In this document: in pieces, positions 1 through 64,000 of the stretch
How the letters are laid out: each line of letters starts with the position of its first letter
How positions within the stretch are numbered: position 1 is the stretch's first letter
Source: Eledone cirrhosa
Lineage: Eukaryota
Direction of reading: 5' to 3'
NCBI GenBank assembly: GCA_964016885.1
Contig: OZ024749.1
Span: forward strand, 35,154,001-35,218,000
Length of the DNA stretch: 64,000 nt
Translations under genes and position numbers: made by a program
The notes under the pieces: model-generated
Told to the model about the DNA's origin: nothing
The model's input: the letters and a program-made list of their open reading frames with translations, nothing else
Database searches by the model: none

Positions 1-1200
1 ATGGTGATATTGACACAGGTGCTATTCACCATTACTTTGGATTTCTCGGAACTGATCTTCATTCCATATGCTCCTGCTTTTTCAATAAGTTTGTTGGTCA
101 TGTCATGTCATGGAGCCCGTTGTTACTGCCTGCTATGAGGTCACTGTCGTCTGTAAAACGTAGGTTACAGACGGGTCTACTACCGACAGAGATTGAGGGT
201 TTCTTGCATGATTTCTTCTAAAAAAGGTTGAACTGCGCTGGTGGCATGTTTATAAAGGGCCTGGATGACTTGGATAATTCCATTTTCTACATTGAATTCC
301 CGTCATGCATTACACGATCAAACGCTTTTTTGAAATCGACGAAATTGTGGAACACGTCCTTCTGATGCTGCAGGTGTTTCTCTACGAGGATCTTACAACT
401 GAAGACTTTTTTCATTGTACTTCGTACGGCTCTATAACCTGCTTGTTTTTCTAACAATAATTCTTCGGCCTTAGAGTGGAGCAAGATCTTACTAGGGTGC
501 CTGATCAGGCTTATTGTCCTATAATTTTGACTCACTTCTTGGTGAGGAGTATTACCAGTCCACTCGTTAGGCCGCTTTTTTTTTGTTCCCAATGGCATAA
601 TGCTGTTAGGGTTTTGATGGTTTCTTCACCTCCACAACTTATCAGCTCAGAGGTGTCTTTCCAGGTTTCAAACTCCTTACTGCCGCTTCAATCTCATTCA
701 GTATTAACGGACTGGTCTCGTCTTCTGTGGAGTGCTGATCAGTTTGCAGGTATCTGGTGGAGCTGGTAATTGTACAAACCATCAGAGTATTGAGTCCTCT
801 TCACTGTCCGTCACTAGGTTACCATTCTCGTCCCCTATGACCGGTGCCCTCGACTGGATGATCTTAGTATTTTTTAAGAGTATTGTAGGCCTGTTTGCTA
901 TTGCCAGTATACATATCCTCAATAGTTTTGCACTGTTTCTGTATCCATTACTCTTGAGCTGCCCGCATTTTCACGAGATAGATGTCCTATTAACTTTTAA
1001 CCTACGTAACAGAACCAAATTGGCCTCCATTCTCCTCTTTGATGCCATACACTGCAAAACGACCTCGGAGATGTTGGTTGTACTAGCATCGTCTGGCATG
1101 TTTTCGCTCGACTTTCCAACTCCCCAATGGTGCCTGGCTCAACGCAGTAACCACCACTTTCAGCAGGCACTCAGACTCATGCTGCACACAGCTCGATGGG
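1..1200 (-). mobile_element. Degenerate RTE-like LINE ORF2 fragment
   Basis: NYRTISLI.HPSKILL, EKQAGYR, FVDFKKAFDRV (287-598) and RFTDD...GAYGMKISSEKSKVM (1-170). Frameshifts and deletions; the upstream boundary is approximate. Confidence 0.8.
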
Positions 1201-2261
1201 AGTACATGGCAATCATCCCGTTTCGCCTGTGTATATTTGCATATATATAGTAAAAGACAAAATTTGAAGAATTTCTTAAAGTTTAACGTTTTTTATTGAC
1301 AACGTATAAATCACTTTCATAGTTTTTCTCATTTCATTTTTTCTTACAGATGTCCAGCCTTCTCGGTCATATGTTTTTGCCCTGACCACAGATTTTCATC
1401 GTGGAAGTTTCCTGAAGAGCAGTGAAGTGTCTGTTAATAAAAAGTTTACATATTATATATACGAATTGTGTTCAGTTCATGAATAAATAAATCTTTACAT
1501 ATTTTACGAACTGTGTTACTATTTTGATAATTAAATTCTTCCCTTCGAAAGAAAGTCTTTTTCTCCAGCAAGCCAGATTGTAAAAAAAAACACTAATTTT
1601 CTACATGCTTGCATTAAAATACATTTTATAAAGGGAGGTAGCTCTTCAAAATAAAGAATTATCTCCTTTGAGTATATAAAAAGTGTAAATGTACTGTTGG
1701 AAGTAAGGGAGTTAATAATCCAAAGGGGGATAATTCCCGTTTTGTTTCAGTAAAACGGCTGCGTTATCAATAGGCGGTGGCCAGGCATACTTAGCAATAG
1801 CCACCACGAAACGAACACCAGTCACATAGACTGGGAGTCGATGCGAAACGAAGGGAGGTAATTCCGTATTCGGAGTCATATTTTTACAAGAAAATTAGCG
1901 CATTGGTGGTATTACGACGATGAGGGATACGATCTCTGAATTGCTTTTCTTTAAATTATGAATTTATATTCATAAAAAAAATCGTCTTGAGACCAACGTA
2001 CTAACTAATTTTCTTATGAAAATCTGTATTCCGAACGAATTACTTCCATTCATTTCGTTTATATCTTTTAACAATGAATAATCACTTACCTCCGTATAGA
2101 CGATAGTCCAGCTACATTAATGACGCACTTCTTTCGCCCTCTATGGTTGTAGTGACCATGGTTTAGCTGGCTGTAGGAGACCCTATGGTAAGTATACACC
2201 TTATAAGCCAGGCATTGACCAGGTGGCCGTACGAGATATGAAAGGTATACGTCCTAAAATT

Positions 2262-2412
2262 GCTTCTTTCACGCTGAGTTGCTGAAGCATGGAACAAACT
2301 ACCTGCATCGGTTGTTAGCTGTCGGGGCACTGCGTCCTTTGATGAGTTGTAGTGTACCTGAGCACTGTAACCTGCACCTTTGATGAGTTGTAGTGCACCT
2401 GAGGTCTGTAAC
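2262..2412 (+). mobile_element. Deleted fragment of the same CR1/L2-like 3' end
   Basis: gagttgctgaagcatggaacaaact..cctgc..gttgttagctg and tttgatgagttgtagtgcacctgag match the reverse complement of 42560-42800. Confidence 0.7.
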
Positions 2413-3404
2413 CTGGTATTGCCTAGGATTTAGCTGGCTGTAGGAGAACCTACATCCTAAAACTGCTTCTTTCACCCTCTAATATGGTACTGACTATGAT
2501 TTATCTGGCCCTAGGAGAACCTATACGTTAACCACATCCTAAAACCGTTACTTTCGCCCCCTAACCTGGCATTCCAATACTAATATGTAGCAGAGTAATA
2601 TATATGAAGGGTTAATTAAACTGATATTTTTATATCAGGTACATTGGTTCTCAACAACACCCAGATGGTTGCATGCTAAACATAATGAGGGGTGGGACAC
2701 TTGGAGAAGAGATGGACACTGTCAAGCATTTCTAAGACTCATTGAACTGTCATTATGGAGACACAGCAAAACATAGAATAACACCCCAGCAACTGCACCA
2801 GCTACAAGAAACGAATTAATGTATATTTATGTGTGGGTGTTTTTGTTGTGTCACTGTCATGTTCTCTTTACAAGGTGGGCTGGGTGTTTTTTGTCAGGTC
2901 TCCAATAGGACCCCTTCACAGGTTGGGCTGGATGTTTTTGTCGTGTCACCAGTACGATCACCCTGAAGAGGGTGGGTGGGCCAGGTGTTCTTTTTGTTAT
3001 GTTACCTTAGAGAGAGGACTTGGTGCAATTTTGTCTTGAAACCAACATGGCCACCTTAGAGGGTAGACAGAGTTTTTAGTCACCCCAGCAGCATTGTGGA
3101 TGGTTGGAGAGGTAAGTCTAAGGTGGCCATGTCGGTTTCATGACAAAATGGCTGCTGCTGATTTGGTCACCTAGGTAACAAACTGTTGACTATTTCTACA
3201 GAGCCCTCTGGGCATTTAAAGGAGCTAGTATCCAGTGACTTCTTGCTACTAATACATTCTTTTGTAATAGTAGTGTGTAATCCAAGAAATATGTGTTTTA
3301 GACTATATTACTGTGCTTTTGGAACACCCATCTCCGCTGCTAATTTGGTCACACAGGTAACAAACTATCAACTACTACAGGGCCCTTCTAGCATTTAAAA
3401 CAGT

Positions 3405-4080
3405 GGAGTGGGATTGAAAGATGTGTTTAAGACTACATAATCTAATATGCAATTTTAAAATAGTGATATACGATATGAGAAAGGTGTATTGTCTAATGTC
3501 CTAAAATATTGGAGGGTGATACAAGAAAGATGTAGTTAAGACTGTATTGTCTGTCTCCTTTGAAAATAGTATGCGTGATATAAGTAAGATGCGCTTTGGT
3601 CAGTATTGTCTAATATGTTTAAAATAGTGGAGTGTGATATAAAAATGTATTTAAGACTATATTATTTATGTAATTTTAAAACAGTTGTGTAATATGACAA
3701 AGGTGTATTTAAGATTGTACTGTATAATGACCTAGTATGATAGAAATATATATTTATTAAATAGGATAAAGATACCATAACTCCTTGTGGAGTTATAGAG
3801 GCACCGTCATACGGTGTGTCTAGGAAAATTTAAAACCTGGTGGAGCCCAACCCTCTCCAGGTCTGAACACAGTCGATTTTCTCTATAGAAGAAGAATCAA
3901 CACCAGTATTGGACTCAGAACGTGCAATCAATGAGGTGAGACGAATACTGCCTATTTATCTAATATGTAATTTTAAAATAGTTTTTTGCGATACAAAAAA
4001 GATGTATTTAAGACTATATTGTCTAATGTCTTTAAGACTGTATTGTATAGTGTCCTTTTAAAATAGTGAAGTGTGATGAA
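3405..4080. repeat. Degenerate ~60-bp tandem repeat (gatgtatttaagactatattgtctaat...aaaatagtgg)
   Basis: Repeated motif, interrupted at ~3740-3950. Confidence 0.7.
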
Positions 4081-5635
4081 GGTGGGTTTTCTGTAATACT
4101 TCATAGCACCAGAGGTCTCAGTTCTGTCATCGCTTTAGTGAGGTGTAATTGAGCCTCACTATATAATATATATTATTGAGTTTTTAAAAATAGTTTAATG
4201 GGTTAGCAAGAGTTAGATGTTTTCATGGACAAAGTCAGTACTGAAGTGGGGACACTGATCTCCTAGATGGGCCAGGGATCAGCATGTCGCTTACATATGG
4301 CCGCATACAGAGTGCATCAGTACAGGTGAGGCTGTCATGTCTTTGACACAACTAAAGGGTCATCCAAACCCTTTCTAAGGCTGGATGCCCTTCCTATCAC
4401 CAACCACATTACAGCTTGTACTGGGTGTGTTTATCGTATAGATAACCAACACTAGAACCAACACTAGAGAGGTTGTGTTTTGACACAACTGAATGGTAAT
4501 TGTTCTCTCAAGTCTTTTCACCAACCACCTTGAAGGGTGTACCAGGTGAATTTTCGTGGTATCAACACTAGATAGGTTTCTGGTCGTTGTCCAAACGGAT
4601 GAGACCCCTCTGCTGCCGGAGGGGGTGAAAACAATAGAAGGGAAATAAATATGAAGTTACGACAAATGTGGAGTGATTTGACAGGGTGATGAGTGACAAA
4701 TACCGCAGAAAAAACTAATTTCACCTCTAACACGAAATGGGCGAAGTTGTAAAAAAAAACACCCCGAATTTTGTTTACATTTCTTTCTTAACGTGTGTTA
4801 AACAAACACACCTATGAAATTTAGATAGATGGCCGAACTGCAGTTACACAACTGAATAACATGTACGTGTGGTGCCAGCGAGGTAGTAGTCTTTCACTTT
4901 TAAACATAGCAGCTATATCTCCTTCAAATTACACTCTACACTTTATTTTGTTAAAAAGTGACGTATTACAAAATATAATTCTAGATACACAATGTCAGAA
5001 ATACTAAACAACACGAAATAGTCACGACTGGAATATCTATGAACAAAAGGTCAGCTTAGTTAGTCTGACATAACAGACACCGAGAAATGAATTTCTATAA
5101 GAGAAAATATTACATCCAATATTTTCTGCAATGTGTAATTGTGGGCGTGTATGTCTTCTCGTGTTTTGTTTGTCATTTTTAACTTTCCTTATTTCTATAA
5201 TTAATTTCTCCCTTTCTCTCTGTATATATTTATATATATTTCATTTGCAAATCATATTAGTTAAATAAATAACTTATATAAGTTGAAATAGTTAATATAA
5301 TATAAAAAAATTAAGTTTAGTTCGGTAATAATTAAGTGTCACACTTCATATTTCCCGGTCTTCTTTACATGTGCTACCTTTCAAAGCTAGTCACACATTC
5401 TCAGTCACGTTTTCGTATTTTGGCAGTGAAAATTTTTGTTTAGTATAATTGTTATGGAATAAAGTTTATTAAACAAATTTCTATTTAATTATATAATTTT
5501 TGCTATAGAAAATAATAAAATTAAGTCAGGGAAGGAGCAGCTGATCCTACCACAGTGGTGGTCATAACGGGAGTCCGAAACATAAGGTTAAGTGTATGAA
5601 ATTTTAAATATACTATATATATATATATATATTAA

Positions 5636-5976
5636 TCATCATCATCATCATCATCGTTTAACGTCCATCTTCCCCGCTAGCATGGGTTTGGACAGGAATA
5701 TTGCCACTTGACGCAAGATTGGTTGTCTTGCTCGTATAGGACTCTCTGGCGGGTTTTCTACGGCTGGATGCCCTTCCTAACACCAACCACGTTTACAGTG
5801 TGGACTGGGAGGTTTTTACCGTGTTACCTACACGGCCACATTACAGCGTGGACTGTGTGTTTTTTTGTTGTGACACCTACACAACCTCATTTATTTAGGA
5901 CTGGATGTTGTGGTACCAACATAACTTTACCTCGAAAGGGGTGGTGTGGATGGGGGTGTAAGAGGTGCCTACTGTA
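5636..5976 (-). mobile_element. RTE-family 3'UTR fragment
   Basis: Homologous to 59982-60365, with a (CAT)n tail on the plus strand and TA flanks. Confidence 0.75.
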
Positions 5977-5977
5977 G

Positions 5978-6043
<66 letters not shown>

Positions 6044-6758
6044 TATTTAAAATTATATATATATATATGCTAGCGTGGAAAATGGACGTTAAACGATGAT
6101 GATGATGTTGATGATGATGATGATATATAATTTTAAATATACTATATAGAAATAGCCCAGAAATAGCCGTCAAAACGGCTCGAGCTCTGCCATCAGGGTC
6201 AAACATTTTCCAATATATATAATATATATCAAGGTTTCGTTAACAGTAATGCAATCAATAATGGAGATTTATCTCCACATTATAGAATTGTTTTTGTATG
6301 TGATGCAATAAAGAACAAAGATATATAATTATTTTTAATTCAATTAACTCAAAAAAGATATGTGATCATTTATTTTCTTTCAGTTTACAGTACAGCAATA
6401 CATAGATACATATATAGCGAGAGGCCCTTTTTCGGTTAACTTTTGATGTGTGTTGTTGCTGTCCCTGCTGCATTTCTTGCTGTTATATAGGCCCATCTGC
6501 TTGTCTCAGAAGACAGTAGAATGTCTAGGCACCCATTGAAAACATTTACATCTATACCATGTGGATCAACCAAGAATTTCAGCAGGAACCTGAAAAGTTG
6601 TAGGCCATTGAACTCTATGGTATTTCACTATCTTGTCAAAGATACATTTTCAAACCTGTAGGTTACGATTAATTTGATGGAATTCAACTTTCAGTCCCAA
6701 TGCATGGTACCGAGTAAAATTTGATAGATGGAAACTGCAGATGACCACAGTATATATA

Positions 6759-6790
6759 TGACGAAGGGCTAAAACCTGATACGTTAAACT
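6759..6790 (+). ncRNA. Degenerate minimal hammerhead motif (Penelope-like remnant)
   Basis: TGACGA-AGG-GCTAAAA-CCT-GATA-CGTTAAAC, between two (TA)n runs. Same family as 42379-42414. Confidence 0.4.
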
Positions 6791-7586
6791 TCTTTTTTTT
6801 CATCTAAACAGGAACCTTATAACATTAATTGTGTTTGCCTTTTTTTAAATATATATATATATATATATACAGGGGTGGTGGAAGCATTTCTGAATTGGGT
6901 GGGGGAGGGCAAATTTGATTAAATCAGTTGTAGAGATTAGTTTAACTGTTATTATCAAATATCAACCAAGATATAAAAAAGTTTGATATGTGATAAAAAT
7001 AACATGTACATAAATTGTAGCGCATATACAAATAGATATGTGTTTTGGTCGTTTGGGGAGAAAAATATAATTATTAGGGAAGGGGGGGGGGGACACATGG
7101 CACCCACAATTTCACCACCCCTGTTATATATATATGTGTGTGTGTTTATGTCCCATATCTCAGTGATTCAACAAGCAATTGATAAAGTTAATACCAGACT
7201 TGAAGACAAAGTACAGTTATAGCCTTGTTTTTTTAAAAAAAAATCAAGGGAGAGCTGAGCAGCAGAAGAGGGCAAACTCAATCAAGTGTTTCCACATAAA
7301 AATAACCAGTTTCATATCGGTGTGAGCTAATTATGACACTGATGTAGTGCTTTCCTATTACCTCTACTTGAGTTGACCTCTGGTAACTTTAAATTGTGTT
7401 CAGATTACCAGGAGATAGAAGAAATTGACTTCAAATAATCTCCTTGGCATAACTCCAATGTAATTTCATCCCATGATCCAAGATTTTAGGTTATCCATAT
7501 TCAAAACAATATATATATATATATATATATATAAAACAAAATTTTTCTTTCTAACATGGTGCATACCTAAATGTATTTGTGAGTGA

Positions 7587-7790
7587 ATAATAATTGTTTC
7601 TACTATTGGCACAAGGCCAGCAATTATCCCAGTGCATTACTGGTACTTTATTTTATCGACCTCCGTAAGGATGAAAGGCAAAGTTAACCTCGCCGAGGTT
7701 TAAACTCAAAATGGCAAGGGCCGTACCTCTATGCGTCAAAGCATGGTGTCTGACCCTCTACCGATACTGCCAATCCGAATAATAATAATA
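7587..7790 (-). mobile_element. Abundant SINE-like family with (ATT)n ends; other copies at ~9990-10085, 37243-37380, 38130-38280, 40997-41070, 48886-48955
   Basis: Recurrent core ggcacaaggccagcaattatcccagtgcattactggtactttattttatcgacc...aggatgaaaggcaaagttaacctc...atttgaactc. The last motif is box B-like on the minus strand. Confidence 0.75.
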
Positions 7791-7958
7791 TTATAACAGC
7801 CTCATTAACACCATGTGTGTTTTCTAGATGACCATGCCATCCTTTTGTTCCAGCAGTAGCTGAGAAAAAGCAGTCGACAATTGTTTCGGAGTTGTTGTGC
7901 CTTATCGAGACTGTGTATTCTCGTTGCTGCTACCCACTGGAACTGCTGATAATACATA

Positions 7959-7998
<40 letters not shown>

Positions 7999-8696
7999 CA
8001 ATTGGCCAGGGTAGTATCTCTTGCTTTCATTACTAAGGGAAGAGAACTCTAAATAATTTAACTAAGGGAAATAATTTCTTGTCTAACAAAATTTTGTGTA
8101 TATCTTTAAAAAAAGTTAAGGAGCAAACGTAACACTACATGGATGGAAATGCTATAAATAGAAACGAAATATACCTGAAAGGACACATTGAATAATATAC
8201 TATTAGATATACTGCGTCTGAAAAGTTGATAGAATGACCCCTTCTGGAATAGCATGTGAATGTATGACTAGGCAGATAGCATGGGTATATATATATGTGT
8301 TGGAGCCATGGCAGGAAGTAAGGAACTTAATTTCATGTAAAACTTTTTATAAATACAAGTGTTGAAGCAGATGGATAAATATTGGTCTGTGGGTCAGAAT
8401 AGATCAGTACTGGTCACTATGGGTCAATGTATGCTGGAGAAGAATATAGTAAATACCAGTGTATTACTGGTACTTGGTTTAATCAACTGTAAAGTTGTAC
8501 CAGGTTACTATCGTAATATCTTCTGTTATTTACTCACTGCTCTCAATCATATGTTCTTGACAAGGTATTTAGACATTATATGTCTGTGAGAGTGCTGACG
8601 AAAATCTTCAATATCAATGGTAGCTATCAATTTCAATGACAACCAGGCTGAAATTCGGTGTATATAGCACTTGATAGACCTTAGTTAAAATGACGA

Positions 8697-8960
8697 GTGT
8701 TTCAGTTGTTTGATTAACAGAACAGCCTGCTCATGAAATTAACATGTAGACGCGTGTACATTGAACTTAGGGAGATTCAGTGTGACATGGCTGACCCTTT
8801 GCAATACAGTTACAATTCATTTTCCCCCAGTTCAGTGGACTGGGAGCAACATAAAATACAGTATCTTCCTCAAGGACATAACACACCAGTGAGGTCTGAC
8901 TCACAACCTTACTATCCTCAGCTGGACACCCTAAACACTAAGTCATACACCTTCACAGTG
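8697..8960 (-). mobile_element. Diverged tRNA-derived SINE (related copy at ~11625-11840)
   Basis: Shares gtggactggagcaac..aaata..gt.tctt..tcaaggaca.aac with the 39.5 kb SINE head. Confidence 0.6.
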
Positions 8961-9694
8961 TATTGATATTGTACTGTGTAAATTAGTGGAGTGTGACATA
9001 GTTTTAAACAACTGTGGATCCAAGGTGTGTAGCAGTCCCTAATTATGAGGGGTGGGGGTGATGGCTGGTCTGTAGCCAGAGCCATGCCACAATACTTAAA
9101 GGGGCCCAAATATATTTGTTTGCTATCATAAATAATACACAAGGGCTCTTAAATTAAATTTTCAGCCTGGGTCCCCATGTAAACTTACTCTGTCCCTGGT
9201 TGTGTAGTTCAGAATAAAATGACTGGAAGAAAGCTGTAATAGATAGAGTTTATTATTAGAGCACAAAATACAATATTGAAAATATTTGCTGCAAGACTAG
9301 CTGGAAAGATGAGGAGAGTTATGTCAGAGAGAGAATGGTTTAACAAAGGATTAACAACATGTGAGGAAGGCATCATTTAGAGCTGAATACACTCACAATT
9401 TAGCCATTATAGCAGTTTACAGGGGTCACTGGAAGAGGGACAGTTGGATATATATCTATATCTGATGACAGACTGCTGGCTTCATCTAAATGTTGACCTC
9501 ACACAAACAAGAAATGACCCCTGCCCTCCCACCCCCATCTAAATGTTGACCTCACACAAATAAGAAATGACCCCCGGTTGGACTAAAATCTAAAGACAGC
9601 CCACAAAACATAATATCTTCATCTTTACTTTAAAGATGTCTGCAGTATATAAATAATGTTTTTTTTTTTTTTTCAAGGGAATGTTTTAAGCCGG

Positions 9695-10346
9695 TTTAGT
9701 GTTACATAACATAAGATATTAGTATGTTAGTGGTGTTACATAACATAACAGTAGTTATTAGTACTTCACTGGTGTCACATAACAAAACATTAGGCATTAG
9801 TACTTTAGTGGTGTGACAACATAACACTAAATATTAGTACTGTAGAACACTAGGTATTAGTACTTTAGTGGTGTGATAACACTAGATATTAGTACTTACC
9901 TGTGGTTACATAAGAGTAGATATTAGTACTTCATTGGTGTTACATAACAATACTAAGCATTAGTACTTTAGTGCTGTTACACAGGAGTTATTTTGCCTTT
10001 CATCCTTACGGGGTTGATAAAATAAAGTACCAGTAATGCACTGGGATAATTGCTGGCCTTGTGCCAAAAGTAGAAACAGTTATTAGTACTTTAGTGGTGT
10101 TACACAGCAGTAGTTATTAGTACTTTACTGGTGCTATACAGTAGGTAATAGTACTTTAGTGGTGTGACAACATAACTCTAGATATTAGTACTGACCTGCT
10201 GTTACATAAGAATAGATATTAGTACTTTATTGGTGTTACATAACATAATACTAAGCATTAGTACTTTAGTGCTGTTACATAGTAGGTATTAATACTCTAG
10301 TGGTGTTACACAACAGTAGGTATTAGTACTTCAGTGGTGTTACATA
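9695..10346. repeat. Degenerate ~33-42 bp minisatellite (tattagtactttagtggtgttaca) interrupted by a SINE fragment
   Basis: Recurring tattagtact motif. Confidence 0.9.
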
Positions 10347-11027
10347 TTTGGACCTGTGTTAACATTCACCAAGGATAGGTTGAGCCAAACTCCAGCTAGT
10401 GGAACCCCAGTGTCATAAACAGAAGTCCACTATGCATGGCAATCACAGATATTGGACATATATACTGTCAGCCAGTCATGATTCCAACAGTAGACACCAT
10501 ATATATACATAAGGACCAGATATTGCCAGTCAGTAATGATTCCAATGACAGACACCATATATATATACATATATACATATATATATGCATATATATCTAT
10601 ATATACATATATAAACACACACAGGGTGTCCCCCACCAAATACATACACACTTTGATTACCTGTACGGGCAATCAAATGCTGTTGAAGTGTGTGTATATT
10701 TTTTGGTGGCACCCTGTGTGTGTGTGTATATATATATATATATGTGTATGTATGTAAGGACCAGATATTAGCTCAAGACCCAACATGATTGTGTCAATGT
10801 CAATTTTCAAAATGTCTGCCTTCTCATTTACATCATATACGGAGGGATTCAGGTATGACTGTATTATGGCTGAGTTCACCTTATAGGTGGCAGAGTGTGT
10901 GACCAAACCAATGGAGTTATAAATATATATATGTATACATATTTATATTAAATATGTATGTATCTATATAGCCACATAGAACATTTAACAGAATGTATAT
11001 ATGCAGACACATCACGCACACACGCAC

Positions 11028-11067
<40 letters not shown>

Positions 11068-11104
11068 CACAATCATCATTAAATGTCTGTTTTTCCTGCT
11101 CCAA

Positions 11105-12580
<1,476 letters not shown>

Positions 12581-12823
12581 CCGGCCAGATTGTCACATTA
12601 AAGATAACACCAGTCAAATATTGATATATATTCCACATTTAAACATACTTAAGGCAGTTTTCTACAGATTTCCAGGCTATCTTGATTCTTTACCTGTCAG
12701 TTCTCACTTAAAATAGCCTGGAAATATATGTATGAGTGTGTGTGAGTTAAATGTATAAATTGTCACACACATAGAGTGACACATACACGTGTGTATATAT
12801 ATACACAGCCATATAGTGTTTAG

Positions 12824-12909
12824 TCAGACACTTGTTTCATAATTCAGTAGTCCTGTGGAGTCTGAACTGATACTGCTGTAGCTGGTGTCTGGACAGGGAG
12901 CTGGGAGAC
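12824..12909 (-). CDS. BVES: Popeye domain protein, terminal coding exon (GLPAPCPDTSYSSISSDSTGLLNYETSV*)
   Basis: Acceptor tgttttcttctactgtag|GT is phase-compatible with exon 3. The frame is open to TGA at 12826-12824 and ends in ETSV. Confidence 0.72.
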
Positions 12910-13289
12910 CTACAGTAGAAGAAAACAACACATAGTTCAAATATATATATATATATAGTTGAAGGAAACGACTCAACAGAGGTACAAAAAGACTTATTTG
13001 TTTCATGCTTTATATGGAAAAGGAGCTTTAATACCAGAATAACCACTGTTAACTAGAAGCTTTCAGACCAGAATAAACACAAGAACTTCTAACCTGACTT
13101 CTAGTCTTAAAGCACCTATTTAACAGTGGTTATTGTGGTCTTAAAGCTGCTATTTAACTGTGTTTGATCTGATCTTAAAACTGCTATTTAAAGAAACATC
13201 ACTAAAAGGGAATCTTTAGGAAAATGGTCAGTTTTGTAAATTAGACAGTATCTTTCTCCTAGGCCCAAACTGACAACTAGGTAGGTAGG

Positions 13290-13385
<96 letters not shown>

Positions 13386-13679
13386 ATATATAGGATGTAC
13401 TTATGGCTGTATTATTCATAAATCTGATCTGGCTTGCATAGACTGGGATTCTGTCAATTTTCTTCAGCAGTCTGAAAAACCTAAACATTTGGCCATTGGT
13501 TAACACAAACTCACCCCTAAAGGCTTAGGGTCCTGGTCATTAATTAATACAGCTTTGGGTTTTAGGCAATATGTTTTGCAATAGCTACCACCTCATAATT
13601 GACTATAGTTGTCTTTAGAGATCAATACACCAATAGTTCAATAGTTTAAGAAAAAGAAAACAGAGTTAAAATATCTGAC

Positions 13680-13974
13680 CTTTCAACTCTACTGAGTTAT
13701 TGATTGTGATTTTAGTGAGGCTGTTACAGGAACTTTTAGTGGCCAGGCTGCTTCTGATGTCAACCATGGAAGAATGGCGACTAGAGGGAGGGCAGTGCAT
13801 GTAATCAGGGTTGTTCTGCAGTAATTCCTGGATCTGATAGAGTTTGTGGGTGATGTCTTTACCCAGTAAATTATGGATGACAGTACCAAGGAATGGATGG
13901 TCATGGAGAAACCTTTGTATGGCTGCACAGTTCCAGGAGAGTAGGCTACAGTCTTCTGTGGCTACCAATGTGAC
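13680..13974 (-). CDS. BVES: Popeye domain protein, coding exon 3 (VTLVATEDCSLLSW...LLGKDITHKLY...ELK)
   Basis: Polypyrimidine tract plus cacag acceptor. Completes the FQ|VT motif and contains the conserved GKDITxKLY. Donor G|GTCAGA at 13680/13679, phase 1. 295 nt. Confidence 0.9.
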
Positions 13975-14019
13975 CTGTGAAGACAGAGAGAGATAGTGAA
14001 ACAGAGAGAGAGACAACTA

Positions 14020-14165
14020 GTACAACAGTAAGGTAACAATAATAATAACAACAACTAATATAGCAACAACAACAGTAAGATAGCAAAAACAACAGTAATA
14101 TAACAACAACAACAGTAATATAGCAACAACAACAGTAATATAGCAACAACAACAGTAATATAGCC
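14020..14165. repeat. (AAC)n-based 21-bp repeat filling the 202-nt second coding intron
   Basis: tagcaacaacaacagtaata units. Confidence 0.85.
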
Positions 14166-14176
14166 AGAGGAAGTAC

Positions 14177-14291
14177 CTGGAATTTCTCACAGTTCTGCCA
14201 GTGTGGTTGACAATATTCATATTCTGCAGAGTCAAGTATTTGGTTAGAACTGATGTAATGTAGGAACAGACTGTCGTAGGTGACTTTTAAC
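14177..14291 (-). CDS. BVES: Popeye domain protein, coding exon 2 (R-LKVTYDSLFLHYISSNQILDSAEYEYCQPHWQNCEKFQ)
   Basis: Acceptor gtcag|G completes the phase-2 Arg codon; donor CAG|GTACTT. 115 nt. Aligns with vertebrate KMKVSY..HFLH.I...FIDSPE...EKFQ. Confidence 0.93.
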
Positions 14292-14943
14292 CTGACATAC
14301 AAATATACAAGACATAAGGTATACAATATAGGGAAATATATATATATATAAAATATCATCATCATTATTTACTTTACTTTTCCATGCTTGCATGAGTTGG
14401 ATGGGTCTTTTCTAGAAAAACATCCTTCCACTTGTGTTCCATTGTCACCCCCTTCTGTTATTTGAGATCAGCTCTCACCACCTCCACCTAGGTCTTTCTC
14501 TACTGTGACTTCCTTCCATTGGGATTTCTTGGCAGTACCTCACCCAGTAACTATCATTCATATGGATCACAGATCCATACCTGAGCAGTCTTTTCTCTTG
14601 GACTTTACAACTCAGTTTTTTTCTCAATTTATCCATGATTCATTGTTCACCCACATTAACACTGCACATCCTTCGAAACTTGGTCGTTTCATTTCTTTCT
14701 ACATATTTCACTACCATGCAGCATTACACATCACAACTTATTTTTAGACATTTTCTACTACATCATCACAAGATATTAAGAGTTAAAAGACTCCATGTAG
14801 AAAGTGTAGAATTGGAAGAGAAATGGTGTATAGCATATATTCACAAACACACACACACACACATACATATATATATATAATAATAATGATGATATATATA
14901 TAGAGAGAGAGAAACTATATGTATATTTGTATATATAATGATG

Positions 14944-15010
<67 letters not shown>

Positions 15011-15229
15011 ACAGCAAGAATTCAATAAGATTAATAAATCATTATTTTTCTAGAAATTTCCATTTGAAGAGACATAAAACTACAGTTAAACACATGAATG
15101 AGCACCAGAACTGCTCTGATGGGTTATATTTCACAGAGAAACTAGAGTATATATACACAATACATATTGTATATTTGTGTAGAATATATGTACATATATG
15201 TAATATAAATATATATATAATATATATAT

Positions 15230-15273
<44 letters not shown>

Positions 15274-16171
15274 ATATATATATAATATATAATATATATA
15301 TATGTATCATATACATAATATACATACATATAATCTACATACATATATGTATAATACGCAGACATACACACACTTGTGTGTGTTTATGTGTGTATAATGA
15401 ACATCAATATTGCATATATATTCTTCTGCCTCAAAGAAGCTATAATCTATTTCAACACATACACACATATACACAAATGTCTGTGCACACCCACGTATAT
15501 ATATATATATATATACAATTATATGCAAATATATACAATTATATACATACATGTAATTATATACATGGGAATATCAATATCAGATAATTGGAGAATAATT
15601 TAGTGATGGTGTAGACGGTAGTGGGTGGTAGATAGGGTGTTGACAGGGTATAGATAGGGTGTGATGGGTTGTAGATAAGGATATGGTGTATATATATGTA
15701 TATATATTCTGTAAAGTGGTTGTGTAGGAGTCATGACAAAAAGCACTCAGCATATACTGTAAAGTGGTTGTGTAGGTGTCATAACAAAAAACACCCAGCA
15801 CACACTGTAAATGTGGTTGGCATTAGGAAGGGTATCCAGCCGTAGAAACCAAGTTAGAAATAGTTCTATATGAGCAAGACATGGTCACCTGACCCAACTT
15901 GCCTCTAATGGGATAACCTGTCTAAACTATGCTAGCGTGGAAAATGGACGTTAAATGATGATAAGGATGAGGATATAACATCATCATCATTATTCTATTT
16001 ACTTTTCCATGCTTGCATGGGTTGGCCAGGTCTTTTCTAACTCAGCAATCCTCCATTTGTGGCGTTCCATTGACATCCTCTTCTGTGAGCTTCAGTGACT
16101 TGTGATCTGCTCTCACCACCTCCACCCAGGCCTTTCTTGGTCGTCCTCTACTGTAACTTCCTTTCCTTCTT

Positions 16172-18112
16172 GTGACAGGATGTAGATAGGGTGTAGAGAT
16201 GGTGTGACAAGGTGTAGAGTGTAGCTAGGGTGTAGAGATGGTGTGACAAGGTGTTGAGTGTAGGTAGAGTATGACGGTGTGTAGAGTGTAGACAGGATGT
16301 AGATAGGGTGTAGAGATGGTGTGACAAGGTGTTGAGTGTAGGTAGAGTATGACGGGGTGTAGAGTGTAGCTAGGGTGTAGAGATGGTATGACAAGGTGTT
16401 GAGTGTAGCTAGGGTGTAGAGATGGTGGGACAAGGTGTAGAGTGTAGCTAGGGTGTAGAAATGGTGTGACAAGGTGTTGAGTGTAGCTAGGGTGTAGAGA
16501 TGGTGGGACAAGGTGTAGAGTGTAGCTAGGGTGTAGAGATGGTGTGACAAGGTGTTGAGTGTAGCTAGGGTGTAGAGATGGTGTGACAAGGTGTTGAGTG
16601 TAGGTAGAGTATGACGGGGTGTAGAGTGTAGATAAGGTGTAGAGATGGTGGGACAAGGTGTTGAGTGTAGGTAGAGTATGACGGGGTGTAGAGTGTAGAC
16701 AGGATGTAGCTAGGGTGTAGAGATGGTGGGACAAGGTGTAGAGTGTAGCTAGGGTGTAGAGATGGTGTGACAAGGTGTTGAGTGTAGGTAGAGTATGACG
16801 GGGTGTAGAGTGTAGACAGGATGTAGCTAGGGTGTAGAGATGGTGTGACAAGGTGTTGAGTGTAGGTAGAGTATGACGGGGTGTAGAGTGTAGATAAGGT
16901 GTAGAGATGGTGGGACAAGGTGTTGAGTGTAGGTAGAGTATGACGGGGTGTAGAGTGTAGACAGGATGTAGAGTTGGTGTGACAAGATGTAGCTAGGGTG
17001 TAGAGTGTGACAGAGTGTAGCTAGGGTGTAGAGATGGTGGGACAAGGTGTTGAGTGTAGGTAGAGTATGACGGGGTGTAGAGTGTAGACAGGATGTAGAG
17101 TTGGTGTGACAAGATGTAGCTAGGGTGTAGAGTGTGACAGAGTGTAGCTAGGGTGTAGAGATGGTGGGACAAGGTGTTGAGTGTAGGTAGAGTATGACGG
17201 GGTGTAGAGTGTAGACAGGATGTAGAGTTGGTGTGACAAGATGTAGCTAGGGTGTAGAGTGTGACAGAGTGTAGCTAGGGTGTAGAGATGGTGGGACAAG
17301 GTGTAGAGTGTAGCTAGGGTGTAGAGATGGTGTGACAAGGTGTAGAGTGTAGCTAGGGTGTAGAGATGGTGTGACAAGGTGTTGAGTGTAGGTAGAGTAT
17401 GACGGGGTGTAGAGTGTAGCTAGGGTGTAGAGATGGTGTGACAAGGTGTTGAGTGTAGGTAGAGTATGACGGGGTGTAGAGATGGTGGGACAAGGTGTTG
17501 AGTGTAGGTAGAGTATGACGGGGTGTAGAGTGTAGACAGGATGTAGAGTTGGTGTGACAAGGTGTTGAGTGTAGGTAGAGTATGACGGGGTGTAGAGTGT
17601 AGACAGGATGTAGAGTTGGTGTGACAAGATGTAGCTTGAGTGTAGAGTGTGACAGAGTGTAGCTAGGGTGTAGAGAAGGTGGGACAAGGTGTAGAGTGTA
17701 GCTAGGGTGTAGAGATGGTGTGACAAGGTGTTGAGTGTAGGTAGAGTATGACGGGGTGTAGAGTGTAGACAGGATGTAGAGTTGGTGTGACAAGATGTAG
17801 CTTGAGTGTAGAGTGTGACAGAGTGTAGCTAGGGTGTAGAGATGGTGGGACAAGGTGTAGAGTGTAGCTAGGGTGTAGAGATGGTGTGACAAGGTGTTGA
17901 GTGTAGGTAGAGTATGACGGGGTGTAGAGTGTAGACAGTATGTAGAGATGGTGGGACAAGGTGTAGAGTGTAGCTAGGGTGTAGAGATGGTGTGACAAGG
18001 TGTTGAGTGTAGGTAGAGTATGACGGGGTGTAGAGTGTAGACAGTATGTAGCTAGGGTGTAGAGTGTGACAGAGTGTAGCTAGGGTGTAGAGATGGTGAG
18101 ACAAGGTGTAGA
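16172..18112. repeat. GT/AG-rich compound minisatellite (agctagggtgtagagatggtgtgacaaggtgt..gagtgt variants)
   Basis: Tandem 39-nt and longer variant units. Confidence 0.95.
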
Positions 18113-18407
18113 CATGACGTGAAAGGCTGAGATATGGTGTGAGATATGATGTAGAAGTGATGTATAGGTTTGTTAAAACTTTCTGTCCCTCTCTCTCTGA
18201 ATCAGTAAATGAGCACTTTAGCGTAAAATTAACGTTTTGTAGCAGATTTCCTCGATGTCAGAATGAATTAGCATATTGTCCACATGTCAATATATAAAAA
18301 ACAAGTATTTTAGTTTTATAGCTGAACAAAATATTGATTATAGCAACAGAAATATCTGTATTGGATTGGAAAATATAATGATAGTACGAGAAAAATACAA
18401 TAATGAT

Positions 18408-19430
18408 AATACATAGTATAGATTTATAAGAGATTATCATAGTACATAGTATAGGTTTATAAGGGAGTGTCATAGTACATAGTATAGGTTTATAAGGGAG
18501 TGTCATAGTACATAGTATAGGTTTATAAGGGACTATCATAGTACATAGTATAGATTTATAAGGGACTATCATAGTACATAGTATAGATTTATAAGGGAGT
18601 GTCATAGTACATAGTATAGATTTATAAGGGACTATCATAGTACATAGTATAGATTTATAAGGGAGTGTCATAGTACATAGTATAGGTTTATAAGGGAGTG
18701 TCATAGTACATAGTATAGATTTATAAGGGAGTGTCATAGTACATAGTATAGGTTTATAAGGGAGTGTCATAGTACATAGTATAGGTTTATAAGGGACTAT
18801 CATAGTACATAGTATAGATTTATAAGGGAGTGTCATAGTACATAGTATAGGTTTATAAGGGACTATCATAGTGCATAGTATAGATTTATAAGGGACTATC
18901 ATAGTACATAGTATAGATTTATAAGGGAGTGTCATAGTACATAGTATAGGTTTATAAGGGACTGTCATAGTACATAGTGTAGATTTATAAGGGAATGTCA
19001 TAGTACATAGTATAGGTTTATAAGGGACTGTCATAGTACATAGTATAGATTTATAAGGGAGTGTCATAGTACATAGTATAGGTTTATAAGGGACTGTCAT
19101 AGTACATAGTATAGGTTTATAAGAGACTGTTTAGTACATAGTATAGGTTTATAAGGGACTGTCATAGTACATAGTATAGATTTATAAGGGAGTGTCATAG
19201 TACATAGTATAGGTTTATAAGGGACTGTCATAGTACATAGTATAGGTTTATAAGGGACTGTCATAGTACATAGTATAGGTTTATGAGGGAGTGTCATAGT
19301 ATATAGTATAGGTTTATAAGTGACTGTTATAATAGATAGTATAGGTTTTTAAGGGAGTGTCATAGTATATAGTAAAGGTTTATAAGTGACTGTTATAATA
19401 GATAGTATAAGTTTTTAAGGGACTGTTTAC
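18408..19430. repeat. 33-bp minisatellite (catagtacatagtataggtttataagggagtgt)
   Basis: About 30 tandem copies, giving the 11-aa periodic ORF artefact. Confidence 0.97.
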
Positions 19431-19579
19431 AGGGCCAAGTATAATCAACCTCTCCCCCCACCACTTCACAAATGAACTTTTATATACACAGTAATGTGTA
19501 TATAATAGTAATACTGTAGTGTTTATATAAATCATAAACAAGTGCTGAGAAAAGCCGTCACTGTATGTTAGACTCTTCA

Positions 19580-22500
19580 ACACTACACCACACCACCATA
19601 CAATACACTACACCACCATACAATACACTACACCACCATACAATACATTACACCACCATACAATACACCACACCACCATACAATACACTATACCACCATA
19701 CAATACACTACACCACCATACACTACACCACACCACCATACACTACACTACACCACCATACACTACACCACACCACCATACACTACACTACACCACCATA
19801 CACTACACCACACCACCATACAATACACTACACCACCATACAATACACTACACCACCATACACTACACTACACCACCATACAATACATTACATCACCATA
19901 CAATACACCACACCACCATACAATACACTACACCACCATACAATACACTACACCACCATACAATACACTACACCACCATACACTACACCACACCACCATA
20001 CACTACACTACACCACCATACAATACACCACACCACCATACAATACACTACACCACCATACAATACACTACACCACCATACACTACACTACACCACCATA
20101 CAATACACTACACCACCATACACTACACCACACCACCATACACTACACTACACCACCATACACTACACCACACCACCATACAATACACTACACCACCATA
20201 CAATACACTACACCACCATACACTACACCACACCACCATACACTACACTACACCACCATACAATACACCACACCACCATACAATACACTACACCACCATA
20301 CACTACACCACACCACCATACACTACACTACACCACCATACAATACACCACACCACCATACAATACACTACACCACCATACAATACACTACACCACCATA
20401 CACTACACTACACCACCATACAATACACTACACCACCATACACTACACCACACCACCATACACTACACTACACCACCATACACTACACCACACCACCATA
20501 CAATACACTACACCACCATACAATACACTACACCACCATACACTACACCACACCACCATACACTACACTACACCACCATACAATACACCACACCACCATA
20601 CAATACACTACACCACCATACACTACACCACACCACCATACACTACACTACACCACCATACAATACACTACACCACCATACAATACATACACCACCATAC
20701 AATACACTACACCACACCACCATACAATACACTACACCACAATACATTACACCACACCACCATACAATACACTACACTACACCACCATACAATACATTAC
20801 ACCACACCACCATACAATACACTACATCACTATACAATACACTACACCACCATACAATACACCACACCACCATACAATACATTACACCACACCACCATAC
20901 AATACACTACACCACTATACAATACACTACACCACCATACAATACACTACACCACACCACCATACAATACACTACACCACTATACAATACACTACACCAC
21001 CATACAATACACTACACTACACCACCATACAATACACTACACCACACCACCATACAATACATTACACCACACCACCATACAATACACTACACCACCATAC
21101 AATACACTACACTACACCACCATACAATACACTACACTACACCACCATACAATACACTACACCACACCACCATACAATACAATACACTACACCACCATAC
21201 AATACACTACACCACACCACCATACAATACACCACACTACCATACAATACACTACACTACACCACACCACTATACAATACACCACACACCATACAATACA
21301 CTACACCACACCACCATACAATACACTACACCACACCACCATACAATACACTACATCACTATACAATACACTACACCACAATACACTACACTACACCACC
21401 ATACAATACACTACACTACACCACCATACAATATACTACACCACCATACAATACACTACACCACCATACAATACACTACACTACACCACCATACAATACA
21501 ATACACTACACCACACCACCATACAATACACTACACTACCATACAATACACTACCCCACACCACCATACAATACACTACACCTCACCACCATACAATACA
21601 TTACGCTACACCACCATACAATACAATACAATACACTACACCACCATACAATACACTACACCACACCACCATACAATACACTACACCACACCACCATACA
21701 ATACACTACACTACACCACCATACAATACAATACAATACACTACACCACCATACAATACACTACACCACACCACCATACAATACACTACACCACACCACC
21801 ATGCAATACACTACACCACACCACCATACAATACACTACACTACAACACAATACAATACACTACACCACCATTCAATACAATACACCACACACCATACAA
21901 TACACTACACCACACCACCATACAATACACTACACTACACCACCATACAATACACTACACTACACCACCATACAATACTCTACACTACACCACAATACAC
22001 TACACTACACCACAATACACTACACTACACCACCATACAATACACTACACTACACTACACCACCTTACACTACACCGCACCCCCATACAATACACTACAC
22101 CACCATACAATACACCGCACCCCCATACAATAAACTACACTACACCACCATACACTACACTACACCACCATACAATACATTACATCACCATACAATACAC
22201 CACACCACCATACAATACACTACACCACCATACAATACACTACACCACCATACAATACACTACACCACCATACACTACACCACACCACCATACACTACAC
22301 TACACCACCATACAATACACCACACCACCATACAATACACTACACCACCATACAATACACTACACCACCATACACTACACTACACCACCATACAATACAC
22401 TACACCACCATACACTACACCACACCACCATACACTACACTACACCACCATACACTACACTACACCACCATACAATACACTACACCACCATACAATACAC

Positions 22501-25500
22501 TACACCACCATACACTACACCACACCACCATACACTACACTACACCACCATACAATACACCACACCACCATACAATACACTACACCACCATACACTACAC
22601 CACACCACCATACACTACACTACACCACCATACAATACACTACACCACCATACAATACACTACACCACCATACAATACACTACACCACACCACCATACAA
22701 TACACTACACCACAATACATTACACCACACCACCATACAATACACTACACCACCATACAACACATTACACCACACCACCATACAATACACTACATCACTA
22801 TACAATACACTACACCACCATACAATACACCACACCACCATACAATACATTACACCACACCACCATACAATACACTACACCACTATACAATACACTACAC
22901 CACCATACAATACACTACACCACACCACCATACAATACACTACACCACTATACAATACACTACACCACCATACAATACACTACACTACACCACCATACAA
23001 TACACTACACCACACCACCATACAATACATTACACCACACCACCATACAATACACTACACCACCATACAATACACTACACTACACCACCATACAATACAC
23101 TACACTACACCACCATACAATACACTACACTACACCACCATACAATACACTACACCACCATACAATACACCACCCCACCATACAATACACTACACCACAC
23201 CACCATACAATACACCACACTACCATACAATACACTACACTACACCACACCACTATACAATACACCACACACCATACAATACACTACACCACACCACCAT
23301 ACAATACACTACACCACACCATCATACAATACACTACACCACCATACAATACACTACACCACAATACACTACACTACACCACCATACAATACACTACACT
23401 ACACCACCATACAATATACTACACCAGCATACAATACACTACACCACCATACAATACACTACACTACACCACCATACAATACACTACACTACACCACCAT
23501 ACAATACACTACACTACACCACCATACAATACAATACACTACACCACACCACCATACAATACACTACACTACACCACCATACAATACACTACCCCACACC
23601 ACCATACAATACACTACACCACACCACCATACAATACACTACGCTACACCACCATACAATACAATACAATACAATACACCACCATACAATACACTACACC
23701 ACACCACCATACAATACACTACACCACACCACCATACAATACACTACACCACACCACCATACAATACACTACACTACACCACAACACAATACAATACACT
23801 ACACCACCATTCAATACAATACACCACACACCATACAATACACTACACCACACCACCATACAATACACTACACTACACCACCATACAATACACTACACCA
23901 GCATACAATACACTACACTACACCACCATACAATACTCTACACTACACCACAATACACTACACTACACCACAATACACTACACTACACCACCATACAATA
24001 CACTACACTACACTACACCGCACCCCCATACAATACACTACACCACCATACAATACACCGCACCCCCATACAATAAACTACACTACACCACCATACACTA
24101 CACTACACCACCATACAATACATTACATCACCATACAATACACCACACCACCATACAATACACTACACCACCATACAATACACTACACCACCATACAATA
24201 CACTACACCGCACCCCCATACAATACACTACACCACCATACAATACACTACACCACCATACAATACACTACACCGCCATACAATACACTACACCACCATA
24301 CAATACACTACACCGCACCCCCATACAATACACTACACCACCATACAATACACTACACCACCATACAATACATTACACCACCATACAATACACCACACCA
24401 CCATACAATACACTATACCACCATACAATACACTACACCACCATACACTACACCACACCACCATACACTACACTACACCACCATACACTACACCACACCA
24501 CCATACACTACACTACACCACCATACACTACACCACACCACCATACAATACACTACACCACCATACAATACACTACACCACCATACACTACACTACACCA
24601 CCATACAATACATTACATCACCATACAATACACCACACCACCATACAATACACTACACCACCATACAATACACTACACCACCATACAATACACTACACCA
24701 CCATACACTACACCACACCACCATACACTACACTACACCACCATACAATACACCACACCACCATACAATACACTACACCACCATACAATACACTACACCA
24801 CCATACACTACACTACACCACCATACAATACACTACACCACCATACACTACACCACACCACCATACACTACACTACACCACCATACACTACACCACACCA
24901 CCATACAATACACTACACCACCATACAATACACTACACCACCATACACTACACCACACCACCATACACTACACTACACCACCATACAATACACCACACCA
25001 CCATACAATACACTACACCACCATACACTACACCACACCACCATACACTACACTACACCACCATACAATACACCACACCACCATACAATACACTACACCA
25101 CCATACAATACACTACACCACCATACACTACACTACACCACCATACAATACACTACACCACCATACACTACACCACACCACCATACACTACACTACACCA
25201 CCATACACTACACCACACCACCATACAATACACTACACCACCATACAATACACTACACCACCATACACTACACCACACCACCATACACTACACTACACCA
25301 CCATACAATACACCACACCACCATACAATACACTACACCACCATACACTACACCACACCACCATACACTACACTACACCACCATACAATACACTACACCA
25401 CCATACAATACATACACCACCATACAATACACTACACCACACCACCATACAATACACTACACCACAATACATTACACCACACCACCATACAATACACTAC

Positions 25501-28500
25501 ACTACACCACCATACAATACATTACACCACACCACCATACAATACACTACATCACTATACAATACACTACACCACCATACAATACACCACACCACCATAC
25601 AATACATTACACCACACCACCATACAATACACTACACCACTATACAATACACTACACCACCATACAATACACTACACCACACCACCATACAATACACTAC
25701 ACCACTATACAATACACTACACCACCATACAATACACTACACTACACCACCATACAATACACTACACCACACCACCATACAATACATTACACCACACCAC
25801 CATACAATACACTACACCACCATACAATACACTACACTACACCACCATACAATACACTACACTACACCACCATACAATACACTACACCACACCACCATAC
25901 AATACACCACACTACCATACAATACACTACACTACACCACACCACTATACAATACACCACACACCATACAATACACTACACCACACCACCATACAATACA
26001 CTACACCACACCACCATACAATACACTACATCACTATACAATACACTACACCACAATACACTACACTACACCACCATACAATACACTACACTACACCACC
26101 ATACAATATACTACACCACCATACAATACACTACACCACCATACAATACACTACACTACACCACCATACAATACACTACACTACACCACCATACAATACA
26201 ATACACTACACCACACCACCATACAATACACTACACTACCATACAATACACTACCCCACACCACCATACAATACACTACACCTCACCACCATACAATACA
26301 CTACGCTACACCACCATACAATACAATACAATACACTACACCACCATACAATACACTACACCACACCACCATACAATACACTACACCACACCACCATACA
26401 ATACACTACACTACACCACCATACAATACAATACAATACACTACACCACCATACAATACACTACACCACACCACCATACAATACACTACACCACACCACC
26501 ATACAATACACTACACCACACCACCATACAATACACTACACTACAACACAATACAATACACTACACCACCATTCAATACAATACACCACACACCATACAA
26601 TACACTACACCACACCACCATACAATACACTACACTACACCACCATACAATACACTACACTACACCACCATACAATACTCTACACTACACCACAATACAC
26701 TACACTACACCACAATACACTACACTACACCACCATACAATACACTACACTACACTACACCACCTTACACTACACCGCACCCCCATACAATACACTACAC
26801 CACCATACAATACACCGCACCCCCATACAATAAACTACACTACACCACCATACACTACACTACACCACCATACAATACATTACATCACCATACAATACAC
26901 CACACCACCATACAATACACTACACCACCATACAATACACTACACCACCATACAATACACTACACCACCATACACTACACCACACCACCATACACTACAC
27001 TACACCACCATACAATACACCACACCACCATACAATACACTACACCACCATACAATACACTACACCACCATACACTACACTACACCACCATACAATACAC
27101 TACACCACCATACACTACACCACACCACCATACACTACACTACACCACCATACACTACACTACACCACCATACAATACACTACACCACCATACAATACAC
27201 TACACCACCATACACTACACCACACCACCATACACTACACTACACCACCATACAATACACCACACCACCATACAATACACTACACCACCATACACTACAC
27301 CACACCACCATACACTACACTACACCACCATACAATACACTACACCACCATACAATACACTACACCACCATACAATACACTACACCACACCACCATACAA
27401 TACACTACACCACAATACATTACACCACACCACCATACAATACACTACACCACCATACAACACATTACACCACACCACCATACAATACACTACATCACTA
27501 TACAATACACTACACCACCATACAATACACCACACCACCATACAATACATTACACCACACCACCATACAATACACTACACCACTATACAATACACTACAC
27601 CACCATACAATACACTACACCACACCACCATACAATACACTACACCACTATACAATACACTACACCACCATACAATACACTACACTACACCACCATACAA
27701 TACAATACACCACACCACCATACAATACATTACACCACACCACCATACAATACACTACACCACCATACAATACACTACACTACACCACCATACAATACAC
27801 TACACTACACCACCATACAATACACTACACTACACCACCATACAATACACTACACCACCATACAATACACCACCCCACCATACAATACACTACACCACAC
27901 CACCATACAATACACCACACTACCATACAATACACTACACTACACCACACCACTATACAATACACCACACACCATACAATACACTACACCACACCACCAT
28001 ACAATACACTACACCACACCATCATACAATACACTACACCACCATACAATACACTACACCACAATACACTACACTACACCACCATACAATACACTACACT
28101 ACACCACCATACAATATACTACACCAGCATACAATACACTACACCACCATACAATACACTACACTACACCACCATACAATACACTACACTACACCACCAT
28201 ACAATACACTACACTACACCACCATACAATACAATACACTACACCACACCACCATACAATACACTACACTACACCACCATACAATACACTACCCCACACC
28301 ACCATACAATACACTACACCACACCACCATACAATACACTACGCTACACCACCATACAATACAATACAATACAATACACCACCATACAATACACTACACC
28401 ACACCACCATACAATACACTACACCACACCACCATACAATACACTACACCACACCACCATACAATACACTACACTACACCACAACACAATACAATACACT

Positions 28501-31500
28501 ACACCACCATTCAATACAATACACCACACACCATACAATACACTACACCACACCACCATACAATACACTACACTACACCACCATACAATACACTACACCA
28601 GCATACAATACACTACACTACACCACCATACAATACTCTACACTACACCACAATACACTACACTACACCACAATACACTACACTACACCACCATACAATA
28701 CACTACACTACACTACACCGCACCCCCATACAATACACTACACCACCATACAATACACCGCACCCCCATACAATAAACTACACTACACCACCATACAATA
28801 CACTACACCACCATACAATTCACTACACCACACCCCCATACAATACACTACACCACCATACAATACACTACACCCCCATACAATACACTACACCACCATA
28901 CAATACACTACACCACCATACAATACACTACACCGCACCCCCATACAATACACTACACCACCATACAATACACTACACCACCATACAATACACTACACCG
29001 CACCCCCATACAATACACTACACCACCATACAATACACTACACCACCATACAATACACTACACCGCCATACAATACACTACACCACCATACAATACACTA
29101 CACCGCACCCCCATACAATACACTACACCACCATACAATACACTACACCACCATACAATACACTACACCACCTTACACTACACCGCACCCCCATACAATA
29201 CACTACACCACCATACAATACACTACACCACCATACAATACACTACACTACACCACCTTACACTACACCGCACCCCCATACAATACACTACACCCCCATA
29301 CAATACACTACACCACCATACAATACACTACACCACACCCCCATACAATACACTACACCACCTTACACTACACCGCACCCCCATACTATACACTACACCA
29401 CCATACAATACACTACACCACCATACAATACACTACACCACACCCCCATACAATACACTACACCACCATACAATACACTACACCACCATACAATACACTA
29501 CACCACCATACAATACACTACACCACCATACAATACACTACACTACACCACCATACAATACACTACACCACCATACAATACACTACACTACACCACCATA
29601 CAATACACTACACCACACCCCCATACAATACACTACACCACCATACAATACACTACACCACCATACAATACACTACACCCCCATACAATACACTACACCA
29701 CCATACAATACACTACACCCCCATACAATACACTACACCACCTTACACTACACCGCACCCCCATACAATACACTACACCACCATACAATACAATACACTA
29801 CACCACCATACAATACACTACACTACACCACCATACAATACACTACACCACACCCCCATACAATACACTACATCACCTTACACTACACCGCACCCCCATA
29901 CAATACTATACACCACCTTACACTACACCGCACCCCCATACAATACACTACACCACAATACACTACACCACCATACAATACAATACACTACACCACCATA
30001 CAATACACTACACCACCATACAATACACTACACCCCCATACAATACACTACACCACCATACAATACACTACACCACACCCCCATACAATACACTACACCA
30101 CCTTACACTACACCGCACCCCCATACAATACACTACACCACCATACAATACACTACACCACCATACAATACACTACACCACCATACAATACACTACACTA
30201 CACCACCATACAATACACTACACCACCATACAATACACTACACCCCCATACAATACACTACACCACCATACAATACACTACACCACACCCCCATACAATA
30301 CACTACACCACCTTACACTACACCGCACCCCCATACAATACACTACACCACCATACAATACACTACACCACCATACAATACACTACACCACCATACAATA
30401 CACTACACCACCTTACACTACACTACACCACCATACAATACACTACACCACCATACAATACACTACACCACCATACAATACACTACACCACCTTACACTA
30501 CACTACACCACCATACAATACACTACACCACCATACAATACACTACACCACCATACAATACACTACACCACCATACAATACACTACACCACCATACAATA
30601 CACTACACCACCATACAATACACTACACCACCATACAATACGCTACACCACCATACAATACACTACACCACCATACAATACACTACACCACCTTACACTA
30701 CACTACACCACCATACAATACACTACACCACCATACAATACACTACACCACCATACACTACACTACACCACCTTACACTACACTACACCACCATACAATA
30801 CACTACACCACCATACAATACACTACACCACACCCCCATACAATACACTACACCACCTTACACTACACCGCACCCCCATACAATACACTACACCACCATA
30901 CAATACACTACACCACACCCCCATACAATACACTACACCACCTTACACTACACCGCACCCCCATACAATACACTACACCCCCATACAATACACTACACCA
31001 CCATACAATACACTACACCACACCCCCATACAATACACTACACCACCTTACACTACACTACACCACCATACAATACACTACACCACCATACAATACACTA
31101 CACTACACCACCATACAATACACTACACCACACCCCCATACAATACACTACACCACCTTACACTACACCGCACCCCCATACAATACACTACACCACCATA
31201 CAATACACTACACCACCATACAATACACTACACCACCATACAATACACTACACCACACCCCCATACAATACACTACACCCCCATACAATACACTACACCA
31301 CCATACAATACACTACACCACACCCCCATACAATACACTACACCCCCATACAATACACTACACCACCATACAATACACTACACCACCATACAATACACTA
31401 CACTACACCACCATACAATACACTACACCACCATACAATACACTACACCACCATACACTACACTACACCACCATACAATACACTACACCCCCATACAATA

Positions 31501-34500
31501 CACTACACCCCCATACAATACACTACACCACCATACAATACACTACACCACCATACAATACACTACACCACCATACAATACACTACACCACACCCCCATA
31601 CAATACACTACACCCCCATACAATACACTACACCACCATACAATACACTACACCACCATACAATACACTACACTACACCACCATACAATACACTACACCA
31701 CCATACAATACACTACACCACCAAAACAATACACCCCATACAATACACTACACCACCATACAATACACTACACCACCATACAATACACTACACCACACCC
31801 CCATACAATACACTACACCCCCATACAATACACTACACCACCATACAATACACTACACCACCATACAATACACTACACCACACCCCCATACAATACACTA
31901 CACCACCTTACACTACACCACCATACAATACAATACACTACACCACCATACAATACACTACACCACCATACAATACACTACACCCCCATACAATACACTA
32001 CACCACCATACAATACACTACACCACACCCCCATACAATACACTACACCACCTTACACTACACCGCACCCCCATACAATACACTACACCACCATACAATA
32101 CACTACACCACCATACAATACACTACACCACCATACAATACACTACACTACACCACCATACAATACACTACACCACCATACAATACACTACACCCCCATA
32201 CAATACACTACACCACCATACAATACACTACACCACACCCCCATACAATACACTACACCACCTTACACTACACCGCACCCCCATACAATACACTACACCA
32301 CCATACAATACACTACACCACCATACAATACACTACACCACCATACAATACACTACACCACCTTACACTACACTACACCACCATACAATACACTACACCA
32401 CCATACAATACACTACACCACCATACAATACACTACACCACCTTACACTACACTACACCACCATACAATACACTACACCACCATACAATACACTACACCA
32501 CCATACAATACACTACACCACCATACAATACACTACACCACCATACAATACACTACACCACCATACAATACACTACACCACCATACAATACACTACACCA
32601 CCATACAATACACTACACCACCATACAATACACTACACCACCTTACACTACACTACACCACCATACAATACACTACACCACCATACAATACACTACACCA
32701 CCATACACTACACTACACCACCTTACACTACACTACACCACCATACAATACACTACACCACCATACAATACACTACACCACACCCCCATACAATACACTA
32801 CACCACCTTACACTACACCGCACCCCCATACAATACACTACACCACCATACAATACACTACACCACACCCCCATACAATACACTACACCACCTTACACTA
32901 CACCGCACCCCCATACAATACACTACACCCCCATACAATACACTACACCACCATACAATACACTACACCACACCCCCATACAATACACTACACCACCTTA
33001 CACTACACTACACCACCATACAATACACTACACCACACCCCCATACAATACACTACACCACCTTACACTACACCGCACCCCCATACAATACACTACACCA
33101 CCATACAATACACTACACCACCATACAATACACTACACCACCATACAATACACTACACCACACCCCCATACAATACACTACACCCCCATACAATACACTA
33201 CACCACCATACAATACACTACACCACACCCCCATACAATACACTACACCCCCATACAATACACTACACCACCATACAATACACTACACCACCATACAATA
33301 CACTACACTACACCACCATACAATACACTACACCACCATACAATACACTACACCACCATACACTACACTACACCACCATACAATACACTACACCCCCATA
33401 CAATACACTACACCCCCATACAATACACTACACCACCATACAATACACTACACCACCATACAATACACTACACCACCATACAATACACTACACCACACCC
33501 CCATACAATACACTACACCCCCATACAATACACTACACCACCATACAATACACTACACCACCATACAATACACTACACTACACCACCATACAATACACTA
33601 CACCACCATACAATACACTACACCACCATACAATACACCCCATACAATACACTACACCACCATACAATACACTACACCACCATACAATACACTACACCAC
33701 ACCCCCATACAATACACTACACCCCCATACAATACACTACACCACCATACAATACACTACACCACCATACAATACACTACACCACACCCCCATACAATAC
33801 ACTACACCACCTTACACTACACCGCACCCCCATACAATACACTACACCACCATACAATACACTACACCACCATACAATACACTACACCACCATACAATAC
33901 ACTACACCACACCCCCATACAATACACTACACCACCTTACACTACACCGCACCCCCATACAATACACTACACCCCCATACAATACACTACACCACCATAC
34001 AATACACCACACCCCCATAAATACACTACACCACACCCCCATACACTACACCACCATACACTACACCACACCCCCATACAATACACTACACTACACCACC
34101 ATACACTACACCACCATACAATACACTACACCCCCATACAATACACTACACCACCATACAATACACCGCACCCCCATACAATACACTACACCCCCATACA
34201 ATACACTACACCACCATACACTACACCACACCCCCATACAATACACTACACCACCATACAATACACTACACCACCATACAATACACTACACCACCATACA
34301 ATACACCACACCCCCATACAATACACTACACCACCATACAATACACTACACCACCATACAATACACTACACCACCATACAATACACTACACCACCATACA
34401 ATACACCACACCCCCATACAATACACTACACCACCATACAATACACTACACCACCATACAATACACTACACCACCATACAATACACTACACCACCATACA

Positions 34501-34655
34501 ATACACCACACCCCCATACAATACACTACACCACCATACAATACACTACACCACCATACAATACACTACACCACCATACAATACACTACACCACCATACA
34601 ATACACCACACCCCCATACAATACACTACACCACCATACAATACACTACACCACA
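19580..34655. repeat. ~15 kb satellite of 5-mer-based 20-nt units (cactacaccaccatacaata) with higher-order duplications
   Basis: Directly visible. The plus strand is almost G-free. Variant markers recur at offsets of ~4700-4725 and ~1950. Confidence 0.98.
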
Positions 34656-34699
34656 ACACACAACACATCCCACCCCTATATTATACATAACACCCTATA

Positions 34700-35235
34700 T
34701 ATGTTTGTTGTAATGTGTGTCAGTGTGTGTGTGTTAGTGTGTGTATGTTTGTGTGTGTATGTTTGTGTGTGTGTGTTGTAATGTGTCAGTGTGTGTGTGT
34801 TTTAATGTGTCAGTGTGTGTGTATGTTTGTGTGTGTGTGTGTGTGTGTATGTCAGTGTGTGTTGTAATGTGCGTCAGTGTGTGTGTTAGTGTGTATGTGT
34901 GTATGTCAGTGTGTGTTGTAATATGTGTCAGTGTGTGTGTGTTGTAATGTGTCAGTGTGTGTGTCAGTATGTCAGTGTGTGTCAGTGTGTGTGTGTATGT
35001 CAGTGTATGTTGTAATGTGTGTCAGTGTGTGTGCGTTGTAATGTGTGTGTATATGTCAGTGTGTGTTGTAATGTGTGTCAGTGTATGTTGTAATGTGTGT
35101 CATTGTGTGTGTGTGTATGTCAGTGTGTTGTAATGTGTGTCAGTGTATGTATGTCCAGTGTGTGTGTGTCAGTGTATGTCAGTGTGTGTCAGTGTATGTG
35201 GCAGTGTGTGTATGTCAGTGAATGTCAGTGTGTGT
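34700..35235. repeat. GT-rich degenerate tandem repeat (gtgtgtcagt/gttgtaat)
   Basis: Directly visible, immediately after the satellite. Confidence 0.9.
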
Positions 35236-36101
35236 TGGTCAGTCCAGTTAACAGCCATCAATGACCCCAGGTCAGTCACTATAACGGATAGCCTACTTCA
35301 GATATTAAATTACCAAAATTGAATGTGAAGCCAATTCTGCTGGAGGTTGTTAACTCTTCCTGTCCATTCACTGTCCAAAGTAAATACCCAATCTCTCTCC
35401 CACACACACATACAAACACTTTCAACAGACTATCATACACACCCACCCAACTGTTATAGCACACACACACAGAACCATGTTATTATAACATACACTTACA
35501 TTCACACTCACCCAACTGTTATAGCACACACAGAACCATGTTATTATATCATACACTTACACTCACACACACCCAACCATGTTATTTTAACATACACTTA
35601 CACACACACAACAATGTTACTATCACACTTTTACACACATTCAATGGCAGTTCACTAGATTAATTCCAGTTTTAACATTATATTTACTCATAAAACTGCT
35701 TGTTATTGTTACTGTTGTTGATGTGGGTGTTGTTGTTGTTGTTACTGTTGTTATTGATGTTACTGTTATAGTTTAATCCTGCCAAACCTTGCTCCACACC
35801 ATTTCCATCCCTACACTAACAAACAGAAATAAACTGTCTTTCTTGATAATGGAAATAGTTGGAACTTGACAGTCATCATCATCATCATCATCATAATTAA
35901 TTGGTGATGATGGGGTTTCTTTAGAGGAATGAAAAGACACACAGGTTGAATGGAAATTACTTCTACACTTATGGTATAGCTCTACATCTTTCACGTCACT
36001 TAACTTTTGAAACTCATGAAATTGTGAAACCAGTTAAGTAAATAAATTTTCTTAAAATCTCCAAGTGCATTTTCAGCTTCTTTTCTTTATATTTCTATCC
36101 A

Positions 36102-36176
<75 letters not shown>

Positions 36177-36261
36177 CAAAATATTAACAAATGAAGGATA
36201 TTCACATAATCAAAATATATGCTTTATTATATATATTTCAAAGGTACTGTGTTGTTTTTTC

Positions 36262-36611
36262 TTAGTGAGATAACCCTCTGATCAGTCAAGGACAGTAGCT
36301 CCAAAGAAGTACTGAACTGGTATGTAACGACATGTCCAATCTATGAATTAATATATAAATGTTATAATTGCCAGAGTAACTATGCCAAATGTGTAGAGAC
36401 TTCAATGACATGACAATCTCCCTAGTGTTGGTACCATCATCTACTGCATTCAGTACACTCTGCAATGTGGTTGACATTAGAAAGAGTATCCATCCGTAGA
36501 AAACATACCAGAATGGAATATATCTTAGTGAGATACAGTCCCTCTGATCAGTCAAGGACAGTAGCTCCAAAGAAGTACTGAACTGGTATGTAATGACATG
36601 TCCAATCTATG
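36262..36611 (+). repeat. ~85-bp direct repeat (36262-36345 / 36525-36611)
   Basis: ccctctgatcagtcaaggacagtagctccaaagaagtactgaactggtatgtaa.gacatgtccaatctatg occurs twice. Confidence 0.85.
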
Positions 36612-38280
36612 CTAGCATGGAAAAGTATAAAAGGATGTAAAATTATGATGACGATGATAATGTTGATTTTAAAGAAAAGAAGCTAATTGTCAGTCTGGAC
36701 CAAGGAAACAATGTTTCCATTGGTTTTCCATTGTTGATACAGTCTGTTGGTCACAACTCTTGGCAGATTAGATATTGACTTATTAACAATTCCAAGAATC
36801 CACCAATCTTGGGTTGGTAATTTGTTTTATTGACCACATGCAGATGAAAAGCAAATTTGACCTCAGCAGGATTTGACCTCAGAGTGCAGTGAGCTGGAGA
36901 AAATACTGAGGTATTTAATTTGATGACACAGCAACTGTTATTTCACTGCCTTTGATGATGTAGTTGATTTTAATTCTTAGTGTCCTGTACCATATGAAAA
37001 CTCATTACCAAGACATTCTTGAAAAGTTCAAAACATCACTATGACTACATCACATTAAAAATGTAAGTATTTATTTTAAAACTACAAATTTTCACAATGA
37101 TCTGTCCACTAGTATATAAATATTTACTACAAAACAATACTATGACAACATAGTGCTGATACTAAAAACATTTAAATTGACATATGTATGTATGAACAAT
37201 TTTAAAATATTCTTTGCTAAATCATTACAGGATGTTAAGAGATAATTGTTTCTACTTTTGGCACAAGGCCAGCAATTATCCCAGTGTATTACTGGTACTT
37301 TATTTTATTGACCCCGTAAGGATGAAAGGCAAAGTTAACCTCAGCGGGATTTGAACTCAGTCCGTAAAGGGACGTATTCACAAAGATCTGTCCACCAGTA
37401 AAGACACTATAAACATTTCAATTGACAAACCCATTTTTAGATATTTTCTGCTAAATCATTACAGGAATGTTAAGAGTGAAAAGCAACTATGAAATAAATC
37501 TTGAAGAATTTCAAGAAGACTGAGAAATGGGAGAAATATCAAATTTAACTTTGTGAAAAATGTCAGTAGACGACAATTGGTACTTATAATTTAGACAACT
37601 CAACTGTAATATCAGAACAGACACACAAGTGGTCCAATTGACATAAATGTCATCAGCTTTGTTAATTTTTCAATCATCTATTTAATTAGCTACAGTAATT
37701 TAGCATAATTAGCTGTTAGAATCAACAAAATTGAGGAATTGTCAACTTCCTACTTCTCAAACAACAGGGGACACTGTCTTGGACTGTTTCAACCTTTTCA
37801 TTACCATATTTCTAATGAAAGACACTGCCTGTAATTTTCAAGTCATTTTGAAGGTAATCAGACATTTAAAGGGATTTAGTAATATAACTAACTTTCTCAT
37901 TATTAAGTTGGTGTTTGGAACATAACTTAACAAAGGTTCTTACATAAAATCATCATGGAAAGTTTACTCTTTCATGACCATATTTCTAATAGAAAGAATC
38001 TGCCTATAATTTTCAAATAATTTAGAAAATAATCAAGAATTTGAAAAGATTTAGTAATGTAACAGACTTTCCCCACTATTAAGTTGGTTGTTTGGAACGA
38101 TGATGATGATGACGATAATAATAATAATAATGATTTCTACTTTAGGCATAAGGCCAGCAATTTTTGGGGGAGAGGAAAGTTGATTAAATCAACCCCAGTG
38201 CATTACTGGTACTTTATTTTATCAACCTCATAACGATGAAAGGTAAAGCTAACCTCGGCGGGATTTGAACGATTCTGCCA

Positions 38281-38330
<50 letters not shown>

Positions 38331-38346
38331 TCAATTTTCAACTCAC

Positions 38347-39017
38347 CTTCCTCGTAACAAGAGAGAAAGTTTCTCCCCACATGGAGTTATTCCTTCTGTT
38401 GCGTAAACACTTCCTTGGCGCAGGTAGACAAGTCTGCCTACCCGCGTTAACGATTTGAATTCTATACGGGACACACCGAGTGGTTTAAACAATTTGGCGT
38501 AAGCATCTTCAAAATCTTTATGTATACGGACGGGATACATGCTGTAGGCCAAATAGAATATGTGCCCAATATTGATACAAAAGAAGGCAGAGTTCCAAGC
38601 GAGTATGTCAGGCACACATATAAAAACTCCAGCCCAGAGGATGTAGAATAGAAAAGTGAAAAGGAGGAGACATCGGAGAAATAGTATATGATATTGGAAG
38701 CTGATTGGGGTGAGGAAAGAGAAGGCCATACACAAACTTCCCAGCTGAAACAGAATATGCTGCACATCTTGCCAGACATTACAAGATTCGGTGCCATTAA
38801 ATGTTGTCCAGTTTAATGTGGTGTTCACTAGAATTGGCTGTAGTGTCTGTGTTAAGAAAGTGCTGTTCACTAATCCTTCAGCTAGGCTGCTGCTGCTGCC
38901 ACTACTGCTGCTATCACCAGTGGTGGTGGTGGTGATGTCAGTGGTAGCGGCGGCGGTGGTGATGTTAAATGACATCGTTTGACTGAGATGTGACACACAG
39001 CAACTGGTCTGGAACAT
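38347..39017 (-). CDS. BVES: Popeye domain-containing protein (BVES/POPDC family), coding exon 1: S/T-rich ectodomain, 3 TM helices, start of Popeye domain
   Basis: ORF reads C..WQDVQHILFQLGSLC...FLRCLL...WAGVFICVPDILAWN..F..IN.GHIFYLAYSMYPVRI...Y.KLFKPLGVSRIEF...YATEGITP..EKLSLLLRG, matching POPDC family motifs. Acceptor ttccag precedes 39034, with an in-frame TGA just before ATG 39017 (alternative ATG at 38975). Donor AG|GTGAGT at 38347/38346, phase 2. The symbol is family-level; paralog identity is not resolvable. Confidence 0.93.
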
Positions 39018-39291
39018 TCAAATGATTGGAGGATCTGGAAAGGAGAGATGGAAGTAAACAAGACAGAACAGATTTATGCAACGGTAACATCATCATCATC
39101 ATCATCATCATCATTAAAAAGTTGATATTCAGGTCTACATTTACACTTTTATAGTATATTGCTGTTGTTGTCAAATTTGATGTCAAATTTTGGGGGTAAA
39201 AATATATGAGTGTTATACAGTATGATTATATATATATAATTATATAATTATAATTATATATATATATATATATAATTATATATATATCATC

Positions 39292-39628
39292 ATTCATCAT
39301 TTCATTTTACGTCTGCTTTTTCCCTGCTTGCAAGGGTGGGACGGTAACTGATTTTGACTTGATTTCTACAGCTGGATGCCCTTCCTAACACCAACCTCAT
39401 TTACAGTGAGTGCTGGGTGCTTTTTTGCCGTGGCACCTACACGACCACTTTGCAGTGGAATGATATGGACCCCAGTCCCTATCATCTCATTTCTACAGCC
39501 GAGTAAACTGGAGCAATGTGAAATAAAGTGTCTTGCTCAAGGAAACAACACATCACCCGGTCTGAGAATTGAACTCACAACCTTTCGATTGCAAGGCCAA
39601 TGCTCTAACCACTAAGCCATGTGCCTCC
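39292..39628 (-). mobile_element. Full-length tRNA-derived SINE with RTE-type tail
   Basis: Box A TGGCTTAGTGG and box B GAGTTCAATTC. The 3' tail is shared with the LINE at 48131-48180. TA flanks. Confidence 0.85.
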
Positions 39629-40615
39629 ATATATATATATAGGAAAATGTTCAAGACCCCGATGGCAAAGCTCAAGCCGTCTTGAACATTTTCCTATTAC
39701 CCACTCTACTAACCTAAGTATTGAGTTATAATTTACTAATGTACCAGAGAACATTTCAGAATACCATCATCATTGCAATAACAATAACATTAACCCGTTA
39801 ACCCTTTAATTACCATATCTCTAATGAATCCAAATACTCTATTATTTTCAAATAAATTTGAAAATAATCAAGAATTTAGAAGCGTTTGTAATATAACAAA
39901 CTTTCTCATTACTTTGGTGTCTGGAATATAATTCAACAAATGCTATTACATAAAATTATGATGAAGGTTTTTTTTGATAATATAAACACTTTAAAATATA
40001 TAGTTTTGTATCAGAGAAGCAGAACTGGTTCCAGGTGGTTTGATATCATAAGGTTTAAGTGAAAGAATCTAACTGAATATCATGCAATATCAGCAAAATA
40101 TAATTTACACATTTCTGACATTGGGTTGAGGGGGGACAAAAAATATTTCTTTTATTGGCCACCAGGGCCCAAGACATAGTGGACAATACAGGCAACAAAA
40201 TAAAACAAGAAGTATATCGGGTGAACGAAAGAGGATATCAATGAAGAGAAAACAATAGAGAAAACAATAAAGGTATTTGTAATAAATATATATAACAAAT
40301 ACTAATAATTTCTTTATAGCTAAAAACATGGACATATCATTTATGTCCCAGATATGTTTTCAACCATGAAGAATTCCTCAACAATCACCAGCAAGCAGTG
40401 ATTAATAATTAAGTTTTAATAGCAAAGGAATGGTAAAGGCATTGTACAGTTGTTTCTAGAGTAAACAGCAATACTATATTGCTTTTTAGGGTAAACTGTT
40501 AGGTCTTTGTTCTAGTCACTAGAGACACTTCACCATTGTGAATGGACAAATTCTTTTGGCAAACATGTATATATATCTATATCTACATATCTCCCCCCCT
40601 CTCTCTCTCTCTCTG

Positions 40616-40657
<42 letters not shown>

Positions 40658-40709
40658 TGTGTGTGTGAGTGTGTATGAATATATACATGCATACACCCAC
40701 ACATATATG

Positions 40710-40745
<36 letters not shown>

Positions 40746-41583
40746 TTGTGGGTGTTCACCAAGTCATATATATATATACACACCCATACACACATATATA
40801 TATATGTGTATATAGATATAGATGCGAATGCCTGTGTATGTATATAAATATATATATATATGCATACACGCACACACAAGAACATATTAAATGTTATATA
40901 TTTATCCTTAATGTGTTGCTGCTATATAGAAGAACTCTTAAAATAGTGGTCTGCTTTCACAACTGGGTCTCCCTGTCATTATAGTAGACAAGTAGACGGG
41001 GTCGATAAAATAAAGTACCAGTAATGCACTGGGTAATTGCTGGCCTTGTGCCTAAAGTAGAAACAATTATAGTAGACAAGTAGTACAAAAGGAGAGGAGT
41101 GGGCACAGGGAAGTGCTCTCACACACACACATACATATATACACACACAGACGCACACACACACATATATATATATCATCATCATCATCATCATCACCGT
41201 TTTACGTCCGTTCTTCCACGCTAGCATGGGTTAGACGGGTTGTCCTGTTGTGGGCAGTGTCTGGTCGGCTGACCATGCCTTGCTCATACAGGAACTGATT
41301 TGGCTTGACTTCTACAGCTGGATGCCATTCCTAACACCAACCTCATTTACAGTGAGTGCTGGGTGCTTTTTCGTGGCGCCTACACGTCCACTTTACAGTG
41401 TGGGCTGGGTGCTTTTTTGCCGTGGCACCTCCACGACCACCTTGCGGTGGGGGATGTGGGGGCATATTGTCTATATGCTTCAGCTTGTACCCATGGGAGG
41501 TTGAGTACTCTGTATTACTGCGTGATGCCAGAAATCACGGTCGTGTGTCATCGCCTTTGAGAGGTGTAATTGGGTAAGGTCGG

Positions 41584-41632
<49 letters not shown>

Positions 41633-41639
41633 TTTATAT

Positions 41640-42159
41640 ATCATCATCATCGTTTAATGTCCATCTTCCCCGCTAGCATGGTTTTGTTCCATTTGATGCG
41701 GGAATGGTCAGGAAGGGAGACCATGTGTCGCTTGTACGGAAGTGTTTCTGGCAGGTTAGGTTTTTTACAGCTGGATGACCTTCCTAACACCAATCACATT
41801 TACAGTGTGGACTGGCCACCTTACAGTGTGGACTGTTGTGCCATCGACACAGTGGACAGAACGGGAAAGGGATGATGGGGTAGGGTGTGTGGGGTGGGGT
41901 GTACATTGGGTTAAGAGGTGCCTACTGACTCTAGGTTTGTATGCAATGGCAGTTGGATCTTCTGTACAACTGCATGGTGCCAAAGATCTTGATCCAGTGT
42001 CATTGACTTAGAGAGGTGTAGGTGAGCAAGGTCAGTTTTTATCACCTTGTCCCACGTTTTTCTTGGTCTACCCATTCTGTAGCTTCCATCAATTTTCATT
42101 GCCCTGCACTTTTTTATACAGCTGTCATCCTTCATACACATCACATGTCAGTACCAACG

Positions 42160-42160
<1 letters not shown>
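41640..42160 (-). mobile_element. RTE LINE 3' fragment (diverged)
   Basis: [10 protein letters not shown]...GRPRKTWD, plus 3'UTR and (GAT)n tail. Confidence 0.8.
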
Positions 42161-42209
<49 letters not shown>

Positions 42210-42378
42210 CCAACCCTTTCTAGCAGGGGAAGCAGATGTTAAAACAACAATGATGATGATTATATATATATTATATATATATAATATATCGATATAGATC
42301 ATGAGCCCATCATCTGCGAAACATATGTATCGTTGGATATGCAATAAAAGCATTGTGCTTGATATAGTAGGAAAAGAG

Positions 42379-42414
42379 TTTTAACGTTTTGGATGCTAGC
42401 CCTTCATCAGAAGA
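42379..42414 (-). ncRNA. Degenerate minimal hammerhead motif (Penelope-like remnant)
   Basis: CTGATGA-AGGG-CTAGCA-TCC-AAAA-CGTT. The GAAA box has decayed and AACGTT is palindromic. Homologous to 6759-6790. Confidence 0.45.
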
Positions 42415-42529
42415 TAGAATGAGAAATAAAAGAAGAAATAAAGAAGAGTGAGAAGAGGATGAAATGGCAAAAAAATCTCTTTCAGAGAAAAAGCATGTGT
42501 GTGTTGAGTCAGCCATTTTGTGTGTGTGT

Positions 42530-43130
42530 ATAATAATAATAATAATGAAATATTGTGTACAGTGCTCAGGTGCACTACAACTCATCAAAAAGTGTATGTA
42601 TAGTACATAGGGTAATGTACAAACGTCAGGAAAATGAACAGTGCATGAGTCATGATACACACGTGTGCATGTGTATGGAAGGGGTACATCAGGTGTAGTT
42701 TTGGCGTATTTCGGGAAGCATGAGTGTCTTAAAGGATGCAGTGTCTCGGCAGCTAACAACTGACGCAGGCAGTTTGTTCCATGCTTCAGCAACTCTGAGC
42801 GAGAAAAATTGTCTACGAAAGTCATGGGAGCTGTGCTGTTTTCTGATTTTGTAGGCATGTCCACGTGTGTTAGACACATGGAGATCAAAAAGGTGCTCAG
42901 GGTTGCAATTGGCGAGATGATTAATAACTTTGTGGGTATTTACCAAGTCAATTGCCAGACGTCGGAGCTTCAATGAATCCATGCCCAGGGAAGCAAGGCC
43001 TTCAGAGTATGGTAGGTGTCTGATGGAGGGTATGCGTTTGGTTGCACGTCTCTGAACAGTTTCCAGGAGGTCAATGTTCTGAGCAAGATAGAGGTTCCAG
43101 ATTGATGATGCGAATTCCAAGTGTGGTCGT
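42530..43130 (-). mobile_element. CR1/L2-group LINE 3' end
   Basis: RPHLEFASSIWN...LETVQRRATKRIP...L.RRL..DL...TRGHAYKI...FFSLRVAEAWNKLP, with an (ATT)n tail. Confidence 0.88.
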
Positions 43131-43146
43131 ATATATATATATATAT

Positions 43147-43452
43147 GGCCTTGCAATCGAAAGGTTGTGAGTTCAATTCTCAGACAGGGTGATGTGTTGT
43201 TTCCTTGAGCAAGACACTTTATTTCATATTGCTCCAGTTTACTCAGCTATAGAAATGAGATGATAGGGACTTGGGTCCCTATCATTCCACTGCAAAGTGG
43301 TCGTGGAGGTGCCACAGCAAAAAAGCACCCAGCACTCACTGTAAATGAGGTTGGTGTTAGGAAGGGCATCCAGCTGTAGAAATCAAGCCAGAATCAGTTC
43401 CCGTCCCACCCTTGCAAGCAGGGAAAAGCGGACGTAAAATGAAATGAATGAA
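43147..43452 (+). mobile_element. Second copy of the same SINE (5' clipped), opposite orientation
   Basis: Near-identical reverse complement of 39292-39599. Confidence 0.85.
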
Positions 43453-43981
43453 GAAATGAATATATATATACACACACACACACACTCTGTATATTCCTGC
43501 ATATAAGCTGAGGAATATGTGCTCCCTTGCCTTTTTTGTTTATTTAACCCACCTCCCTCTTTTGTCTTTTCCCAATCTTCCTGTTTATTATTAAAGTTTC
43601 TTTCTTTTTTCCTCAAACCCTCTCTTTATTGTACACTTCTGTTTGTTAATAATGATATTGTTACTAGATATAGAAAAATCTTTATCCTCTAGCCTAGCTG
43701 GTCCACTCATAATAATTCTCATTAGGAAAATATTTCATCAGCGTTAACATAGAAACTATCCGGTTAATGACAAGCCATAAAGAGACAATTGCACAAATTC
43801 AATTGACTCCGACTTCATTTACATTTTTCTTTTCAATCAGTTTCTTAATTACTATGGTTTTGTGTGTGTGTGTGTGTGTGTGAACATATATTTATACATG
43901 ATCATCATCATTTATTTAATGTCTGTTTTTCCTGCGAGCAAGATATACTTACATACATACACACATACATATGTTTGTGTG

Positions 43982-44030
<49 letters not shown>

Positions 44031-44233
44031 GATAACAAAATATTGTTAGAGGTAAACCAGTTAGCTGTTTTTCTGATGATTTGATTAGGTATACATTGTT
44101 TTTAAAATTGAGTGACACAACTTCAAGTGATTAGCAATTTTTAGACACCCTAATCAATGAATCAATTGTTAATACTGTAAATAAAACCCTTTTTGTACTG
44201 TTGACCATGTTGTTCTTCACTCTTTCACTATAA

Positions 44234-44269
<36 letters not shown>

Positions 44270-44504
44270 GTATATACACACATATATATGTGTATATAGA
44301 TATGGATATGTATATTTATACATATATATATATATATATGTGTGTGTGTGAAAGTGTGTGAGTGTGGAATTAGTATTAGATTGATCATCAGATAACTCAT
44401 AGTATTTATATATCATGTTCTAATTTATATTGTCCATGCCTTACAGCCAGAAGCAGAGAGCTTTCTATATAAACAACACTGCATCTTATTGTGTTTTTAA
44501 TGTG

Positions 44505-44573
<69 letters not shown>

Positions 44574-44579
44574 TATGTG

Positions 44580-44611
<32 letters not shown>

Positions 44612-44648
44612 TATGTGTATATATATATATATATATATACACCCACAC

Positions 44649-44711
<63 letters not shown>

Positions 44712-44779
44712 TATATATATACATTACACACACATATATATATGCAAACACACATATATATGCATATATATATATGCAT

Positions 44780-44810
<31 letters not shown>

Positions 44811-44861
44811 CATACATATATATACACATACATACATATATATACACACATATACATACAT

Positions 44862-44894
<33 letters not shown>

Positions 44895-45624
44895 CATACC
44901 TACATGTACATGCATACATATACGTACATACATATATATATATACATACATATAATGCATACATATATTACATACATATAATGCATACATACATATGCAT
45001 GCATATATATACATGCATATATATATATACATACATACACACACACGCACACATATATATATATATATATATATTGTGAACACATTTTTTTTCCAATAAG
45101 ATAAGTTTATATACAGTGAGTATTTATATATACACAATATATAAGGTGCACATATATATATATATATATATATATATACACGTATGTATAGTTTTATAGT
45201 GTTTATCAGAGAAACGTAAGAAATAGGACAGGAATGTCTGATGTCACTAAAGTACAAGTTTTCCAAGTCTCTTTCTGAGAGAGAGTGAGAATGAGAGAGA
45301 CAGAGGGATAAAGATAGAGAGAGAGAGACAGTGTGTGTATGTGTGTGTCTGAAGGAAAGTCGTTATGTGAAAGTGTGTATGTTCTCCAAAGCATCAGTGA
45401 AACTCACACCACATAAAAAAATGTTTGGTGAAAATCAATTTGATGTTTGTAGAAAAGTGTAAACTGCACTATAAGCTGCTGGTGTTGGATTTAAATGGAG
45501 AATTTTAGATGAGACACAACAGAAATAGGAAACAGCTAGAAACTGTTCATGGTGGAACAAATAAACTATATTTCTCAATGGTAGATTATATTTTTCTGCT
45601 TGGTAGACATATTTTCTTCCATCT

Positions 45625-45995
45625 AGAAATATTTCCAGATGGTAGAAATATTTCCAGATGATAGAAAATATTTCCAGATGATAGACAGAAGTATTTCCGG
45701 ATGGTAGAAATATTTCCAGATGATAGAAATATTTCCAGATGATAGACAGAAGTATTTCCGGATGGTAGAAATATTTCCAGATGATAGAAATATTTCCAGA
45801 TGATAGACAGAAGTATTTCCGGATGGTAGAAATATTTCCAGATGATAGAAATATTTCCAGATGATAGACAAAAGTATTTTCAGATGGTAGAAATGTTTCC
45901 AGATGATATACAGAAGTATTTCCAGATGGTAGAAAATATTTCAGATGGGAGAAAATAGATGTTAGACAGAAATATTTCTACATGGTAGAAAAATA
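45625..45995. repeat. Minisatellite of 19/23-bp units (agaaatatttccagatgat) forming a ~61-bp higher-order unit
   Basis: Directly visible. Confidence 0.92.
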
Positions 45996-46149
45996 TGCAT
46001 TTCTAGTCGATGACGACAGTGTCAACATCGTCCTAATCATCATTATAATAATAATTATAAGTAGCCAGTTTACACTGTAAAGTGGTTGTCTTGGTGCCGT
46101 GACATATATATATATACAAATATGCATATATACATGTATATATATATGC

Positions 46150-46243
<94 letters not shown>

Positions 46244-46373
46244 GCATATATACATATATATATGCATATATACATATATGCATATATACATATATATATG
46301 CATATATACATATATATATATATATATATTTATATATATGCATATATACATATATATATATATATATATATGC

Positions 46374-46419
<46 letters not shown>

Positions 46420-46532
46420 TCATCATCACGGACGTGAAATGGTGATGATGATGATGATATATATCTATATATATATCTATGCATATATATATATATGCAT
46501 ATATATATATATATATGCATATATACATATAC

Positions 46533-47545
46533 AGAATACTAGCTCATTCCATTGCACAGATGGTTCTATAGAAATAGTGGACAGTTTCCGTTACCTGGGT
46601 GACCAAATCAGCAGTGGGGGAGGGTGCTCTGAAAGTACAGTAGCTAGAGTCAGAACTGGATGGAAAAAGTTCAGAGAGCTTATACCACTATTAGCCGCTA
46701 AAGGGTTCTCCCTAAAAATGAAAGGCAGGCTGTATGATGCCTGCATACGAACAGCAATGTTGCATGGCAGTGAGACCTGGGCATTGTGTGCAGAGGATAT
46801 ACGCAGACTGGAGAGGAATGAAGCTTAAATGCTCCGCTGGATGTGTAATAGTAATATACGTGAACGGCAAAGCATAAACGAACTAAGGGAAAAATTAGAA
46901 ATAAGAGGGATCAGATGTTGTTTACTCGAGAGAAGACTACGTTGGTATGGTCACGTGATGCGCATGAAAGATGACAGCTGTATAAAAAAGTGCAGGGCAA
47001 TAAAAATAGACGGTAGCCACGGAGTAGGCAGACCTAGAAAAACCTGGGACGACTTGATAAATTCCTACCTCACACACTTATACCTCTCCAAGACAATGTC
47101 AATGGACCGAGATCTTTGGCGCTACACAGTAATAGAGAAGACCCGCCTTACCTAAGTACAAAGTGAAACCTATTACAGTCAGTAGGCACCTCTAACAAAA
47201 TACACCCCCGTCCCACCACCCCCACTCCATCCACACCACCCCTTTCAATGTAAAGTTATGTTGGTACCACAACATCCAGCCCGAAACAAATGAGGTCGTG
47301 TAGGTGTCACGACAAAAAAAAACACACAGTCCACGCTGTAATGTGGCCATGTAGGTAACATGGTAAAAACCTCCCAGTTCCACACTGTAAATGTGGTTGG
47401 TGTTAGGAAGGGCATCCAGCTGTAGAAAACCCGCCAGACAGTCCTATGCGACAACCACTCTTGCCTCAAGTGGGAAAACTCCCGTCCAAACCCATGCAAG
47501 CGTGGAATATGGATGTTAAACGATGATGATGATGACGATGATGAT
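46533..47545 (+). mobile_element. 5'-truncated copy of the same RTE LINE family
   Basis: Nearly identical to 59982-61000. A premature TAA at 46826-46828 replaces TGC. (GAT)n tail and TA flanks. Confidence 0.92.
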
Positions 47546-47851
47546 ACATATATATATATACATATATATATATATATGCATATATACATATACATATATA
47601 TATATATATACATATATATATACATATATTTTAGGAGACATGGTAAAAAGGATCCCACACTGTAAATGTGGTTGGTGTTAGGAAGGGCATCTAGCCATAG
47701 AAAACCAGCCAGATACAGTTCTATATGAGAGAGGTACAGTCACCTGTTCAATCTTGCCTAGAGTGGGACAATCCCATCTAACCCACACTAGCGTGGAAGA
47801 TGGATGTTAAACAATGATGATGATGATGATATATGCATATATATATATGCA

Positions 47852-47882
<31 letters not shown>

Positions 47883-47911
47883 CATCATCATTTTATGTCC
47901 ACTTTTCCTTG

Positions 47912-47945
<34 letters not shown>

Positions 47946-47952
<7 letters not shown>

Positions 47953-48179
47953 ATGGAGGATGACCGATGGGTGAAGAAGTGCCAGGAATTGCCAGTTGAA
48001 GGAAGACGTGGTAGAGGTAGACCACGAAAGACATGGGTGGAGGTGGTGAGAACAGACCTCAGATCATTGAAGCTCACGGTGGAGATGACGAGGGACCGTG
48101 ACGAGTGGAGAGATGCTGTGCTGAATAAGACCCGTCCCACCCTTGCAAGCAGGGAAAAGCGGACGTAAAATGATGATGA

Positions 48180-48183
<4 letters not shown>
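47946..48183 (+). mobile_element. 3' end of a second RTE LINE family
   Basis: MRMEDDRWVKKC...EGRRGRGRPRKTWVEVVRTDL...RDRDEWR, then a (GAT)n tail. TA flanks. Confidence 0.85.
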
Positions 48184-48216
<33 letters not shown>

Positions 48217-49809
48217 TATATATATGCATATATATCGAATTAATTTTATAAGATTCTAGCCATGCAGGTCATTCTTTTAAATTGATTTGTTTTAAACATT
48301 ACACTGCTTGTTTTTTCTCATCTTTTCTTCACTCACCATCTCGCTATTTGTTGTGTTTGTCTATTTATGACTAACAATCAAACTGTTTCTTCCACTTCAC
48401 ACCCTGTTCATAAGTTCTCTTCTTGGCTAATATATTGAGCCTTGTTTCCATCTCTTCCTTTCAGTTGCAGTACATTGGTTTGAAGTAAACGTTATTTTTA
48501 TTTCATTTTATTTGTAAATAGTCGGAAGTCCAATTGTTACTGGGTCCATTTATTACTGGAGTTAGTGATATTGACCTTAATGCACAGAAATCCCAAGGAC
48601 CTCCAGAGGTTGACCGATGAAAAGAGCCTTTCCTGTGTATCGTCTGTTTTTATGTTGTATTCACCCCCTTTTTTAAAATTAATTTTATAAGATCTTAGTT
48701 ATGCAGGTCATTCTTTCAAATATATATAAATATATAATTATAATTATATAAATACTTACATACACATATACATGTATACATAAATACATACATACATATA
48801 TGTATATATATATATATGTGTGTGTGTCAGTCTGTCTGTGTAAGTGTGTGTTTATAAAGTATATTTTATCTACAATATATTTCCAGGGGTCGATAAAATA
48901 AAGTACCAGTAATACACTGGGATAATTGTTGGCCTTGTGCCATAAGTAGAAACAAATATATTTCCATAGAAACACAGGTAATGTTAAGAAACCAATAAAA
49001 TTAATAACCCAAAAAAAACAAACAAACAAAAAAAGAAACAAAAAAAAACTAAACGCTGAAGTTAACAGCAACTCATTATATTTCAAATCTGCCATGTCAA
49101 TTTGGTATTTCACAAGTGATTTACCAACAGATTATTTAAAGTTACACACAATCAACACTCGAGTTTCTATTCAGTAAATTGAGACTGTAATTATTAATAC
49201 TGAAAATTCATTTCCACTTTTAATTTCATATCTTTTTAAAAAAATTTTTGTTTCTTTTACATTGTAGAAAACAAAGATGGCCGCTAAAGAGAAACAAACG
49301 AACAGTTTTGTGTGCTGTTTTATTGTTTTTTGTTTTTGTTTCCCCTCTGCCTGCAACCAATTAGATTAGGTTTGTTTTTGATTGAAAGTATGATGAAGAA
49401 TATCTTGTTGCAAAAAGAAAAGAGGAGTTAATATTAGGAAAGACTGTAATAGTTTATAATTCAATGGGAAATACTGTTTGTGCTGAGTAGCTTCTGGCTC
49501 TAACTGAAAAATAGAACCACTCTTCACTGATTTGAAATTTAAAAAAAAATCACAGAATGGAATAGAATGGATCCCCGTCAGTTCGGTCAACAAGTGTTCT
49601 GCTTTTTCAATCAATGGAATAACCTGCTTTTGAAATAAATCTGCAAGTGTCTCAGCATTCCCCAGATATTTGTATCCTTAATGTAATTGTCAGGTTATCT
49701 CAGTGTGACAAGGCTGGCTCTTTGAATTACAGGTACAGCTTAAGTGGCTGAGCATTCTATAGACACATGTACTCTTAACATAATTTCAGGTAGATACATG
49801 CTCAGCATC

Positions 49810-50105
49810 ACTTTACATGACAGGAAGAGCAACATCTGAATTCGACAGCAGACTGGCGTGAAGGACATAATTGAGACCACCAAGAAGGTCAAGCATAGAT
49901 GAGCTGGCCACGTCTCATTTCAGAGACACCAGGTGGACTATTAGAGTGACAGAGTGGACACCAAGGCAGTAGAAAAAAAAAACAAAGAGTGGCCAAAGGC
50001 TGGGTGGTGTGATGATCTGACCCAATATCTTGGCCCTACATTGTTCAATATGGTCAGAGATAGGAAGCAGTGGAGGTCAACCAGGGAGGGGTTCCTCTAA
50101 CAGGT
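49810..50105 (+). mobile_element. Old RTE-like LINE C-terminal fragment
   Basis: Translates to IRQQTGVKDIIETTKKVKHR*AGHV...RWTIRVTEWTPR with stops. Confidence 0.65.
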
Positions 50106-50699
50106 GTGAGAGGGCCCTGGATTTGGAATTTTGGACAGCGTGACTTAGTGTGAGACAAGGCTGGCCTTTTCAAGTACATCCCACAGATTTCCAAACAGTT
50201 CCTGTCAACCCAATTTCTCACATGAGGCTTGGGTTGACCTGAGGCTATGGTAAATGACATTGGTGCATTGGAACGGATTGAACCTAGGACCTAATGTTTG
50301 TGAAGTAAACTTCTCAACCATTTGGCCACACTGTATCTATTATAAAACAGAGGTATCCATACTGCTACAGTTTTAAAATGATTACCTGTCAATGAAATTG
50401 CTTTTTCCTCTTCAGAAGTACAAAATAAAGCAAAGTAAAATAAAATATAAATGAAGAGAAACACAAAACGGTGTCTACTTATAATGAGAAAAGATAGATT
50501 CATGCTATTTCATCCACAACTAACTTTTTAATCAATTTATTTTGCTCTCGAGTAAAACATCTTAATTTTTTTTAATATTACTGAAACACAGAATATTGTA
50601 TTCACAAAATATTTCATTTTTTTCTTTTTTTCTGTATCTATTTATCTATCTATCTATCTGTTTGTCAGTCTCTCTCTCTTCCTCTCTCAATCTACCTGC

Positions 50700-50771
<72 letters not shown>

Positions 50772-51317
50772 TTCTACCTATCTATCTATAAAAAAAAAAA
50801 AAAAAATAAAGAAAGATATCTATCAATTTATTTATTTGTCTATTTACATATTCCAATATAGAAAACTATATCTGGAACAGAGGTTTCCAACAAAGAAATA
50901 ATGAGTATTTATTTTCTAAGTGTTATTCTAGTTTAGAACGGTTGGATCTATTATTTGCAACTTTCTTTATGTATTTAGAAGTGTAATGAGATATCTTATA
51001 GAATTACAGTAAACTATAAAAAAGCAAGGATTAACCCCTGATGTCTAATAGGGAGAGATGCTATCAGAAACATATCTGGCTGGAAGTGGATGATTACTGT
51101 AGTACTCCCAGTAACACCTACTGTCTGATAGGGAGAGATGACTGGCTGGAAGTGGCTGATTCCAGTTCTTGACTGGTACTTCTTTTATCAACTTCAAATG
51201 GATGAAAGGCAGATTTGAACCCAGAGTGCAGAGAACCAGAACAAATGCTGCAAAGCACTCTCTCCAAACAAACATCATTATCAGCATCAAAATATAAAAA
51301 AAATATTAGTTTCTTAC

Positions 51318-51496
51318 TTTGAATCCTAATTTTAGGTTTCCTGATTGAGTAAGAAGAACCGAAGAGTGTTGGAACCATGTTAGAAAGAGATCTCATTCTG
51401 TTGAAATTGGTGACACCATTCAGCAATCATAGACTGTTGGTTGCTTTCACGTTGGGTTTCACTTTATGGTTTCTGTGTGGGAGCTTCCTTAGTCAA
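51318..51496 (-). other. Candidate non-coding 5'UTR exon of the Popeye gene
   Basis: Strong acceptor (tttttcttttaattttccag|) and donor (AA|GTAAGA) bracket 179 nt of non-repetitive sequence on the gene strand. There are stops in all three frames near its start. Coding exon 1 begins with an acceptor, so an upstream exon is required. Confidence 0.4.
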
Positions 51497-53146
51497 CTGG
51501 AAAATTAAAAGAAAAATGGAAGAATATTATTTATTTTGAAATGAAAAAAAAAAAAAAAAAAATTCTGTTGGCCTCGTATGAGGTTGTATTACCTAAGAGG
51601 TTTCTTGGGTATTTTAAAGATAGTTTTATCATGAAAAGCAATGTGAAATGAAATATCTTGTTCAAGAACACATGTTGCCTGGTTCAACAATCAAACGCAT
51701 GGTCTTATAATTGGGAGTCCAACACAATAACCTCTTCACTCATCTATTTTCAAGAGAAGTCACTACTAAATTACTTTTGAAGTCTTCTTTGAAAAGTCAG
51801 ATGTCAGTTTACCTGGAAAAACAACACGGTTGTTAATAAGAAGAGTTGATTAATGCGTGCAAAATTTCACAGCCCTAGCACCACTCCTTCACAGTCAGCC
51901 TAAGAACTTTTCAGCCACCCTCATATTTTGGATTGTCTCAAAATTGAAAGCTGTTGCTGAAGAGTACTGAAGCTATGGAATATTGGTGCAAATATTATGG
52001 TAGAACACTGATAATCTAGAATATTACAGCACAATGTAGAAGGCCAGCTAAACCTACATAAGTGTGAGCAGCAGCAGCAACAACAACATAATAGGAATGG
52101 AACCCTTATTATAATCTCCTAGAAGGTGCAGCCTCATGATGGCCATCTAAACTTCTGTATGAGAGAGGTGAGAGCTGTATCAACAACATAGGACTGAGGA
52201 CTCTATTATTAAAATATCCACAAAATGTCCAATAAGATACAGTCTCATTGGTAGCCAGCTGAATCTACATAGGCTTGAGCTGTAACAACATGATAGGACT
52301 GGTTTTTATCATTAAAACACACAAGAAACCTTTTAAGAGATATCACTTCATAGGAAGCTTGCTAAACCTACAAAGGTGAGAGCTGCAAAAGCAACAGCAA
52401 CAGCATTCACATACTACACTATGCTCCTAACATCTAGATCTTATGTCACTTCAAGCAAGCTAACTGGTCAAAGTTTCACAAGTTCTTGCCAACTATTCCT
52501 GGCAGTACATGTGCTTTACATCTGACCCACCAGAAAGAGTGATACCACCCTCTTTGACTATGTTTCTCTACAACTTCTGCACACAAAAAAAATACTCAGT
52601 TCCAATTCCCTGATGTGCTTCACTCATAACTGTATTTCAGCAATTTATAAAACAGTAGTCACTCGTTAAATTGAACTGAGAAAACAGTGTTTTCGTTTGG
52701 TCTTTCCATTGCTGATACTACCTGCTGGTCACAATTCCTGGCAGAAGAAAACAGCTGATTGTCAAGCTGGACCAAGGATACAATATTTCCATGGCTGATA
52801 ATAACTGTCAGTCACAATAACTGTCAGAAGAAGGTGAAACTTGCTCTCAGAGCCAGATGAAGTACCATGGCCCTCTAAATTGTTACTTTGTTTATTGACT
52901 TCAAAAGGATGAAATGAAATGTGAAGTTAATCTCAATGGGATTTGAACTCAGAATCTAGTGAGCTGAAATAAATACTGAGGCATTTTTAATCCTTCGTTC
53001 TAATAAGTCTGCCAATTCTACAACAACAATAACACCATCACCAACCACTACACCACCACCACCACCACCACCACCACGAATAACAAAGACAAAGCACTCC
53101 AATAACAACAACAACTACATCTGTATCTATCTACCTATCTATCTAT

Positions 53147-53580
53147 GGTGGACAAGGTTAAAAGGGCTGCGGTCAGACACCTTTCTCTCCGGCCAACAAC
53201 TGATTCTTTTTTTCAAATACCACTTTGGAAGAAGAATCAGGATGGAGAGAGAGGTGCTGTACCCCAGCAAGTTTTATGAAAGGTGGGTGAAAGTGGTGAG
53301 AATGGCCTGAGTGAATGGGCCTTCTCTCTATATCAGCCTGTAGGTTGAGGAAAAAGAGGAAGAGAGGAAGGGGTACTTACTCTTCGTACTCCTGGAGATG
53401 AGGGTTGCACATTTTTTTGGGGGAGTATGTGTTACCCATATGTAATGTCTCCCCCTATTGGGGAAAATCGATTAATTTTTAAATTGCATTTGTGATAGTA
53501 TTTTACACATTTTTATTGTATGTAAACTTCCCCCTTTGTATTTGTCCCCTTCTTTTGTGCCCCTGTGGCTAATAATGAAA
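53147..53580 (+). mobile_element. Tx1/L1-like LINE 3' end, second copy
   Basis: Homologous to 54515-54947, with (TATC)n on both sides. Confidence 0.65.
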
Positions 53581-53659
53581 CATATCTATCTATCTATCTA
53601 TCTATCTGTATATATTTGAAAGATATGTTTGACAAGTAGTAAATTATATAGCTTACACA

Positions 53660-54082
53660 TGTGTTGTTACCTCTTCGGTGATGCCCTGATTAACTTTTTC
53701 CAATTTCATTTGAAAAGGAAAATCAGAGTAGAGAGGGAAGTGCTCTCTTCCCAGCTTTTTGTTGAAAGATGGGTGAGAGAGGCAAGAATGGCTCGAGTGA
53801 ATGGACCTACTCTCAGTATGTGTCTGTAAATTGAAGGTGGAAAACTGGGAGAGGACATTTGCCCTGGTAGTCAGGGTCACCGTGGCTTTTTTTTTAATGG
53901 GCTTTCTCCACGATGGCCCTCGGAAGTCTCCCCCGTATTGGGCAATTTTTCATTGTTCTTTTATTACATCCTCTGTTTTTTTTTTGTTTTTTACACGCAG
54001 AACTGCCCATTTGTATCGTCCTGTATTGTCATGTACTGTCCTTAATGTCTACTTTGTGTAAACCCTTGTGGTTAATAAAGAA
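53660..54082 (+). mobile_element. Tx1/L1-like LINE 3' end, related subfamily
   Basis: LINFFQFHLKRKIRVEREVLSSQLFVERW. Ends cccttgtggttaataaagaaa, followed by ATT-rich sequence. Confidence 0.6.
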
Positions 54083-54409
54083 AGCATTATTTATTTTATT
54101 AAATAAATCATTATTATTATTATCTTGCTCCACATCGTATGTCTATAATAGATTGAAGTGACAGGCTCAGATAAACATCTTATTAACAGATATAGTAGCA
54201 ATGATGGGAGGGGGTAAGATACACACACATTATATATATATATATGATTAGCTCAGTAGATTAGTAATTGTATTAATAGATTGTCTCCCATATATTTCTC
54301 TCTCCCTAATGGACTAATTACAATACTACACTAATTAGCACACTACTACTACTACTACTACTTATACACACACACACATATATAAATCTATCTATCTATC
54401 TATCTAAAT

Positions 54410-54947
54410 ACAGTTGACTGCCGAGTCCATAGTAAGGATCAAACCGCCAGACTCTTTCAAAAACGAAAGAGAGGAGGTTTTCCTCTGTACGGTGGCTATG
54501 GTGAAAGAAGTTATATGGTGGACGAGGTTGAGAGAACTGAGGACAGATGCCTTTCTCTCCGGACAACAATTGATTCCCTTCTTTAAGTATCACTTTAGAA
54601 GGAGAATCAGGGTGGAGAGAGAGGCACTGCACCCCAGTAAATTTACTGAAAGGTGGGTGAATGAAGCGAAAATGGTCCGAGTGATTGGGCCTTCTCTGTT
54701 TATAAGCCTGTAGGTTGAGGAAGAGAGCAAAAGGAAGAAAGGAGCACTTGCACAACACGCTCCTTGAGTTGAGGGTTGTTCTATCGACGGGGTATTAAAC
54801 AACCCATTTGTGGCACCTCCCCCCTATTGGGGATTTCGATTGTTGAAATTGTTTGTTTTTATATTTTTTACACGACTGTATGTAAAATCCCCGGCATGTC
54901 TTTGTATTGTCCCCTTTCTTGTTGCGCCCTTGTGGCTAATAAAGAAA
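54410..54947 (+). mobile_element. Tx1/L1-like LINE 3' end
   Basis: VAMVKEVIWWTRL...LIPFFKYHFRRRIRVEREALHPSKFTERW. The 3'UTR ends ccttgtggctaataaagaaa. (TATC)n on both sides. Confidence 0.65.
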
Positions 54948-55046
54948 TCTATCTATATATCCAATAAAACAACATAAACTGACCAACATATGAACATTAG
55001 ACTTTTTATATACCATGTATATTCATTCTGTCATTACTACTACAGA

Positions 55047-55131
55047 GGTCTGACGAGCTTTTGATTCCAGAGTTGGGCCAGATCAATACAGATCAAACCA
55101 TGAGCTGATCAATAGCGTAACACGCGTCACC
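55047..55131 (+). ncRNA. Type I hammerhead ribozyme, probably inactivated (GAAA->GTAA)
   Basis: GGT-CTGACGA-GCTtTTGAT...ATCAAtAGC-GTAA-CACGC-GTC/ACC, followed by AATAAA and (TA)n. Confidence 0.65.
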
Positions 55132-55213
55132 AATCAATAAATGTAATGAAGGCTTAACCAATTGTCCTTGTATTATATATATATATATATCATCCTCCTC
55201 CTCTTCATCAGAG

Positions 55214-56110
55214 AAGGAGCTAGTATCCTGTGGGCACTTGCTACTTATTACACCCGAGCATCGGCCACATATAAAATCTATGTTCTTAGATAGTTTACCT
55301 GTGATCCCACTACATCTTTTATGTACCCATAGTTTGCATTTGGGACATAAAATGGAATTTCTACCTACTCCTTTCCTACACACTGAGCATGGCCATTTCC
55401 CAGAGGGCACCTGTGCCCTATTTTCCTTTCTACAAACTAGAACTTTAGTCTTAGACAAGTTAACTTTAAGGCCTTTTGATTCTAGGCCATGCTTCCATGT
55501 TTGGAATGTCTTCTCTAGTTCAGCCATAGATTCAGCTATGAGAGTTAGATCATCTGCGTATAGGAGTTCCCATGGACAGCCGGTCTTAAACTCCTCTGTT
55601 ATAACCTGAAAGGCAATAATAAATAGGAGAGGGCTAAGGACAGAGCCTTGATCAACACCAACTTTTACACTAAATTCTTCATTACATTCATTGTTAATTC
55701 TAACGTTACTGACTGTTTCTTTATACATGGCTTGTATAGCTCTCAAGCCATTCATCTACACCTAGTTTTCTAAGAGCCCACCAGATAATGGAGTGGGGGA
55801 CTCTATCAAAGGCTTTCTCCAGGTCTACAAAAGCTAAGTAGAGGGGTTTGCTTTTAGCTAGGTACTTCTCCTGTAGTTGTCGTACAAGGATAAGAGCGTC
55901 TGTGGTATTTTTACCTGACACAGACCCAAACTGTATTTCATCTAGATCAATTCGCTCTTTGATTAGTTGCGACCTTCATGACCTGGTCAACTAACTTAAT
56001 GCCTCTATAGTTTCCCCTATCTAGAGCATCCCCTTTACCCTTGTAGCAGTTAATGATGATGCTGCTACACCAGTCTTTTGGTATGACCCCATTCTCTATT
56101 ACTTGGTTTA
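55214..56110 (-). mobile_element. Internal RT fragment of the same RTE LINE family (frameshifted)
   Basis: [45 protein letters not shown] and the Cys-rich insert. Confidence 0.9.
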
Positions 56111-56794
56111 TATATATATATATATAATTAAAATGTTGGAAGATTAGGGATTTCTGTACAAAAGTACAGAAAATAATAAAGATTTGAAAAAACTACCCAA
56201 TGTGTTTTTATTTATTAGTTATAAATGATACGTGTATAGCACACAATAGAAAAAGATTCACATAAAAAAGAACAGTTTTTGTATTTAACCAGTTTTGCTC
56301 AAACAGCTTTTCACAGGTTGTTTTCATGTCTAGTTTCCATTTGTAATGTTTTTGTTAAAGGAAGGGATGCAACTGGTTGTATCTTTGCCCCTTATGCTGT
56401 GGAAAACACAATCCTCTACAAGGGACATAACTCTGGTCTGACCAGGTATTAAAAATTATCTGTGCAAAAGAGTTTCTTTGCCAATATGCTTTTCCTCTGA
56501 TGTTGACTCGCAACATTGGTAGAATGGGAAAACATTGAAATTTGGTAAAGTTTGCCCTCTGAATTTCTCTATATGTTGGCTAAGAGGGATCTTACATATG
56601 TGTCTGTGCTTATCTCTCATAAGTTTAATGGTTCAACAAACAGAGATTGAACCCATGCTAGCGTGGAAGATGGACGTTAAACGATGATGATGAAGTACCA
56701 GGCTTGAAAAAATAAGAACTGAGGTTGATATGATTAGTTAAAAATTCCATTATGGACACAGTCTAATGGGTGAAACTAGTAAAAGACTAAAATA

Positions 56795-57145
56795 GTTCTA
56801 TTAATATAGTTGTGCAAGGTGGTAAGGGGCCATTTGTTATTTGACATAGAGAAGGAATAATTGTTCTATTAATATAGCTGTGTGATGTGGTAAGGTGCCA
56901 TTTGTTAGTTGACAGAGAGAAAGAATAACTGTTCTATTAATATATTTTTCCTATTAATATAGTTGTGTAAGAGACCATATGTTAGTTGACAGAGAGAAGG
57001 AATAACTGTTTTATTTATATAGTTGTGTAGGGTGGTAAGGGGCCATTTGTTAGTTAACAGAGAGGATGAATAACTGTTCTATTAATATAGCTGTGTGATA
57101 TGGTAAGGGACCATATGTTAGTTGACAGAGAGGACGAATAACTGT
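56795..57145. repeat. ~66-bp degenerate tandem repeat (gttctattaatatag.tgtg...gccatttgttagttgacagaga)
   Basis: About five copies. Confidence 0.85.
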
Positions 57146-57560
57146 GAAAGTTTGTTTATTGATGAGAGATCATGACATTTGAACTGAAATTATCTCTAAA
57201 AATAGAGAAAATATCTGATTTGTGAGAAAATGTCTGATTTTAGCAATTGTTAGTTTAATATAAACTGTTGTTGTGTCGTATTGAGGGGGAATATAATAGG
57301 ATTTTATTTCCTCTGCTGAGACACTAAAAATGGACAAAGGTTGGGGAAGGATTAATAATACTTCAAAGAAATTGATAATTTAATCAATCTCCAAAAGCCC
57401 ATCATCATCCATCACAATCATCATCATTGTCATCATCACCATCATAGACTAGAATAAAAAAGACTAGAATAAAAAATAATAAATAATAAATAAAAATAAG
57501 AATAGTCCATCTATGTCAAAATTGTTCACAAGTGTTTTTAGGCCTCATATCATGTTACCT

Positions 57561-57630
57561 TATTTTATCTGATGAGGACACAATTTTTGTCCCAGGATGA
57601 TGTTGTTTTCGAAATGCGCATAATAAAATA
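57561..57630 (+). ncRNA. Type I hammerhead ribozyme
   Basis: TATTTTAT-CTGATGA-GGAcACAAT...GTTGTtTTC-GAAA-TGCGCA-TA/ATAAAATA. Perfect 8-bp stem I and palindromic stem III (ATGCGCAT). AUA cleavage after 57622. (TA)n starts ~45 nt downstream. Confidence 0.75.
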
Positions 57631-57694
57631 TACGGAACTTTTTTAACCATCTTTTAATTTCTTCTTTATATATATATGTATACATATATATACG

Positions 57695-57789
<95 letters not shown>

Positions 57790-57808
57790 ATATATATATA
57801 TATATATG

Positions 57809-57843
<35 letters not shown>

Positions 57844-57844
57844 G

Positions 57845-58034
<190 letters not shown>

Positions 58035-58053
58035 CATATATATATATTTATAC

Positions 58054-58144
<91 letters not shown>

Positions 58145-58147
58145 CAC

Positions 58148-58178
<31 letters not shown>

Positions 58179-58263
58179 AAAATTGAGATGAGCAGAACAA
58201 ACAAACATTAAACAATCCTTTAAATAAATTAAAAAATGATTTAAATATCTAGCTGTTCGTAAT

Positions 58264-58343
58264 GCTATTACCGGCGGTTTCACTTTACAAAAGATTAGAA
58301 ATTCAGAGAATTTCTAACGGAAAAGTAAAGTTCATCAGATAGC
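58264..58343 (-). ncRNA. Type I hammerhead ribozyme, inverted copy of the 58809 motif
   Basis: Same motif on the minus strand, with a fully Watson-Crick stem I (GCTAT/ATAGC). Cleavage between 58269 and 58268. Confidence 0.8.
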
Positions 58344-58808
58344 TATTTCCATCCTATAGACTAAGTCCCACAGTCTGCAAATATAATGCCAACTACCAGC
58401 TCGTATGAGTTATGGCCGTTAAAGTGACCCACACGTGAACTGGCCGCTAGTGAAAGCGGGAATATTACAGACGTGCTGATGGCTTTGCTCCTAAAAAAAT
58501 AGCAGTATCTCAAATTAGTACCATAGAACAACAATTATATTATAGACACCCTATATATGTCTATGGGTACTTAGTACTCAGATAGATATTGACCTCATTT
58601 TATATATTCTCCAATCTATGTAGAGAAAAAATTTGTTGTTGCTTACTGCTATTTTTTTAGCAGCAAAGCCATCAACACGTCTGTAATATTCCCGCTTTCA
58701 CTAGCGGCCAGTTCACGTGTGGGTCACTTTAATGGCCATAACTCATACGAGCTGGTAGTTGGCATTATATTTGCAGACCGTGGGACTTAGTCCTATAGGA
58801 TGGAAATA

Positions 58809-58888
58809 GTTATCTGATGAACTTTACTTTTCCGTTAGAAATTCTCTGAATTTCTAATCTTTTGTAAAGTGAAACCGCCGGTAATAGC
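58809..58888 (+). ncRNA. Type I hammerhead ribozyme, intact core
   Basis: GTTAT-CTGATGA-ACTTTAC...(TTAGAAATT/AATTTCTAA)...GTAAAGT-GAAA-CCGCCGG-TA/ATAGC. Cleavage after 58883. Confidence 0.8.
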
Positions 58889-59074
58889 ATTACGAACAGG
58901 TAGATATTTAAATCATTTTTTAATTTATTTAAAGGATTGTTTAATGTTTGTTTGTTCTGCTCATCTCAATTTTTATAGTTCTGGTATCTCAAATTAGTAC
59001 CAAAGAACAACAATTATATTATAGACACCCTATATATCTCTATGGGTACTTAGTACTCAGAGAGATATTTACCT

Positions 59075-59139
<65 letters not shown>

Positions 59140-59162
59140 TATGTATATATATATATGTATAC

Positions 59163-59235
<73 letters not shown>

Positions 59236-59239
59236 TATG

Positions 59240-59293
<54 letters not shown>

Positions 59294-59297
59294 TATG

Positions 59298-59343
<46 letters not shown>

Positions 59344-59367
59344 CATATATATACATATATATATATG

Positions 59368-59416
<49 letters not shown>

Positions 59417-59464
59417 GTTTATATATATATATGTTTATATATATATGTATATTTATATGTATAT

Positions 59465-59911
59465 AGTTTAGCGAGGTTTTTTATATGAAATCGTGTGTCG
59501 AAACAGATATTGTTATATTTGGGGAGGGTCATATTTGCGTAATATTGCCAGAATTAATAACAGAACACACTCACTGTTTGGTTGGTTTTCGCTTCTCGCT
59601 GTCTGAATAAAAAATGGCGTAGACATACAACACAACAGGAGGAACAATGAATATAACACCACTGATGATGTTGCAGATGTGCAACGAAAGATTTATGTAA
59701 ATTATGTAAACTATATATATGTGTTTGTGTCTATATTGTATCTGTATTATTTTTGACCGCCGGTCAGTCAATGGCAACATTGAGGACCGAGTAAGTTAGA
59801 TCGCAGATATAAAAGACAGCGAGAAGCGAAAACCAACCAAACAGTGAGTGTGTTCTGTTATTAATTCTGGCAATATTACGCAAATATGACCCTCCCCAAA
59901 TATAACAATAT
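59465..59911. mobile_element. Inverted-repeat element (98-bp arms) between TA arrays; MITE or Penelope-like inversion product
   Basis: 59507-59604 and 59814-59911 are reverse complements around a 209-nt spacer, which contains CTGATGA-t-GTTGCA-gatg-TGCAAC-GAAA. Confidence 0.65.
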
Positions 59912-59929
59912 ATGTATATATATATAGAC

Positions 59930-59981
<52 letters not shown>

Positions 59982-59983
<2 letters not shown>

Positions 59984-61473
59984 CATCATCATCATCATCA
60001 TCATCATCGTTTAACGTCCATGTTCCACGCTTGCATGGGTTTGGACGGGAGTTTTCCCACTTGAGGCAAGAGTGGTTGTCTTGCTCGCATAGGACTGTCT
60101 GGCGGGTTTTCTACAGCTGGATGCCCTTCCTAACACCAACCACATTTACAGTGTGGGACTGGGAGGTTTTTACCGTGTTGCCTACACGGCCACATTACAG
60201 CATGGACTGTGTGTTTTTTTTTTGTCGTGACACCTACACGATCTCATTTGTTTCGGCCTGGATGTTGTGGCACCAACATAATTTTACATTGAAAGGGGCA
60301 GTGTTGATGAGGTGGGGGTGGTGGGACGGGGGTGTATTTTGTTAGAGATGCCTACTGACTGTAGTAGGTTTTACTTTGTATTTAGGTAAGGCGGGTCTTC
60401 TCTATTACTGAGTGCCGCCAAAGATCTCGGTCCAGTGACATTGTCTTGGAGAGGTGTAAGTGTGTGAGGTCGGAGTTTATCAGGTCGTCCCAGGTTTTTC
60501 TGGGTCTGCCTACCCCGTGGCTACCGTCTATCTTTATTGCCCTGCACTTTTTTATACAGCTGTCGTCTTTCATGCGCATTATGTGACCATACCAACGTAG
60601 CCTTCTCTCGAGTAAACAACATCTGATCCCTCTTATTTCTAATTTTTCCCTTAGTTCGTTTATGCTTTGCCGTTCGCGTATATTACTATTACACATCCAG
60701 CGGAGCATGCAAGCTTCGTTCCTCTCTAGTCTGCGTATATCCTCTGCACACAATGCCCAGGTCTCACTGCCATGCAACATTGCTGTTCGTATGCAGGCAT
60801 CATACAGCCTGCCTTTCATTTTTAGGGAGAACCCTTTAGCGGCTAATAGTGGTATAAGCTCTCTGAACTTTTTCCATCCAGTTCTGACTCTAGCTACTGT
60901 ACTTTCAGAGCACCCTCCCCCACTGCTGATTTTGTCACCCAGGTAACGGAAACTGTCCACTATTTCTATAGAACCCTCTGCGCAATTGAAAGAGCTAGTA
61001 TTTTGTGGGCACTTGCTGCTACTTATTGCACCAGAGAACCGGCCACATATAAAATCTATGTTCTTAGTTAGCTTACCTATGATCCCACTACATCTTTTAT
61101 GCACCCATACTTTGCATTTGGGACATAAAATGGAGTTTCTACCTACGCCTTTCCTACACACTGAGCATGGCCATTTCCCAGAAGGGACTGGTGCCTTATT
61201 TTCTTTCCTACAAACTAGAACTTTAGTCTTAGCCAGGTTAATTTTAAGGCCTTTTGATTCTAAGCCGTGCTTCCATGTTTGGAATTTCTTCTCTAGCTCG
61301 GCCATTGATTCAGCTATGAGCGTTAGATCATCTGCGTATAGGAGTTCCCATGGGCAGCCGGTCTTGAACTCCACTGTTATAGCCTGAAGGGCAATAATAA
61401 ATAGTAGGGGGCTAAGAACAGAGCCCTGATGAACACCAACTTTTACGCTAAACTCTTCACTATATTCGTTGTT
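59982..61473 (-). mobile_element. 5'-truncated RTE-clade LINE (RT C-terminal half, Cys-rich insert, C-terminal domain, 3'UTR, (GAT)n tail)
   Basis: Open frame with [37 protein letters not shown]. Ends in ggacgttaaacgatgatgat. (TA)n on both sides. Confidence 0.92.
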
Positions 61474-61497
61474 ATATATATATACATATATATATAC

Positions 61498-61562
<65 letters not shown>

Positions 61563-61567
61563 AACAC

Positions 61568-61618
<51 letters not shown>

Positions 61619-61619
61619 C

Positions 61620-62471
61620 ATATGAAATACGTCCCTTCACGCACAAGGCACCAAGGTACGCATGTATTGTCCAACCAAGTGCCAATGTGGTTCAATGGCG
61701 GGTTAATAAATTAACGAGCCAGAACAAATATAAACAAGGTTTAGTAAATAATGAAAAAGTTTCAAAATAAATTTTAAAAAATTGACTTTACCTACTATAG
61801 TTACCTTTACCGATCGGTTTCGAATCCCAAAAATAAAACGGAGACCATATGGCCTTCGTTGCAAAGAGAGATTCTCGTCAGAAGGTTCTTTTCATTCAAA
61901 GAATATAAAATTCCTGAATTTAAATCACAAACTAGCGCTATCAAAAACTGTTCCTGGGATGAGAGTGGATGATGTAGAACAGGTTTATCAAGGGCCGTAG
62001 CAAAGATAGAGGCAAAAGGAGGTAGGTCAAACTAGCCACCGCTGTTGCCAGCAGCAGTCGGAATGACCCGGTTTGTTCTCAACGTTAGTGGAGGTAGTAG
62101 TAATATGAAATACGTCCCTTCACGCACAAGGCGCCAAGGTACGCATGTATTGTCCAACCAAGTGCCAATGTGGTTCAATGGCGGGTTAATAAATTAACGA
62201 GCCAGAACAAATATAAACAAGGTTTAGTAAATAATGAAAAAGTTTCAAAATAAATTTTAAAAAATTGACTTTACCTACTATAGTTACCTTTACCGATCGG
62301 TTTCGAATCCCAAAAATAAAACGGAGACCATACGGCCTTCGTTGCAAAGAGAGATTCTCGTTTTATTTTTGGGATTCGAAACCGATCGGTAAAGGTAACT
62401 ATAGTAGGTAAAGTCAATTTTTTAAAATTTATTTTGAAACTTTTTCATTATTTACTAAACCTTGTTTATAT
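61620..62471 (-). mobile_element. Non-autonomous Penelope-like/retrozyme-like element, family B (partial tandem, 483-nt unit, + terminal inversion)
   Basis: 61620-61878 is directly repeated at 62103-62361 (offset 483). 62359-62471 is the reverse complement of 62211-62323. Contains a hammerhead and has (TA)n on both sides. Confidence 0.72.
61803..61886 (-). ncRNA. Type I hammerhead ribozyme, intact core
   Basis: Minus strand reads ACCTT-CTGACGA-GAATC...GATTC-GAAA-CCGATCGG-TA/AAGGT. Stem I 5 bp, stem II 5 bp, palindromic stem III (ACCGATCGGT). GUA cleavage between 61808 and 61807. Confidence 0.85.
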
Positions 62472-62484
62472 ATATACATATATA

Positions 62485-62521
<37 letters not shown>

Positions 62522-62547
62522 ATATATATATATATATATATATAAAC

Positions 62548-62582
<35 letters not shown>

Positions 62583-62585
62583 AAC

Positions 62586-62626
<41 letters not shown>

Positions 62627-62666
62627 AACATATATATATATATAAACATATATATATATATATATA

Positions 62667-62726
<60 letters not shown>

Positions 62727-63006
62727 TATATTTTTAATGTTCTTCAGTTTTTATTGTTTGTCTTTTTCGCTCTCACCTTCCTTTTCTCTCCTTACCCTTC
62801 TTTCTCCCACTCCCCCTCTCTTTCTCTCACTACCACCCCTCTCTCTCCTGACTCTTCCCTCCTCTCTGCACCCTTCCTTCTTCCCTTCTATCAATTTTGA
62901 ATTTTGGAAACAAACACTGTCCATTAAATTCCCCAATAATGTGCCGATCAATAACTGTGTAGATCAGAAATTGTTTTTTTTTCCTACCACAAGGTGTTCT
63001 CACTCA

Positions 63007-63051
<45 letters not shown>

Positions 63052-63109
63052 TATTTATATATATACATATATACATATATATACATATATACCTATATAT
63101 ATATATATA

Positions 63110-63174
<65 letters not shown>

Positions 63175-63255
63175 ACACATATATATATATATATATACCT
63201 ATACATATATATATATATATATACCTATACATATATACATATATATACATATATA

Positions 63256-63296
<41 letters not shown>

Positions 63297-63558
63297 AAAC
63301 ATATATATACCTATACATATATATACATATATACCTATATATACCTATATACCTATATATATATATACACACATATATACCTATATATATATATATACAC
63401 ACATATATACCTATATATATATATACACACATATATACCTATATATATATATATATACACATATATATCTATATATATATATATATATACATACATAAAT
63501 ACATATATATATGTGTGTGTATACATATATGTATATATGTGAATATGTGTATATATAC

Positions 63559-63639
<81 letters not shown>

Positions 63640-64000
63640 AATATGTGTGTATACACAAATATATACACATATATATATACATGTGTGTGTGTATTTTTTT
63701 CTGAGCAAGTGTGTGTGTGTGTGTATGTGTGTGTGAGTGGGTATGTGTGATTATTCCATTGAATGGTAAAATCCAATAAGGGAAAACTCAGCAGAATGTT
63801 TTAGTTTAATAACCACACAAACATTGAACAACTTGGAAACAGTGGTGATGGTGGTGGTGGTGGCGGAGGTAGTTTTAGCTTTTAGATCGACATAACTGTA
63901 GATTATTTCATTGTTTCTGTACTTTTTTCCTAGTGGTCGTGTTAGCTGGAGTCGGGGCTAGAGGGAGATGATGGAGGAGGAATAACAACAACAACAATAA

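What the first reader, a model, noticed from the sequence alone, without database searches (positions are those of the whole stretch)
58175..59084. Family A: ~333-bp inverted repeat placing hammerheads on both strands, plus a 479-nt partial tandem
Arms 58175-58507 and 58644-58977 form a long fold-back, and a ~100-nt block repeats directly at offset 479. This is the same architecture and almost the same unit length as family B, with no evident sequence similarity. Stem I differs between arms (GCTAT vs GTTAT against ATAGC) yet stays paired through G-U. A transcript in either direction meets a ribozyme and can also form >300 bp of dsRNA, a potential ADAR or Dicer substrate competing with ribozyme folding.
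Basis: partly seen in the sequence, partly recalled or inferred. Interest (0 to 1): 0.78.

Follow-up and report, generated by a model that had tools for sequence, protein, structure and literature searches.

The report
Two-armed hammerhead retrozyme, Penelope-style insertion
This is one copy of an abundant non-coding repeat that carries a predicted self-cutting RNA motif and sits in a TA microsatellite as two back-to-back arms, a layout that likely records how a Penelope-type jumping-gene enzyme copied it into the genome, not a purpose-built two-way RNA switch.

Summary
The element is 1.2 copies of a 479-nt non-coding unit plus an inverted, 5'-truncated copy, joined at a 3-nt microhomology, between (TA)n tracts. 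The two outer ends lie about 109 nt apart in the unit, so the repeats are not terminal and it is not a MITE. Public reads show many diverged copies, other copies ending at 58977 in TA, and one different inversion joint. This is the published Penelope-like (PLE) insertion layout on a retrozyme-type unit. The G-U in stem I is a private mutation, not covariation. Read-through RNA is predicted to bury both ribozymes (>100 kcal/mol), and neither strand has two, so this copy is probably dead. Best mechanism: a borrowed PLE enzyme primed from both ends of a break at two fixed RNA sites (inferred). The scan has already noted this layout in other families of this genome; a sequence look-up found no note on this family. 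Cleavage, expression and the partner enzyme are untested.

The parts
57667..58178 (.). (TA)n tract, left flank and likely insertion target
   Evidence: TRF period 2, 256 copies
58175..58507 (-). Left arm: inverted, 5'-truncated copy (unit positions 140-473); its 3' end (end 1) faces outward into the TA tract
   Evidence: reverse complement of 58644-58977, 6 mismatches + 1 gap
58264..58343 (-). Type I hammerhead motif with the family-majority stem I (G-C); predicted cut 3' of 58269
   Evidence: descriptor; stems I and II form in the MFE fold; allele
58505..58507 (.). 3-nt microhomology at the head-to-head junction of the two arms
   Evidence: junction sequences
58505..59086 (+). Right arm: 582 nt = 1.21 copies of the 479-nt unit (58505-58983, then 58984-59086 repeating 58505-58607)
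58809..58888 (+). Type I hammerhead motif: stem I 5 bp (one G-U), core 58814-58820 and 58871-58874, stem II 50 nt (7 bp plus an 11-bp inner hairpin, A-U closing pair), near-palindromic stem III, predicted cut after 58883
58973..58977 (+). End 1: U-rich/UA site 90-94 nt 3' of the cut; outer end of the left arm and of other copies
   Evidence: loose ends into TA at 58977 in 6 contigs of X1 and at 58964 in 14 reads of X7
58978..59086 (+). 'Tail': about 109 nt between the two outer ends, present only on the right arm
   Evidence: 108 nt in family B
59078..59086 (+). End 2: U-rich/UA site 195-203 nt 3' of the cut; outer end of the right arm
   Evidence: indirect support from 2 diverged contigs running to 59090
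59080..59465 (.). (TA)n tract, right flank

Best explanation
The element is 1.2 copies of a non-coding 479-nt hammerhead-motif unit plus an inverted, truncated copy, set in a TA microsatellite, and it was likely written there by a borrowed Penelope-like (RT + GIY-YIG) enzyme that would have extended both ends of a cut on the unit's RNA. Shown: layout, polarity (both arms point the RNA 3' end outward), two offset U/UA-rich ends, a 3-nt central microhomology, a multi-copy family, and end 1 shared with other copies. Inferred: (1) the enzyme cut both strands in (TA)n; (2) each 3'-OH paired with a short UA stretch and primed cDNA, one at end 1 (333 nt copied), one at end 2 (582 nt copied); (3) the template was longer than one unit or closed (circle, uncleaved multimer or template jump), because the long arm crosses the predicted cut site without a scar and passes its own start; (4) the two cDNA 3' ends annealed over 3 nt and were filled in. 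The fold-back and the ribozyme on each strand are by-products. This copy is likely inert: one ribozyme per strand, both predicted masked in read-through RNA, and about 2-4% decay between duplicated parts.
For: Layout equals the described PLE footprint: partial tandem, adjacent inverted 5'-truncated copy, one-sided tail, (TA)n bias (PMC8557442 passages; PMC8969392 passage). A purified PLE protein cuts and extends both strands, prefers AT-rich DNA and starts at two internal RNA sites that bound the tail (PMC11167929 parts 1-2). Other copies stop at end 1 and run into TA (6 contigs; 14 reads nearby), and one contig has a different inversion joint, 58640/58758. Family B repeats the geometry (tail 108 nt, ends 76 and 184 nt from the cut, 3-nt microhomology) without significant homology. 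In neighbouring element D each arm holds sequence the other lacks, so neither arm was copied from the other. Both arms of A share alleles that are rare in the reads (58893 C against T in 87 of 90 and 52 of 56 reads), pointing to one source. Unit: no ORF over 26 aa, 33.6% GC, circular fold z -7.4 with 0 of 60 shuffles as stable. Stem III self-pairs as a dimer at -10.2 kcal/mol and not as an isolated hairpin, as described for PLE and retrozyme hammerheads (PMC4209133).
Against: No autonomous PLE was found: 0 of 100 window ORFs hit GIY-YIG and no genome is held. In A and B the short arm lies wholly within the long arm, so fold-back copying fits them equally well. The element D argument is one case, and D has no complete hammerhead. 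End 2 has only indirect support in other copies. The tail (about 109 nt) is longer than the published 30-40 bp. Core conservation is inconclusive: 0 of 39 shown variant positions fall in 25 core, stem III and stem I positions, 2.0 expected, P=0.12, and 94 rows were not shown. Stem II closes with A-U rather than the conserved G-C (PMC4209133), and Rfam does not call it. 8 of 9 predicted frog retrozyme dimers did not cleave in vitro (10.64898/2026.07.22.740005), so a motif does not prove activity. The runs may be from another species than the window, which weakens the rare-allele argument.
Confidence: 0.58

Rival explanations
1. Same element class and same PLE enzyme, but one priming event: cDNA starts at end 2, its 3' end folds back on itself over the 3-nt microhomology, DNA-templated synthesis makes the inverted arm, and an endonuclease nick at end 1 resolves it into the TA flank.
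For: The left arm is nested in the right arm in A and B; both arms share rare alleles; PMC8557442 attributes the tail to EN-mediated resolution.
Against: Element D has non-nested arms; a PLE protein extends both strands and starts at both tail ends in vitro; end 1 is a U/UA site that suits priming by a TA end.
Confidence: 0.25
2. A DNA-level rearrangement: a piece of a hammerhead satellite or pLTR remnant was inverted and duplicated by replication fold-back or repair next to unstable TA tracts, with no RNA step.
For: The microhomology junction and long TA tracts are compatible; the retrozyme preprint allows local DNA amplification.
Against: Three unrelated units within 5 kb (A, B, D) show the same outward polarity and offset ends; end 1 recurs in other copies.
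Confidence: 0.07
3. One reading: a maintained two-way RNA device in which ribozyme cleavage competes with dsRNA formation (ADAR or Dicer substrate).
For: The hairpin is real in silico (MFE about -620 kcal/mol); both motifs have intact cores; transcripts starting inside the element leave the ribozyme within 2-5 kcal/mol of folding.
Against: The hairpin wins by over 100 kcal/mol and the antisense arm is made first; the G-U is private and destabilising; another copy has a different joint and family B lacks the second ribozyme; no A-to-G excess between arms.
Confidence: 0.06
4. A DNA MITE with long TIRs and a TA target duplication.
For: Long inverted repeats; TA context.
Against: The two termini are not inverted copies of each other; the right end extends about 109 nt beyond the arm; internal partial tandem; variable centre joint.
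Confidence: 0.02

Closest known systems
Metazoan non-LTR retrozymes (PMC7229834: passages and parts 2-3 of 6 read; PMC7761336: passages; bioRxiv 10.64898/2026.07.22.740005: parts 1-3 of 5 read)
   Same: Non-coding, low-GC, highly self-paired unit of a few hundred nt with one type I hammerhead; multi-copy; PLEs proposed as the mobilising partner.
   Different: Unit is 479 nt (150-450 bp in PMC7229834; 51-972 bp in the preprint). This copy has only 1.2 units and one hammerhead per strand, so it fails the preprint's 'active' definition. Stem II is 50 nt. The word 'inverted' does not occur in the main text of PMC7229834, and I saw no two-armed retrozyme insertions in the parts of the preprint I read. 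Supplements were not read.
EN+ Penelope-like elements: Penelope/Poseidon, Neptune, Naiad (PMC8557442 passages; PMC11167929 parts 1-2 of 4; PMC8969392 passages)
   Same: Partial tandem, adjacent inverted 5'-truncated copy, one-sided tail, (TA)n target, hammerhead upstream of two ends.
   Different: No RT or GIY-YIG ORF; the unit closes on itself after 479 nt; tail about 109 nt against 30-40 bp; no link to a specific clade could be tested. Naiads lack canonical hammerheads, so a Neptune- or Penelope-type partner is likelier (inference).
PLE-associated minimal and palindromic hammerheads (PMC4209133, parts 1-2 of 4 read)
   Same: Short stem I (5 bp), long stem II (7 bp), small palindromic stem III suited to dimer cleavage. 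That paper already reports pairs of motifs 100-700 bp apart on opposite strands in Schistosoma mansoni and relates the dispersed motifs to truncated PLEs.
   Different: No bulged base before stem II, A-U instead of G-C closing pair, an extra 11-bp hairpin in loop II.

Membership tests
Non-LTR retrozyme | Type I hammerhead in the unit | tested here: met
   Descriptor hit, 0 of 30 strict shuffle hits; not recognised by Rfam
Non-LTR retrozyme | Short head-to-tail unit, multi-copy | tested here: met
   479-nt period, 1.21 units; 513 contigs and 310 and 246 reads laid, most under 99% alike
Non-LTR retrozyme | At least two consecutive hammerhead units on one strand ('active' copy) | tested here: not met
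   One motif per strand at this locus; true multimers elsewhere were not shown
Non-LTR retrozyme | No protein coding, GC below 50%, strongly self-paired | tested here: met
   Longest internal ATG ORF 26 aa; GC 0.336; circular fold z -7.4, beyond 9 of 10 control stretches
Non-LTR retrozyme | Hammerhead core conserved across copies | tested here: inconclusive
   0 of 39 shown variant positions in 25 core and stem positions, P=0.12; 94 rows hidden. One contig of another organism keeps GAAA, the palindrome (central base changed) and the cut site
Non-LTR retrozyme | Self-cleavage and circular RNA accumulation | not testable with these tools
   Needs cleavage assay and northern or RT-PCR
Non-LTR retrozyme | No PBS/PPT/LTR | not tested
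   No tRNA-complementarity search was run
Penelope-like element (autonomous) | RT plus GIY-YIG ORF | tested here: not met
   No ORF in the element; 0 of 100 window ORFs with GIY-YIG
PLE insertion footprint | Partial tandem plus adjacent inverted 5'-truncated copy | tested here: met
   against PMC8557442
PLE insertion footprint | One-sided tail (30-40 bp) between two fixed ends | tested here: inconclusive
   One-sided extension present but about 109 nt; end 1 recurs in other copies, end 2 indirect
PLE insertion footprint | (TA)n target bias | tested here: met
   Both flanks; other copies end in TA
PLE insertion footprint | Homology to the pLTR of an autonomous PLE in the host | not testable with these tools
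   No genome held
MITE | Terminal inverted repeats at both ends | tested here: not met
   Termini differ; right end extends about 109 nt beyond the arm
MITE | Target-site duplication | tested here: inconclusive
   Not discernible inside (TA)n
MITE | Fixed internal structure among copies | tested here: not met
   Different inversion joint in another contig (one case)

The most novel reading that the evidence does not exclude
A dimeric PLE enzyme copies one closed 479-nt ribozyme RNA circle from both ends of a double-strand break at two fixed start sites about 109 nt apart, one cDNA rolling past its own start. The locus would then be a genomic record both of retrozyme mobilisation by PLEs and of how PLE inverted and tail structures arise, and unrelated units (A, B) would have converged on the same geometry.
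Probability: 0.33. Interest if true: 0.7.

Novelty: new member of a known kind. Interest (0 to 1): 0.42.

Why it matters
Retrozymes are proposed to borrow PLE enzymes, and how PLEs make their tandem, inverted and tail structures is stated as an open question (PMC8557442). A short non-coding unit that carries the full PLE footprint supports the first idea and offers a small defined RNA with two predicted start sites for an in vitro test of the second. It also warns that long fold-backs with ribozymes on both strands in such genomes are likely insertion by-products rather than regulatory devices. Both parent classes are published, so this is a useful substrate rather than a new kind of system.

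Tried and rejected
No whole genome is held, so no copy count, empty-site test or partner search was possible. No RNA holder was listed among the 9 runs; this says nothing on expression. A variant table focused on the ribozyme was not obtained, so core conservation and stem II covariation stay open. Metagenome pattern scan: 120 loci of an estimated 980; 0 of 120 align to family A or B and 1 of 120 passes a weak stem filter, read as chance. Rfam: 0 hits at gathering; the 79 hits at E<=5 include no hammerhead and are mostly microsatellite matches to miRNA models. A-B homology: a 63%/94-nt BLAST match at E 0.11 failed the shuffle test. The piled read ends at 58630-33, 58922-25 and 59012 in the RAD runs lie at AATT sites and were set aside as likely library cut sites. 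The 59080-to-58608 joints only show the unit continuing past end 2, as it does in the window, and are not evidence of multimers. Summed contig depth (602-53,599 against 7-17 for single listed contigs) peaks just upstream of end 1, which fits 3'-anchored truncation, but it is not a copy number and was not relied on. Divergence of the arms (7 of 334) and of the direct repeat (4 of 103) does not differ (Fisher P=0.30), so it cannot separate circle from multimer. Paper searches listed no paper devoted to two-armed retrozyme insertions or cephalopod retrozymes; the library lacks most subscription papers. A giant squid genome paper counts 235 hammerhead matches (PMC6962438, passages).

Full report
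OBSERVATION. The window is repeat-rich animal-type DNA: many (TA)n tracts, fragments of RT genes and two Popeye-domain exons. No whole genome is held. Earlier scan notes call the host octopus-like; I did not test that. 58175-58507 is the reverse complement of 58644-58977, with 6 mismatches in 333 pairs and one 1-nt gap. 58505-58607 repeats at 58984-59086 with 4 of 103 mismatches. A type I hammerhead descriptor (core motif recalled) hits 4 places in the window: both arms, family B at 61881 (-) and a further motif at 57569 (+). It hits once in 30 locally shuffled windows, and never under the strict version. Rfam does not call these motifs, possibly because stem II is 50 nt long.

ANATOMY. Numbering the 479-nt unit from 58505, the + strand carries positions 1-479 and then 1-103. 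The left arm is positions 140-473, inverted. The arms meet head to head over a 3-nt microhomology at 58505-58507. Both arms point the ribozyme-sense 3' end outward into TA tracts, and they stop at different sites. End 1 is 90-94 nt and end 2 is 195-203 nt downstream of the predicted cut; both are U-rich stretches ending in UA. The termini are therefore not inverted copies of each other, which rules out TIRs. The unit has no ATG ORF above 26 aa and is 33.6% GC. It folds as a circle at z -7.4 (0 of 60 shuffles). Its antisense gives -4.0 and family B -2.8. Ten control stretches range from +0.2 to -5.2, except one at -33 that is itself a fold-back.

RIBOZYME. Stem I has 5 bp, stem II 7 bp plus an 11-bp inner hairpin, and stem III is a 9-nt near-palindrome. 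The palindrome does not fold alone but pairs with itself at -10.2 kcal/mol; the motifs of B and C are perfect palindromes. This is the dimer-type design described for PLE and retrozyme hammerheads (PMC4209133, parts 1-2 read). That paper also reports pairs of motifs 100-700 bp apart on opposite strands in Schistosoma. Against strong activity: the stem II closing pair is A-U, not the conserved G-C, and the active fold is predicted to cost 1.8 (left) and 4.8 (right) kcal/mol in 101-nt fragments.

OTHER COPIES. 6 of 9 listed runs hold part of the stretch, none at half its words or more. I laid 4 of the 9 on one unit, 58608-59090: 513 contigs of X1, 310 and 246 reads of X7 and X8, and 3 contigs of X5. 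Most are under 99% alike, so this is a diverged multi-copy family, possibly seen in a related species. Of 130 loose-end rows 20 were shown. They include 6 X1 contigs ending at 58977 in TA repeat and 14 X7 reads turning into TA at 58964; 13 X8 reads at 58964 continue instead as a diverged unit. One contig has a different inversion joint (58640/58758). Two contigs with 12-13 differences run into the TA flank at end 2, which is indirect support only. At 58810 the reads carry C (31 of 31, 22 of 22), so the right arm's G-U is a private change. Both arms share C at 58893, where 87 of 90 and 52 of 56 reads have T, which points to one source for both arms unless it is a species difference. None of 39 shown variant positions lies in the 25 core, stem III and 3' stem I positions; 2.0 are expected, P=0.12, and 94 rows were hidden, so this is inconclusive. 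Two shown variants hit the base of stem II (58869, 58870), and whether they are compensated could not be seen. One X5 contig from another organism keeps GAAA, the palindrome with only its central base changed, and the cut site.

NEIGHBOURS. Family B has period 483, a 113-nt inverted arm, a 3-nt central microhomology, ends 76 and 184 nt from its cut (tail 108) and one complete hammerhead. It is not significantly similar to A. Element D (about 59466-59912), just right of A's flank, has arms that match over 98 nt without a mismatch. Its short arm carries about 40 extra outer bases and its long arm about 210 inner bases that the other arm lacks. Neither arm can be a copy of the other, which favours independent priming of both arms, but it is one case and D has only a partial hammerhead-like motif.

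THE dsRNA IDEA. The arms are head to head, so a read-through transcript in either direction makes the antisense arm first. Forcing the hammerhead costs 107-112 kcal/mol for full transcripts, 51-59 for starts midway through the antisense motif, and 2-5 for starts beyond it. Divergent transcripts from the centre are both sense. Each strand has one ribozyme, so this copy cannot release a unit-length monomer by double cleavage. At most 1 of 6 arm mismatches is A/G and 2 are CpG transitions, which looks like DNA decay. A read-through hairpin could still be an ADAR or Dicer substrate. That is untested, and it is unknown whether the locus is transcribed; it lies about 19 kb upstream of a minus-strand Popeye-domain exon.

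MECHANISM. PLE insertions are described as partial tandems with an adjacent inverted 5'-truncated copy, a one-sided 30-40 bp tail and a microsatellite bias (PMC8557442 passages; PMC8969392 passage). The one purified PLE protein cuts and extends both strands, prefers AT-rich DNA, is predicted to be a dimer and starts at two internal RNA sites that bound the tail; its hammerhead was not needed for insertion in vitro (PMC11167929, parts 1-2). I therefore infer that both ends of a cut in (TA)n primed on the unit RNA, at end 1 and end 2, and that the cDNAs joined over 3 nt. The long arm crosses the cut site and passes its own start, so the template was not a simple cleaved linear monomer; circle, uncleaved multimer and template jump cannot be separated here. 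My reading before the look-ups was fold-back; the in vitro paper, earlier scan notes and element D moved me to two-ended priming. I put class membership (retrozyme-type unit moved by a PLE) at about 0.83, split 0.58 two-ended priming and 0.25 fold-back. No partner enzyme was found: 0 of 100 window ORFs carry GIY-YIG, and 4 carry RVT_1, two of them with a PHD finger, which I take as LINE-like from recall.

COMPARISON AND NOVELTY. It works like a non-autonomous PLE and meets the sequence criteria of animal non-LTR retrozymes (PMC7229834; PMC7761336; 10.64898/2026.07.22.740005), except that this copy lacks two tandem ribozymes. Cleavage and circular RNA are untested. Six paper searches listed no paper devoted to two-armed retrozyme insertions; supplements were not read and may bear on this. 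The scan has noted the same layout in many other families of this genome (unchecked AI notes, not independent evidence). Sequence look-ups for A and D found no look-alike note. Verdict: a new family of a known class bearing a known footprint, interest 0.42. Its value is as a test substrate for an open mechanism.

Noticed in passing
window:57562-57667 (+): A third hammerhead motif (family C; stem I 8 bp, perfect palindromic stem III, weak stem II, predicted cut after 57622) followed by a T-rich run ending in the same TA tract that flanks family A; no second arm found.
   Followed up: partly
window:59466-59912: Element D: TA-flanked two-armed insertion, arms identical over 98 nt, about 40-nt one-sided tail, non-nested arms; hammerhead-like core and stem II at 59662 without stem I.
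   Followed up: partly
window:61620-62471 (-): Family B: 483-nt unit, 1.5 copies plus a 113-nt inverted arm that is 100% identical (younger than A), 3-nt microhomology, tail 108 nt, one complete hammerhead.
   Followed up: partly
window:38346-39017 (-) and 13669-14016 (-): Two exons with Popeye-domain (POPDC1-3) matches, profile 1-107 and 114-139, about 24 kb apart.
   Followed up: no
window:19580-34654: 15-kb strand-skewed satellite of a 20-nt unit, about 735 copies, between those two exons; 33-nt and 39/67-nt arrays lie next to it.
   Followed up: no
window:60385-61710 (-), 55096-55975 (-), 46531-47630 (+): Several related RT fragments, two with a PHD finger; 46531-47630 and 59907-61006 are 94% alike in inverted orientation.
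   Followed up: no
window:13018-13154: A 137-nt imperfect palindrome (76%) in the self-comparison.
   Followed up: no
window:58505 vs 58977: The long arm of family A stops 7 nt short of a second pass over end 1, so its duplicated part is almost exactly the tail; family B does not share this, so it may be chance.
   Followed up: no

Follow-up and report, generated by a model that had tools for sequence, protein, structure and literature searches.

How retrozymes enter animal genomes is a question to which the main texts of PMC4209133, PMC7229834 and Li et al. 2026 give a proposed, not demonstrated, answer, namely a Penelope enzyme acting on a circular template. An insertion between two TA tracts in the 64,000-nt stretch of Eledone cirrhosa DNA analysed here (the window) raises this question for a single copy: what kind of element is it, how were its two opposed arms primed, and was the template an RNA circle? 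The insertion is real and young and represents one copy of a new family within a known class, the retrozymes. Very probably, the class is that of a non-autonomous, Penelope-mobilised retrozyme. The features of the locus are collected in Table 1.

Table 1. Features of the insertion and its flanks (positions in the window; strand refers to the ribozyme sense)
Feature	Position	Strand	Basis
Left (TA)n-type microsatellite flank, likely insertion target	61474..61619	.	sequence
Long arm, 742 nt, equal to 1.54 units of 483 nt	61620..62361	-	
Repeat copy 1, 259 nt, with both apparently derived CpG changes (61650, 61850)	61620..61878	-	
Complete type I hammerhead motif, predicted cut 61808/61807	61803..61886	-	
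Single-copy part of the unit, 224 nt, non-coding	61879..62102	-	
Repeat copy 2, 259 nt, 5'-truncated within the CUGACGA box; predicted cut site 62291/62290 retained	62103..62361	-	
CGT microhomology, head-to-head joint	62359..62361	.	
Short arm, 113 nt, sense on the + strand	62359..62471	+	
Right (TA)n-type microsatellite flank	62472..62731	.	sequence

Self-comparison of the sequence gave a 259-nt direct repeat (61620-61878 and 62103-62361) with a spacing of 483 nt, the copies of which differ at two positions (61650 A versus 62133 G, and 61850 T versus 62333 C). The arm in the opposite orientation, 62359-62471, is the reverse complement of 62211-62323 and of 61728-61840, with 113/113 identical positions, and the CGT at 62359-62361 is common to both arms at their joint. 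TA-type tracts flank the insertion on both sides. An earlier reading made from the letters alone (the sequence-only reading) had described the 259-nt repeats 483 nt apart, the 113-nt inverted arm and the CGT joint, and its coordinates proved exact to the base. It had also placed the truncation of the second repeat copy inside the CUGACGA box, and this copy indeed ends at the equivalent of 61878 and keeps ACGA, without CUG. The exact joint at 62361 is taken from the assembly, the locus being spanned by no read or contig among those listed. The 3' end of the long arm at 61620 is the outer start site, which lies 188 nt 3' of the predicted cut at an AUAU word matching the TA flank. The 3' end of the short arm corresponds to unit position 62211/61728. 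This inner start site lies 80 nt 3' of the cut, at a distance of 108 nt from the outer one. Within the short arm is the substrate half of the hammerhead, with the cut-site equivalent at 62391/62392. All three cut-site junctions of the insertion, two in the long arm and one in the short, are crossed without indel or scar. The unit has a GC content of 39.5%, and its head-to-tail junction 62102/62103 was found again in other copies of the family.

The 483-nt stretch occurs, whole or in part, in 7 of the 11 public sequencing runs found, none of which is recorded as RNA. Runs X1, X4, X5, X6, X7, X9 and X10 were aligned to the unit, and X2, X3, X8 and X11 were left out. On 511 nt, 943 contigs of X1 and 2,076 reads of X10 align, 82-100% alike, as a multi-copy family; these totals are not equal to copy number, and the summed contig depth was left unused. 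Many variants were seen, with 1-nt indels marking subfamilies. Contig 15 of X4 (organism B) is 513 nt long, aligns gap-free on 61746-62258 with 8 differences, and corresponds to one 483-nt turn plus 30 nt. We take it to be a closed assembly-graph loop, assuming k=31, which fits the 31-letter words of the search tool. A closed loop would imply more than one unit head to tail, though no circular molecule is thereby shown. Among the 24 pieces listed (there are 2,114 further), three bridge the junction 62102/62103 with at least 31 letters on each side, i.e., contig 15 of X4 and two X5 contigs. A joint in X6 that goes back 483 nt was rejected as evidence for the period; it arises from the reference cut point and lies wholly inside the repeat. 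The period, for which the sequence-only reading had suggested a check of constancy, is a real head-to-tail period of the family by the bridged junctions and the 483+30 contig, although the 1-nt indels show that it is not strictly constant.

The longest stop-free stretch in the six frames spans 81 codons, the three longest (3/3) matched no Pfam family, and no reading frame for RT and GIY-YIG was found in the unit. Because of the bridged junctions, the 483+30 contig and the lack of a reading frame or Pfam match, the unit is, on these sequences, a non-coding tandem unit, and not merely the 3' end of a long coding element, a possibility that the sequence-only reading had itself raised.

On the minus strand, the hammerhead comprises a 5-bp stem I (61886-61882 with 61803-61807), the core boxes CUGACGA (61881-61875) and GAAA (61821-61818), a 7-bp stem II with one U.G pair that closes a 39-nt loop, and a stem III made by the 10-nt palindrome ACCGATCGGT (61818-61809). 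The triplet is GUA, and the cut is predicted between 61808 and 61807. A type I descriptor matched the real 483-nt unit and 0 of 20,000 dinucleotide shuffles on either strand. Rfam gave no match at the gathering score in the whole 64-kb window, and none of the 26 weak matches in the window at E<=10 was to a hammerhead model, for which the 39-nt loop II is the likely cause. The weak miRNA-like Rfam matches were attributed to hairpins and TA tracts. The motif had been called a perfect hammerhead; it is complete and canonical in form, but the lack of an Rfam hammerhead match speaks against 'perfect'. Two common stem II variants (61868, 61827) retain their pairs, and no variant was seen on a hammerhead core base among the 40 differences listed per set (138 and 53 further). 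Runs X6 and X7, with 1 and 5 contigs, are too few for covariation.

Computed folding gave the lone motif a probability of 0.015 for the active monomer fold; in the circular monomer, the computed values were 0.84-0.88 for stem II and 0.05-0.07 for stem I. A lone motif is predicted to fold mostly into inactive forms. Pairing of the palindrome between two copies was computed at -16.6 kcal/mol. The double hammerhead, evaluated on a hand-built structure, has an energy of -59.8 kcal/mol vs. -49.2 for two best-folded monomers, that is 10.6 lower, and the best two-strand fold (-61.0 kcal/mol) is non-catalytic and lies 1.2 below the double hammerhead. These predicted energies fit the dimer model for animal type I hammerheads in PMC4209133. 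A subfamily with one extra base in the stem III palindrome (61812-61813) was observed in runs X1, X4, X9 and X10, where it accounts for 64/571 reads in X10. The extra base may give a 4-bp hairpin with a 3-nt loop, perhaps competent as a monomer, and the subfamily is a natural control for the dimer model. The copy studied here does not contain two consecutive complete hammerheads, as copy 2 is without CUG and the 5' strand of stem I. Its read-through RNA was computed to form a hairpin of -176 kcal/mol covering the upstream cut site. Because there is only one whole ribozyme and the predicted 113-bp hairpin buries the upstream cut site, this copy is likely inactive, a dead end. The circular monomer folds only modestly better than shuffles (z -2.3 vs. 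60 shuffles; -0.8 for the opposite strand), and a viroid-like rod was ruled out.

Both differences between the repeat copies have the form of CpG decay in copy 1 (CG to CA and CG to TG). CpG accounts for 26 of the 259 repeat bases, and the chance that both differences fall there is approximately 0.01. The base at 61850 is C in 350/351 reads of X9 and 358/364 of X10, and the organism-B contig of X4 agrees with copy 2 at 62133, its 8 differences all lying elsewhere. Judged from these family alleles, both changes would be derived in copy 1. Because both differences appear to be derived CpG changes in copy 1, the two repeat copies were likely identical at the time of insertion and the insertion is likely young, in agreement with the recent age that had been proposed from the small number of differences.

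At the level of the family, the sequence characteristics are those of a non-LTR retrozyme. As in the metazoan non-LTR retrozymes, the unit is short, GC-poor, non-coding and tandem, there is one type I hammerhead per unit, and the family is multi-copy; Penelope-like mobilisation via circular RNA has been proposed there too (PMC7229834; Li et al. 2026). The unit of 483 nt is just above the range of 150-450 bp given for these elements in 2020 (Cervera and de la Pena 2020, PMC7229834) and within that of 51-972 bp given in 2026 (Li, Clavereau and Pollet 2026). Differences from them are the 39-nt stem II loop with no match to an Rfam model and the single whole ribozyme, with which this copy is not 'active' by the 2026 definition of at least two consecutive complete hammerheads (Li et al. 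2026). Among Xenopus dimers, cleavage was seen in only 1/9 (Li et al. 2026, bioRxiv 10.64898/2026.07.22.740005). Neither a cephalopod retrozyme nor a two-armed retrozyme insertion was found among the papers listed in the literature searches. A 2026 repeat annotation of Octopus vulgaris has 31 Penelope-like families in one table, and the word 'ribozyme' is absent from its main text (PMC13282606). In annotation, retrozyme insertions of this kind can readily be mistaken for inverted-repeat DNA transposons or satellites.

The sequence-only reading had linked the insertion to Penelope-like elements, and the anatomy bears this out: a partial tandem with an adjacent inverted 5'-truncated copy is described for Penelope-like insertions, together with a preference for (TA)n (PMC8557442). 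With endonuclease-bearing Penelope-like elements (PMC8557442, PMC8969392, PMC11167929) the insertion shares the partial tandem (pLTR), the adjacent inverted 5'-truncated copy, a microsatellite target and two offset 3' ends, but the 483-nt unit has no RT or GIY-YIG reading frame. The published Penelope 'tail', defined by two internal RT start sites, is 30-40 nt long (PMC11167929), whereas the end offset here is 108 nt, about three times that length, and in a neighbouring family 109 nt. As in the pLTR hammerheads (PMC4209133), helix II is long, here with 7 bp, helix I is short, here with 5 bp, and helix III is palindromic. Unlike them, the motif has no unpaired base separating positions 9 and 10.1, and its palindrome takes up the full 10 nt of helix III, where theirs is minimal. 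In vitro, cleavage by hammerheads of the PLE type is weak (PMC4209133). MRC1 and other non-autonomous Chlamys elements (PMC8557442) resemble the insertion in being non-autonomous and Penelope-like, with pLTRs and head-to-tail insertions. Yet they are green algal and belong to the N-terminal-endonuclease group without canonical hammerheads (Craig et al., PMC8557442), and for them similarity to an autonomous partner has been demonstrated.

A second hammerhead family lies in (TA)n at 58175-59086, with a period of 479 and two head-to-head arms. It has complete hammerheads at 58813 (+) and 58338 (-) with the palindrome-like stem III ACCGCCGGT, its ends are at +94 and +203, 109 nt apart and both at TA words, and its arms meet at a 3-nt microhomology, GTA. 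In both families the inner end is located 0-2 nt before the word GTTCTGG, which falls outside the short arm; by a post hoc count, 140 of 25,760 window pairs have a common word that long. No significant common word was found at the outer ends of the two families. The alignment of the 483-nt and 479-nt units did not score above the best of 300 shuffles, and homology beyond the ribozyme core is unsupported.

Other elements were observed in the window. A third hammerhead-like motif at 57559-57630 (+), beside a TA tract, has an 8-bp stem I, CUGAUGA, a weak 3-bp stem II, the palindromic stem III ATGCGCAT and an AUA triplet, and is possibly decayed. A TA-embedded element at 59466-59910 has inverted arms of approximately 100 nt and a CUGAUGA...GAAA motif without a canonical stem III; its ends differ by approximately 41 nt, close to the published Penelope tail. 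A 5'-truncated non-LTR retrotransposon fragment at 60382-61473 (-) adjoins the left TA tract with its truncated end, and related fragments lie near 46103-46828 and 55093-55755. We take its reverse transcriptase to be of the RTE type. It was rejected as the mobiliser, having RVT_1 and PHD-like matches and no GIY-YIG match in the part present. Farther away, a short-unit satellite of approximately 15 kb with a strong strand skew (GC skew near -0.99) covers 19540-34700, and an exon of a Popeye-domain (BVES/POPDC) gene is present at 38343-38975 (-). The two best of the 6 matches to its translation are proteins of Octopus bimaculoides (87% identity) and Argonauta hians (78%), which makes an octopod host likely.

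On the ribozyme strand both arms of the insertion point their 3' ends outward, at +188 for the long and +80 for the short arm, 108 nt apart. Each outer end sits at a TA word that matches the flank, and the unit has only 5 TA words. At 61727, beside the inner start site, most aligned copies of runs X1, X9 and X10 carry T (122/220 reads in X10), which extends the TA word at this site. X10 reads with the first mate on the plus strand became fewer at both sites, the outer (117 to 81) and the inner (112 to 76), and the other read class was flat (114/117 and 150/144, respectively). Going by the inferred restriction ends, the first class would be the one expected to contain the left-flank junction. 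In X9, depth at the outer site changed from 147 to 112. A loose end in TA was seen at 62103 in one X1 contig; for the inner site there is none among the 16 rows listed (161 further). The depth of X10 changes abruptly elsewhere too: the first class rises from 145 to 171 at 62135-62140, and both classes show steps at 62087-62100 and at 62116-62120. In X9 and X10, read ends pile up at 61661, 61709, 61773, 61780, 61912, 61917 and 62195. These piles coincide with CATG or AATT words and were discarded as restriction-digest ends, the enzyme pair being deduced from the pile positions; there was no pile at the predicted cut site in these two DNA runs. The outer ends are likely fixed at two sites rather than randomly permuted. 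The circularly permuted start points anticipated in the sequence-only reading are not what the X10 read-class steps and the near-equal end spacing in the neighbouring family suggest.

The short arm had been explained as a terminal fold-back: after single priming, the nascent cDNA would fold back at CGT, be extended by 113 nt as a hairpin, and join the TA target by microhomology. This predicts the same sequence, with a short arm wholly inside the long arm and 100% identical to it, an exact 3-nt microhomology at the joint, and an end that coincides with a TA word, of which the unit has only 5. Still, the hairpin would have passed a nearer TA word at +9 before ending at +76-80, the neighbouring family has almost the same end spacing (109 vs. 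108 nt) with GTTCTGG beyond the inner end, and one read class steps down at the inner site. We therefore consider the fold-back unlikely; by the end spacing, GTTCTGG and the read steps, the 113-nt stretch is more readily explained as a second arm with a priming event of its own, and two separately primed arms are probable given a Penelope-mobilised retrozyme. TA tracts are unstable, and a piece of hammerhead satellite could also have been moved or rearranged within the tract at the DNA level, by template switching, unequal exchange or rolling-circle DNA copying. The instability of the tract and the microhomology at all three joints would agree with this, and local tandem amplification once an element has inserted is considered possible by Li et al. 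2026. We nevertheless regard such an event as very improbable, because the ribozyme-sense 3' ends of both arms face outward at a similar distance 3' of the cut in two families that are barely alignable, and no terminal inverted repeats of the DNA-transposon type are seen, the two ends differing by 108 nt. It is hardly credible that the unit merely terminates a long coding Penelope element, or that the inversion arose as an artefact of assembly or of read fold-back. Contig depth does fall from 61900 to 62080, as 5' truncation or replacement would give, and no listed record spans the locus. Against it stand the gap-free 483+30 contig in organism B, the junctions bridged in two runs and the lack of a reading frame, by which the reading as a long coding element is largely refuted at the family level. 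A fold-back chimera, moreover, is at odds with the unique right flank, which is unlike the left flank in either orientation, and other copies have strand-switch joints at 61755/62023 (3 reads) and 61894/62180 (10 reads), with 2 starts each.

With two separately primed arms as the preferred reading, the template remains to be weighed. With a linear, cleaved monomer as template, three exact jumps would be required, and with a circle or an uncleaved multimer none. That Penelope enzymes copy more than one unit from an RNA circle had been suggested in 2014 (PMC4209133), and the sequence-only reading had adopted a circular template. The scar-free long arm of more than one unit is compatible with it, but an uncleaved multimer RNA yields the same sequence, and this short copy alone cannot separate the two. 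In the multimer version, a linear, uncleaved transcript of a tandem array serves in the same two-armed Penelope insertion, and a hammerhead inherited from a pLTR need not cut first. In the Anolis element, whose protein is the one Penelope protein tested in vitro, unprocessed, uncleaved RNA was the main substrate, insertion was unchanged by ribozyme mutants, and no RNA-seq ends were reported at the cut site (PMC11167929). The mostly inactive monomer fold (0.015) would fit such a template, and a homogeneous source array would likewise yield identical copies. On the other hand, the 742-nt arm would need two successive cut sites left intact although two hammerheads can pair in cis (10.6 kcal/mol), and related animal retrozymes accumulate largely as circles, the main RNA form in coral, mussel and axolotl (PMC7229834). 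On balance, we lean slightly towards the circle over the uncleaved multimer, which as a full explanation of the locus appears rather unlikely.

The mechanism that we propose would start with transcription of a tandem source copy on the hammerhead strand. Two hammerheads would then pair via the 10-nt palindrome, as the computed energies suggest, and cut out 483-nt monomers that a host ligase closes; a circle on its own, having no partner, is expected to remain largely uncleaved. A borrowed Penelope-like reverse transcriptase/endonuclease would cut (TA)n and prime from both ends of the cut, and reverse transcription would start inside the RNA at +188 and +80, where the observed ends coincide with AUAU/UAUAU words. 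One cDNA, of 742 nt, would cross two cut sites and the other, of 113 nt, a single one, with head-to-head joining of both at CGT, a presumed order of events for the observed layout. The two CpG changes would have arisen later in copy 1, to judge from the family alleles. Taken as a whole, with a Penelope enzyme, two primed arms and an RNA circle, this mechanism is put forward as somewhat less than an even proposition.

More tentatively still, the insertion possibly records a pair of Penelope enzymes that primed from the two ends of a cleaved TA tract, at two sites set by the sequence of one hammerhead-processed RNA circle. One of the enzymes might then have travelled more than 1.5 times round, the inner site being marked by the GTTCTGG common to the two families. 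Being young, with two defined start sites, a ribozyme predicted to act only as a dimer and a common start-site word, this copy offers a substrate on which the in vitro Penelope assay by Frangieh et al. could be run. If the reading is true, the locus would provide genomic evidence for a step proposed, not demonstrated, in the literature searched, and GTTCTGG would be a candidate cis signal.
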